From positions 1 to 49,081 of the forward strand of contig CAZENB010000002.1 of the NCBI GenBank assembly GCA_964513555.1: a stretch of DNA of 49,081 bases, written 5' to 3'. Both the position numbers and the translations under genes were made by a program. Shown here in pieces: positions 1 through 49,081 of the stretch (positions within the stretch are counted from its first letter, which is position 1; every line of letters begins with the position of its first letter). Source of the stretch: an uncultured Rhizobium sp. (GTDB lineage: Bacteria; Pseudomonadota; Alphaproteobacteria; Rickettsiales; UBA1997). The notes beneath the pieces are model-generated. The model worked only from the letters and a program-made list of their open reading frames with translations, was not told the DNA's origin and did not search any database.

Positions 1-440
1 CTCTTAGTATAGATGATACAAAAAAGATTGTTGATATTTTAGAGCAAAGATTTCCACAAATTCAGCGTGGTCTTGCTACTAAAGATATTTGTTATGCAAC
101 GCAAAACAGGCAAGATGCGGTAAGAAAATTATCTACAATGGTTGATATGTTACTTGTTATTGGTGCAAAAAATAGTTCAAATTCTAACCGTTTAAGAGAC
201 TTAGGTGAAGAATGTGGTCTACTATCTTATTTAATCAATGGTGCAGAAGATATCGATTCGCAGTTGTTAAAAGGTATTAAAAAAATTGGATTGACAGCAG
301 GGGCTTCGGCTCCTGAAGTTTTAGTTCAAGGGGTTATTGATAAAATAAAAAGACTTTCTGATTTTGAAGTTGATGTTTCAGATATGGAAGGAATTACTGA
401 AAACACTTTCTTTATTCTTCCAAAGAAGGTTAGAAAATAA
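1..440 (+). CDS. ispH: 4-hydroxy-3-methylbut-2-enyl diphosphate reductase IspH/LytB, C-terminal part (5' end outside window)
   Basis: Frame 3 is open from the window edge to the stop at 438-440. The translation ...KDICYATQNRQDAVRKL...LLVIGAKNSSNSNRL...GLTAGASAPE carries conserved IspH C-terminal motifs. Confidence 0.9.
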   Translation, partial: LSIDDTKKIVDILEQRFPQIQRGLATKDICYATQNRQDAVRKLSTMVDMLLVIGAKNSSNSNRLRDLGEECGLLSYLINGAEDIDSQLLKGIKKIGLTAGASAPEVLVQGVIDKIKRLSDFEVDVSDMEGITENTFFILPKKVRK

Positions 441-453
441 ATTAGAAGAATAT

Positions 454-480
454 TACTCGCCACATTTATTGTGGCGAGTA
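454..480. terminator. hairpin between convergent ispH and ompA-like genes (candidate bidirectional terminator)
   Basis: Perfect 11-bp stem tactcgccaca/tgtggcgagta with a 5-nt loop, lying between the two convergent stop codons. The flanking T-runs are weak. Confidence 0.5.
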
Positions 481-489
481 AAACAAATT

Positions 490-1140
490 TTATTGGGCTG
501 CTGCAGGAACAATTTCAATTTCAACACGACGATTTTGAGATCTTCCTTCTTCACTATCATTTGAAGCAATTGGGATTGCAGATCCAATTCCTGAGGTTTT
601 TACTCTTTGAGAAAAAATTCCTTGTCCAATCAAATATTTAGCTACAGATTGTGCTCTTTGAGACGATAACATTTGGTTTTTAGAAGCATTTCCTGTTGAA
701 TCAGTGTGCCCTGTGATTGAGATATCTGTCTTTTTGTATTCTTTGAAAACTTTAGCGACAGAGTTTAGAACTCTGTAGAAAGAAGAATTTATATCAGCGC
801 TGTTGCTAGCAAAAGTTATGTTGCCAGGCATAATAAGTCTGATTTTATCTCCTTCTCTTTTTATTCCAACGCCACTTCCTTGAAGTTCTGCTTTAAGCTT
901 AGATTCTTGATTATCAAAATAATATCCCAATCCTCCACCAACAGCTGCTCCAACAGCTGCTCCAATTAATGTTGATTTGGTATTTCCACCAGCTAATTGT
1001 CCAGCCAAAGCTCCAGCTAAAGCTCCGCCACCACTATATAGAGCCGTATTTGAGATTTTGCGCTCACCAGTATAAGGGTCGGTTGTGCAAGAAAAAGTGA
1101 AAATTGCAATTACAAAAAGCGAGGTAATAGTTTTGAACAT
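490..1140 (-). CDS. OmpA-family lipoprotein with glycine-zipper region
   Basis: Signal peptide plus lipobox (IFTFSC). Gly/Ala zipper (GGGALAGALAGQLAGG...GAAVGAAVGGGLG). C-terminal OmpA_C domain (NITFASNSADI...ITGHTDSTG...SSQRAQSVAKYL...NRRVEIEI). Confidence 0.85.
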   Translation of the reverse strand: MFKTITSLFVIAIFTFSCTTDPYTGERKISNTALYSGGGALAGALAGQLAGGNTKSTLIGAAVGAAVGGGLGYYFDNQESKLKAELQGSGVGIKREGDKIRLIMPGNITFASNSADINSSFYRVLNSVAKVFKEYKKTDISITGHTDSTGNASKNQMLSSQRAQSVAKYLIGQGIFSQRVKTSGIGSAIPIASNDSEEGRSQNRRVEIEIVPAAAQ

Positions 1141-1332
1141 ATGCTTTTTAATTTTTGTTAGTATGTAAAGAAGAGTTTAGCAAAGTAAAAAGTTGTTTTT
1201 CAAGTTAGAATTAACATTTAATTTGGTAATTATCAATTAATTGGTTAATTGTTATAAAAAAAGTACTTAATGAGATTTTTTTTCTTATTTAATTCTTTTC
1301 AAAAAGAATTAAATCTTAAATTGTCTAAAGAC

Positions 1333-1361
1333 TTGTAAAAAGTATTTGAGGTAGCTATATT
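1333..1361 (+). promoter_or_regulatory. candidate sigma70-type promoter for ssrA
   Basis: TTGTAA (1333-1338), 17-nt spacer, TATATT (1356-1361), just upstream of the tmRNA precursor. AT-rich background makes chance matches likely. Confidence 0.3.
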
Positions 1362-1369
1362 TAAAATGC

Positions 1370-1750
1370 TTTTGGTTTATTCTGGAAGCTATGGTGATAA
1401 ACTTAATCTGAAATAGATGTAACATGGACTCGGGGGCGGTACCCGACATCTCCACCAATTTTTTGTTCAATTGATAAAAGTAATTGAACTTAATATAAAA
1501 CCAAAATTATTTTAGTTTTATTATTTGGGGATGAATTAGCTTCGACATGCATGATAAAGAGATTGATTTTGCCCGGTTGAGAAACTGCCGGTTTGTATTT
1601 CAATGCAGACATCCGTTCAAAAAAAGTAAACGCAAATGATAATTTTGCTAATGATAACGTAGAATTTGCTCCAGTGGCTGTAGCTGCTTAGCATAAGTTA
1701 GGTTATCGGGGTTTGCCGGTTTTCCTTGCAACAGAAAAACTGGTTTTTAA
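1370..1750 (+). ncRNA. ssrA: permuted two-piece tmRNA (alphaproteobacterial type): acceptor piece first (3' CCA at 1455-1457), intervening hairpin, then coding piece starting GGGGATG at 1527
   Basis: The 3' acceptor strand catctccACCA (ends 1457) pairs with ggggatg (1527-1533), giving a G3:U70 wobble. T-arm is tcggg/cccga. Intervening segment has an 8-bp hairpin gttcaatt/aattgaac (1465-1489). Tag ORF 1632-1691 reads gca aat gat aat ttt gct aat gat aac gta gaa ttt gct cca gtg gct gta gct gct tag = ANDNFANDNVEFAPVAVAA*. A possible closing helix pairs ggtttattctg (about 1375-1384) with cagaaaaac (1742-1750). Outer ends are approximate. Confidence 0.8.
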
Positions 1751-1773
1751 TAAAAACTCTTAAAAAATTTTTC

Positions 1774-2265
1774 ATGCAAGACTTAATTGGGTATGATGAA
1801 ATCATTGAAAACTCAATGCGTTCAGTGATTTTTGAAACATTGAAAAAAGTAGAAAAAACGGGTCTTCCTGGAAAGCACTATTTTATTATAACCTTTTTAG
1901 TACGTTTTCCTGGAGTTGTTATGCCAAAAAGTCTTTTGGAAAAGTATCCAGAAGAAATGACTATTGCAATTCAGTATCAGTATAAAAACTTGGTCGTTGA
2001 ACAAGATGATTTTAAAATATCACTAAGTTTTTCTGGAAAATATGAAAAGCTTACTATTCCCTACAAAGCTGTAACTTCATTTACTGATCCTTCCATGAAT
2101 TTTGGTCTAAAGTTCAGTGTAAATTATGACGATTTAGTTGAAGATGGAATAGATGATAATCTAAGTCCAGCAAACAAAAGTGAACCAAAGAAGAAAGAAA
2201 TTGATTTGTCGGCAAAGATAGTTTCTCTAGACGCTTTTAGAAAAAATAAAGATCAAGATAATTAA
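1774..2265 (+). CDS. sspB: ClpXP adaptor SspB (alphaproteobacterial type)
   Basis: EKYPEEMTIAIQYQYKNL...LTIPYKAVTSFTDPSMNFGLKF and the C-terminal IVSLDAFRKNK (ClpX-binding-like tail) resemble Caulobacter SspB-alpha as I recall it. ATG at 1774 is preferred over the track's TTG at 1726, which overlaps the tmRNA. Confidence 0.8.
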   Translation: MQDLIGYDEIIENSMRSVIFETLKKVEKTGLPGKHYFIITFLVRFPGVVMPKSLLEKYPEEMTIAIQYQYKNLVVEQDDFKISLSFSGKYEKLTIPYKAVTSFTDPSMNFGLKFSVNYDDLVEDGIDDNLSPANKSEPKKKEIDLSAKIVSLDAFRKNKDQDN

Positions 2266-2273
2266 ATAATAAA

Positions 2274-2873
2274 ATGTTTTATCAGGTAACTTTTTTAGTT
2301 TTAACTTACTTAATATCAGCAATTCCTTTTGGCTTGTTGTTGACAAAAGTTTTCTTAAACAAAGATATTAGAGAATTTGGCTCAAAAAATATTGGAGCAA
2401 CAAATGTTACCAGAGTTGCTGGTAAAAAGTTAGGATTAGCAACCTTAATTCTTGATGGAGCAAAAGGTGCAATAATGGTAATTATTGCAAGATTTGTCTT
2501 TTCAGATAGTGCAAATTTGCACCTGTGTTTAGTTTTAGTTGCTTTGATTGCTGTTTTGGGCCATATTTATCCGGTTTACTTAAATTTCAAAGGTGGTAAG
2601 GGTGTTGCAACAACTATTGCAGTTTTTTATGCTCTTGATCTAAAATTAGGTTTTTTAGTCACAGTTGTTTGGTTAATATCCTTTTTACTATTCAGAATTT
2701 CATCACTTTCATCACTTCTAGCTGTTGCTTCTTCTGTGTTTTTGTCAAAATATTGTGAAGCTCCTTTTGAACAAATTATTTTTTGTACGATTTTGTTTGT
2801 AATAGTTGCTTTCAGACATAAAGAAAATATTTCTCGATTACTAAAGGGTGAAGAAAAAGGTTTCAAAAAATAG
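2274..2873 (+). CDS. plsY: glycerol-3-phosphate acyltransferase PlsY
   Basis: GSKNIGATNV, LDGAKG and HIYPVYLNFKGGKGVAT motifs; polytopic membrane protein of about 200 aa. Confidence 0.9.
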   Translation: MFYQVTFLVLTYLISAIPFGLLLTKVFLNKDIREFGSKNIGATNVTRVAGKKLGLATLILDGAKGAIMVIIARFVFSDSANLHLCLVLVALIAVLGHIYPVYLNFKGGKGVATTIAVFYALDLKLGFLVTVVWLISFLLFRISSLSSLLAVASSVFLSKYCEAPFEQIIFCTILFVIVAFRHKENISRLLKGEEKGFKK

Positions 2874-2955
2874 TTTTAAATTGTTTCAAATGCTACTTGA
2901 AGCAGCTTAATATTGTAGTTGAAAGCTCTAAAAATAAATTTAAAATTTATTAAAA

Positions 2956-3663
2956 ATGTTACATTCAGAAATTAAAGATCGTCTAATTATTGCTCTTGAT
3001 GTTCCAGATTTTATATCCGCAAAAAATTTAGTTGAAAAAATTGAAGAAGAGGGTGTTTTTTATAAGATAGGATTAGAATTAATGATGAGCGGTGATTACT
3101 TTAAAATTATAGAATGGCTTAAAGAAAGAAATAAAAAAGTTTTTGCTGATTTGAAGCTTTATGACATATCTGAAACTGTTGGAAGATCTGTTAAAAATTT
3201 AGCTCAATATGAAATAGATTTGCTGACTATTCATGCATCAAGTCGTCAAATTATGGAACAAGCTGCTCAAAATAAAGGTAAAATGCAAATTGCTGCAGTA
3301 ACAGTTTTGACAAATTTAGATCAAAGTGATTTAAAAGAAATGGGTTTTGATGTTAATATTTCTTTGTCAGATTTAGTGATTAAAAAAGCTGAATTAGCAA
3401 TTGATTGTGGTATTGATGGAGTTGTGGCATCAAGTCATGAAAGCGGAATGTTGAGAGGAAAATTGGGGCAAGATTTTTTAATTGTAACACCGGGAATTAG
3501 ATTGGCAAAAGTTGCAAATGACGATCAGAAAAGGGTTGCTGATGTGAAAGAAGCAATTAGTCAAGGAAGCTCTTATTTAGTGGTTGGAAGACCAATTACT
3601 CGTGATGAAAATCCAAAAGAAATGGCGGCTAAGTTTAATAAAATGATTTACTCTGCTTTATGA
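2956..3663 (+). CDS. pyrF: orotidine 5'-phosphate decarboxylase
   Basis: LIIALDV, FADLKLYDI, TPGIR and VVGRPI motifs; 235 aa. Confidence 0.9.
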   Translation: MLHSEIKDRLIIALDVPDFISAKNLVEKIEEEGVFYKIGLELMMSGDYFKIIEWLKERNKKVFADLKLYDISETVGRSVKNLAQYEIDLLTIHASSRQIMEQAAQNKGKMQIAAVTVLTNLDQSDLKEMGFDVNISLSDLVIKKAELAIDCGIDGVVASSHESGMLRGKLGQDFLIVTPGIRLAKVANDDQKRVADVKEAISQGSSYLVVGRPITRDENPKEMAAKFNKMIYSAL

Positions 3664-5183
3664 AGCTAAACCAATTTATTGATAAAATAGAAATTTCTTA
3701 CGAATTAATTTATGGTGCAAGTTTTATTGATGAAATTTTAGTTGAAGATATTGCAATTGACTCGCGTTTAGTAAAAGAAAAAACAGCCTTTTTTGCTATA
3801 AAAGGTAAAGTTCTTGATGGCAACTTTTTTATTAATGATTCTATAAAAAAAGGCGCCTCAGTAATTGTTTCTTCTGATATTGAGTTTTTAAAGAATTTAG
3901 CTTTAGTCGATGAGAAAGTGCTGTTAATTTTTTCTCAAGAAATTCATAAGCTTCTTATAGAATTTTTGCAGAATTTCTATTCAAATTTACCTTCAAATAT
4001 CTACGCAGTTACAGGAACTAATGGTAAAACTTCAGTTGCTGAGTTTTGTCGTCAAATTTTTACATTAGCTGGAAAAAAAGCAGCTTCAATTGGAACTTTG
4101 GGTGTTACTTGTGATTACTTAGACCAGAATCAAATTCAACAAACTGCTCTTACAACTCCTGATATAGTTTCTTTTTACAAAAACCTTTCTTTTTTGAAGA
4201 AAAACGGTGTTGATGATGTTGCAATTGAAGTTAGTTCAATTGGGCTTGAACAAAACCGAACTGGCAAAGTTGGTATTACAGTTGGTGCTTTTACTAATTT
4301 TACCCAAGATCATTTAGATTATCATAATACCATGGAAGAGTATTTTGATTGCAAAATGATTTTATTTAAATCTGTTTTGCAACAAAACTCTACTGCAGTT
4401 ATAAATAGTGATATCAAAGAGTATCAAGAAATTAATGAAATTTGTCAGAAAAGAGATTTAAAAGTCATAAGTTATGGCTTTGAAGCAATTTCAAAGAATT
4501 CTTTGCGAATTATAAATATAGAACAAACTTTTGAGGGACAAAAAGTTGCCTTTGAATTTTTGGGTGAAGAATATAATTTTAATTTGTCTATTAGTGGTGA
4601 TTTTCAGGCTTATAACGCAATTTGTGCTTTAGGTATTTTTCTTTCAAACAATAGTTGTTCTAAGAAACAATTGGAAGAAATTTTGCAAAATTTCCATAAA
4701 CTACATTCTGCTTTGGGAAGAATGCAAATAGCAGGAGTTTTGCCAAATAAAGCTCAAGTTTTTATTGATTTTGCACATACTCCGGATGCTTTAAGTAATG
4801 TTTTGCAATTGGCACGTAAAATTACCAATAAAAAAGTGGTAGTACTTTTTGGTTGCGGTGGAAATCGTGATAATAAAAAAAGAGCAATTATGGGAAAAGT
4901 TGCTTCAGAGTTAGCTGATATTATTATAGTTACTGATGATAATCCAAGATTGGAAGATGCAAAAAAAATTCGTGCTGAAATTTTGCAAGGATGTGATTTG
5001 AAAAAAGCTTTTGAAATTGCTAACAGGGAAATTGCAATTACTAAAGCAATTCCAATGTTGCAAAGTTATGATATTTTGATTTTGGCTGGTAAAGGTCATG
5101 AAAAATATCAAATAATTGGTACAAACAAAGTTGAATTTGATGAGGAAAAAATTGTTCGAAATGTTGTTGCCAGAATATCTTAA
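3660..5183 (+). CDS. murE: UDP-N-acetylmuramoyl-L-alanyl-D-glutamate--2,6-diaminopimelate ligase
   Basis: VTGTNGKTS P-loop, DDNPR(LED) DAP-specificity motif, Mur ligase domain order. ATGA overlap with pyrF. Confidence 0.92.
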   Translation: MKLNQFIDKIEISYELIYGASFIDEILVEDIAIDSRLVKEKTAFFAIKGKVLDGNFFINDSIKKGASVIVSSDIEFLKNLALVDEKVLLIFSQEIHKLLIEFLQNFYSNLPSNIYAVTGTNGKTSVAEFCRQIFTLAGKKAASIGTLGVTCDYLDQNQIQQTALTTPDIVSFYKNLSFLKKNGVDDVAIEVSSIGLEQNRTGKVGITVGAFTNFTQDHLDYHNTMEEYFDCKMILFKSVLQQNSTAVINSDIKEYQEINEICQKRDLKVISYGFEAISKNSLRIINIEQTFEGQKVAFEFLGEEYNFNLSISGDFQAYNAICALGIFLSNNSCSKKQLEEILQNFHKLHSALGRMQIAGVLPNKAQVFIDFAHTPDALSNVLQLARKITNKKVVVLFGCGGNRDNKKRAIMGKVASELADIIIVTDDNPRLEDAKKIRAEILQGCDLKKAFEIANREIAITKAIPMLQSYDILILAGKGHEKYQIIGTNKVEFDEEKIVRNVVARIS

Positions 5184-8100
5184 AACAAAATTCCAAATTG
5201 ATTTTATTGACCTTTATGATGTTGAGGGATTAAAAAAAGTTGATGAAAAATTTTCACAATTTCTAGAACAAGAAAATAATCAATTAAACAAAGATTTTTT
5301 ACAGTTAAAAAAAGATAAAAATAGTTTTACTGCTAATCAGCAATCCTTAATTCTAATTGATGTAGCGGTTGTGTTAGAAAAGTTCTTAGTTACTTTATTT
5401 AACATAGAAAAAGAAAATTCAGAACTAAAAAGTAAGCATGATAACTTAAAAAATATTTACAAAATTAGACGTAATTTTGTTCAAAGAGATGTTGCAAAAA
5501 GTTTTTCTAGTTGCCCAAGGGATATTGATGGATTTTCAATCTTAAAAAATTTGAAAATTGAGTTTGATGATGTTGATGATTTAGAGAAAAAGATTGCTGA
5601 AGAGATAAATTTGGGAAGGAATTTAAAAGATCTTACGAATTATACAATATGGGCCATATATAGTGATGAAGGGAAAAAATTTCATAAAAATGGTGCTCTT
5701 TTTATTATTCCACAAAAAATTGATTGCAATAACTTGCTTGCCTCAAGTCATGAAAAATCTAAACGTTCAGATTTTAATCTAACTGATCAAGGATTTAATT
5801 TAAATCGTGTTTTAGGAGAATCCAACTATTGTATTTTTTGCCATAAACAACAGAAAGATTCTTGTAGAAGTGGTATTAAAGAACGATCTTCTTTTTGTTA
5901 TCCTGAGAGCAGCGAAGGATCTTGTACAACAAACTCAGGATTTTCTCAAGATTCTTCGTTTTTGCCTCAGAATGACAAGAAGAGATTTCAAGATGAAAAT
6001 AAATTCAAGAAAGATGAGCTTGGCATTGATTTGCATGGATGTCCACTTGATGAAAGAATTTCAGAAATGAATTTACTAAAGTCAGAAGGCTTTTCAGTTG
6101 CGGCTCTTTCAATTGCAGTTGTTGATAATCCAATGATTGCTGGAACTGGACACAGAATTTGTAATGATTGCACAAAATCTTGTATTTATCAAAAACAAGA
6201 ACCAGTCGATATTCCTCAAATTGAAACTAGAACTTTAAAAGATGTTCTGAATTTACCTTATGGATTTGAGATTTACTCTTTATTGACTAGATGGAATCCA
6301 CTCAATTTAGATCAAAGTTTACCTAGAGAAAATTCTGGTAAAAAAATTTTAATTGCTGGTCTTGGTCCTTCAGGATACACTTTGGCGCATTATTTGCTTA
6401 ACTCAGGACATGAAGTGGTTGCAATTGATGGTCTTAAAATTGAGCCTCTAAACAAAGAGATATCTGGATTAGATGAGTTTGGAAATATTTGCGATTTTAA
6501 GCCTATTAAATTTTTAGATGAAATTTACGAACCTCTATCATCGCGCTTGATTCATGGTTTCGGTGGTGTTGCTGAATATGGAATTACAGTTCGTTTTGAC
6601 AAAAATTTCTTAAAAATTATTAGAATTATTTTAGAACGCAGAAGAAATTTCAGAATGTTTGGAGGAATTCGTTTTGGGTCATCAATTACTGACAAAATTG
6701 CATTTGAAAATTATGGTTTTGACCATGTAGCGCTTTGTCTTGGAGCTGGTCGTCCCAACATAATTAATCTTAAAAATAACTTTGCCAAGGGTGTGCGTCA
6801 AGCTTCTGATTTTTTGATGTCTTTACAGTTAACGGGTTCTTTCAAAGAAAATTTATTTACTAATTTGCAAATTAGAATGCCAATTGTTGTTATTGGTGGA
6901 GGATTAACTGCAGTTGATACAGCTTGCGAAGCAAGAATGTACTACGTAAGTCAAATTAAAAAATTTGTCCAAAAAGTTGAAAAAATTGGTAAAAATAACC
7001 TATTTTCATTGCTTACTAAAGAAGAAAAAATAATTGCTGAAGAATTTATAAGTCATGCTTCTGAGCTTGAAAATAGTGGTGATATTGATTTTTTGATTAG
7101 AAAGTGGGGTGGAGTTAAAATTTTATATCGTAAAAAAATTCAGGATTCTCCAGCATATAAGTTGAACCACCAAGAGCTTAACAAAGCTTTTGAAGAAGGA
7201 ATTGAGTTTATTGAAAATATTAGTCCTTTGGAAGTTGAAATTGATGAATTTAATCATATCAAAGCTTTGAAATGCGCTGATGATAAATTATTTGAATGTA
7301 GATCTTTGTTAGTTGCGGCTGGAACTTCACCAAATTTATCTCCAAAATTAGAGGATAATTTAGATTTTAAAATTGATGGAAAATATTTTGCACAAACCGT
7401 GCATTTTAATTCCAATTTTGGCTCAAGACACTTTAATTTTATTACTAAAATTGATGATAAAACTAAAAAAGCGGTAAGTTTTTTTGGGGATTTGCATCCA
7501 AATTTTGAAGGAAATGTGGTAAAAGCAATGGCAAGTTCCAAGATTGGCTATAAGCAGATAAATCAAATGCTGGAATTGTTACAAAATAAAGAAAATCACA
7601 ATTTTCTGGATAAAATTAAATCAGAATTTTCAGTAATAATTCATAAAATTGAGAAACTATCAGATCATGTTTGTCAAATTTTTATTAAAGCTCCACTTTT
7701 GGCAAATCAGACAGAGCTGGGTCATATTTTTAGATTGCAGAATTATCATGCTCTTGCCTTAAAAGATGAAAGTGGTCATTTAATGGTAATGGAAGGAGTT
7801 CCTTTGACGGCTTTAGATGTTGATCGTGAAAATGGAATTATTACAGCAATTGCTTTGGATTTTGGTGGCTCTACATCTCTTATTAAAAATTTAAGTGAAG
7901 GTGAGCCTTGTATTTTTATGGGACCTTCAGGAAAACCAACCGAAATTTCAAAAAATGAAACGGTGTTGTTAATTGGAGGTGGAAGAGGAAATCAGCCTTT
8001 AACTGCTCTTGCTAGAGCTTTTAGAAACAATGGTTGTAGAGTAATTTACTTTGCTGGTTATCGCAAAAATTCTTACATTGTGAATCAAGAATTGATGGAA

Positions 8101-8550
8101 AAAAACTCTGATATTGTTGTTTTTGCAATTGAAGAAGAAGCCCCAAATTTGAATCTAATCAATGAATGCAATCAAGTAGTAAGTGGATCAGTAATTGAAG
8201 CGCTGAGAATTTACTTTGTCAAAAACCCTGTAAAAATTGATCGTGTATTTACAATTGGAAATAATAAAATGATGCATGAAGTTGCAAAATTGAGACATGA
8301 TGGTTCAGTTAAATCTATCTCAGAAGCAAAAATTGCTATTACTAGTTTAAATTCTCCAATGCAATGTATGCTAAAAGGCGTTTGTTCACAGTGTTTGCAA
8401 AAAAGAATCAATCAGCAAGGTAAAGAGGAGTATTTTTATTCTTGTGGTGATCAAGATCAGAATATGGATAAGTTTGATTTTAATCACCTGAAAAATCGTT
8501 GTGAGCAGAACTCTTTGATGGAAAAAACAATAAAAAATTGGTTGAATTAA
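5161..8550 (+). CDS. large multidomain iron-sulfur flavoprotein: GltD-like (4Fe-4S Cys motif plus NAD(P)/FAD Rossmann) fused to a PyrK/FNR-like domain with a C-terminal 2Fe-2S Cys motif
   Basis: CIFCHKQQKDSC...GCPLDERISEM (GltD-like cluster motif). ILIAGLGPSGYTLAHYLL and VVIGGGLTAVD dinucleotide folds. C-terminal FMGPSGKPT...LLIGGGRGNQP...CMLKGVCSQCLQK...YSCGDQD (PyrK-like). The start is ambiguous (TTG 5116, ATG 5140, ATG 5161); 5161 was chosen to minimise overlap with murE. Confidence 0.65.
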   Translation: MLLPEYLKTKFQIDFIDLYDVEGLKKVDEKFSQFLEQENNQLNKDFLQLKKDKNSFTANQQSLILIDVAVVLEKFLVTLFNIEKENSELKSKHDNLKNIYKIRRNFVQRDVAKSFSSCPRDIDGFSILKNLKIEFDDVDDLEKKIAEEINLGRNLKDLTNYTIWAIYSDEGKKFHKNGALFIIPQKIDCNNLLASSHEKSKRSDFNLTDQGFNLNRVLGESNYCIFCHKQQKDSCRSGIKERSSFCYPESSEGSCTTNSGFSQDSSFLPQNDKKRFQDENKFKKDELGIDLHGCPLDERISEMNLLKSEGFSVAALSIAVVDNPMIAGTGHRICNDCTKSCIYQKQEPVDIPQIETRTLKDVLNLPYGFEIYSLLTRWNPLNLDQSLPRENSGKKILIAGLGPSGYTLAHYLLNSGHEVVAIDGLKIEPLNKEISGLDEFGNICDFKPIKFLDEIYEPLSSRLIHGFGGVAEYGITVRFDKNFLKIIRIILERRRNFRMFGGIRFGSSITDKIAFENYGFDHVALCLGAGRPNIINLKNNFAKGVRQASDFLMSLQLTGSFKENLFTNLQIRMPIVVIGGGLTAVDTACEARMYYVSQIKKFVQKVEKIGKNNLFSLLTKEEKIIAEEFISHASELENSGDIDFLIRKWGGVKILYRKKIQDSPAYKLNHQELNKAFEEGIEFIENISPLEVEIDEFNHIKALKCADDKLFECRSLLVAAGTSPNLSPKLEDNLDFKIDGKYFAQTVHFNSNFGSRHFNFITKIDDKTKKAVSFFGDLHPNFEGNVVKAMASSKIGYKQINQMLELLQNKENHNFLDKIKSEFSVIIHKIEKLSDHVCQIFIKAPLLANQTELGHIFRLQNYHALALKDESGHLMVMEGVPLTALDVDRENGIITAIALDFGGSTSLIKNLSEGEPCIFMGPSGKPTEISKNETVLLIGGGRGNQPLTALARAFRNNGCRVIYFAGYRKNSYIVNQELMEKNSDIVVFAIEEEAPNLNLINECNQVVSGSVIEALRIYFVKNPVKIDRVFTIGNNKMMHEVAKLRHDGSVKSISEAKIAITSLNSPMQCMLKGVCSQCLQKRINQQGKEEYFYSCGDQDQNMDKFDFNHLKNRCEQNSLMEKTIKNWLN
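5900..5977 (+). repeat. palindromic element family 1, copy A, inserted in frame in the flavoprotein CDS
   Basis: Left arm atcctgagagcagcgaaggatct (5900-5922) and right arm agattcttcgtttttgcctcagaatgaca (5949-5977) are imperfect inverted repeats. The 78 nt equal 26 codons and encode (Y)PESSEGSCTTNSGFSQDSSFLPQND. The arms match copies at 15398, 45721 and 36191. Confidence 0.75.
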
Positions 8551-8596
8551 AATAACTAATTTTTGTAAAAACAATAAAAAATTGTTGAATAAAAAA

Positions 8597-8624
8597 AGCG
8601 AACTCTGTTTTTGTAGAGGTCGCT
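8597..8624. terminator. bidirectional rho-independent terminator between the flavoprotein gene and pal
   Basis: Stem agcgaactct/agaggtcgct (9 of 10 bp) with an 8-nt loop, an A-run upstream and a T5 run downstream. Confidence 0.7.
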
Positions 8625-8649
8625 TTTTAATTTTATTACTCACAAATAA

Positions 8650-9189
8650 TTAGTTAACTACAGTAACAGCTCTTCTATTTTTTGAGATTACCTCTTCTTC
8701 AGATCCAAAGTAAATTGGGTGTTCTTTTCCGTAAGAAACAGTTTTGATTCTGCTAGTTTGAACGCCATTTGATATTAAGAAGTCTTTTGCAGCATTAGCT
8801 CTTCTTTCGCCTAAAGCAATGTTATATTCTCTTGTTCCTCGCTCGTCGCAATGTCCTTCAACTGTGATGTTAATTGATGGATCACTTTTTAACCACATAG
8901 CTTGAACTTCAAGGATTTTTCTTGCATCATCACTTAATTCTGAAGAATCATAAGCAAAGAAAATTCTATCTTTAACTTCAACTTCATCTTCTTGAGCTTT
9001 AGCAGCATCGTTCATTGCTTTTGCATCTTGCTCGGATTCAAGAGGTTTGTAAGAATCTTGCATTGAGTTGTTCATACTTTCTTCAACTTTGAAATCATCT
9101 TGATTCTCAACCAAAGAATCTTGTTTCATTTTGCTGCTACAAGAAGCAATTGATACTAAAGCGATTAATACTAATATTTTCTTCAACAT
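8650..9189 (-). CDS. pal: peptidoglycan-associated lipoprotein Pal
   Basis: Lipobox (SIASC) followed by an OmpA_C domain: FFAYDSSELS...VEGHCDERGTREYNIALGERRANAAKDFL... Confidence 0.85.
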   Translation of the reverse strand: MLKKILVLIALVSIASCSSKMKQDSLVENQDDFKVEESMNNSMQDSYKPLESEQDAKAMNDAAKAQEDEVEVKDRIFFAYDSSELSDDARKILEVQAMWLKSDPSINITVEGHCDERGTREYNIALGERRANAAKDFLISNGVQTSRIKTVSYGKEHPIYFGSEEEVISKNRRAVTVVN

Positions 9190-9371
9190 AGTTTGACCTC
9201 TGAAATTAATAATTAAATTTTATGAGTTGAAATTTTTCTTGTAAAAAAAGAATAACAGCTTCCAGACGAATCTAAAATTCTAGTTATTACAAGTCAAGCA
9301 GACACAATTTTTTTGTATCAATTTTTATTTTAGATTCAATATAAGAAAAATGATAAGAGATTAAAAAAAAC

Positions 9372-9400
9372 TTGAAAAGATGCTTGTTATTTGTTATAAA
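9372..9400 (+). promoter_or_regulatory. candidate sigma70-type promoter for the orphan gene
   Basis: TTGAAA (9372-9377), 17-nt spacer, TATAAA (9395-9400), 48 nt upstream of the ATG at 9448. Confidence 0.25.
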
Positions 9401-9447
9401 AGCGTCTGGTAAAAACTTAAAATTTTGTAAAAATCTGTTAAAATTTA

Positions 9448-10668
9448 ATGTCTGTAGAAGATAATAAAAAACAAAGCTCCCCCTCTTATGCTTCAGAAGT
9501 TTTGTTAAAAGGCACTGCTGGACATATTTTGGGTCCATTTGCGAATATCACTGAAGACAAAACTGTTGATGCAAATGGCATCAAAATTTCATCAGAAGAA
9601 GTTATGAGAGCAAGAAACTCAAAAAGAGTTTCAGAACTTGACGCAGCAAAAAATCTTGCTTTATCATCTATTGCAAATCTTAATCCTAAAAGAACTAACA
9701 AATATCAAGTTTTTGCTGAAGCTGCAATGCGTACAATGCTTAGAGGTTTGAAAAGCAACTTAGATTATTCAGGAAATGAAAAACACGCTAAATTAATAGA
9801 TAAGTGGGAAAATAAAATTGCAGAAGGAGATCTTTTAAGTGAGGCTTTATGTGCTCAAATGGTGAATGAATTTTCAGCGGAACTTGCTAAAGTTGATCCA
9901 GTAGCAGCAAAAAAATATCAAGATGATGCTAATTCTTCTTTGAAAGAGGTTTTTGCTGGTATTGAAAAAAATTCACAAAATTCTGATGAAAGATGGAAAT
10001 GGCAATTGCTACAAATGTTTGCTGTATTTACTCCTCTCGGAGCATTTTCAATTGCTGGTCATGTTTTTAATTACCTTGAACCTTTAAGTGAAATTTTTGG
10101 TCATATTTTTTCAAGTGAAGGAATTGCTCAAGGAGTTGCTGATATTTTGACTGATAAAAAACTTGGACCATTTGCATGGCTTGTTGAACAAATGAAGGTT
10201 GATTATGCAGTTGAACAAGTATTAACAAAAACTCCTATCTTAAGTGACCTTCTTGATGCGGCAAGTCTTATTACTACAAGCGATATAGTCCATGATTTAG
10301 GAGGAACTGTTGCTCCATCTTTGGGTTCTGAGTTACCATTAATTTTGATAGCCGGCGGTATGATAGCTTATCAAACTCCTGATGAAATTGATCACCAAAA
10401 ATCATCATCAGTACTTGAAGCTGAGAAAAAATCCGCTTTGAAAAAATTAGATGCCTATCCAATAAAGCCTCAAATAGCTAAAAAAGAAGAGAAAAAATCA
10501 GAAACCAACGTTTCAATTTCTTCTGAGATTGAAAGAATTAACAGTCAAAATAATTCGCAAAATAAAACCCCATCTCCTTCTGCAAAAATAAACTCTGTTG
10601 CTACAAAACTTTTAGAAGAAAATTCTAAAGATAACAAAAAAAAAGGTGGTGGAATTGGGGTTTATTAA
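9448..10668 (+). CDS. hypothetical protein (orphan); two predicted TM segments and a K/E/S/N-rich C-terminal tail
   Basis: 406-aa ORF with coding-like composition and no signal peptide. Hydrophobic stretches LLQMFAVFTPLGAFSIAGHVF and LPLILIAGGMIAY. The tail runs KKEEKKSETNVS...NSQNNSQNKTPSPS...KDNKKKGGGIGVY. I recognise no family. Confidence 0.6.
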   Translation: MSVEDNKKQSSPSYASEVLLKGTAGHILGPFANITEDKTVDANGIKISSEEVMRARNSKRVSELDAAKNLALSSIANLNPKRTNKYQVFAEAAMRTMLRGLKSNLDYSGNEKHAKLIDKWENKIAEGDLLSEALCAQMVNEFSAELAKVDPVAAKKYQDDANSSLKEVFAGIEKNSQNSDERWKWQLLQMFAVFTPLGAFSIAGHVFNYLEPLSEIFGHIFSSEGIAQGVADILTDKKLGPFAWLVEQMKVDYAVEQVLTKTPILSDLLDAASLITTSDIVHDLGGTVAPSLGSELPLILIAGGMIAYQTPDEIDHQKSSSVLEAEKKSALKKLDAYPIKPQIAKKEEKKSETNVSISSEIERINSQNNSQNKTPSPSAKINSVATKLLEENSKDNKKKGGGIGVY

Positions 10669-11746
10669 TTTAAAAAAAAATCTGGTTAGTTATTACATTG
10701 ATGATAATGAAAAATTAGATGAGTTACTGGATCTGATTGCAAAATCAGAAGTAATTGCAATTGATACTGAATTTACAAGAGAAAAAACTTATTACTCAAT
10801 TTTGTCTTTGATTCAAATTGCTGTTAAAGATGGTAAGAAAAAACACTCTTTTATTGTTGATTGTCTAGCAGATATTAATCTGAAAAAGTTGTTTCAAGTT
10901 ATAAATGATCCAAAAGTTACAAAAATTCTTCATTCTTCTTTACAAGATTTACAAATTTTCTATAAACACTCAAAAACGTTGCCCAAAGGAATTTCAGATA
11001 CGCAAATTATGGCAAATTTTTGTGGTTTTGACTTTAATATTGGTTATTCTGCTTTGGTTGAAAAGTTTTTTGATAAAATAATTGATAAGAGTCAGCAAAG
11101 AAGTGATTGGCAAAAAAGGCCACTTACACAAAAACAAATTGATTATGCTTTGTCAGATGTCAAATATTTGGAAGAAATTCATGATAAAATGAATGATATT
11201 CTAGAATCAAAAGGACGTAAGACTTGGTATTTAGAGGAAGTAAAAAATTTTGTTAAAGCTTCAGTTGCAAAACCAGAAGAAAATTTATTCAAAAACTTTG
11301 TTTTTCAAAAAAAAACTTCCAAAGAAATTTCTCAAATAAAGAGATTAATTTTATGGCGTGAATCTTGGGCCCAAAAACTTGATATTCCAAGACAGCATTT
11401 TTTACGGGACCATGTTATTGAAAGAATTGTTATGAAAAATGATTTAAGTTTAAAATTAGAAAAAAAAGCCATTGAAGAAATAAAAAAAATTATGGATATG
11501 GAAGAGCTTTTAACAGAAAACAATTTTGTAGAAAAACATTTTCTGATGACGGAACAACAAAAAAGATCTTTCAAAAAAGCAAAAAAACTTATTTCTAAAA
11601 TTGCTTTGGAACAAGATTTGAAAGAACAATTCTTAATTTCCACACTAACTTTAAAAAATTTGGTTTGCGGTTATAAAAATATTGATGAAATAATTTATGG
11701 ATGGAGATTTGAAGTTTTTGGTTCTGAACTAAAAAAAATTATTTAG
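10646..11746 (+). CDS. rnd: ribonuclease D
   Basis: DEDD exonuclease motifs (IAIDTEF, HSSLQDLQIF, QIDYALSDVKYL) plus an HRDC-like C-terminal half. No ATG lies near the 5' end, so the start is uncertain (GTG 10646 or TTG 10655). Confidence 0.85.
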   Translation: MVELGFINLKKNLVSYYIDDNEKLDELLDLIAKSEVIAIDTEFTREKTYYSILSLIQIAVKDGKKKHSFIVDCLADINLKKLFQVINDPKVTKILHSSLQDLQIFYKHSKTLPKGISDTQIMANFCGFDFNIGYSALVEKFFDKIIDKSQQRSDWQKRPLTQKQIDYALSDVKYLEEIHDKMNDILESKGRKTWYLEEVKNFVKASVAKPEENLFKNFVFQKKTSKEISQIKRLILWRESWAQKLDIPRQHFLRDHVIERIVMKNDLSLKLEKKAIEEIKKIMDMEELLTENNFVEKHFLMTEQQKRSFKKAKKLISKIALEQDLKEQFLISTLTLKNLVCGYKNIDEIIYGWRFEVFGSELKKII

Positions 11747-11857
11747 ACAATTAACTTGCAATAAATTACTAAAAATCAGTATCTAAAAAATTAGCTCGTA
11801 ACTAAAATTCTTACAGGCTGATTTTGAAATTAAAATATAAAAATATTAAATAGTGAA

Positions 11858-12700
11858 ATGAAAATTATTGTTGCAAATTGGAAAATGAATCATGCTTTTG
11901 AAGAAGCTGATTCTTGGCTTAAAGTTTTTTCTAAACTTGTTTTAGATAATAAAAATAAATTTGCTGAAATTGAATCAGTTGTTTGCCCACCTGTTTTTAT
12001 GATTGATTATATTGACAGTGAATTAATGGATAATGGTTTTAGAAAACTGGACTCAATCGTAAAAAGTCAAAATAGAAATATTGAAAGTTTTACTGAAGAA
12101 GAATTAAGCGAAATTATTTTAAAAGAACGTCCAATAAAGATTGGTGGACAAGATTGTCATTTTGAAGATTCTGGTTCTTTTACAGGTGATATAAGTGCTT
12201 CTTCACTTAAAAAAATTGGCTGTGAATATGTAATTCTTGGTCATTCTGAGAGAAGGGAAGGACACTTTGAGACTAATGAAATTATTGCAAAGAAAGTTAC
12301 CGCAGCCTTAAAAAAAAATATAACGCCAATAATTTGTGTTGGGGAAAGTAAAGAAACTCGTGATCAATCAAAGCATTTAGAGTTTGTTTATAAACAGATT
12401 ATGAGTTCAGTTCCTCAAGATATAAAATTTGATAAATTGATCATTGCTTATGAGCCCATTTGGTCAATTGGAACAGGAGTCACTCCAAGTTCTGAACAAA
12501 TTAAGGAAATGGCAAAATTAACTAAGAAAATTTTTGCTGAAAAATTGGACGGTGTTGCAAATCAATATTTTATGCTTTACGGCGGTTCGGTAACTTCACA
12601 AAATTCTGCTGAAATTTTGAAAATTGAAAATGTTGATGGACTTTTGGTGGGCAAGGCAAGCCTTGATGCTGAGGAGTTTGTCCGTATTTGTTTATCTTAA
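11858..12700 (+). CDS. tpiA: triosephosphate isomerase
   Basis: ANWKMN, GHSERR, AYEPIWSIGTG and YGGSV motifs. At 280 aa it carries an extra segment after the CPP motif. Confidence 0.92.
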   Translation: MKIIVANWKMNHAFEEADSWLKVFSKLVLDNKNKFAEIESVVCPPVFMIDYIDSELMDNGFRKLDSIVKSQNRNIESFTEEELSEIILKERPIKIGGQDCHFEDSGSFTGDISASSLKKIGCEYVILGHSERREGHFETNEIIAKKVTAALKKNITPIICVGESKETRDQSKHLEFVYKQIMSSVPQDIKFDKLIIAYEPIWSIGTGVTPSSEQIKEMAKLTKKIFAEKLDGVANQYFMLYGGSVTSQNSAEILKIENVDGLLVGKASLDAEEFVRICLS

Positions 12701-12725
12701 AAAGCTTAATTAATTTTAAAAATAT

Positions 12726-14222
12726 ATGACACAAAACTTTCGTATAGAATCTGATTCTTTTGGTGAAATTAAAGTTCCAGCAGACGCTTATTATGCTGCG
12801 CAAACACAGCGCTCAGTACAGAATTTTCCAATCCAGAACCATAACCCTGGACATAAAATGCCAAAAGAAGTTGTGCGTGCGATGTTATTGGTTAAAAAAG
12901 CAGCGGCTTTGGCAAATAAAGAATTGATGGCAGCAGATCCAAAATCAGATGAATTTAAAAAATTCTCACCAGATTTGGCTGATAAAATTATCGATTCAGT
13001 TGATACAATCTTAGAAAAATTTGATTGGTTTTACGAAAATCATTTTCCACTAGTTGTGTGGCAAACTGGTTCTGGAACTCAAACCAACATGAACACCAAC
13101 GAAGTTATTGCATCAGTTGCCAATGAAAAAGTTAGTGGCCAAAAAGGTGGAAAATCGCCAGTTCATCCAAATGATCATGTGAATTTAGGTCAAAGTTCGA
13201 ATGACACTTTCCCAACTGCTATGCATGTTGCAGCTGTAATTTCAACTTACGAAAAACTTTTGCCAACTTTAGTTCGTTTTGCTAATGAACTTGGTAAAAA
13301 AGAAAAAGAATTTGGTGGAATTATTAAAATTGGTAGAACTCACACTCAAGATGCAACTCCAGTAACTTTGGGTCAGGAATTTGGCGCTTACAAAAAACAA
13401 ATCGAAACTTCGGTTCGTTTTGTAATAGATGGAATTAGAGAAGTGTTTGGATTGGCTCAAGGTGGCACTGCAGTTGGAACTGGACTAAATTGTCATCCAA
13501 AATTCGCTGAAATTTTTGCTGAAAAAATTAATGAAGTTAGCGGATTCAATGGCATACAAAAAAATCTTTTTGCTCTAGATGAACGCTTCAAAAGTTTTTA
13601 CGACAAAGGATTTTTTACTCACCAAAACAAATTTATGGCTTTGGCTTGTAACGACGAGTTGGTAAATTTATCAGGCGTATTAAATACTTTATCAGTATCT
13701 TGCATGAAAATTGCCAACGATATTCGTTTCTTAGCTTCTGGACCGCGCTCTGGTCTTGGTGAAATTAGTTTGCCAGAAAATGAACCAGGCTCATCAATTA
13801 TGCCAGGAAAAGTAAATCCAACACAATGCGAAGCGCTGACAATGATTGCCTGCCAAGTAATGGGGAACCACGTCGCTGTGACAGTTGGCGGCTCGAATGG
13901 TCATTTTGAATTAAACGTTTTCCGTCCAATGATTATCAGAAATGTTATTGAATCGATCAATTTGTTGAACGACGGCATTAACAGCTTCATCGACCAATGT
14001 TTGGTTGGAATCGTTGCTAACGAAGAGCGCATCCAACAACTTCTTGAGCAATCTTTAATGTTGGTAACAGCCTTGAATCCTTATATCGGTTACGATAACG
14101 CGGCAAAAATTGCTAAAAAAGCTCACAAAGAAGGCACAACTTTGAAAGCAGCTGCACTTGCTTCAGGATTGGTAAGTGCTGAAGACTTTGATAAATGGGT
14201 TAATCCAAAAGATATGATTTAA
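12726..14222 (+). CDS. fumC: class II fumarate hydratase
   Basis: [16 protein letters not shown] signature and [12 protein letters not shown] motif; strong end-to-end resemblance to FumC. Confidence 0.95.
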
Positions 14223-14259
14223 GATTTTTTTAAAAATTAACAAAATTCAAACTTAATTC

Positions 14260-14670
14260 ATGAAAAATTTAGATATTCGTTGTAAACAAAGGTTTCAAAA
14301 TTATGAAAAAGCTTTTGCGCTTTTGAGTGATGCTTTGAAAGATGGTGCTGATAAATTGTCGCTTTTAGAAAAAGAAGGTGCGCTACAACGTTTTGAATTT
14401 ACTTTTGAATTGGCGTGGAAAGTAATGAAAGATTACTTGGAAGAAAGCGGTGTGGTGATAAATCCAGTAACCCCAAAAAATGTTATTAAACAGGCTTTTG
14501 TTGCCAAGATTATAGAAAATGGACAAGTTTGGATTGATATGTTAATGAGTCGTAATCTTATGTCGCACACTCATGATTTTATAAAATTTGAAGCAATTGC
14601 CAAGGATGTTGAAACAAAATATTTGTCTGAACTTAAGAAGTTGGAACAATTTTTTAAGACAACACTATGA
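14260..14670 (+). CDS. hepT: HEPN-domain protein, HI0074 family (nucleotidyltransferase substrate-binding protein); HepT-like toxin
   Basis: LQRFEFTFELAWKVMKDYLEE core and an Rx4H motif (SRNLMSH); 136 aa. Confidence 0.85.
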   Translation: MKNLDIRCKQRFQNYEKAFALLSDALKDGADKLSLLEKEGALQRFEFTFELAWKVMKDYLEESGVVINPVTPKNVIKQAFVAKIIENGQVWIDMLMSRNLMSHTHDFIKFEAIAKDVETKYLSELKKLEQFFKTTL

Positions 14671-14966
14671 AATGCGGTCTTGAAGAACAGCAATTAAAGT
14701 TAATAAATTCAGTTTTCTCTCAAAATAATAAAATTAAATCAGTCAAGGTTTTTGGTTCTCGCGCTAAAGGAAATTATCGTCCTAATTCTGATATTGATTT
14801 GGCAATTGATGGTGAAATTAATGATATTGAGGCTCAATTAATTTTAACTCAATTAGATGATCTTCCACTGCCATATATTTTTGATGTTAAAGTTGTTAAA
14901 AATATAAATAATGCTGATTTAGTTGAGCATATAAAAAGAGTTGGAATATCAATTTATGAAAAATAA
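14667..14966 (+). CDS. mntA: minimal nucleotidyltransferase (MNT), HI0073 family; MntA-like antitoxin
   Basis: VFGSRAKGNYRPNSDIDLAI (GSxxxG...DxD NTase motif); 99 aa; ATGA overlap with the HEPN gene. Confidence 0.85.
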   Translation: MKCGLEEQQLKLINSVFSQNNKIKSVKVFGSRAKGNYRPNSDIDLAIDGEINDIEAQLILTQLDDLPLPYIFDVKVVKNINNADLVEHIKRVGISIYEK

Positions 14967-16230
14967 CAATTTTGACATTATAATAATTGGTGGATCATTT
15001 GCTGGAATGACTTCCGCTCTTGCTTTAAGCAACGTGTCGCCCAATTTAGAAATTGCGGTGATTGAGAAACAAGATATCACAAAAGAAGATAGAAAAGCTG
15101 ATGGTAGAGCTTATGCAATTTCCGCTGCATCATTAAAGTTATTCAAAGAAATTGGTATTTATAACGATTTAAAATCTATAGCTGGAAAAATTTCTGATAT
15201 AAAAATTACTGATTATAAATCGCCATTCTTTCTTGATTTTTTAGGAAAAGAAGTTGATGAAAAAGAAGGTCAATTAGGACAAATTATTGAAAATCATCAT
15301 ATTCATAATGCACTTAGAAATAAGCTCTTAAAGCGTGAAAACATTACTCTTTTTTGTCCTCATTCATATGAAGAAATTAATTTTGAACATCATTGTAATC
15401 CTAAGCGAAGTGAAGGATCTCATAATAATGAAGTTTGTAACACGAAATCTTTCGTTTGCGCTCAGGATAACAAAAACGGTAATGTTTTAGTAAAACTTGA
15501 TGATGGGAAAGTTTTGAAGTCAAAATTGCTTTTGGCTTGTGATGGTCGTTTTTCTAAGTTGCGTGAGATTTATCAAATTCCAACTACTCAAAAAAAATAT
15601 CATCAAACAGCAATAGTTTTTAATGTGCAGCATAAAAATTCTCATGAAAACGTAGCTTATGAAAAGTTTTTACCAGGTGGTCCTTTGGCAATTCTTCCAA
15701 TGCAAAATAAATATCAATCATCAATTGTTTGGATTGCAAAAGACAATGATGCACAAGCAATACTTAGTTTGGATGAAGAAAATTTTGTACATCAATTACA
15801 AAAGAAAATAGAAAATTCTTTGGGTGATGTTCAAGTTATTTCACAAAAATTCTCTTATCCTTTAATTTTGGTTGAAGCCAACAAATTCTATCATGAAAAG
15901 ATGCTTTTGATTGGAGATGCTTCAGCCGGAGTTCATCCGATTGCAGGACAAGGCTTTAATCTGGCAATTAGTGGAATTAATATTTTGTGTAATTTGATTA
16001 AGAATGCCTTATTTTGTGGACAAGATATTGCATCAAAAAGTGTGATTGAAGAATATAATAAGAAGGCAAAGCTGGGTGCAAAAAAAATGATTATTGCAAC
16101 TGACATTCTAAATTCCATTTTTGAAACCAAAAGTTTTTCTATTGCTTTAGCTCGTGATGTTGGTCTTGGTTTAGTAAATAAAATCTCTGTTTTAAAAAAG
16201 TTTTTTATTAAATCTGCAGGCGGATTTTAG
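14956..16230 (+). CDS. ubiH: UbiH/UbiF/VisC/COQ6-family FAD-dependent ubiquinone-biosynthesis hydroxylase
   Basis: DIIIIGGSFAGMTSALAL (GxGxxG), LLLACDGRFSKLRE, LIGDASAGVHPIAGQGFNLAI. ATG at 14956 is preferred to the track's TTG at 14941. The gene overlaps the mntA stop by 11 nt. Confidence 0.85.
   Translation: MKNNNFDIIIIGGSFAGMTSALALSNVSPNLEIAVIEKQDITKEDRKADGRAYAISAASLKLFKEIGIYNDLKSIAGKISDIKITDYKSPFFLDFLGKEVDEKEGQLGQIIENHHIHNALRNKLLKRENITLFCPHSYEEINFEHHCNPKRSEGSHNNEVCNTKSFVCAQDNKNGNVLVKLDDGKVLKSKLLLACDGRFSKLREIYQIPTTQKKYHQTAIVFNVQHKNSHENVAYEKFLPGGPLAILPMQNKYQSSIVWIAKDNDAQAILSLDEENFVHQLQKKIENSLGDVQVISQKFSYPLILVEANKFYHEKMLLIGDASAGVHPIAGQGFNLAISGINILCNLIKNALFCGQDIASKSVIEEYNKKAKLGAKKMIIATDILNSIFETKSFSIALARDVGLGLVNKISVLKKFFIKSAGGF
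15398..15472 (+). repeat. palindromic element family 1, copy B, inserted in frame in the ubiH-like CDS
   Basis: Left arm atcctaagcgaagtgaaggatct (15398-15420) and right arm aaatctttcgtttgcgctcaggataaca (15445-15472). The 75 nt equal 25 codons and encode (N)PKRSEGSHNNEVCNTKSFVCAQDN. Orientation and reading frame are the same as copy A. Confidence 0.75.
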
Positions 16231-16261
16231 TTTTGGTTTAAATTATTACTTTTAAATAAAT

Positions 16262-16358
16262 GGATTGCCATTTTGCAAAGCTCATTGCGGTGATAAGGAA
16301 AGTTATTTTGCTCCTTATTAAACAAGTCATTGCGATGGGCTTCAGAGACATGGCAATA
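16262..16358. repeat. palindromic element family 2 (RPE-like), intergenic
   Basis: Terminal inverted repeat attgccat (16264-16271) / atggcaat (16350-16357). Inner imperfect palindrome around ataagga...tccttat. cattgcg occurs twice (ctcattgcggtg, gtcattgcgatgg). The cattgcga...ggcaat pattern recalls Rickettsia RPE cores. Confidence 0.6.
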
Positions 16359-16428
16359 CATAAACTGCGAATATAGAACAATTTATATTTCTTAGAATTG
16401 GTTTTTTAAAATTTATTATTTTTATTTA

Positions 16429-17679
16429 ATGCTGTTTTATCGTTTTCTCTCAATTTTACTTTTACCTTTTCTGATTTTATATGTTTTGTTTCGTGTTTAC
16501 AAAGGTAAAGAAGATAAGAATCATTTAAAAGAAAGATTTGGCATTTCTTCAAATTTAAGGCCGCAAGGAAAATTATTTTGGATACATGCTGTTAGTGTTG
16601 GAGAGATGAATTCATCTTTAATTTTTATTGAAGAACTACTGAGAAAATTCCCAGATATTTCAATTGTTTTTACAACCACAACTTTAACTTCTGCTTCAAT
16701 TCTGAAAAGTAATATTATTAAATATCATGGCAAAGTTATTCATCAATTTTTGCCGCTTGATTCTTACTTTATAATTAAAAAGTTTCTTAAGTTCTGGGAT
16801 TTTGACAAAGTATTCATAATGGAGTCTGAAATTTGGCCTAATATAATTTCTTTAGTCAAAGAAACTAATACTGAACTATTTTTGCTCAATGCAAGAATGT
16901 CAGATAAATCTTCTGAGAAATGGCAAATAGCTAGAAGATTTGGTTTTAATATTTTTGAAAAGTTTGATATAATTTTTGCACAAAGTGAAAGCGATAAAGA
17001 TCGCTTTTCAAAGCTAACAAAAAAAGAAGTTTTGTTTTTTGGTAATTTAAAATCTCAGGCACAAAATCTTGTTTGTAATGATGAAGAATTGCAAAAACTA
17101 AAACAAGCAATTGGTGAAAGAACTTTTTGGGTTGCTTCCAGTACTCATAAGGGTGAAGAAGAAATAGTTGTGTGGATTCATCAAGAGCTAAAGAAAAAAT
17201 TCCCTAACATTTTGACAATAATTATTCCGCGTCACCCTAATAGAGCTGAAGAAATTAAAAATTTATTTCCTTTAAGGAAATTTGCACAGCGCAGCAGAAA
17301 TGAAATTATAGATGAGGGTGTTGAATTTTACTTAGCAGACACTTTGGGTGAACTTGGAACTTTTTATACTTTGGCTAACTTTGTTTTCATTGGTGGATCA
17401 ATGTTTGAAATTGGCGGTCATAATCCTTTTGAAGCTGCAAAACTGAATTGTGCAGTAATCTCTGGTAAGTATATTTTTAATTTTAAAGAAGTTTACCAAA
17501 ACTTAGTTAATAACAATTCTTGTTTTATAGTTGACAATAAACAGCAGCTTTTAGAAAAAGTTATCAACTTATTAGAAAATAAAACTATTGCTGAAGTAAT
17601 ATCCAGCAGTGCTTTAAAAATTGTTTCAACTTCAAAAAATGTTGCAGAAGCAGTTATTGATAAAATTACTCAGCAATAA
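16429..17679 (+). CDS. waaA: 3-deoxy-D-manno-octulosonic acid (Kdo) transferase
   Basis: N-terminal TM helix, WIHAVSVGE motif, and GGS...GGHNPFEAA in the C-terminal GT-B domain; 416 aa. Confidence 0.88.
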   Translation: MLFYRFLSILLLPFLILYVLFRVYKGKEDKNHLKERFGISSNLRPQGKLFWIHAVSVGEMNSSLIFIEELLRKFPDISIVFTTTTLTSASILKSNIIKYHGKVIHQFLPLDSYFIIKKFLKFWDFDKVFIMESEIWPNIISLVKETNTELFLLNARMSDKSSEKWQIARRFGFNIFEKFDIIFAQSESDKDRFSKLTKKEVLFFGNLKSQAQNLVCNDEELQKLKQAIGERTFWVASSTHKGEEEIVVWIHQELKKKFPNILTIIIPRHPNRAEEIKNLFPLRKFAQRSRNEIIDEGVEFYLADTLGELGTFYTLANFVFIGGSMFEIGGHNPFEAAKLNCAVISGKYIFNFKEVYQNLVNNNSCFIVDNKQQLLEKVINLLENKTIAEVISSSALKIVSTSKNVAEAVIDKITQQ

Positions 17680-37049: not shown

Positions 37050-38070
37050 ACATTAAAATTAAGTTTTCTTCTAATTTTTGTAAATCAACAATTAAGCTTC
37101 CATGGTGAAAATCTTTTACTTTACTGTTTTCTCCAATTTGGCATTCTTGATATAAGTAGTTTATATTTAATATTGAAGATAGTTTGTAATAGTCGGTAAG
37201 CAATTTATTATCGCTGGGTTTGGTTGCCATTTCTAATAAATAACTATTTTCTTTCATGAATAAAATATTTGTTAATCCTGCTCCATGTGGGCTTATAAGA
37301 TATTTTGTCTTTGTACTAATTGCAATTTGCTCATCATAAGAAAATTCGTCAATAATTACTTTTTTAAAGCCATATTTTTCTAATACTTTTATTAATTCTT
37401 CTTCATTTTCAACAAATCGTAAAACTTGATTCTGGCGCGAGATGTATATTTTTTCACCAAAGTCAAAATTAGTTTTTTTGATATTAGTTGTTAGAACATT
37501 TCTTAATTTATTAAAAGCGACAGGATTTTGTTGAGATGTTTCAAGCAAAGCTAGCTCTCTTACTTTGATGTTTGATTTTCTTGGAAGAAAGATGATTTGA
37601 TCACTTGAAATTCCCATTTTTTTGAGTGATGGCAAAACAAATTTATATTTTTTATATTTTTTTGGTAAAACTAAAATAGCATTTTCAGTTAATTTCTTTT
37701 TCTGAAGAATTAGTAACTTTGATAAAGCAAAAATATGCCAATGGTAGTAATTGCTAGTCCACTCATCGGTAATCAAAATGAATCTTTTTTTGCTAAAATT
37801 TAATTTTGGGAAAATAAATTTTATAAAAAATTTGTAACCTTTTTTATAGAGATCGTAGTTATTTTCGCTAATACAACTTTCTCTGTAGATTTTAAAGTAA
37901 TTAAAGACAACGCTATTTGTTGCAATTCTAACATTTTTTAGCAAATTAATTTTTGGCTCAAGGTAATTCTCTTCAGAAGAATTGCCAAATATTTTAAATT
38001 CAGAATTATTTTCTTTAAAATTAAGAGGCTTTTTGTAGTAAATTGTTAGTGGTGAAAAAATATTTTTCAT
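37021..38070 (-). CDS. glycosyltransferase family 61 (DUF563) protein
   Basis: SNYYHWHIFALSKLLIL and ISPHGAGLTNILFM motifs typical of DUF563/GT61. The 3' end overlaps the ygfZ start. Confidence 0.75.
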   Translation of the reverse strand: MKNIFSPLTIYYKKPLNFKENNSEFKIFGNSSEENYLEPKINLLKNVRIATNSVVFNYFKIYRESCISENNYDLYKKGYKFFIKFIFPKLNFSKKRFILITDEWTSNYYHWHIFALSKLLILQKKKLTENAILVLPKKYKKYKFVLPSLKKMGISSDQIIFLPRKSNIKVRELALLETSQQNPVAFNKLRNVLTTNIKKTNFDFGEKIYISRQNQVLRFVENEEELIKVLEKYGFKKVIIDEFSYDEQIAISTKTKYLISPHGAGLTNILFMKENSYLLEMATKPSDNKLLTDYYKLSSILNINYLYQECQIGENSKVKDFHHGSLIVDLQKLEENLILMFEHGKNNSN

Positions 38071-38131
38071 ATTTTAAAGATGTTTTATTATTTTATAAAA
38101 AAACCAATACATAATTTTTTAATCTTAAAGT

Positions 38132-38564
38132 ATGAAAATTATAAACGCAATTCACGCACAAAATGTTGGTGGTGTAGATCAAGTTTTTTGTAATTATGCC
38201 AAAGTTCTTACTTGTTGGAGTGGTTAAAAACAAGCCAAATTTTTTCAAAGATGTTGATATTTTTTGTGTTCCATCAAGAGAAGAGCCATTTGTTTTGGTA
38301 ATTTTGGAAGGATTCTTACATTCAACTTTGGTTATATCGTCAAATACTGATGGAGGAAAATTACTAATTGAAAATGGTGAAGATGGATTTTTATTTACAA
38401 ATGAAGATGAAAAAAATCTTGCAGAAAAAATTGAACTTGCTTTAAAAAGTTCAGAAGTTTATGAAAAATTAACTAAAAAAGCTTTTGAAAAGCTTGAAAA
38501 CAAATTTAGTATAAACAATCTTGCAAAAGAAATATCTAAAATTTTACAAGTCATTGCTGGATGA
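38132..38564 (+). pseudogene. decayed GT4 glycosyltransferase (N-terminal 31 codons plus frameshifted C-terminal Glycos_transf_1 fragment; the middle is deleted)
   Basis: 38132-38227 encodes MKIINAIHAQNVGGVDQVFCNYAKVLTCWSG*, a GT4 N-terminus. In another frame, 38196-38564 encodes ...DIFCVPSREEPFVLVILEGFLHSTLVISSNTDGGKLLIENGEDGFLF..., a GT-B C-terminal motif. About 200 aa of a normal GT4 are missing. Confidence 0.7.
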
Positions 38565-38890
38565 TAAAAAAATTACTTTTACTAACTTTAATGTTTTTTA
38601 CTAGCTCTTGCTGGATGATGGCTGAACCAATGCCACCAAGTTGGAATTGGGGTGCAAAACCTCGTCCTCTTACTGGTGTGAGAAATTTTCCATCAACTGA
38701 AAGTGAATATGGAAAAGGTTTTAAAGATGGTTGTGGATCATCTTGGGATGTTGTTACTAAAGGTTTGCTATCTGATATTAATGAAAAAAAATATGATTTT
38801 CTAAGAATGCAAAAAAGTCCAGACTACAATACCGGTTGGTGGGATGGATATGAACAATGCACTTATATTGTTGATTGGGATGTTGTATAG
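38561..38890 (+). CDS. small lipoprotein, paralog 1 of the G[WF]xDGC family
   Basis: Lipobox MFFTSSC; motifs YGKGFKDGC and YNTGWWDGYEQC; ATGA overlap with the upstream pseudogene. Confidence 0.8.
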   Translation: MIKKLLLLTLMFFTSSCWMMAEPMPPSWNWGAKPRPLTGVRNFPSTESEYGKGFKDGCGSSWDVVTKGLLSDINEKKYDFLRMQKSPDYNTGWWDGYEQCTYIVDWDVV

Positions 38891-38918
38891 TTGTAATAGA
38901 GAAAAATTTATAATTAAA

Positions 38919-39272
38919 ATGAAAAGTTTTATAGTTAATTTTATGTTGTTACTTCTAATAATTTCTTGCAGAAAGCCAGATAATTTTGGTTTTTATCAGC
39001 CAATTACTATGAGTTTAAAAGTTCCAGATGGTCCTGCAGAGTATCAAGCTGGCTGGCATGCTGGTTGTAAAACAGCTTTATCACAAAAAACCTTTGCAAA
39101 TGCCAGCGTTTATTTAACTCCAAATCATGGTCCTGATTTAGGAAATGGTATTTATCAGCATGATTCTGCTTTTCAAACTGGTTGGGGTCAGGGTTGGTTT
39201 GCATGTATATTACATATTTCTGGTTTTGTCACAGATAATTATAGGGCTATGAGATATGGACCTTTAGATTGA
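38919..39272 (+). CDS. small lipoprotein, paralog 2
   Basis: MKSFIVNFMLLLLIISC lipobox (ATG 38919 preferred to the track start 38844); motifs YQAGWHAGC and FQTGWGQGWFAC. Confidence 0.75.
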   Translation: MKSFIVNFMLLLLIISCRKPDNFGFYQPITMSLKVPDGPAEYQAGWHAGCKTALSQKTFANASVYLTPNHGPDLGNGIYQHDSAFQTGWGQGWFACILHISGFVTDNYRAMRYGPLD

Positions 39273-39279
39273 TTGATTA

Positions 39280-39633
39280 ATGAGAAAATACTTTTTTAGT
39301 TTAATAACTTTAGTTCTAATGACTTCTTGTAAATACGAGGTTGCAAAAAGTCTTTTTCCAGAAAGGCCTGATTCTGCTTTTAAAGAAGATTTAGAAAAAG
39401 CATCGCCTGATTTCCGCCTTGGTTGGCGAGATGGTTGTGAAACTGGTATGTCTGGAGGCTCAAATACATTTTATAAAATATTTTATCGTAATAATGCATC
39501 TGATGGTTACAGAATGACGAGTTCATCTGATTATAAAACTGCATGGGGTAATGCTTTTTGGTATTGTTACCGTCATGACTATGTTAAACAAAAAAGTGGT
39601 ATTTGGGGTTCAATGTTTAAAGGATATCAGTAA
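39280..39633 (+). CDS. small lipoprotein, paralog 3
   Basis: Lipobox LVLMTSC; motifs FRLGWRDGC and YKTAWGNAFWYC. Confidence 0.8.
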   Translation: MRKYFFSLITLVLMTSCKYEVAKSLFPERPDSAFKEDLEKASPDFRLGWRDGCETGMSGGSNTFYKIFYRNNASDGYRMTSSSDYKTAWGNAFWYCYRHDYVKQKSGIWGSMFKGYQ

Positions 39634-40172
39634 TGGTTAGAAATTTACTTTTATTTATTGTAATATTCCAATTTTCTTCATGTAAATGGTTTACGCGTAT
39701 AGGAAGTCCTTTTTTTTCTGGCACTAATATTAAAATTCCAGATGGAACTCCGACATTTCAAAAAGGCTTTAAAGATGGATGTTCAAGTTCGACATATGCA
39801 AGGGGAAATGTACTTTATCGTAATAAATATGGTTATAGATATGATCCGAATATGATTGGTAATTCTGAATATCGTTTTGGTCATTCAAGAGGTTATACTT
39901 GGTGTTTCCAACAAGCTCTTTCTGGTGATACTGGTCCAGTTGGTTCTTGGGATAAATATATACATCCTGGAGGATATGACTCAACATTTAGTTCTGGTAA
40001 TATTGAAGGGGCGTGGGGTGGTTTTTTTGGTGTTCACGGCGCATCTTTAGGGCAATCAGTTGGAGGTGATGTCGGTGGGTTTGTGGGGGTTTTAACAAAT
40101 GGTGGCTCCAGTGTTCATAATGCTAATCCATTGTGGGCTGGTGGTTCATCGGGGCAAATTTTTGGACAATAA
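39633..40172 (+). CDS. small lipoprotein, paralog 4, with Gly-rich C-terminal extension
   Basis: Lipobox FQFSSC; motifs FQKGFKDGC and YRFGHSRGYTWC. Tail GAWGGFFGVHGASLGQSVGGDVGGFVGVLTNGG. 1-nt overlap with paralog 3. Confidence 0.8.
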   Translation: MVRNLLLFIVIFQFSSCKWFTRIGSPFFSGTNIKIPDGTPTFQKGFKDGCSSSTYARGNVLYRNKYGYRYDPNMIGNSEYRFGHSRGYTWCFQQALSGDTGPVGSWDKYIHPGGYDSTFSSGNIEGAWGGFFGVHGASLGQSVGGDVGGFVGVLTNGGSSVHNANPLWAGGSSGQIFGQ

Positions 40173-40173
40173 A

Positions 40174-40692
40174 ATGAATATTAAATTTTTTTTTATACTT
40201 TGCTTGATTATAGCCTTATCAAATTGTGTTCCGAATTGGTGGAAGCCTTATGGTTATCAAGTATTTAAACAAATGCCAAAAAATGGATCTCCAGGATATA
40301 CTTTAGGTTGGATTCATGGTTGCCAGTCTGGTCTTGGAAGCCAATTTGGCGGTGCTATTTATATGACTTTTTATACTTGGAGTAGAGATCCAGATATCGC
40401 TTCAGTAAATCCAGATATTCCAAAAATAAGAGCGCGTTATAAAAAGGAGCTAAGGGCGGTAAATTGGGATAATCCTGCAGATGTAAAGAAAAATTTTAGT
40501 GATTACAATACAATTTTTTGGGGGGCTCATTCATTTTGTCGCCACTCAACACTTGGAATTTTGCAAACTGCAGCAATGGCTCCCAAACTTCCAGGGGAAG
40601 ACCGACATACTTGGGATGAACATAGTTTAGGTAATATTTGGAAAATTAATGGTAAAGGTGATACAAGATATGCTGTTGGTGGTTTATGGTAG
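40174..40692 (+). CDS. small lipoprotein, paralog 5
   Basis: MNIKFFFILCLIIALSNC lipobox (ATG 40174 preferred to the track start 40099); motifs YTLGWIHGC and YNTIFWGAHSFC. Confidence 0.75.
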   Translation: MNIKFFFILCLIIALSNCVPNWWKPYGYQVFKQMPKNGSPGYTLGWIHGCQSGLGSQFGGAIYMTFYTWSRDPDIASVNPDIPKIRARYKKELRAVNWDNPADVKKNFSDYNTIFWGAHSFCRHSTLGILQTAAMAPKLPGEDRHTWDEHSLGNIWKINGKGDTRYAVGGLW

Positions 40693-40766
40693 AATAAAAT
40701 AGAATTTAAAGACTTAAATTTTTATTTAAAAATTCGGGAATTATGTTTTTTTAAAGACAAGAAGAT

Positions 40767-40792
40767 TGTCATCCTTCTCTAAAATCAGGATA
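40767..40792. repeat. palindromic element family 1, copy E (degenerate, internally deleted)
   Basis: tgtcatccttctctaaaatcaggata keeps the left terminus tgtcatcctt and the right-terminus-like tcaggata. Confidence 0.35.
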
Positions 40793-40933
40793 AGGGTTAG
40801 TATAAGAATTTAATTGTGCACTGGGTTATAATTATATAATTCCTCAAAATTTAAATTTGATTTTTTCTAAAATATTTTTAAACTCACTGAAATTCAAATT
40901 TTCAATTATTTTTTCAATTTTTTACTCTTAGAA

Positions 40934-42916
40934 ATGCTTCCTTTTCTTGTGGTATTTTTGCCTCTTTTTGGTTTCCTTATTAGTGGATTTTGTTCTCGTG
41001 TTGTATCGACAAAAGTTTCTCAGCATTTTGTTGATAAAATTGCTCAAGTTCTAACAACCTTTCTTTTAATAGCTTCAGCAGCTTGTGCTGTTACAATCTT
41101 TTCTGATTTCGTAATTCGTGGCGAAGACGCAAATCAAAATATCAAGCTTCTTACCTGGATTTCTTCTGGTACTTTCAATGTTAATTGGTCACTCAATATT
41201 GATCAAATTACAGCAATAATGCTTGTAGTGGTAACAGTGGTTTCAAGTTTAGTTCATATTTATTCAACCGCTTACATGCACGAAGATAAGTCAATTGCGC
41301 GTTTCATGTCTTATCTTTCACTGTTTACATTTTTTATGTTGGTTTTAGTAACAGCTGATAATTTTTTACAACTTTTTGTTGGTTGGGAAGGTGTGGGTTT
41401 GGCTTCTTATCTTTTGATTGGTTTTTGGTTTAAAAAGCAATCAGCAAATGCTGCTGCAATTAAAGCATTTGTTGCAAACCGTGTTGGTGATTTTGGACTA
41501 ATTATTGCTATCTCACTAATTTATGCAACTTTTGGAACTGTTGAATATTCTGCAGTTTTTTCAAGTGTAAGTGATCATTTGAACGATCAGTTTTGGTTAT
41601 TTGGAAAATCATTTAGAAGCCTTGATGTAATTTGTATTGCTCTTTTTATTGGTGCAATGGGTAAATCGGCACAAATTGGTTTGCATGTTTGGCTTGCTGA
41701 CGCGATGGAAGGTCCAACTCCAGTTTCTGCTTTAATTCACGCTGCAACAATGGTTACAGCTGGTGTTTTCTTGGTTGCAAGATGCTCCCCAGTTTTTGAG
41801 TATTCTGATATTGCTTTGGCAATGATAACATTGGTTGGAGCAACAACTGCAATTTTTGCCGCAACAATTGCAATCACACAAAATGACATTAAAAAAGTTA
41901 TTGCCTACTCAACTTGTTCACAGCTTGGCTATATGTTTTTTGCTTGTGGTGTTTCAGCTTATTCAGCGGCAATTTTTCACCTTGCAACACATGCTTTCTT
42001 TAAAGCCTTACTTTTCTTGGGTGCGGGCAGTGTAATACATGCAATGCATCACGAGCAAGATATTCAAAAAATGGGAGGAATTTGGAAAAAAATTCCAATC
42101 ACTTATGCAATGTTTTGGATTGGATCTCTTGCTCTAGCTGGTTTTCCTCCATTCGCTGGTTACTATTCAAAAGACTTGATCTTAGAAGCAGCTTATATGT
42201 CTCACGCACCTTTTGCTAAACTTGCTTTCGTTCTTGGTTTAGCAGCTGCATTTTTGACAGCTTTTTATTCTTGGCGTTTGTTATTTTTAGTTTTTCATGG
42301 TAAAACTAGATCTGACAAACACACATTTGACCATGCTCATGAATCACCAAAAGCAATGTTAATTCCTCTCTTTGTTTTAGCCTTTGGATCAGTTTTTGCT
42401 GGTTTTGTTGGTGCTAAATTTTTACATATGATTTCTGCGGAACATAACTTTTTTGGTTCAGCAATTTTCTTACTTCATGAGAATAAGTCTATCCTAGAAG
42501 AAGTACATCACGCTCCATTTTTGGTTAAAATATCTCCTCTAATAGTTGGTATTATAGCAATTTACTTATCTTATGTGTTTTATCTTGTAAAAACTGAATA
42601 TCCGGCAAGACTAGCTAAAAAGTTTAATAATTTATATAAAATTTCCTTCAATAAATGGTATTTTGATGAAATTTATGAATCAGCATTTGTAAGTCCAACT
42701 AAGAAATTAGGAACATTCTTGTGGAAGTTCTTTGATATTAAAGTAATTGATGATGTTGGTCCAAACGGCATAGTTCTGTTATGTAAAAAAGCAGCACAAA
42801 AGGTAAGTAAAATCCAGACAGGTTATATCTATAACTACGCTTTATGGATGGCTATTGGTTTGGCTGTGATAATGATGTTTTTGTTGTCGTCTTTCAAAGA
42901 TATACTAGCCTCATAA
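40934..42916 (+). CDS. nuoL: NADH-quinone oxidoreductase subunit L
   Basis: 660 aa. Antiporter-like core (WEGVGLASYLLIGFW, GKSAQIGLHVWLADAMEGPTPVSALIHAATMVTAG) plus the C-terminal lateral-helix region with KWYFDEIY. Confidence 0.92.
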   Translation: MLPFLVVFLPLFGFLISGFCSRVVSTKVSQHFVDKIAQVLTTFLLIASAACAVTIFSDFVIRGEDANQNIKLLTWISSGTFNVNWSLNIDQITAIMLVVVTVVSSLVHIYSTAYMHEDKSIARFMSYLSLFTFFMLVLVTADNFLQLFVGWEGVGLASYLLIGFWFKKQSANAAAIKAFVANRVGDFGLIIAISLIYATFGTVEYSAVFSSVSDHLNDQFWLFGKSFRSLDVICIALFIGAMGKSAQIGLHVWLADAMEGPTPVSALIHAATMVTAGVFLVARCSPVFEYSDIALAMITLVGATTAIFAATIAITQNDIKKVIAYSTCSQLGYMFFACGVSAYSAAIFHLATHAFFKALLFLGAGSVIHAMHHEQDIQKMGGIWKKIPITYAMFWIGSLALAGFPPFAGYYSKDLILEAAYMSHAPFAKLAFVLGLAAAFLTAFYSWRLLFLVFHGKTRSDKHTFDHAHESPKAMLIPLFVLAFGSVFAGFVGAKFLHMISAEHNFFGSAIFLLHENKSILEEVHHAPFLVKISPLIVGIIAIYLSYVFYLVKTEYPARLAKKFNNLYKISFNKWYFDEIYESAFVSPTKKLGTFLWKFFDIKVIDDVGPNGIVLLCKKAAQKVSKIQTGYIYNYALWMAIGLAVIMMFLLSSFKDILAS

Positions 42917-42938
42917 AAATATGAAGATAAGAGTTTCT

Positions 42939-42965
42939 AAAATGTTATTAATTTAGTAACATTTT
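42939..42965 (+). terminator. weak AT-rich hairpin after nuoL
   Basis: aaaatgtta / taacatttt 9-bp stem with a 9-nt loop, 23 nt after the stop. Low GC, so low confidence. Confidence 0.3.
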
Positions 42966-43491
42966 GGACTATAACTTCCTGTGAATATATCAAATAAGTT
43001 TGGTAAGATGTTTATAAAGAGAAAGTAAGCCGTTTTTTTAATCAGTACAGAATTATTTTTTTTGGTAAATCACTACCATTTTTCTGATAATTCATGAAAA
43101 TTTCTTGAAAGAAATAAAGTAATTCTTATCGATAGTAAAAAAAACAAAGCTAATAATTCTAATTTAGTTTCTGGTTATATATATTTTCAAACTTACAATT
43201 ATAAATTAACACCTGAGCAGCTAGAAAAACTAAACTTTCTTTGTGGTTTTAAAAAAATTAAGAAGAACTTGTTTTTGAAATTAATGTAGAGGTTTCTGGA
43301 AGCACTATTTGGGAATTGAAAACCCAAATTCATATTTTCTTATATCTCAGAATATTTGCGAATTTGAAATTAAATGCAATCAAACAAAAACAAGAAGAGT
43401 AGAAAAAGTTGTAGAAACTCCATTTGCAATATTTGGTGACTTTTTAGTAATTATTAAAGAAGTTTTAGCCTCATTTTTTAAAGAATAATTT

Positions 43492-44076
43492 ATGGATCAT
43501 AAGAAACTACGCGATTGTTTTGGTTTATTTACTACTGGTGTTATTGTCGCTTGTGCTAAAAAAAATAATTTTTTGACTGAGAAGCTTTCTCACGCTGCTT
43601 TTTTTGAAAGCGAAGTTTTTACTAAGAAGCTTTTAAACAATAAAATATTTGGTGAAATTCTAAAAAAAATTTTTACTGATGAGTTTTTTGGAATGACCAT
43701 CAATTCTTTTTCTTCGGTATCTTTAGCTCCACCTTTAGTTTCTTTTTGTATTGACAATAGATCTAATAATTTAAGGCTTTTTAAGAAGAACGAATATTTT
43801 TCTTTGAATATACTAAGTGAAAATCAGGTTGAACTGGCAAAGGAGTTTGCAACCCCAAGAAACAGCAAAAAATGGCAAATTGAGAATTATTTTTTAGGAA
43901 AAAAAGGTAGTCCAGTTTTTGAAAACTCATTATGTTTTTTTGAATGTAAAAAACATAAAATTATTAAAGCTGGAGATCACCATATTATTATCGGTGAAGT
44001 TATCGATTTTGGAAAAATAAAAGATGATCAACCTTTGCTTTACAGCAAATCAAAATTTGGATTTATTAGATTATAA
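43492..44076 (+). CDS. flavin reductase-like domain protein (HpaC/NADH:flavin oxidoreductase family)
   Basis: FTTGVIV...GMTINSFSSVSLAPPLVSFCI...AGDHHIIIGEV. Carries an extra segment of about 40 aa between the first two motifs. Confidence 0.75.
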   Translation: MDHKKLRDCFGLFTTGVIVACAKKNNFLTEKLSHAAFFESEVFTKKLLNNKIFGEILKKIFTDEFFGMTINSFSSVSLAPPLVSFCIDNRSNNLRLFKKNEYFSLNILSENQVELAKEFATPRNSKKWQIENYFLGKKGSPVFENSLCFFECKKHKIIKAGDHHIIIGEVIDFGKIKDDQPLLYSKSKFGFIRL

Positions 44077-44088
44077 TTTTATGCCAAG

Positions 44089-44655
44089 CTAATTAGAAAT
44101 ATTAGCTATTAACTCTTTATCTCTCATCATATTACTAACCAGTTCGTGCAATAGATTGTTAATGTTATTTTCATCTGTTGAAGCAAAAGAGGAAATAAAG
44201 TGCTTATTTTTAAATTCTAAAGTATAGTTTTTGCTAAACTCTTTATTTTTACCTTTGTTATCTTTTACATCAACTCTGATAACTCCTTTAGTTTCAGAAT
44301 TTCCTATAGGAAACCCACGTTGTGCTTTATGAATTAAAGTTTTAATTCTTACTTCTATTATTTTATCATTTCCTTCTATAAAACCCTGATTTACTAAGTT
44401 TTCTTTGATTTTAAACTTTAAAATGTCTGCTAGATTTTGCTCCGAAAAAACATTAACTCTTGTTTGACCAAACTTCTTTTTCCCCAAAATTTTCTTATTG
44501 TGTCTTTCATCAGAAACTCTTAGATCAAAGGTTTTTTTTGCAATTGAGTTACTTTTATTTTCGTTTTCGACATCAAAATTAAAAACAATTTTTTGATTTT
44601 TATATGAGCAAGAAAAACTTGCGAGAAGAGCGAAAATCAGCAGTAGTTTTTTCAT
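44089..44655 (-). CDS. lipoprotein, possibly YajG-like
   Basis: Lipobox LLASFSC; 188 aa. Size and motif order are loosely like YajG (Lipoprotein_16), which is a weak assignment. Confidence 0.45.
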   Translation of the reverse strand: MKKLLLIFALLASFSCSYKNQKIVFNFDVENENKSNSIAKKTFDLRVSDERHNKKILGKKKFGQTRVNVFSEQNLADILKFKIKENLVNQGFIEGNDKIIEVRIKTLIHKAQRGFPIGNSETKGVIRVDVKDNKGKNKEFSKNYTLEFKNKHFISSFASTDENNINNLLHELVSNMMRDKELIANISN

Positions 44656-44788
44656 TGTAATTTTTTATTTTATAGGTTTTGCAGAATTTTTAGAAAATAA
44701 ATATTAAATTCCAAGAATACCTAATGTCAAAGAAATAATAGTTTGATATTTTTGAGGGATAATTGCCAATTATAGATTACAATTAAAA

Positions 44789-44816
44789 TTGACAAAAAAA
44801 TTATTAAGTTGATAAT
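44789..44816 (+). promoter_or_regulatory. near-consensus sigma70 promoter upstream of rpsD
   Basis: TTGACA (44789-44794), 16-nt spacer, GATAAT (44811-44816). This implies a leader of about 180 nt before the rpsD ATG at 45002. Confidence 0.45.
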
Positions 44817-45001
44817 TGTTGTCCTTCCTCATTTTTGATGTGAAGCCCTTTTGAAAAAATCCTAACTTATCAGACAGAGCTTATCTTATTAGTTCATCTG
44901 CTTGGCATTTTTCAAAAATTTTTCAGGGAAAATTTCTGAGTAAAAATACAAAGAAAAATCCTGTAAAACCTTGGGAATATTAATTAAAAACCAGTCTTAT
45001 C

Positions 45002-45619
45002 ATGACAAAAAGAATTAACGCAAAAAAGAAATTCAGCAGAAAATTAGGCGCAAGTCTTTGGGGACAAGCTAAAGATCCTTTTGCTAAAAGAAATTATAAA
45101 CCAGGACAACATGGTGCTTCTCCTAAAGGAAGGCCAAGCGATTATGGTAATCAGCTTCGTGCTAAGCAAAGAATGAAATTTTATTATGGTAACATTTCTG
45201 AGAAACAATTCTTCAACCTTTTCCAATTAGCAAGCAAATCGAAAGGTGATGTAAGTGAAAACTTTGTAGCACTCCTTGAAAGCAGAATTGATGCTGTTAT
45301 TTATCGTGCAAACTTTGTTCCTACAGTTTTTGCAGCAAGACAATTTGTTAACCACAAACACGTAACTGTTAACGGACAAGTTGTTAACATTCCTTCTTAC
45401 AGAGTTAAAATTGGTGATGTTGTACAAGTTAGAGAAAGATCTCGTAAATTGACAATTGTTATGGAATCTTTACAAAAAATGGAAAGAGATATTCCAAGCT
45501 ACTTGCAACTTGATAAAGACACTTTCAGCATTAAATTGACTGAAAAACCAGCATTTGCTGAAGTTCCTTATCCTGTTGAAATGCAACCACATTTCATTAC
45601 AGAGTTTTATTCAAGATAG
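45002..45619 (+). CDS. rpsD: 30S ribosomal protein S4
   Basis: 205 aa. N-terminal KLGASLWG...YKPGQHG and an S4 RNA-binding domain (LESRIDAVIYRANF..T...ARQFVNHKHVTVNGQVVNIPSYRVK). Confidence 0.96.
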   Translation: MTKRINAKKKFSRKLGASLWGQAKDPFAKRNYKPGQHGASPKGRPSDYGNQLRAKQRMKFYYGNISEKQFFNLFQLASKSKGDVSENFVALLESRIDAVIYRANFVPTVFAARQFVNHKHVTVNGQVVNIPSYRVKIGDVVQVRERSRKLTIVMESLQKMERDIPSYLQLDKDTFSIKLTEKPAFAEVPYPVEMQPHFITEFYSR

Positions 45620-45720
45620 TTGGGTAGAACAAAAAATAAAAAATTCGATAATTTTTGAGTATTTTTTGCAGTTTGGAATTCAAAAGTCCCATTAGGTAAA
45701 TATATCGTTTTAATAATTAC

Positions 45721-45760
45721 CTGTCATCCTTAGTAAAGCGAAGGATGACAGAATTTTTTT
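45721..45760 (+). terminator. rho-independent terminator of rpsD formed by the left arm of repeat copy C
   Basis: Perfect 11-bp stem ctgtcatcctt/aaggatgacag with a 9-nt loop, followed by aattttttt. Confidence 0.65.
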
Positions 45761-45806
45761 ATCATAGATGATTTGTTTAGATTCTTCGTTTTGTTACGGA
45801 TGAAAC
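45721..45806. repeat. palindromic element family 1, copy C (full-length, intergenic)
   Basis: Left arm ctgtcatccttagtaaagcgaaggatgacag (45721-45751) and right arm agattcttcgttttgttacggatgaaac (45779-45806) align with the arms of copies A and B. Confidence 0.7.
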
Positions 45807-45832
45807 TAGCTTTATAATGCCCTAAAATTAGC

Positions 45833-46654
45833 TTATGCTGTAAGATGTTTAGCTATCTCGCAGAATTGTTCAATTGTGAGATTTTCTGCTCTTAATTGTG
45901 GATCAATTTTTGTTTTTTGCAAAACTTCTTCTACGTCTTTAAAAACTGATTTTAAAGAAGATCTGATCATTTTTCTTCTTTGATTAAAAGCTGCCGCAAC
46001 AACTTTTTCTAGTTTATTGAAATTAACATCAGAAGTTGGTTTTTCTTTTGGAATAATTTCAACAATTGCTGATGTAACCTTTGGTGGAGGAGTAAAAACT
46101 GTTTTATTAACAGTAAACACCATTCTTGTATCACACAAAAAATTAATCATAACTGCTAATCTTCCATAATGATTATCGCCAACTTTTGCTGTAATTCTTT
46201 CTACAACTTCCTTTTGCAACATTAAATGCATTGAAGATATATTATTTGATATCTTTAACCATTTAAAGATTAAAACAGTTCCAATATTATAGGGTAAATT
46301 TGCTATAATTTTAAATTTTCTATCACCAAATAAGTCTTTTTCGTTAATTGTTAAAGCATCACCTGAAATAATTTTTAAATTTTCACCATAAAATATCTGA
46401 AGCTCTTTTAATGCTTCAATGCATCTTTCATCGCGCTCAATTGCGTACAGTTTTTTTGGTTTTGAATCAAGTATTGATCTTGTCAAACTTCCTGGTCCTG
46501 GACCAATTTCAAGAATTTCAAATTCTTCTAAACTGCCAGCAGATTTTACAATTTTGTCAGTAAAGTTTTTATCAAGAATAAAGTTTTGCCCCAGTGATTT
46601 TTTTGCATTTAGCTGATATTTTTTGATAATTTCTGAAGTGGAGAGGAGGGGCAT
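45833..46654 (-). CDS. rsmA: 16S rRNA (adenine1518/1519-N6)-dimethyltransferase
   Basis: LGQNFL, EIGPGPGSLT and NLPYNI motifs; 273 aa. Confidence 0.94.
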   Translation of the reverse strand: MPLLSTSEIIKKYQLNAKKSLGQNFILDKNFTDKIVKSAGSLEEFEILEIGPGPGSLTRSILDSKPKKLYAIERDERCIEALKELQIFYGENLKIISGDALTINEKDLFGDRKFKIIANLPYNIGTVLIFKWLKISNNISSMHLMLQKEVVERITAKVGDNHYGRLAVMINFLCDTRMVFTVNKTVFTPPPKVTSAIVEIIPKEKPTSDVNFNKLEKVVAAAFNQRRKMIRSSLKSVFKDVEEVLQKTKIDPQLRAENLTIEQFCEIAKHLTA

Positions 46655-46714
46655 TAAACAAATTATATTTGTTATATAGATATTTTAGAAGAAACTTTTT
46701 TCTTCATGTTATTT

Positions 46715-46785
46715 ATCACAAAGTGGCTTTATGTAAGTTATAAAAACATAAATTTATTATAATAAGTATAATGCCACTTTGTGAT
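46715..46785. repeat. perfect 13-bp inverted repeat with 45-nt spacer between ald and rsmA
   Basis: atcacaaagtggc (46715-46727) and gccactttgtgat (46773-46785). The spacer contains a nested inverted repeat tttatgt/acataaa. Confidence 0.7.
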
Positions 46786-46805
46786 TTAAATTTCTGAAAA
46801 AAATA

Positions 46806-47918
46806 TTACAGAACTTTTTCAGCTTCTACGAACTTGTGACCCAAAGCTTCTGAAACAGCTTTATAAGTAACTTTACCATCAATAACATTTAAACCATTAC
46901 GTAGGTTTTTGTCATCAAGCAAAGCTCTTCTATATCCTTTATTTGCTAAAGCTATAGTGAAAGGAAGAGTTGAATTTTCTAAGGCTTGAGTTGAAGTTCT
47001 AGCAACTGCTCCTGGCATATTTGTCACGCAGTAATGAACAACTCCGTCTGTGACATAAGTTGGATTGCTATGAGAAGTTGGTTTAGAAGTTTCAAAACAT
47101 CCGCCTTGGTCAATTGAAATATCAACCATAACTGAACCTTTCTTCATTTTTTTCACCATTTGTTTGGTGATTAATTTTGGAGCAGCCGCACCTGGAATTA
47201 GAACCGCGCCAACAACTAGGTCAGATTCAACAACGTTTTTTTCAATATTTTCAAGTGAGGCGTAGATAACGTTTGCAGTGTTACCAAAAATATCACACAA
47301 GTAGCGTATTCTTGGCAAAGATTTGTCAAGAATTGTTACGTCAGCACCCATTCCAACCGCAACTTTTGCAGCATTAGTTCCTGAAACACCACCACCAAGA
47401 ACTGTTACTTTTGAACGATTTACACCAGGAACTCCTCCAAGAAGAACTCCGCGTCCACCTTGAGATTTTTCCAATGCTTTAGCACCTGCTTGAATTGACA
47501 ATTTACCAGCAACTTCAGACATTGGAGCAAGAAGAGGTAAAGAACCATCATTTGCGCTTACTGTTTCAAAAGCAATAGCAATTGCTCCAGATTTGATCAA
47601 AAGTTTAGTTAATTCTGGTTCTGCTGCTAGGTGTAAGTAAGAGAATATTACTTGACCTTTTCTAATCATTTTGCATTCAGTCTTTTGAGGCTCTTTAACT
47701 TTTAAAATCATTTCAGCTTTTTCATAAACTTCAGCTGCAGTTGCGACAATTTTTGCACCTGCTGCGACGTACTGAGAGTCAGAAAAGTCAATTGCTGATC
47801 CAGCATCTTTTTGTACTATAACTTTGTGACCAGCGTTTACTAATTCTCTAACGCCAGCTGGTGTTGCTCCAACTCTATACTCATGATCTTTAATTTCTTT
47901 TGGAATGCCAATTAGCAT
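46806..47918 (-). CDS. ald: alanine dehydrogenase
   Basis: [24 protein letters not shown]-terminus and [31 protein letters not shown] fold; 370 aa. Confidence 0.94.
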
Positions 47919-48002
47919 AATTCTCCTTAAAATTTTGTTGTGTTAAAAAGTTAAAAAATCCTAGAAAATTTTGGTATTTGTTTCATTTAAAACCTGATTT
48001 TA

Positions 48003-48629
48003 CTAGGAGTTAATTTGTGAAATTTTTATGATATTACTTTCTTTCGAAGTCAAACTTGGATAGGTCTCATAATTAAAGCTAAACTGTTTTTTTGCAAGTT
48101 CTAATTCTTGATTTAGGTTTTTTCCTTTTAAAAATAAACAAAATCCATCTTTTTTAAGAAATTTTGTACTGTAAGATATTAGCTTATTAAGTGGAGCCAA
48201 GGCTCGTGATGTTATGCAATCAAACTCAGAAACACTAAGTTCTTCTAGTTTAGATTGATGAATAAAAATACGGTTTTGAGAACATAGCTTTGCTTTTCTT
48301 AAAAAACCACATTTGCGAAATGCTTTTTCTACAAGGTGAATTTCTTTTAAACCAAGAATTGATAAAATTATTCCTGGAAAACCAGCACCAGTACCAAAAT
48401 CAGCAAATCTAGCATTTTTATTTTCTATAAAGCGAAGAATTTGGGCGCTGTCTAAAATATGACGATTCCAGAGTTCATCAATTGTTGATTTACCAATAAA
48501 GTTAAATTTTTGGTTTTCTTGTAGAAGAAATAAAACAAAATCTTCCAAGTTTTTAATTTGGTTATCAGTTAAATTATGAAATTTTTTTATTTCGTTTAAA
48601 GCAGCTTCTTTTTTTATTTCAAAATTCAT
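48003..48629 (-). CDS. rsmG: 16S rRNA (guanine527-N7)-methyltransferase
   Basis: NRHILDS and FADFGTGAGFPGIILSI motifs; 208 aa. Confidence 0.9.
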   Translation of the reverse strand: MNFEIKKEAALNEIKKFHNLTDNQIKNLEDFVLFLLQENQKFNFIGKSTIDELWNRHILDSAQILRFIENKNARFADFGTGAGFPGIILSILGLKEIHLVEKAFRKCGFLRKAKLCSQNRIFIHQSKLEELSVSEFDCITSRALAPLNKLISYSTKFLKKDGFCLFLKGKNLNQELELAKKQFSFNYETYPSLTSKESNIIKISQINS

Positions 48630-48875
48630 TTTAATTGAATAACTCCTGAGATATTTTGTTTGACTGTATTGTTTAAACTGAAAATTTTAAATCATAAATT
48701 TAAACATTTGCTACATTTTTAAAGATGGGATTTCCTTTTATCAATAAAAATTAAGCAATTTTGGACAAAAATAAAGATAATTGATGACAATTACAAAGCA
48801 TAATCTAAAAATGCATAAAAACATCAAAATAATATAGTTTTTCGAAAATTTCTCTCAATTTTTCTCAATAATAAC

Positions 48876-49081
48876 ATGAAAATCTCTTCAAAAGTCAAAA
48901 AAATTCTTTCTTGTTACGAAAGTGACAATGCAGGAACAAAAACAAATTTAGCACGTATTTTAATGCATGGTAGACTTGGTGGAACTGGTAAAATGGTTAT
49001 CTTGCCAGTTGATCAAGGCTTTGAACATGGTCCAGATAGAAGTTTCTCAGTAAACCCTGATGCATACAATCCAGAATATCA
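48876..49081 (+). CDS. fbaB: class I fructose-bisphosphate aldolase (FbaB/DhnA type), N-terminal part (3' end outside window)
   Basis: ATG at 48876; GRLGGTGKMVILPVDQGFEHGP resembles E. coli FbaB [21 protein letters not shown]. The frame is open to the window end. Confidence 0.8.
   Translation, partial: MKISSKVKKILSCYESDNAGTKTNLARILMHGRLGGTGKMVILPVDQGFEHGPDRSFSVNPDAYNPEY

Follow-up and report, generated by a model that had tools for sequence, protein, structure and literature searches.

How a palindromic repeat came to be translated between the cysteine ligands of an Fe-S cluster, and what kind of repeat it is, are the questions raised by a flavoprotein gene in the 49,081-nt stretch of DNA analyzed here (the window). 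The host is an alphaproteobacterium from a freshwater metagenome; it does not belong to Rickettsia, and its closest named relative is labeled Pelagibacterales. An earlier, sequence-only reading of this DNA had matched the segment to the Rickettsia palindromic elements (RPEs).

Results

The gene in question (5116..8550, plus strand) encodes an RP005-like fusion flavoprotein of 1144 aa when read from a TTG start, or of 1136 aa from the annotated start at 5140. The protein is composed of an RP005_N part, an NfnB/GltD-like Fe-S/FAD part, and a PyrK/NfnA-like part (Pfam; NCBIfam PRK06567), and its best matches in Foldseek are NfnABC, the large and small subunits of NfnI, DPD, and GltD. In the domain similar to the Fe-S domain of NfnB/GltD/DPD, the first Fe-S motif, C-x2-C-x7-C...C-P, carries between its third and fourth Cys a 35-codon in-frame insertion (SFCYPESSEGSCTTNSGFSQDSSFLPQNDKKRFQD; 5890..5994, plus strand), which lies between the invariant residues C242 and C301-P302. 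The sequence-only reading had placed the element in this Cys-ligand region as a 78-nt, 26-codon segment. The arms it quoted at 5900-5977 are indeed present and its placement holds, but the palindrome is longer (5890-5983) and the insertion comprises 35 codons. As that reading had also proposed, the insert at 5890-5994 is lineage-specific and in frame: in an alignment of 120 homologs, the distance from SNYCIFCH to GCPLDEKIS is 46 residues in most members versus 81 in the window protein, corresponding to a loop of 22 aa at baseline and 57 aa here, and the range between the anchors across the family is 41 to 82 residues. The nearest insert-free relatives are P0003 (73% identical) and P0040, for both of which the empty-site DNA was read. 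The suggestion that the peptide is not part of the domain agrees with the AlphaFold2 model of the protein (pTM 0.90), in which the sole long segment with pLDDT below 50, residues 251-285, is exactly the insert, which is thus predicted to form a disordered extra loop outside the fold. A host protein 100% identical to that of the window is found on four contigs, and two of these loci, from different assemblies, are 100% identical to the window over their overlaps, insert included, so the insert is no assembly artifact. Neither a target-site duplication nor the exact boundary of the element could be resolved by comparison of filled and empty alleles, which share 63-73% protein identity in a variable loop. 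Of the two hallmarks of a generic MITE, terminal inverted repeats and a target-site duplication, the element shows the inverted arms.

The region 5890-5983 folds at -40.5 kcal/mol with z = -6.6, and 0/200 shuffled sequences were equally stable, which bears out the hairpin expected from the complementary arms. The left arm (5895..5922, plus strand; TTGTTAT-CCTGAGA-GCA-GCGAAGG-ATCT) scores 28.2 bits (E = 5e-4) with CM R1, a covariance model built from arms of other phyla only; it is decayed, its tag having changed from GTCAT to GTTAT and one inner pair being broken. It is followed by a spacer (5923..5948, plus strand) that contains the family core ACAAACTC (alignment A4), and then by the right arm (5949..5978, minus strand; TTGTCAT-TCTGAG...CGAAGA-ATCT on that strand; 31.6 bits, E = 8e-5), in which the tag is intact and the ATTCT/AGAAT stem is compensated while the loop is enlarged and decayed.

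The arms recur, as had been noticed, in a second coding sequence and in intergenic DNA of the window. A flavin hydroxylase of the UbiH/UbiF/Coq6 family (14941..16230, plus strand; TIGR01988, E = 3.5e-108) carries an in-frame insertion of about 29-34 codons (FEHHCNPKRSEGSHNNEVCNTKSFVCAQDNKNGN; 15382..15483, plus strand), recognized as an alignment break against PDB 4n9x, where query residues 148-181 lie opposite 5 chain residues, 140-144. This copy (15393-15473, fold z = -3.3) consists of one arm at 15393..15420 (plus strand; TTGTAAT-CCTAAGC-GAA-GTGAAGG-ATCT; 24.7 bits, E = 3e-3) and a partner at 15445..15473 (minus strand), a strongly decayed 4-nt loop variant that was read directly and whose ortholog in a related locus, L003, is intact (40.3 bits with CM R1). 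An intergenic doublet at 45721..45806 (fold z = -4.2) lies between the convergent genes rpsD (ends at 45619) and rsmA (ends at 45833), with its left arm at 45721-45748 (plus strand; 18.1 bits, E = 0.11) and its right arm at 45779-45806 (minus strand). The fourth site is a solo arm, CTGTCATCCTGAGCGTAAGCGAAGAATGA (36193..36221, minus strand; 14.7 bits, E = 0.6), which contains the exact 14-mer TGTCATCCTGAGCG and lies 7 nt downstream of the 3' end of a ygfZ-like gene. CM R1 therefore finds five window arms at 31.6, 28.2, 24.7, 18.1, and 14.7 bits (E = 8e-5 to 0.6), the last two (E = 0.11 and 0.6) being marginal when taken singly, and a search with the 21-mer consensus allowing up to 3 mismatches gave 2 hits versus 0.00 expected by chance. 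The tags of the window arms read TGTT, TGTC, TGTA, TGTC, and TGTC. Over 68 kb of the contig, the count is three dimers and one solo arm. Because the spacer core ACAAACTC is common to all five in-CDS copies of alignment A4 and the UbiH copies run in the opposite direction to those of RP005, the doublet behaves as a single unit. A further match at 12240 was rejected as a copy, being the GHSERR motif of triose-phosphate isomerase. A generic repeat finder run on the whole window returned AT-rich noise alone, since divergence and indels hide the copies from it. Rfam, searched with the window at gathering threshold and with the window copy and canonical copies from locus L009 at permissive E, gave only sub-threshold matches to generic hairpins (miRNA), and a literature search by printed arm sequence retrieved unrelated primers alone.

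Each window arm is a decayed copy of the consensus TGTCAT-CCTGAGC-GNA-GCGAAGG-ATCT, that is, a 5' TGTC(AT) tag followed by the hairpin ATCCT-GA-GC-GNA-GC-GA-AGGAT. From the outside in, the hairpin consists of a 5-bp stem, tandem G.A/A.G pairs, a second stem of 2 bp, and a GNA triloop, which is replaced by 4-nt GNAA in some variants, so that the stem has 9 positions if the tandem G.A pairs are included, and the tail reads CT or CC. In an alignment of 88 arms, GTC never varies, which follows from how the set was built, and the consensus has T before it, and in loci selected with a search pattern that starts at CAT, GT almost always precedes the pattern, most often as TGT. The stem-closing AT...AT is equally regular, pair 6-68 being A-U in 115 and pair 7-67 U-A in 122 of 129 distinct arms. 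The hairpin predicted from these sequences is supported by covariation: in a set that was not selected by stem, 40/74 arms pair at 5/5 positions with six different compensated stems, and in alignment A5 all 7 stem pairs vary on both sides, with 134 compensated cells versus 25 +/- 13 in shuffles and 98.2% of cells paired versus at most 56.5% with the partners slid. The arm hairpin is nearly unchanged in more than 10 bacterial phyla. CATCCTGAGNNNAGCGAAGGATC has at least 120 matches, distributed among Acidobacteriota, Chloroflexota, Patescibacteria, Bacillota, Bacteroidota, Planctomycetota, Verrucomicrobiota, and other phyla, and an inverted partner lies within 250 nt of 62/144 arms.

All-against-all clustering of the ORFs around 120 arm loci revealed a gene for a GIY-YIG protein of ~95 aa, which lies between or beside the arms in 5/120 of these arm-selected loci. 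The protein belongs to PF01541 and is 46% identical (E = 2e-16) to the single Neisseria gonorrhoeae ssnA, which is embedded in an NTS cluster. Among 80 loci picked by the GIY-YIG protein alone, with arms ignored, an arm lies within 200 nt in 34 and arms lie on both sides in 18, and at least one covariance-model hit was obtained in 55. Arm density is 10.7 times higher within 150 nt of the GIY-YIG ORF (Poisson P about 1e-35), with the tags pointing outward. The arm class thus brackets Ssn-family genes in other genomes, and the arm-class single-stranded sequence TGTCATCCTGAGCGNAGCGAAGGATCT is a putative substrate of the Ssn proteins of the L074/L130 type. No ssn homolog was found by hmmsearch in the window, L001, or L003 (best E = 1.3), and no GIY-YIG product appears in the gene tables for the extended contig (68 kb). 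The spacers have a bimodal length distribution (10-156 nt and 300-501 nt), and the short ones contain no remnants of a GIY-YIG ORF, so that an origin of the doublets as decayed arm-ssn-arm units is unsupported.

Discussion

The Ssn proteins are single-domain GIY-YIG nucleases of ~95 aa that bind their motif as single-stranded DNA, on one strand only (PMC11893778). Chenal et al. (2025, Nat Commun 16:2388; PMC11893778), who measured activity on NTS-type motifs, showed that the nick is made a few nucleotides upstream of the tag, called the conserved tag crucial for the interaction with SsnA, and demonstrated nicking only, not transposition. The arms described here share with their Ssn-related motifs (SRMs) the layout of a hairpin repeat with a fixed orientation, in which (C/T)GTCAT is conserved on the 5' side and ATC follows on the 3' side. 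The GTCAT flank is common to NTS (CGTCATTCCCGCG...), and in other genomes inverted copies of the arm class bracket a ~95-aa single-domain GIY-YIG gene in the same manner, the gene of the published system being a ~94-aa homolog of Neisseria ssnA (tblastn E below 1e-10). The strength of the association is also similar, since 71% of ssnA homologs were reported to have at least one SRM and 42% to have SRMs on both sides (PMC11893778), as compared with a covariance-model hit in 55/80 loci and arms on both sides in 18/80 here. The systems differ in the hairpin body, which in SRMs has a GC-rich 8-bp stem and a 4-nt loop but in our arms has tandem G.A pairs and a GNA triloop, and in that the 68 kb of contig examined here is without an ssn gene. 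Indeed, the published SRM string, HGTCWYN(0-2)YYVSBRHN(0-5)WNVSBRGN(0-2)RNCYNB, which matches NTS as a positive control, found 0/140 canonical arms and had no match in either the window or 187 kb of Ssn loci. The miss lies with the operational definition and leaves the architecture unaffected.

The wider frame is provided by the superfamily of CGTC/TGTC-tagged REPs, which includes RPE-4, RPE-6, and the Neisseria dRS3/NTS repeats (Di Nocera et al., 2013, BMC Genomics 14:522; PMC3733652). Our element resembles these repeats in its terminal tag, CGTC or TGTC, which stays unpaired, in a stem of 8-9 bp whose first two pairs are A-T, and in a location that in the superfamily is mostly downstream of convergent or co-directional genes; in addition, most families of the superfamily are found in Alphaproteobacteria. 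The superfamily repeats occur many times per genome, mostly as dimers with spacers of 20-100 bp, and the count here is three dimers and one solo arm in 68 kb. Our element may depart from them in the tail, where the consensus is CCA versus CT(C) in our arms, and in the loop, which is 4-5 nt there versus a 3-nt GNA here (5 nt counting the closing pair), and it differs in the encoded peptides, as those of the CHPERSEGS...AQDD type are missing from the list of intragenic REPs given by Di Nocera et al. On these sequence features, the element can be assigned to the CGTC/TGTC-tagged REP superfamily and the Ssn/SRM system, and the kind of event it represents was already known, because in-frame tagged-REP dimers encoding 20-30 aa were documented in several species outside Rickettsia (PMC3733652). 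The same authors concluded in 2013 that the CGTC REPs lacked a dedicated enzyme, while the work on Ssn reports that NTS is rarely intragenic (2%) and discusses neither in-frame coding insertions nor RPEs (PMC11893778). The sequence-only reading was therefore correct in stating that the host is no Rickettsia, although the finding is less surprising than it had implied.

With RPEs (Ogata et al., 2000, 2002; reviewed in PMC10969869), the element shares the occurrence of a palindromic repeat in frame in unrelated housekeeping genes and also in intergenic DNA, an encoded peptide that is tolerated in loops, and copies that decay in place. The differences lie in length, RPEs being ~150 bp (PMC10969869) and the present element about 86 nt, and in distribution, as these arms are found in more than 10 phyla, well beyond the Rickettsiales. 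In behavior and at the superfamily level the element is RPE-like, but its peptides and hairpin body speak against a place in any of the Rickettsia RPE families, so the earlier match to RPEs stands for behavior and superfamily and very probably fails for family.

The segment is probably a selfish, non-autonomous palindromic repeat that landed in a tolerant loop on the protein surface and has since been translated along with its host as a passenger peptide. The element comprises two inverted tagged hairpin units, with tags outward, joined by a short family-specific spacer. We infer that an Ssn of matching specificity might have spread it in single-stranded DNA states, such as replication or transformation, and that the survivors would be the copies that kept the frame, were not read in the single frame of either arm that holds a stop, and landed in loops. 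The copies in this genome look like inactive relics, because mutations have altered the tags (to GTTAT and GTAAT), the decay of the hairpins has taken different courses in the window and the 87%-identical L003, and 68 kb contain no ssn. For this last reason, mobilization in trans within this genome stays a proposal.

Other origins of the segment can be weighed against this one. The loop might be natively variable and its palindromy coincidental, given the 41 to 82 residues found between the anchors across the family, but this reading is effectively refuted by the fold (z = -6.6), the hits of a covariance model built on other phyla, the same element in an unrelated gene and in intergenic DNA, and the close relatives with an empty site. 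REPINs moved by RAYTs are inverted doublets of short hairpins with a GTAG tag, and their enzyme is an HUH Y1 transposase. They resemble the present case in that inverted tagged-hairpin doublets accompany a small single-copy nuclease-type gene flanked by repeats, and REPINs have a similar doublet architecture with a variable spacer. The two systems are nevertheless told apart by TGTC and a GIY-YIG nuclease here versus GTAG and the Y1 transposase there, and clustering of the ORFs around the 120 arms turned up no recurrent transposase or RAYT but the GIY-YIG gene, which leaves a REPIN mobilized by a RAYT tyrosine transposase barely credible. Direct descent from one of the families RPE-1 to RPE-8 would explain why the behavior is the same as that of RPEs, two of which, RPE-4 and RPE-6, have been equated with the CGTC-4 and CGTC-1 tagged REPs (PMC3733652), and the host protein family is even named after Rickettsia RP005. 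Such descent is nonetheless very unlikely, as the five insert peptides have no match among NCBIfam models at E up to 10 and are unlike the CGTC-1/-3/-4 peptides listed by Di Nocera et al. (PMC3733652), the body CCTGAGCGNAGCGAAGG with its tandem G.A and triloop contrasts with the CGTC-1 NTS/dRS3-type TCCCGCG-MAV-GCGGGA seen in locus L204, and the host is not Rickettsia.

The role assigned to Ssn is more debatable. The doublet could have been spread by hairpin-driven template switching or slippage, by recombination between copies, or by another transposase, with ssn merely homing into, or being regulated by, pre-existing hairpins. The lack of an ssn gene in 68 kb, the bimodal spacer lengths with short spacers free of ORF remnants, a local tandem triplication of one arm end in L003 that represents slippage-type instability, and the fact that Chenal et al. 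show nicking and not transposition (PMC11893778) all fit such a process. We consider it unlikely, though less so than the other alternatives, because the 10.7-fold enrichment of arms around ssn with consistently outward tags is the layout of transposon ends, and the conserved tag is the very part that is crucial for SsnA interaction (PMC11893778). Whatever spread the element, the insert might since have been co-opted, either as an extra loop by the Fe-S cluster or as an mRNA hairpin, and be kept by selection. It does predate the split between the window and L003 lineages (about 87% DNA identity), its hairpin is very stable at -40.5 kcal/mol, and the same loop holds palindromic inserts in three lineages. 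Against this, the two lineages decayed different arms (28.2 and 31.6 bits in the window versus 49.8 and 13.7 bits in L003), so the pairing is not conserved; the insert peptide is, by eye, far less conserved between them than the 89% identity of the whole protein; its pLDDT is below 50; and most homologs function without it. Co-option thus appears improbable, and a passenger peptide derived from a tagged palindromic repeat remains our preferred interpretation.

What is new here is minor: the published SRM string misses this arm class, and insertions into the host loop appear to have arisen independently in other lineages. In the Fe-S loop of the RP005-like protein, two lineages carry this element family, with a shared spacer core, at one and the same codon-level position, and the nearest relatives of both have an empty site. 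A different hairpin class occupies that loop in a third lineage, so that a preference for this site is hinted at. Because the SRM string misses a pan-bacterial tandem G.A and GNA class that flanks Ssn homologs, surveys of Ssn motifs and of specificities for single-stranded DNA tools are incomplete. For annotation, CHPERSEGS...(F)AQDD or VILSEAKDL in proteins or "hypothetical ORFs" should be taken as a marker of the repeat, not as a protein domain. The case brings RPE-style "protein decoration" to a freshwater, AT-rich alphaproteobacterium outside the Rickettsiales, between the Fe-S ligands of an Nfn/GltD-like flavoprotein, and it ties the behavior of in-frame inserts to the recently described system of Ssn nucleases and hairpins. 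More tentatively, the hairpin may represent a separate Ssn specificity group missed by SRM searches, and the doublets may actively produce in-frame protein loops, with a preference for certain sites, well beyond Rickettsia.

Results

The window has a G+C content of ~30% and belongs to a 110-kb metagenome-assembly contig. Its tmRNA gene at 1329-1746, of the two-piece (permuted) alphaproteobacterial type (Rfam RF01849, 162 bits; RF04321, 124 bits), marks it as alphaproteobacterial. The RP005-like ORF at 5116-8550 (1144 codons; annotated start 5140) matches RP005_N and Pyr_redox_2 in Pfam, with a weak match to the dihydropyrimidine dehydrogenase 4Fe-4S domain, and PRK06567, ‘bifunctional glutamate synthase beta / 2-polyprenylphenol hydroxylase’, in NCBIfam, and its AlphaFold model (pTM 0.90) can be superposed on NfnABC, the two subunits of NfnI, DPD, and GltD. 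The sequence-only reading was therefore right to call the product a GltD/PyrK-like flavoprotein. A 100%-identical protein occurs on four contigs, and the two of these loci that were compared, from different assemblies, are 100% identical to the window over their overlaps; the nearest named relative, labeled ‘Pelagibacterales bacterium’, is syntenic with 89% protein identity.

In the alignment of 120 homologs, the distance from SNYCIFCH to GCPLDEKIS is 46 residues in most proteins and 81 in that of the window. The invariant cysteines comprise C231, C234, C242, and C301-P302 and, further along, C341, C344, and C348, which places the 35-residue excess (SFCYPESS...KKRFQD; nt 5890-5994) between the third and fourth cysteines of the first cluster motif. 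The insert is thus in frame and lineage-specific, and it sits, as had been claimed, within the Cys-ligand region, where it lies between C242 and C301. Residues 251-285, which correspond to the insert, are the sole long stretch with pLDDT <50, and the encoded peptide is predicted to be a disordered loop. The arms, or tagged hairpins, quoted earlier are present at 5900-5977, and the palindrome exists, but its reported extent was too short: positions 5890-5983 form a single long hairpin (−40.5 kcal/mol; z = −6.6 against 200 dinucleotide shuffles).

The recurrence of the arms in another CDS and in intergenic DNA was borne out. The other copy within a CDS interrupts a UbiH/Coq6-family hydroxylase gene (14941-16230), where query residues 148-181 face five chain residues in the alignment with PDB 4n9x; a doublet, i.e., two inverted arms with a spacer, is located between the convergent rpsD and rsmA genes (45721-45806), and a single arm lies directly 3′ of a ygfZ-like gene (36193-36221). 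A covariance-model scan of an additional 20 kb of the contig found no further arms, and an Rfam search returned no family matching the element. Positions 12240-12265 were ruled out as an arm copy: they encode the triose-phosphate isomerase signature GHSERR (ggtcattctgagagaagggaagga), which resembles the arm closely enough to be picked up falsely by simple pattern searches. Directly upstream of the UbiH-family gene and overlapping its start is a pair of small genes for NTase_sub_bind (PF08780; 14260-14670) and a nucleotidyltransferase (PF01909/Polbeta; ~14667-14966), at 19121-19531 and 19528-19827 in the numbering of locus L001; pairs of this kind resemble HEPN/MNT-type toxin-antitoxin modules.

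Both in-CDS insertions recur at identical sites in the syntenic relative L003 (~87% DNA identity), whose arms are far nearer a consensus (TGTCATCCTGAGCGNAGCGAAGGATCT ... AGATCCTTCGCTNCGCTCAGGATGACA) than those of the window. A covariance model built solely from arms of other phyla scored the L003 arms at 49.8, 44.8, and 40.3 bits and the window arms at 31.6, 28.2, 24.7, 18.1, and 14.7 bits, the two lowest being marginal by themselves. The UbiH insert of L003, orthologous to window 15379-15480, is 117 nt longer overall, with a 30-nt insertion directly upstream of the left arm (L003:14549-14578) and an 87-nt insertion (L003:14683-14769) in which the end of the right arm, GCTCAGRATGACAAAAGT, is repeated further in tandem copies; these copies are slippage-type instability of the element, and the CDS remains open (464 aa versus 424 aa in the window). 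The fumarase gene of L003 has a 54-nt in-frame insertion that is not in the window and is unlike the tagged hairpin (L003:12713-12766). Pairing runs several nucleotides past the tags, in an extension that varies from copy to copy and may either belong to the element or arise on insertion: TCTTCT..AGAAGA in the window RP005 copy (5890-5900 with 5976-5990), CCACTT..AAGTGG in the L003 UbiH copy (L003:14588-14600 with 14672-14682), and CCCACCC..GGGTGGG in the Chloroflexota copies L009 and L106.

When one genome was scanned for each species, CATCCTGAGNNNAGCGAAGGATC gave at least 120 matches, those listed coming from Acidobacteriota, Chloroflexota, Omnitrophota, Patescibacteria, Bacillota, Bacteroidota, Planctomycetota, Verrucomicrobiota, Gemmatimonadota, Nitrospirota, and several proteobacterial classes. 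GT, most frequently as TGT, nearly always precedes the match, and an inverted partner lies within 250 nt for 62 of the 144 arms among the matches listed, with spacers of 11-209 nt. Every arm forms a hairpin of its own. When arms were picked by the loop core alone, the 5-nt flanks were fully complementary in 40/74, with the compensated outer stems ATTCT/AGAAT, ATTCC/GGAAT, ATGCT/AGCAT, GTCCT/AGGAC, ATTTC/GAAAT, and ATGTT/AACAT, and the inner two pairs covary as GC/GC, AC/GT, and GT/AC. Among 129 distinct arms from Ssn-selected loci, two-sided changes occur at 7/7 pairs; in this alignment, whose fitting to the model favors the structure, compensated cells number 134 versus 25 ± 13 in shuffles, and paired cells amount to 98.2% versus at most 56.5% with slid partners. 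The unit is therefore composed of a TGTC tag, an ATCCT/AGGAT outer stem, a tandem G.A, a GC/GC inner stem, and a GNA triloop. The sequence d(GCGNAGC) is a well-known DNA mini-hairpin of unusual stability, suggesting that the structure is important as single-stranded DNA. Near ssn genes (L124, L139, L159, L176, and others), many covariance-model matches are 34-62 nt long, retaining the tag and outer stem with the triloop replaced by a long insertion, and hence the family includes expanded-loop variants.

ORF clustering around 120 arm-selected loci revealed no recurrent transposase, and in five of these loci a ~95-aa GIY-YIG ORF lies between or beside the arms, as in L074 (arm 3312-3338, ORF 3374-3700, arm 3685-3711). 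In the reverse test, with 80 metagenome loci selected by the GIY-YIG protein alone, a structured arm was found within 200 nt of the ORF in 34 loci and on both sides in 18, the tags of arms near the ORF facing outward. Less than 150 nt from the ORF, arms reached a density of 2.27 per kb, versus 0.21 per kb elsewhere (Poisson P ~1e-35); 83 arms were observed versus 0.3 in shuffled loci, and the covariance model detected at least one arm in 55/80. The spacing of inverted arms has a bimodal distribution, 10-156 nt where the ORF is absent and 300-501 nt where it is present. The protein is 46% identical to the sole N. gonorrhoeae gene inside an NTS cluster (tblastn E = 2e-16), which is within the homology limit set in PMC11893778. 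An Ssn-family gene with TGTCATTCTGAGTGAAACGAAGAATCT arms on its flanks occurs on Planktothrix agardhii plasmid p1 (NZ_LR882964.1, 18847-19131) and shows 66% identity to the L074 protein. Its neighbors are an MmeI-type restriction-modification gene on one side and drmA, a DISARM gene, on the other, a case in which Ssn units are possibly linked to defense islands.

Discussion

The window element is a TGTC-tagged REP/SRM doublet with RPE-like behavior, a kind already known; the observation made from sequence alone is confirmed, and its interpretation as an element that behaves like Rickettsia palindromic elements (RPEs) is supported. Di Nocera et al. (2013, PMC3733652) defined the CGTC/TGTC-tagged REP superfamily, chiefly in Alphaproteobacteria, noted CGTC at the ends of R. 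conorii RPE sequences, equated RPE-6 and dRS3 with CGTC-1 and RPE-4 with CGTC-4, and described intragenic REP dimers coding for 20-30 aa in several species. The window element resembles these REPs in its tag, AT-start stem, dimer layout, and gene-3′ sites; its characteristic insert peptides are not among their intragenic REPs, and the insert peptides matched no NCBIfam model. SsnA, a 94-aa single-domain GIY-YIG protein (CDD cd10448; Chenal et al. 2025, PMC11893778), binds the Neisseria hairpin repeat NTS (CGTCATTCCCGCGMAVGCGGGAATCYRG, containing dRS3) solely in the form of ssDNA and on just one of its strands, makes its cut upstream of this motif, and requires the upstream conserved flank for the interaction; 71% of ssnA homologs have an Ssn-related motif (SRM) nearby and 42% have SRMs on both sides, and the NTS-ssnA-NTS arrangement was likened to an insertion sequence. 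That report does not mention RPEs or in-frame insertions and describes NTS as rarely intragenic. The present arm class has a triloop and a tandem G.A where the published SRM/NTS has a tetraloop and a GC-rich stem. The search string given there for SRMs, which matched NTS, matched 0/140 canonical arms, none in the window, and none in 187 kb of Ssn-selected loci; the present class is a variant missed by that string.

The five in-CDS copies, in the RP005-like genes of the window, L003, and L212 and in the UbiH genes of the window and L003, share the spacer core ACAAACTC, and the UbiH copies are oriented opposite to the RP005-like copies; the doublet therefore behaves as one ~86-nt unit. The L212 protein (P0036, 63% identical to the window protein) has the same element family at the same codon-level position, with a compensated stem, ATGTT/AACAT. 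A single gain followed by many precise losses could account for this coincidence, but the nearest relatives of both filled proteins, P0040 (77%) for P0036 and P0003 (73%) for the window protein, have an empty 22-aa loop, as do nearly all 65 members of the NJ clade uniting the two lineages, and two independent gains are therefore the more parsimonious history. The subsequent fate of the RP005 copy differs between lineages, the right arm being better preserved in the window and the left arm in L003, and tags in the window have changed to GTTAT and GTAAT, a pattern that favors neutral decay over conservation of an RNA or DNA structure.

Other homologs carry tagged hairpins as well. In L213 (P0022), an in-frame doublet of a different tagged class, CTCATCCTTGGCGC-AAA-GCGCCGAGGATCT with an 11-bp GC-rich stem, occupies this Fe-S loop at a point 4-5 codons upstream of the insertion in the window protein (10670-10888), and a similar doublet is located between the fumarase and ubiH genes (L213:20726-20825). 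In P0069, arms of the present class mark a further insertion site of the family, at residues ~120-150 in the N-terminal RP005_N domain (...EEILRCAQDDNTIACHPERSKGS...).

The present analysis establishes the anatomy and covariation of the arm, the in-frame lineage-specific insertions of the element, the predicted disorder of the loop it encodes, and an association between this class of arms and Ssn-family genes. No ssn homolog was found in the 68 kb of the contig covered, and comparison of filled with empty sites did not bring out a target-site duplication. Ssn nucleases nick ssDNA upstream of their cognate tagged hairpin (PMC11893778), and a cognate Ssn may have spread the doublet through single-stranded DNA. 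Selection would then have retained only copies that keep the frame, lie in loops, and avoid the single stop-containing frame of each arm (left, TCA TCC TGA; right, GGA TGA). We infer that the copies in the window's genome are now inert relics. The significance of these findings lies in the blind spot of the SRM search string, the pan-bacterial conservation of the present hairpin, and the repeated insertions into one Fe-S loop.

Follow-up and report, generated by a model that had tools for sequence, protein, structure and literature searches.

The hydroxylase gene and its in-frame palindrome

The stretch of DNA analysed here (49,081 nt in total, referred to as the window) carries, at positions 14956..16230 of the + strand, a gene for a 424 aa FAD-dependent ubiquinone hydroxylase of the UbiH/UbiF/VisC/COQ6 family, as identified by NCBIfam (TIGR01988, 361.9 bits against a cut-off of 224.65), by PDB matches (4n9x, 7mwa and 4k22) and by alignment with orthologues. 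Within this gene lies an imperfect palindrome of 79 nt (designated here as copy B; 15394..15472, + strand), which runs from TGTAAT at 15394 to ATAACA at 15472. Its sequence, hairpin, profile score and orthologous copy in a syntenic relative (L121) identify it as an inverted dimer in which the heads of two TGTC-tagged REP-like units point outward. The left unit (TGTAATCCTAAGCGAAGTGAAGGATCT; 15394..15420, +) contains the left arm atcctaagcgaagtgaaggatct (15398-15420) and has retained an intact ATCCT/AGGAT stem, its tag having changed from TGTC to TGTA. It is followed by a copy-specific spacer of 24 nt (15421..15444, +), homologous to that of L121, and by the inverted right unit (15445..15472, +), which corresponds to the right arm aaatctttcgtttgcgctcaggataaca (reverse complement TGTTATCCTGAGCGCAAACGAAAGATTT) and is one base longer than the consensus.

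Copy B is translated as part of the hydroxylase: its in-frame product inside the gene is approximately CNPKRSEGSHNNEVCNTKSFVCAQDN, and translation of the segment from 15400 in the + strand ORF (14956..16230) yields PKRSEGSHNNEVCNTKSFVCAQDN. The region was shown to fold as a single hairpin (-23.6 kcal/mol; shuffle mean -15.1, z = -3.0, with 0 of 200 shuffles being as good), and a family profile, i.e. a weight matrix built on copies from other phyla, scored 32.3 bits at 15394, compared with a shuffle maximum of 5.1 bits (n=200). An earlier, sequence-only reading of this DNA had described a palindromic element inserted in frame in a UbiH-family hydroxylase ahead of the LLLACDGRFS motif, and both the element (window positions 15394-15472) and its position relative to that motif were confirmed. 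The extent given there (75 nt, or 25 codons) requires amendment, as the palindrome begins four bases earlier and spans 79 nt. The 75-nt segment is out of register with the codons, which makes the figure of 25 codons approximate.

An alignment of homologues, which had been proposed as a means to delimit the indel, revealed at most eight residues at this site in 93 of the 120 closest orthologues, the insert being absent there, and PDB homologues were found to possess five residues at a site where the window protein has 34. Judged from these alignments, the copy B segment represents an insertion. In the predicted structural model, residues 146-173 display a pLDDT below 50 and are flanked by strands 138-143 and 177-181. 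Other inserts were observed at exactly the copy B site in 27 of the 120 orthologues, and those checked at the DNA level were palindromes too. The loop of UbiH-like proteins tolerates inserts and is predicted to be disordered; across relatives, it accepts at least four kinds of REP. What is new in these findings is that several REP families have landed recurrently in this one hydroxylase loop.

Architecture of the repeat unit

The repeat unit is represented by a 27-nt consensus, TGTC-ATCCT-GA-GCGNAGC-GA-AGGAT-CT, encompassing a 5-bp stem that begins with AT, two G/A mismatches and a GC-GNA-GC mini-hairpin. The stem thus counted has nine stacked positions, two of which are the G/A mismatches, while the loop comprises GNA (3 nt), or CGNAG (5 nt) when the inner C-G pair is assigned to it, and the tail reads CT(C). 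The TGTCAT head lies outside the pattern used to search for copies in other phyla, but is still 83-95% conserved at each of its six positions: the first position of the tag is T in 83% and C in 9% of cases, and the next three (G, T and C) are each conserved at 94-95%. In the window, the tags are degraded in both genic copies (TGTT in copy A, described below, and TGTA in copy B).

Covariation analysis of the unit revealed that 96.8% of cells were paired, with both-side changes in five of the seven pairs, a result matched by 0 of 500 shuffles; slid controls exhibited 17-52% pairing. The stem was shown to start with A5-T25 in 30 of 36 and with T6-A24 in 33 of 36 cases. These compensatory changes demonstrate that each unit conforms to a predicted stem-loop. 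Nearest-neighbour DNA energies of the isolated 27-nt unit (-2.7 kcal/mol) were no better than those of shuffles, so that it is covariation which supports the fold of the unit. Any of the four bases (A, C, G or T) can occupy the middle of the triloop, in keeping with the published GCGNAGC mini-hairpin (PMC13037366). This d(GCGNAGC) structure (Hirao and co-workers; PMC13037366), an extraordinarily stable DNA mini-hairpin, has been encountered in the single-strand origins of phages and plasmids and serves as a synthetic tool, and the same sequence rule, GCGNAGC with a free middle base, applies to every unit centre in the present family. It is not known as the core of a dispersed repeat, and its folding in vivo in the present units is a prediction.

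A second genic copy and further members of the family

A second inverted dimer of the same family (copy A; 5896..5977, +) is located in frame in an RP005-like glutamate-synthase-beta/oxidoreductase fusion gene (5140..8550; ORF 5116..8550), its palindrome stretching outward to ~5885-5987. Its assignment is based on its fold (-42.9 kcal/mol, z = -6.6), its profile score (38.7 bits at 5896; shuffle maximum 5.1 bits, n=200) and its distribution, as alignment of the orthologues of its host protein showed the segment to be missing from all of them except the L121 copy.

In agreement with the sequence-only reading, copy A (translated as PESSEGS...SSFLPQND) shares orientation and reading frame with copy B, and the two copies represent separate insertion events, with different spacers in different host genes. 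The peptides of the right arms correspond in the register D/K-S-S/F-F/V-L/C-P/A-Q-N/D-D/N-K, the S-F motif that had been claimed for both being off by one residue between the copies. At the DNA level, the similarity is modest (57 of 84 aligned columns alike) and sensitive to the scoring applied: with 1/-1 scoring, 31.6 bits were obtained, a value reached by three of 500 shuffles, while under stricter scoring the similarity did not rise above that of shuffles. With the former scoring, the best match of copy B elsewhere in the window was copy A, and the top three matches were all family members. A blastn-short search of the window with copy B, which was too strict for this purpose, had as its best match an exact 12-nt word within copy A, which did not exceed the shuffles. 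That the copies are related, as had been claimed, is best supported by the family profile (38.7 and 32.3 bits against the shuffle maximum of 5.1); this profile is the decisive support for their kinship, rather than the direct alignment of one copy with the other.

The family has two further, intergenic members in the window. The first is a dimer (45722..45805, +; arms of 20.3 and 10.0 bits, fold z = -4.1) situated between the convergent ORFs 45002..45619 (+) and 45833..46654 (-), and the second, recognized from profile, sequence and ORF map, is a single unit with one extra base (TGTCATCCTGAGCGTAAGCGAAGAATGACA; 36190..36222, -) directly 3' of ORF 36228..37049 (-). The family is therefore represented by four copies in the 49-kb window, two genic and two intergenic, and any copy number or genic-to-intergenic ratio for the organism is an extrapolation from these 49 kb. 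A profile match at 12239 was discarded as a false positive, since it corresponds to the universally conserved triosephosphate isomerase motif ILGHSERR. At gathering thresholds, Rfam identified the tmRNA alone in the window, and at E <= 1 it returned only chance microRNA-like hairpin matches for eight loci with canonical copies. A full-text literature search for the translated peptides and the DNA motif retrieved nothing relevant, only primers.

Copies in other phyla were sought with a pattern consisting of a 20-nt arm with an inverted partner, and the figures given here apply to the matches listed. These derived from Acidobacteriota, Chloroflexota, Gemmatimonadota, Planctomycetota, Bacteroidota, Omnitrophota, Nitrospirales, Gammaproteobacteria and Alphaproteobacteria, with a unit that was nearly identical across phyla among the matches listed. 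Heads-outward dimers accounted for 49 of the 71 adjacent unit pairs listed, with spacers of 11-160 nt. Outside long open frames lay 44 of the 49 listed dimers from other phyla, the other five being inside such frames, and the lengths of the 49 listed dimers were distributed over the three residues modulo 3 without bias (14/15/20).

Age and decay of the genic copies

The syntenic relative L121 (~88% protein identity) harbours copies A and B at the same sites. Its copy B is a near-exact match to the consensus, with a predicted fold of -63.1 kcal/mol compared with -23.6 kcal/mol in the window. Conversely, copy A folds at -42.9 kcal/mol in the window and at -20.7 kcal/mol in L121. The differences between the two versions of copy B are mostly uncompensated G/C-to-A/T changes. 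Both copies are old and decaying, with hairpins that have eroded differently in each lineage and a reading frame that has been kept, and they look like tolerated insertions in a loop that is predicted to be disordered. Neither this ancient and decaying state of both copies nor the known class to which the element belongs had been recognized in the sequence-only reading.

Origin and mobility of copy B

Copy B is very probably an ancient copy, intragenic and in frame, of a REP-type repeat that is small and non-autonomous, and it is tolerated and eroding. Two inverted 27-nt units, their TGTC heads facing outward and a copy-specific spacer between them, landed in the FAD-binding domain, at the turn connecting two beta-strands, before the window genome and L121 split. 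Its persistence may be attributed to the addition of a multiple of three bases, to the lack of a stop codon and to a loop tolerant of extra residues, and the copy is now eroding through G/C-to-A/T substitutions with the reading frame maintained. Its erosion, as observed in just two lineages, suggests that copy B has no function of its own in the hydroxylase gene. As to mobility, the folded single-stranded unit might be recognized by a protein, in a manner analogous to that of REPs and RAYT-type HUH transposases, and might be inserted without target-site duplication.

A tblastn search of all loci and the window with nine RAYT/TIRYT proteins yielded no more than a remnant of 54 residues in L064 and a single weak match in L085, neither of which is flanked by the unit, and no associated transposase or parent insertion sequence with the same ends was found in the small sample of ~0.9 Mb of loci. 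A pair of arms 2.3 kb apart in L039 was considered as an autonomous element and rejected, as the pair flanks groES-groEL. More speculatively, the unit may represent an unnamed, nearly pan-bacterial REP family that is constant because a widespread protein reads its folded single strand (the GNA mini-hairpin with two G/A pairs), the same agent having repeatedly placed the unit and its sibling families in one UbiH-like loop; this extension of the preferred reading is considered doubtful.

An improbable alternative is that the element represents a classical MITE, derived by deletion from an insertion sequence with a DDE transposase, and that its 27-nt terminal inverted repeats (TG...CA) would be bound as double-stranded DNA and would be accompanied by a target-site duplication. 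Its small size, its conserved 27-nt inverted termini starting with TG and ending with CA, and its variable interiors of 11-160 nt are consistent with such an origin. However, a target-site duplication is absent among the dimers listed, with direct flank identity in five of 49 at 1 nt and in two of 49 at 3 nt, and the flanks are instead often inverted complements (26 of the 49 at 1 nt). In addition, lone single units exist, the arms show covarying self-pairing, a property superfluous for a duplex end that is bound by protein, and widely spaced arms enclose no transposase gene, the sole pair 2.3 kb apart being the one at groES-groEL.

It is also very unlikely that the genic hairpin is a selected cis-acting element, involved in mRNA stability, processing or translational pausing, with the peptide being incidental. 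REPs are described as often transcribed and as acting at the RNA level (PMC3733652), the fold of copy B is still significant compared with shuffles, and the element, which predates the split from L121, is still in place. Nevertheless, the copy B stem has been mostly destabilized in the window relative to L121 (-23.6 versus -63.1 kcal/mol) through changes that are mostly uncompensated G/C-to-A/T substitutions, copy A exhibits the opposite pattern, being better kept in the window than in L121, which looks like independent neutral erosion, and 93 of 120 orthologues manage without any insert.

Reading frame of the genic copies

From the shared frame of copies A and B, the sequence-only reading had gone on to consider a frame-biased insertion mechanism, a suggestion for which the present data provide no support in that form. 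Each arm contains a TGA in one frame only, two of the three frames being open in both copies, and it is therefore unsurprising that two copies share a frame. Among genic copies of the exact subfamily in the lineage, five of five (copy A, copy B, L122, L123 and P0084) were nevertheless found in the TGT-CAT-CCT-GAG phase, which is suggestive of a frame preference (p ~0.06 if the copies are independent) and compatible with selection for a more polar peptide.

These same five copies might be taken to indicate that insertion is mechanistically phased to the reading frame, such that the frame shared by copies A and B would result from the mode of insertion and not from later selection, but there is little chance that this is so. 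With two open frames, five of five corresponds to p ~0.06 at best, and, among the dimers listed, extragenic copies predominate and lengths are evenly spread over the residues modulo 3. Moreover, a sibling subfamily with the same stem uses the other frame (VILSPSKDD...FDGLRMT) at the copy B site in orthologues P0025, P0029 and P0095, two putative genic copies from other phyla (L064 and L085) are likewise read in that other frame, and we know of no mechanism that senses the reading frame.

The notion that the segment belongs to the hydroxylase by ancestry and function, and is self-complementary by chance, has next to nothing to commend it beyond in-frame translation and conservation between two genomes. 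The segment is missing from the solved homologues and from 93 of 120 close orthologues (the orthologue alignment having already contradicted this reading), evolves faster than the rest of the protein (~60% versus 89% identity to P0002) and is modelled with low confidence throughout, and the same DNA recurs intergenically, in a second gene and in other phyla.

Relationship to known repeats

The preferred reading, that of a tolerated and eroding REP-type copy, relates the element to the CGTC/TGTC-tagged REP superfamily (Di Nocera, De Gregorio & Rocco 2013, BMC Genomics 14:522; PMC3733652), which includes RPE-4 and RPE-6 of Rickettsia. As compared with the text and supplements of that study, the unit matches most features of the superfamily, differing in loop length and tail. 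Both share an unpaired CGTC/TGTC tag at one end of the unit, a stem that begins with A-T followed by T-A, and a short tail; both occur mostly as inverted dimers (with published spacers of 20-100 bp); and no dedicated transposase is known for either (PMC3733652). The published repeats are mainly extragenic, located 3' of genes, with many copies per genome and a genic minority that is in frame and adds 20-30 residues (PMC3733652); in the present family, 44 of the 49 dimers listed from other phyla lie outside long open frames, and two of the four copies in the window are genic.

The published unit, however, possesses a stem of 8-9 bp, a loop of 4-5 nt and a tail near CCA, compared with two G/A stem mismatches, a loop of 3 (or 5) nt and a CT tail in the present unit (PMC3733652). 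In the same text and supplements, ATCCT-GA-GCGNAGC-GA-AGGAT could not be identified among the four published CGTC families, and the characteristic peptides of the unit are absent from the list of genic REPs given there (PMC3733652). CGTC repeats were reported there from five phyla, mostly from Alphaproteobacteria, while the present unit occurs in more, in particular in Acidobacteriota and Chloroflexota (PMC3733652). The unit combines constancy across phyla with internal covariation and no known transposase, features that bear on how CGTC-type REPs spread.

Copy B is an instance of the 'Rickettsia palindromic element' phenomenon in a new lineage. As related in PMC10969869, RPEs (Ogata et al. 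2000 Science 290:347; Ogata et al. 2002 Genome Res 12:808) are likewise palindromes inserted in frame in unrelated housekeeping genes of an alphaproteobacterium with an AT-rich, compact genome, where the added peptide occupies a site that the fold can accommodate, and they too occur as intergenic repeats. A CGTC tag of the kind seen in the present unit is also found in RPE-4 and RPE-6 (PMC3733652). At 79-82 nt, however, the element is shorter than RPE-1 (~150 bp; PMC10969869), and its peptides, HPERSEGS and LRFAQDD, differ from the RPE-4/RPE-6 peptides VIPAKAGI, SFPRKRES and VIPWLDHGI of R. conorii as given in PMC3733652, the sequence family being distinct as judged from these peptides. Furthermore, the host is not Rickettsia, its nearest relatives being MAGs of uncultured, freshwater or host-associated organisms that are labelled Pelagibacterales or Rickettsiales. 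Rickettsia-type repeats within genes are thereby extended to an uncultured, AT-rich alphaproteobacterial lineage.

In the REPINs of Bertels & Rainey 2011, two inverted REP units reportedly form one long hairpin, as is the case here. REPINs and the RAYT-mobilized GTAG REPs (Nunvar et al. 2010, PMC2817692) further resemble the present family in that their units are small stem-loops, several with GNA-type loops, and in the absence of a target-site duplication. They differ in that the head is TGTC here and not GTAG, and in that a RAYT gene flanked by the unit was not found in any of the loci or in the window.

For annotation, the insertion accounts for a loop of 30 residues, modelled with low confidence, in an enzyme that is conserved elsewhere, and when CHPERSEGS, VILSEAKDL, LRFAQDD and the like turn up in predicted proteins, they represent translated repeat DNA and not protein motifs. 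The hydroxylase loop, with its multiple REPs, constitutes a handy system for distinguishing insertion preference from tolerance. The copies at this one site also form a natural time series, being perfect in L122, near-perfect in L121 and eroded in the window.

Palindromic insertions in two protein-coding genes

The UbiH-family hydroxylase gene (14956..16230, + strand; 424 residues), which scores 361.9 bits against the NCBIfam model TIGR01988 (UbiH/UbiF/VisC/COQ6 family; cut-off 224.65), carries an eroded in-frame insertion of the REP/RPE type, i.e. an element of a known kind in a new lineage. This element, designated copy B, spans 79 nt (15394-15472, + strand), from TGTAAT at its start to ATAACA at its end, and its peptide, PKRSEGSHNNEVCNTKSFVCAQDN, is read from position 15400. 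The sequence-only reading had placed the palindrome at 15398-15472, with arms at 15398-15420 and 15445-15472; the palindrome proved to be real and in frame, although its start had been set four bases too late. The region was predicted to form a single hairpin (-23.6 kcal/mol, z = -3.0), and none of 200 shuffles folded as well.

Copy B had also been regarded as kin to copy A (5896-5977), which lies in frame within ORF 5116..8550, encodes CYPESSEGS...SSFLPQNDK and gives a hairpin of -42.9 kcal/mol (z = -6.6). This kinship was borne out, although direct similarity is modest (57 of 84 aligned columns): copy A was the top match of copy B in the rest of the window at 31.6 bits (1/-1 scoring), a score reached by 3 of 500 shuffles. 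The strong evidence was instead provided by a weight matrix built from the arms listed in a wider scan (see below), which scored 38.7 bits at 5896 and 32.3 bits at 15394, compared with a window shuffle maximum of 5.1 bits (200 shuffles), as well as 20.3 bits at 45722 and 10.0 bits at 45779 (minus strand). The three top matches of copy B elsewhere in the window are all members of this TGTC repeat family. Its extragenic copies in the window, a dimer at 45722-45805 between convergent ORFs and a single unit at 36190-36222 directly 3' of ORF 36228..37049, are placed as is typical for REPs. A further candidate at 12239-12265 (GGTCATTCTGAGAGAAGGGAAGGACAC; 17 bits versus at most 5 in shuffles, 20 of 27 unit positions) encodes the conserved triosephosphate isomerase motif ILGHSERR and was treated as a coincidence. 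Just downstream of the hydroxylase gene, an imperfect palindrome of ~100 nt (16255-16375; arms GGATTGCCAT... and ...ATGGCAATAC, with an inward-facing AGTCATTGCGATGG head; -18.8 kcal/mol as DNA, z = -2.8) apparently represents another family.

Alignment of orthologues, as proposed in the sequence-only reading, delimited the copy B indel: the interval from the conserved YEEIxF to VxVKLDDG is at most eight residues long in 93 of the 120 closest hydroxylase homologues. In the solved homologues 4n9x and 4k22, which match residues 5-142 and 177-423, 5 residues take the place of the 34 of the window protein. In the AlphaFold model (mean pLDDT 75.6), residues 146-173 form a coil with pLDDT below 50 at the hairpin turn between strands 138-143 and 177-181. 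For the host protein of copy A, an RP005-like fusion, 14 further orthologues were aligned: 13 have 3-10 residues from KDSCxxG(I/L)KEK to FKKDxLG, and the remaining one (P0135) carries an unrelated repetitive insert in that loop. Both copies are thus insertions.

Fold and distribution of the repeat unit

Each 27-nt arm is in its own right a stem-loop in which ATCCT pairs with AGGAT, followed by two G/A mismatches and a GC-GNA-GC tip. Across 36 distinct arms, 96.8% of cells were paired, and both sides had changed at five of the seven pairs (e.g. C-G/T-A/G-C at columns 7/23 and G-C/A-T at columns 12/18). This covariation was reached by 0 of 500 shuffles, while slid controls paired at only 17-52%. 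Since nearest-neighbour energies did not single out the 27-nt unit, covariation is the basis for this fold. The triloop is free at its middle base, in line with the sequence rule of the very stable d(GCGNAGC) mini-hairpin (PMC13037366).

A 20-nt arm pattern was scanned against one genome per species (596 Gb), with matches listed from at least 120 stretches. Because chance alone is estimated to yield a few hundred single matches in this amount of sequence, lone matches prove nothing. Among the matches listed, however, 68 of 145 had an inverted partner within 220 nt at no more than five mismatches, compared with a chance background peaking at eight to nine. The 58 listed matches with a downstream partner, many of which are one dimer read from both strands, take the form TGTCATCCTGAGCGNAGCGAAGGATCT, a spacer of 11-160 nt and the reverse complement of the first arm. 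Partnered matches listed derive from Acidobacteriota, Chloroflexota, Gemmatimonadota, Planctomycetota, Bacteroidota, Omnitrophota, Nitrospirales, and Gamma- and Alphaproteobacteria, and the TGTCAT head, which lies outside the search pattern, is 83-95% conserved per position among the matches listed.

Relationship to CGTC-tagged REPs

The CGTC-tagged REP superfamily was defined by Di Nocera et al. in 2013 (PMC3733652). According to the text of that paper, the tag is often TGTC, stems begin with AT, and most members are inverted dimers with 20-100 bp spacers; the majority are extragenic, 3' of genes, while many genic copies add 20-30 residues in frame. The same text states that no associated transposase is known, and places R. 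conorii RPE-6 and RPE-4 in the superfamily. Papers of 2000 and 2002 (see PMC10969869 for a summary) had reported the in-frame habit of palindromic repeats for Rickettsia. On the published description, the window unit shares the tag, a stem starting with AT and the arrangement in dimers, but appears to depart from the published values in loop length and tail. Its peptides HPERSEGS, ILSEAKDL and LRFAQDD are absent from that paper's list of genic REPs. The Sulfurovum peptide "RHSELVSGS" resembles related RHPELVSGS inserts seen here. Compared by text and peptides, the unit is either a CGTC-2 variant or an undescribed sibling. No Rfam model matched the unit in the window or in the loci with copies, and full-text literature searches for the DNA motif or the translated peptides returned no match; it probably represents a new sequence family.

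In an acidobacterial locus (L064, ~3120-3450), an MFS-transporter ORF reads SFPRKWES in frame, with IPTFAGMT and LDSHFRGND in other frames. These peptides are characteristic of the published CGTC-1 REP, so that this ORF may, judged by its sequence, contain a genic REP in another phylum.

Reading frame and recurrent insertion

A frame-biased insertion mechanism, suggested in the sequence-only reading, was not supported. In its favour, every genic copy of the exact subfamily in this lineage (copies A and B, loci L122 and L123 and protein P0084) has the phase TGT-CAT-CCT-GAG. The L122 copy, a perfect 70-nt dimer, represents an independent event, since its 16-nt spacer differs; that of L123 is a single unit. 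This agreement among five copies is suggestive (p ~0.06 if the copies are independent), the sample being small. Against such a mechanism, each arm contains TGA in one frame only (tcc-TGA-g, gga-TGA-c), which leaves the other two frames of copies A and B open. A sibling subfamily, identical in its stem but with CCCGT at the centre, occupies the hydroxylase site in the other phase (P0025, P0029 and P0095; the sibling copy in locus L125 is a -83 kcal/mol palindrome). Two putative genic copies from other phyla likewise use the other phase, and extragenic dimer lengths are even modulo 3 (14/15/20 among the dimers listed). Stop-codon filtering together with peptide tolerance explains the frame data.

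Of the 120 closest orthologues, 27 have an insert at the hydroxylase turn (including loci L122, L123, L125 and L126), and these inserts are of at least four kinds: the TGTC family of copy B; CCCGT and CTTGT siblings (VILSPSKDD, FDKLxMT, HPELVEG); a different TGTC-tagged REP with heads inward (GPRHEDGVT...VTPHSLRGP); and others. Both turn inserts examined as DNA (2/2) are strong palindromes. These sibling or unrelated palindromic inserts mark the turn as a place where several REP families have landed repeatedly, which may reflect either tolerance alone or a site preference of the elements.

No target-site duplication was found at the dimers examined, the flanks tending instead to extend the palindrome, and the only genes between widely spaced arms were groES-groEL in locus L039. 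Nine RAYT/TIRYT proteins used as tblastn queries gave a 54-residue remnant, one weak match and nothing else. The elements may be recognised as folded single strands, as by RAYT-type enzymes; the conserved head, covarying fold and lack of duplication resemble RAYT substrates and, by analogy, would favour this type of recognition.

History of the two insertions

A freshwater metagenome contig (L121; protein labelled "Pelagibacterales bacterium" by NCBI) is syntenic with ~5 to 18 kb of the window at ~88% protein identity and has both insertions at the same sites, which therefore predate the split. Its copy B is near consensus, with the same spacer and a hairpin of -63.1 kcal/mol against -23.6 kcal/mol in the window, whose copy B departs from it mainly by G/C-to-A/T changes. 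Conversely, the copy A hairpin is better in the window (-42.9 versus -20.7 kcal/mol), part of the right arm having been lost in L121. The stems thus decay separately in the two lineages, with the reading frame preserved, which argues against a selected role of the hairpin in these genes. The copy B insert changes faster than the rest of the protein (~60% versus 89% identity to protein P0002). In L121 (10440-10680), copy B is flanked upstream by a partial left arm and accompanied by three tandem partial right-arm ends (GCGCTCAGRATGACAAAAGTG); these encode the peptide repeat DDKSGAQNDKSGAQDDKSS, indicative of local expansion.

The same eroded insert occurs in a 99% identical hydroxylase on JACCDT010262460.1 (L124; GCA_013565695.1). 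This assembly has >260,000 contigs, which is more in keeping with host-associated or bulk material than with a bacterial isolate, and the organism may be a symbiont.

Genomic surroundings

The window is AT-rich (30.7% G+C). A two-piece (permuted) tmRNA of the alphaproteobacterial type is located at 1329-1782 (tag peptide ANDNFANDNVEFAPVAVAA). Between fumarase and the hydroxylase, 14260-14966 encodes a nucleotidyltransferase substrate-binding protein and a nucleotidyltransferase (HEPN/MNT-like pair), the second gene overlapping the hydroxylase start. The pair is also present in L121, while in L122, L123 and L125 the position is occupied by Bro-N-domain or other genes, making this slot variable. 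Finally, the C-terminal two thirds of protein P0003 are identical to the window hydroxylase, whereas its N-terminal third and insert match P0060 from a different lineage; this mosaic could reflect recombination or a chimeric assembly.

Follow-up and report, generated by a model that had tools for sequence, protein, structure and literature searches.

Five ancient paralogous lipoproteins, encoded as a fixed tandem set in uncultured Rickettsiales-like bacteria, are candidate subunits of one envelope complex

Here we show that five tandem genes (p1 to p5) in a 49,081-nucleotide stretch of DNA from an uncultured Rickettsiales-like bacterium (hereafter the window) encode what profile comparison indicates are true paralogs of one lipoprotein family, apparently a previously undescribed one. 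Uncultured Rickettsiales-like bacteria repeatedly carry this set of five in the same order, a pattern suggestive of a single envelope complex with several parts. On balance we favour the view that these are ancient paralogous, helical lipoproteins, each putatively locked by a disulfide, and that they serve as subunits of a single hetero-oligomeric assembly in the envelope. An earlier sequence-only reading of this DNA had offered two roles for the array, a lipoprotein complex and a diversifying surface family; the former appears to fit better, and the latter is rejected. Little is known of the envelopes of Rickettsiales and their aquatic relatives, most of which have not been cultured. This bacterium is a diderm and carries genes for peptidoglycan and LPS, namely those of MurJ, a Mur ligase, KdtA and a Pal-like OmpA-domain protein.

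The five genes are packed on the same strand (Table 1), and both the open reading frame calls and the junctions agree with the arrangement described previously: p1 overlaps the preceding GT4 remnant by 4 nt, gaps of 28 and 7 nt separate p1 from p2 and p2 from p3, p3 and p4 overlap by 1 nt, and 1 nt lies between p4 and p5. Longer frames could begin at upstream ATG codons for p2 (38844) and p5 (40099); the p2 start adopted here is backed by orthologues, in which the start and lipobox region (C-R-x-P-[DE]-x-x-G-F-Y-Q-P) is conserved. A scan of the region for promoters and terminators returned signals no better than those of shuffled sequence, so it is gene spacing that points to a single operon.

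Table 1. Positions of the five lipoprotein genes, their sequence motifs and the neighbouring features discussed in the text
Feature	Positions	Strand	Basis
DsbD gene	27075-28883		
GT61 gene, intact	37021-38070	-	Pfam
GT4 5' remnant, first 26 codons, upstream of deletion junction	38132-38209	+	tblastn with L001 GT4
GT4 C-terminal remnant ORF, 122 aa	38196-38564	+	Pfam Glycos_transf_1, 1.5e-17, profile positions 81-170 only
p1 (quintet position 1), 109-aa lipoprotein ORF	38561-38890	+	ORF call, lipobox, motifs
p1 lipobox FTSSC	38597-38611	+	sequence
p1 motif 1 YGKGFKDGC	38708-38734	+	sequence
p1 motif 2 YNTGWWDGYEQC	38825-38860	+	sequence
p2 (position 2), 117-aa lipoprotein ORF	38919-39272	+	start = ATG backed by orthologues
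p2 lipobox IISC	38958-38969	+	sequence
p2 motif 1 YQAGWHAGC	39042-39068	+	sequence
p2 motif 2 FQTGWGQGWFAC	39171-39206	+	sequence
p3 (position 3), 117-aa lipoprotein ORF	39280-39633	+	ORF call, lipobox, motifs
p3 lipobox MTSC	39319-39330	+	sequence
p3 motif 1 FRLGWRDGC	39412-39438	+	sequence
p3 motif 2 YKTAWGNAFWYC	39532-39567	+	sequence
p4 (position 4), 179-aa lipoprotein ORF	39633-40172	+	ORF call, lipobox, motifs
p4 lipobox FSSC	39672-39683	+	sequence
p4 motif 1 FQKGFKDGC	39756-39782	+	sequence
p4 motif 2 YRFGHSRGYTWC	39870-39905	+	sequence
p5 (position 5), 172-aa lipoprotein ORF	40174-40692	+	ORF call, lipobox, motifs
p5 lipobox LSNC	40216-40227	+	sequence
p5 motif 1 YTLGWIHGC	40297-40323	+	sequence
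p5 motif 2 YNTIFWGAHSFC	40504-40539	+	sequence
PqiC-like Lipoprotein_16 gene	44089-44655		

All five N-termini combine a basic n-region, a hydrophobic core and a lipobox, the sequence profile of an Lgt/LspA substrate, and lipidation is predicted for each product. The residues at +2 after the lipobox Cys are W, R, K, K and V in p1 to p5, in line with the lack of Asp reported earlier, and Asp occupies this position in none of the orthologues. Conservation of the lipobox among orthologues, which the sequence-only reading had proposed as a test, holds for the Cys within each of the five groups. The Asp-at-+2 sorting rule is established for Enterobacteriaceae and not for Rickettsiales, and an outer-membrane location for p1 to p5 is therefore a guess.

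Both sequence motifs quoted in that reading occur verbatim in all five paralogs, and its estimate of some 40-80 aa between them is borne out by the measured distance from motif 1 Cys to motif 2 Cys, 41-46 aa in p1 to p4 and 72 aa in p5, which has a 72-aa insert between its two motif cysteines. Each of the five proteins contains exactly three Cys. Exactly two non-lipobox Cys are found in 203 of the 217 window-clade orthologues (about 90%) and in 54 of 70 scored members of a more distant set (A4), and these two Cys are invariant over about 210 aligned members. The family signature can be written as lipobox ... [YF]xxG[WF]xxGC ... Yxx[GA]Wxxxxx[YF]C.

That these proteins share a common origin is indicated by several comparisons. 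Alignability of the motifs, on which the earlier proposal of a shared family was staked, was confirmed with MAFFT, the lipobox C, G, G-C and second C being invariant in the five as in an alignment of 129 members (A3), where they correspond to C17, G48, G52, C53 and C96. The paralogs have diverged strongly, as was claimed for the sequence outside the motifs, and are 21-30% identical. With signal peptides removed, mature p1 to p5 each nonetheless match all four remaining orthologue-group profiles, with E between 5e-3 and 1e-10 per comparison. The A4 profile, built from distant relatives only and including no sequence from the window clade, matches exactly p1 to p5 among 208 stop-to-stop open reading frames of the window (E 2e-14 to 6e-26), and hhalign of A3 against A4 gives a probability of 99.9%. 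The family comprises 693 representatives, every one from metagenomes or MAGs; the few members bearing organism names are Rickettsiales-like (Gamibacteraceae relatives and Deianiraeaceae).

Related loci, numbered with the prefix L, were retrieved with p1 alone as query. Orthologues of p1 are 46-98% identical in L001-L016, 108 orthologues were retrieved for p4, and every window-clade locus of sufficient length has the order p1 to p5. Five tandem single-domain members are present in L015, L016, L017, L019, L021, L029, L031 and L032, which range in GC content from 28 to 56% and hold no extra family copies elsewhere in the locus, and nearly every locus examined has five family domains in the same order. 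Reciprocal best hits follow array position perfectly for genes 1 to 5 among L017, L019 and L021, and also between the window and L027; those of p1 are the position-1 genes of distant arrays, and best hits of p2 to p4 to positions 2-4 of L017, L019 and L021 are ambiguous and resolved only through the intermediate L027. Genes 2 and 3 are fused in L024, L027 and L030, where gene 2 encodes two family domains; the halves of the L027 fusion protein best match positions 2 and 3, respectively, and its N-terminal domain is the reciprocal best hit of p2. In L023, 16.5 kb of sequence contains only two family members, and the five-member set may thus not be obligatory everywhere. The repeated duplication suggested earlier, taken as a recent expansion, is contradicted by this ancient and fixed quintet, five domains being found in nearly all loci across the whole GC range.

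Pairwise dN/dS is 0.015 for p1 (against L001), 0.14 for p2 (against L025) and, against closest relatives, 0.095 for p3, 0.05 for p5 and 0.32 for p4, the highest of the five, values that indicate purifying and not diversifying selection. Each paralog also has its own conserved ending: p1 terminates in DWDVV ([LVMI]D[WH][DE]V[VT] in 17/17 orthologues), p2 in GPLD and p3 in F-x-G-Y-[RKQ]; p4 has a conserved PLWAGGSxGQxFGQ, with GQxFGQ the commonest ending; and the C-terminal Trp of p5 is invariant (62/62 orthologues).

Confident AlphaFold2 models of p3 (pLDDT 82, pTM 0.72) and p5 (pLDDT 85.9, pTM 0.75) are all-helical and helical, respectively, with motif 1 within helix 43-59 of p3 and helix 40-54 of p5, and motif 2 within helices 83-104 and 101-132. 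Foldseek returned no match with E<1 for either model in the PDB, nor for the p3 model in BFVD. In the scheme that we propose, each product would be exported via its lipoprotein signal peptide, lipidated at the lipobox Cys, and would then fold in the periplasm as a compact all-helical domain, in which the G-x3-G-C helix of motif 1 may pack on a second helix bearing the small residues and second Cys of motif 2. The two invariant Cys would form one disulfide; the window also encodes DsbD (Table 1). The five genes appear not to be interchangeable, each having a fixed array position, its own distant orthologue and its own conserved C-terminal peptide, and their products would build a periplasm-facing assembly of fixed stoichiometry. 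Since invariance is confined to Gly, Cys and Tyr, we infer that such an assembly would be structural or scaffolding rather than enzymatic.

The strongest competitor, to which we give appreciable but clearly lesser credence, is that the five lipoproteins are independent: they would do a similar job on different partners or substrates (for example as periplasmic binders, inhibitors or chaperones) and be co-regulated, with no mutual assembly. Each has its own lipid anchor, the paralog-specific C-termini could target five external partners, and the two-member locus L023 is readily accommodated. However, 11 diverse arrays have neither gained nor lost a domain, and the number, order and position-wise orthology of the five domains hold across deep divergence; three loci join positions 2 and 3 in one gene, whereby one lipid anchor is lost; and the invariant residues look purely structural. 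A single complex of the five remains our preferred reading. A more specific version is tentative, and we hold it less likely than the complex itself: a hetero-pentamer (1:1:1:1:1) whose fold is without solved relative, an envelope machine that an early Rickettsiales-like ancestor would have acquired through four duplications and that would have stayed intact in free-living and host-associated aquatic descendants. Bolder still would be an assembly attached to a respiratory or lipid-transport complex on its periplasmic side, a bacterial analogue of mitochondrial disulfide-bonded accessory subunits.

Among known systems, accessory lipoprotein sets of the BamB-E type offer an architectural parallel, consisting of several small periplasmic lipoproteins in fixed stoichiometry, as may hold for p1 to p5. 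The known sets (e.g., BamB-E of BAM) combine folds that are unrelated, and their genes usually lie apart, whereas p1 to p5 are all paralogous versions of a single new helical domain and their genes form one array; no sequence or fold match of p1 to p5 to such sets was found. It is improbable that p1 to p5 instead dock in the periplasm on a TamAB-, Mla- or Pqi-type machine, as accessories to outer-membrane biogenesis or lipid transport. This idea draws on a 467-kb JGI contig in which five small genes lie between tamA-tamB and tolC, directly downstream of the former and in the same orientation, family membership there being confirmed for the queried gene only; on L017, where the array follows mlaE-mlaF; and on a PqiC-like Lipoprotein_16 gene 3.4 kb downstream of the array in the window. 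Against it, known Tam, Mla, Pqi and Bam lipoproteins resemble these proteins in neither sequence nor fold, and the neighbours are not conserved: elsewhere they are nuoL, virB8-10 (convergent), prepilin peptidase, flagellar rod or housekeeping genes.

The neighbourhood also brings in respiratory complex I, with p1 to p5 as periplasmic accessory subunits analogous to mitochondrial CHCH proteins, which often serve as structural components of larger membrane complexes. We regard this as very unlikely, even though nuoL lies downstream of the array on the same strand (about 240 bp in the window, 110-590 bp in relatives), the L015 array sits between nuoM/N-like genes and nuoL, and in L031 a NuoM/N-family gene lies 3.4 kb upstream of the array. 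CHCH (twin CX9C) proteins likewise are small helical domains in a periplasm-equivalent compartment and are disulfide-stabilised, a probable property of p1 to p5. The latter, in contrast, have one conserved Cys per helix and no CX9C pairs and are predicted to be lipid-anchored; the PDB library searched with Foldseek holds complex I structures, yet neither these nor any CHCH protein was returned for p3 and p5; and the nuoL linkage of the window clade is missing in L017, L019, L021, L027, L029, L030 and L032. Since array neighbours differ in every lineage, associations with complex I, Tam/Mla or a type IV secretion system (T4SS) were not adopted, and no neighbour gene conserved across lineages and pointing to function was seen among the loci compared.

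The earlier statement that p1 to p5 belong to no recognised family was upheld in Pfam, NCBIfam, PDB sequences, PADLOC and PHROGs, the Pfam searches drawing on sets of five window proteins, 129 A3 members and 81 A4 members. The five proteins matched no Pfam or NCBIfam family, and the A3 and A4 members gave only LPAM_1, the one recurrent Pfam match (10/129 and 3/81, respectively), and scattered noise. Searches of PDB sequences yielded sub-threshold unrelated proteins with the A3 profile (best E 0.38) and lipoprotein signal peptides with the A4 profile. In the literature, no relevant description of a five-lipoprotein system in Rickettsiales was found. PulS/OutS-type secretin pilotins are small helical disulfide lipoproteins, but no Pfam match to them was obtained and Foldseek of the p3 and p5 models against the PDB returned no pilotin. 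Anti-phage defence or phage proteins were considered and rejected: PADLOC gave no match for p1 to p5 at E<=1, and the best PHROGs match (E 0.02) was to a family of unknown function.

There is little room for the idea that these are divergent members of DUF2799 (PF10973; E. coli YfiL, b2602), a resemblance raised by the sequence-only reading, or helical hairpins of the RMF kind. DUF2799 proteins are likewise small proteobacterial lipoproteins of unknown function, with helix motifs of the form aromatic-x-x-G-x-x-x-G followed by Cys (WYDVGMEDAISG and YLKGYAEGQKKTC in YfiL), and RMF (PDB 2jrm), a hairpin of two helices that bears the motifs Y-x-x-G-x-x-x-G and W-x-x-G-W, ranked second for p3 in the Foldseek PDB search (target TM 0.54, probability 0.16, E 7.5), behind a match of lower probability. 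That RMF match is non-significant, hhalign of A4 against RMF gave 0.2% probability, and the Pfam searches of the five, A3 and A4 proteins gave no RMF match at E<=10; RMF is moreover cytoplasmic, lacks a signal peptide and has another function. As to DUF2799, no Pfam match was obtained at E<=10 for any of the 5 + 129 + 81 proteins (215 by hmmscan), hhalign of A3 and A4 against YfiL aligned only 17-20 signal-peptide columns, and no homology to p1 to p5 is thus detectable; yfiL of E. coli K-12 is in addition a single gene and not part of an array.

The glycine-zipper-like tail earlier attributed to p4 was supported in its composition and not in its family. Mature p4 is 20% Gly, with a Gly-rich tail that varies in length and sequence among orthologues. 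Glycine-zipper lipoproteins are represented in Pfam by families such as Gly-zipper and Rick_17kDa_Anti, but p4 matched no Pfam family of any kind at E<=10, and there were no glycine-zipper families among 25 of the 29 Pfam families matched by A3, which includes 35 p4-type members.

A diversifying or phase-variable surface family, in the manner of the tandem paralogous lipoprotein genes of Staphylococcus (Lpl/DUF576), Borrelia and Mycoplasma, is scarcely credible despite the strong divergence of the tandem paralogs, given that copy number and 1:1 orthology by position are unchanged in every relative examined, that dN/dS lies between 0.015 and 0.32, and that paralog divergence is older than the split of lineages differing so widely in GC content. 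Those pathogen arrays have variable copy number and evolve fast, in contrast to the fixed quintet under strong purifying selection described here.

What makes p1 to p5 unusual is the combination of a fixed set of five paralogous lipoproteins under strong constraint with the absence of any characterised member, of a homologue in the curated families searched and of a PDB fold match for the p3 and p5 models. If they do form a complex, it would be a multi-subunit envelope assembly made entirely by duplicating one small domain. The new domain family, with about 700 representatives and the diagnostic signature supplied above, is suited to a Pfam entry, and the natural position-2/3 fusion proteins are ready-made constructs for structural work.

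Upstream of the array, the GT4 glycosyltransferase gene described earlier as decayed is indeed broken in the window: compared with L001, the closest relative, it lacks 616 bp internally and has changed frame. By tblastn, residues 1-26 of the full-length L001 protein (349 aa) map to 38132-38209 and residues 226-347 to 38193-38558 in another frame, and by blastn it is L001 positions 7036-7651 that are missing. A full-length GT4 gene (about 345 aa) is tightly linked to p1 in L001-L013.

The five small lipoprotein genes of the window, p1 to p5 in array order, make up a fixed and ancient quintet, and it is this that we regard as the key finding. In the 16 species-level genomes of the p1 search, every sufficiently long locus carries the order p1-p2-p3-p4-p5, with each array gene the best match of its window counterpart. 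Five tandem single-domain genes are also found at far more distant loci (L015, L016, L017, L019, L021, L029, L031 and L032; GC 28% to 56%), with no extra family copies elsewhere in these loci, and a 467-kb JGI contig holds five small genes, among which only the queried one is a confirmed family member. Reciprocal best hits follow position perfectly among L017, L019 and L021, and again between the window and L027. Three loci (L024, L027 and L030) have four genes yet five domains, gene 2 bearing two family domains; in L027 position 2 finds its best hit in the N-terminal half of this gene and position 3 in the C-terminal half, a fusion of neighbours of the Rosetta-stone type. The second domain of these natural fusion proteins has lost its own lipobox, and the proteins are ready-made constructs for testing the packing of two family domains. 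The sole departure from the five-domain pattern, L023 with two members, could represent a pared-down or distinct form of the system; its pair sits within a sugar-nucleotide/LPS-like gene cluster.

The ORF list and our own translation bear out five tightly packed ORFs on the same strand, as the sequence-only reading had described them. The decayed glycosyltransferase gene (GT4) upstream overlaps p1 by 4 nt. Within the array, 28 nt separate p1 from p2 and 7 nt separate p2 from p3; p3 and p4 overlap by 1 nt, and p4 and p5 lie 1 nt apart. Upstream ATGs of p2 and p5 open longer ORFs in the list; the shorter starts, immediately before the signal peptides, are preferred, with support from agreement among orthologues. 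The lipoboxes and both motifs (motif 1, [YF]xxG[WF]x[DHA]GC, and a downstream motif 2 ending in a second Cys) were recovered verbatim, and MAFFT lines up the motifs of all five proteins, with the lipobox Cys, G-x3-G-C and the second Cys as invariant columns. Each protein has exactly three Cys.

Coordinates of the array, its variants and neighbouring features, with dN/dS (Nei-Gojobori, each array gene against its closest relatives; nuoL for comparison)
Feature	Locus	Position	Strand	Length	dN/dS (versus)
p1	window	38561-38890	+	109 aa	0.015 (L001)
p2	window	38919-39272	+	117 aa	0.14 (L025)
p3	window	39280-39633	+	117 aa	0.095 (L025)
p4	window	39633-40172	+	179 aa	0.32 (L025)
p5	window	40174-40692	+	172 aa	0.05 (L025)
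Position-2/position-3 fusion	L024	7304-7999
Position-2/position-3 fusion	L027	5572-6252
Position-2/position-3 fusion	L030	6288-6995
Tail-less position 4	L027	6249-6722
Tail-less position 4	proteins P0343, P0363
Two-member pair	L023	7489-8522
Alpha tmRNA and overlapping sspB	window	1329-2265
sspB	window	1726-2265
Uncharacterised ORF	window	5116-8550		1144 aa
Uncharacterised ORF	window	9448-10668		406 aa
DsbD, full-length	window	27075-28883
TauE/SafE + Alph_Pro_TM pair	window	34450-36137	-
TauE/SafE + Alph_Pro_TM pair	L027	2436-4098	-
GT4 pseudogene	window	38132-38564
nuoL	window	40934-42916			0.11 (L003)
PqiC/YmbA-like lipoprotein	window	44089-44655	-

The proposal that the five are paralogs was upheld by profile comparison. 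With signal peptides removed, each mature protein is still recognised by the HMMs of all four remaining orthologue groups (per-comparison E 5e-3 to 1e-10, the p1/p5 pair being weakest), and a profile built from distant relatives only (A4, 81 members, zero window-clade sequences) matches exactly p1 to p5 among the 208 stop-to-stop ORFs of the window (E 2e-14 to 6e-26). Their likeness thus exceeds chance, and the paralogy is genuine. The absence of a recognised family was likewise confirmed: Pfam and NCBIfam gave no match to p1-p5 at E<=10; a Pfam scan of all 81 A4 members and all 129 members of the family alignment including the window clade (A3) yielded only LPAM_1, a lipid-attachment site, and scattered noise; and PADLOC and PHROGs profiles were negative. 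Against PDB sequence profiles neither alignment gave anything significant, A3 retrieving sub-threshold unrelated proteins and A4 lipoprotein signal peptides. The suggested kinship with DUF2799 was abandoned, since Pfam gave no match and hhalign of A3 and A4 against E. coli YfiL, annotated as a DUF2799 lipoprotein, paired only 17-20 signal-peptide columns; RMF, a weak Foldseek lead, reached an hhalign probability of 0.2%. Both resemblances therefore reflect a common style of helix motif (aromatic-x-x-G-x-x-x-G) with no detectable homology.

At 90% identity, a word-indexed search returned 442 clusters for A1 and 173 for A2, every one 'hypothetical' and with zero Pfam domains. When 1.84 billion representatives were searched exhaustively with HMMER, 693 proteins passed E<=1e-3, of which 282 also passed E<=1e-10. 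The core P-x-G-P-P-E-Y-x-x-G-W-x-D-G-C-E-S-G ... F-Y-K-x-F-Y ... Y-Y-x-A-W-K-D-A-Y-x-Y-C-R-x-Y is common to the distant members, which are homologous to the window clade (hhalign probability 99.9%). Organism names, where present, are MAG labels only (Rickettsiales bacterium, Rickettsiaceae bacterium, Candidatus Deianiraeaceae bacterium, Pelagibacterales bacterium, Pseudomonadota bacterium), with a few implausible ones such as 'Rickettsia typhi' and 'uncultured Rhizobium sp.'. The window itself, with its two-piece alpha tmRNA, is alphaproteobacterial (GC ~30%); two relatives of its clade, UBA2645 and RIFCSPLOWO2_01_FULL_40_26 (L009 and L013), are placed in 'Candidatus Gamibacteraceae' (Rickettsiales) (bioRxiv 10.1101/2021.08.31.458344). 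As far as the libraries and literature searched show, the domain family and the quintet architecture are undescribed. Small envelope lipoprotein operons are already a familiar kind of thing and the carriers are uncultured organisms; the find is solid and somewhat surprising for envelope and Rickettsiales specialists, and by itself opens no long-standing question.

The predicted models of p3 (129-sequence alignment, pLDDT 82, pTM 0.72) and p5 (108 sequences, pLDDT 85.9, pTM 0.75) are both all-helical, with motif 1 in helices 43-59 and 40-54 and motif 2 in helices 83-104 and 101-132, respectively; Foldseek against PDB for both models, and against BFVD for p3, found no match with E<1. In motif 1, as read from the sequence, G48, G52 and a usually small residue at 56 lie on the same face of a helix, next to C53, and in motif 2 every fourth position is small, with C96 at the end, as would be expected if two helices packed closely and were held by a disulfide. 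This putative bond would join C53 and C96 in p3, and C50 and C122 in p5. Both non-lipobox Cys are invariant in ~210 aligned sequences, and exactly two occur in ~90% of window-clade orthologues and 54/70 distant members scored. The window also encodes a full-length DsbD (DsbD_N, DsbD_TM and thioredoxin-like domains), which means that the periplasm of this organism has a working thiol-disulfide system in place; together these observations lend circumstantial backing to the putative disulfide.

The dN/dS values of 0.015-0.32 indicate that the five genes are real and constrained, and point the opposite way from the diversifying surface family that had been envisaged. Conserved C-terminal peptides distinguish the paralogs: DWDVV in p1, GPLD in p2, F-x-G-Y-[RKQ] in p3, GQxFGQ behind a variable Gly-rich linker in p4, and a terminal Trp in 62/62 orthologues of p5. 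Aromatic residues make up 15-20% of the mature proteins. Some lineages have a position-4 protein with no Gly-rich tail, its C-terminus carrying an additional pair of Cys in place of it (e.g. GCKTIFC, GCKGILQC).

On balance we lean towards each of p1-p5 being a different subunit of a single lipoprotein complex that faces the periplasm, because their number and order are fixed, orthology follows position, adjacent members have fused in some loci, each paralog has its own C-terminal peptide, constraint is strong and the invariant residues are purely structural; complex formation, like the anchoring membrane and the complex's job, is what we infer. That the five lipoproteins act independently is the less likely reading.

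Gene neighbourhood singles out no one functional partner. The array lies between GT4 and nuoL in the window clade, downstream of mlaE-mlaF in L017, between tamA-tamB and tolC on the 467-kb JGI contig, tail-to-tail with virB10-9-8 in L019, before a prepilin peptidase in L021, near flagellar rod genes in L029 and amid housekeeping genes in L031 and L032. Most neighbours are envelope-related and none is conserved across lineages; a link to complex I, to which the adjacent nuoL would point, and one to Tam/Mla both have a low probability, and we regard the array as a module in its own right.

The upstream GT4 is a pseudogene in the window: it has lost from its interior the 616 bp that correspond to 7036-7651 of L001, the closest relative, and what remains is 26 codons of the N-terminus and, in another frame, a C-terminal ORF of 122 aa. 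The gene is full length (~345 aa) in 13 relatives, in tight linkage with p1. In the window and L002-L015 nuoL stands alone directly downstream of the array, with nuoK and nuoM not adjacent, and L015 has nuoM/N-like genes upstream on the opposite strand, so that nuo genes appear scattered in the clade. Downstream of the array, at a distance of 3.4 kb, is the gene for a PqiC/YmbA-like lipoprotein (Pfam Lipoprotein_16, 3e-15), whose orthologue is also close by in L005, L008 and L010. The TauE/SafE and Alph_Pro_TM pair precedes the array, in opposite orientation, in both the window clade and distant L027 and amounts to partial deep synteny around the quintet. Elsewhere in the window, the 1144-aa ORF has Pyr_redox_2 (residues 410-753) as its sole Pfam match and the 406-aa ORF has zero; the alpha tmRNA is of the two-piece, permuted type (Rfam alpha_tmRNA, 162 bits), and its 3' end is overlapped by sspB.
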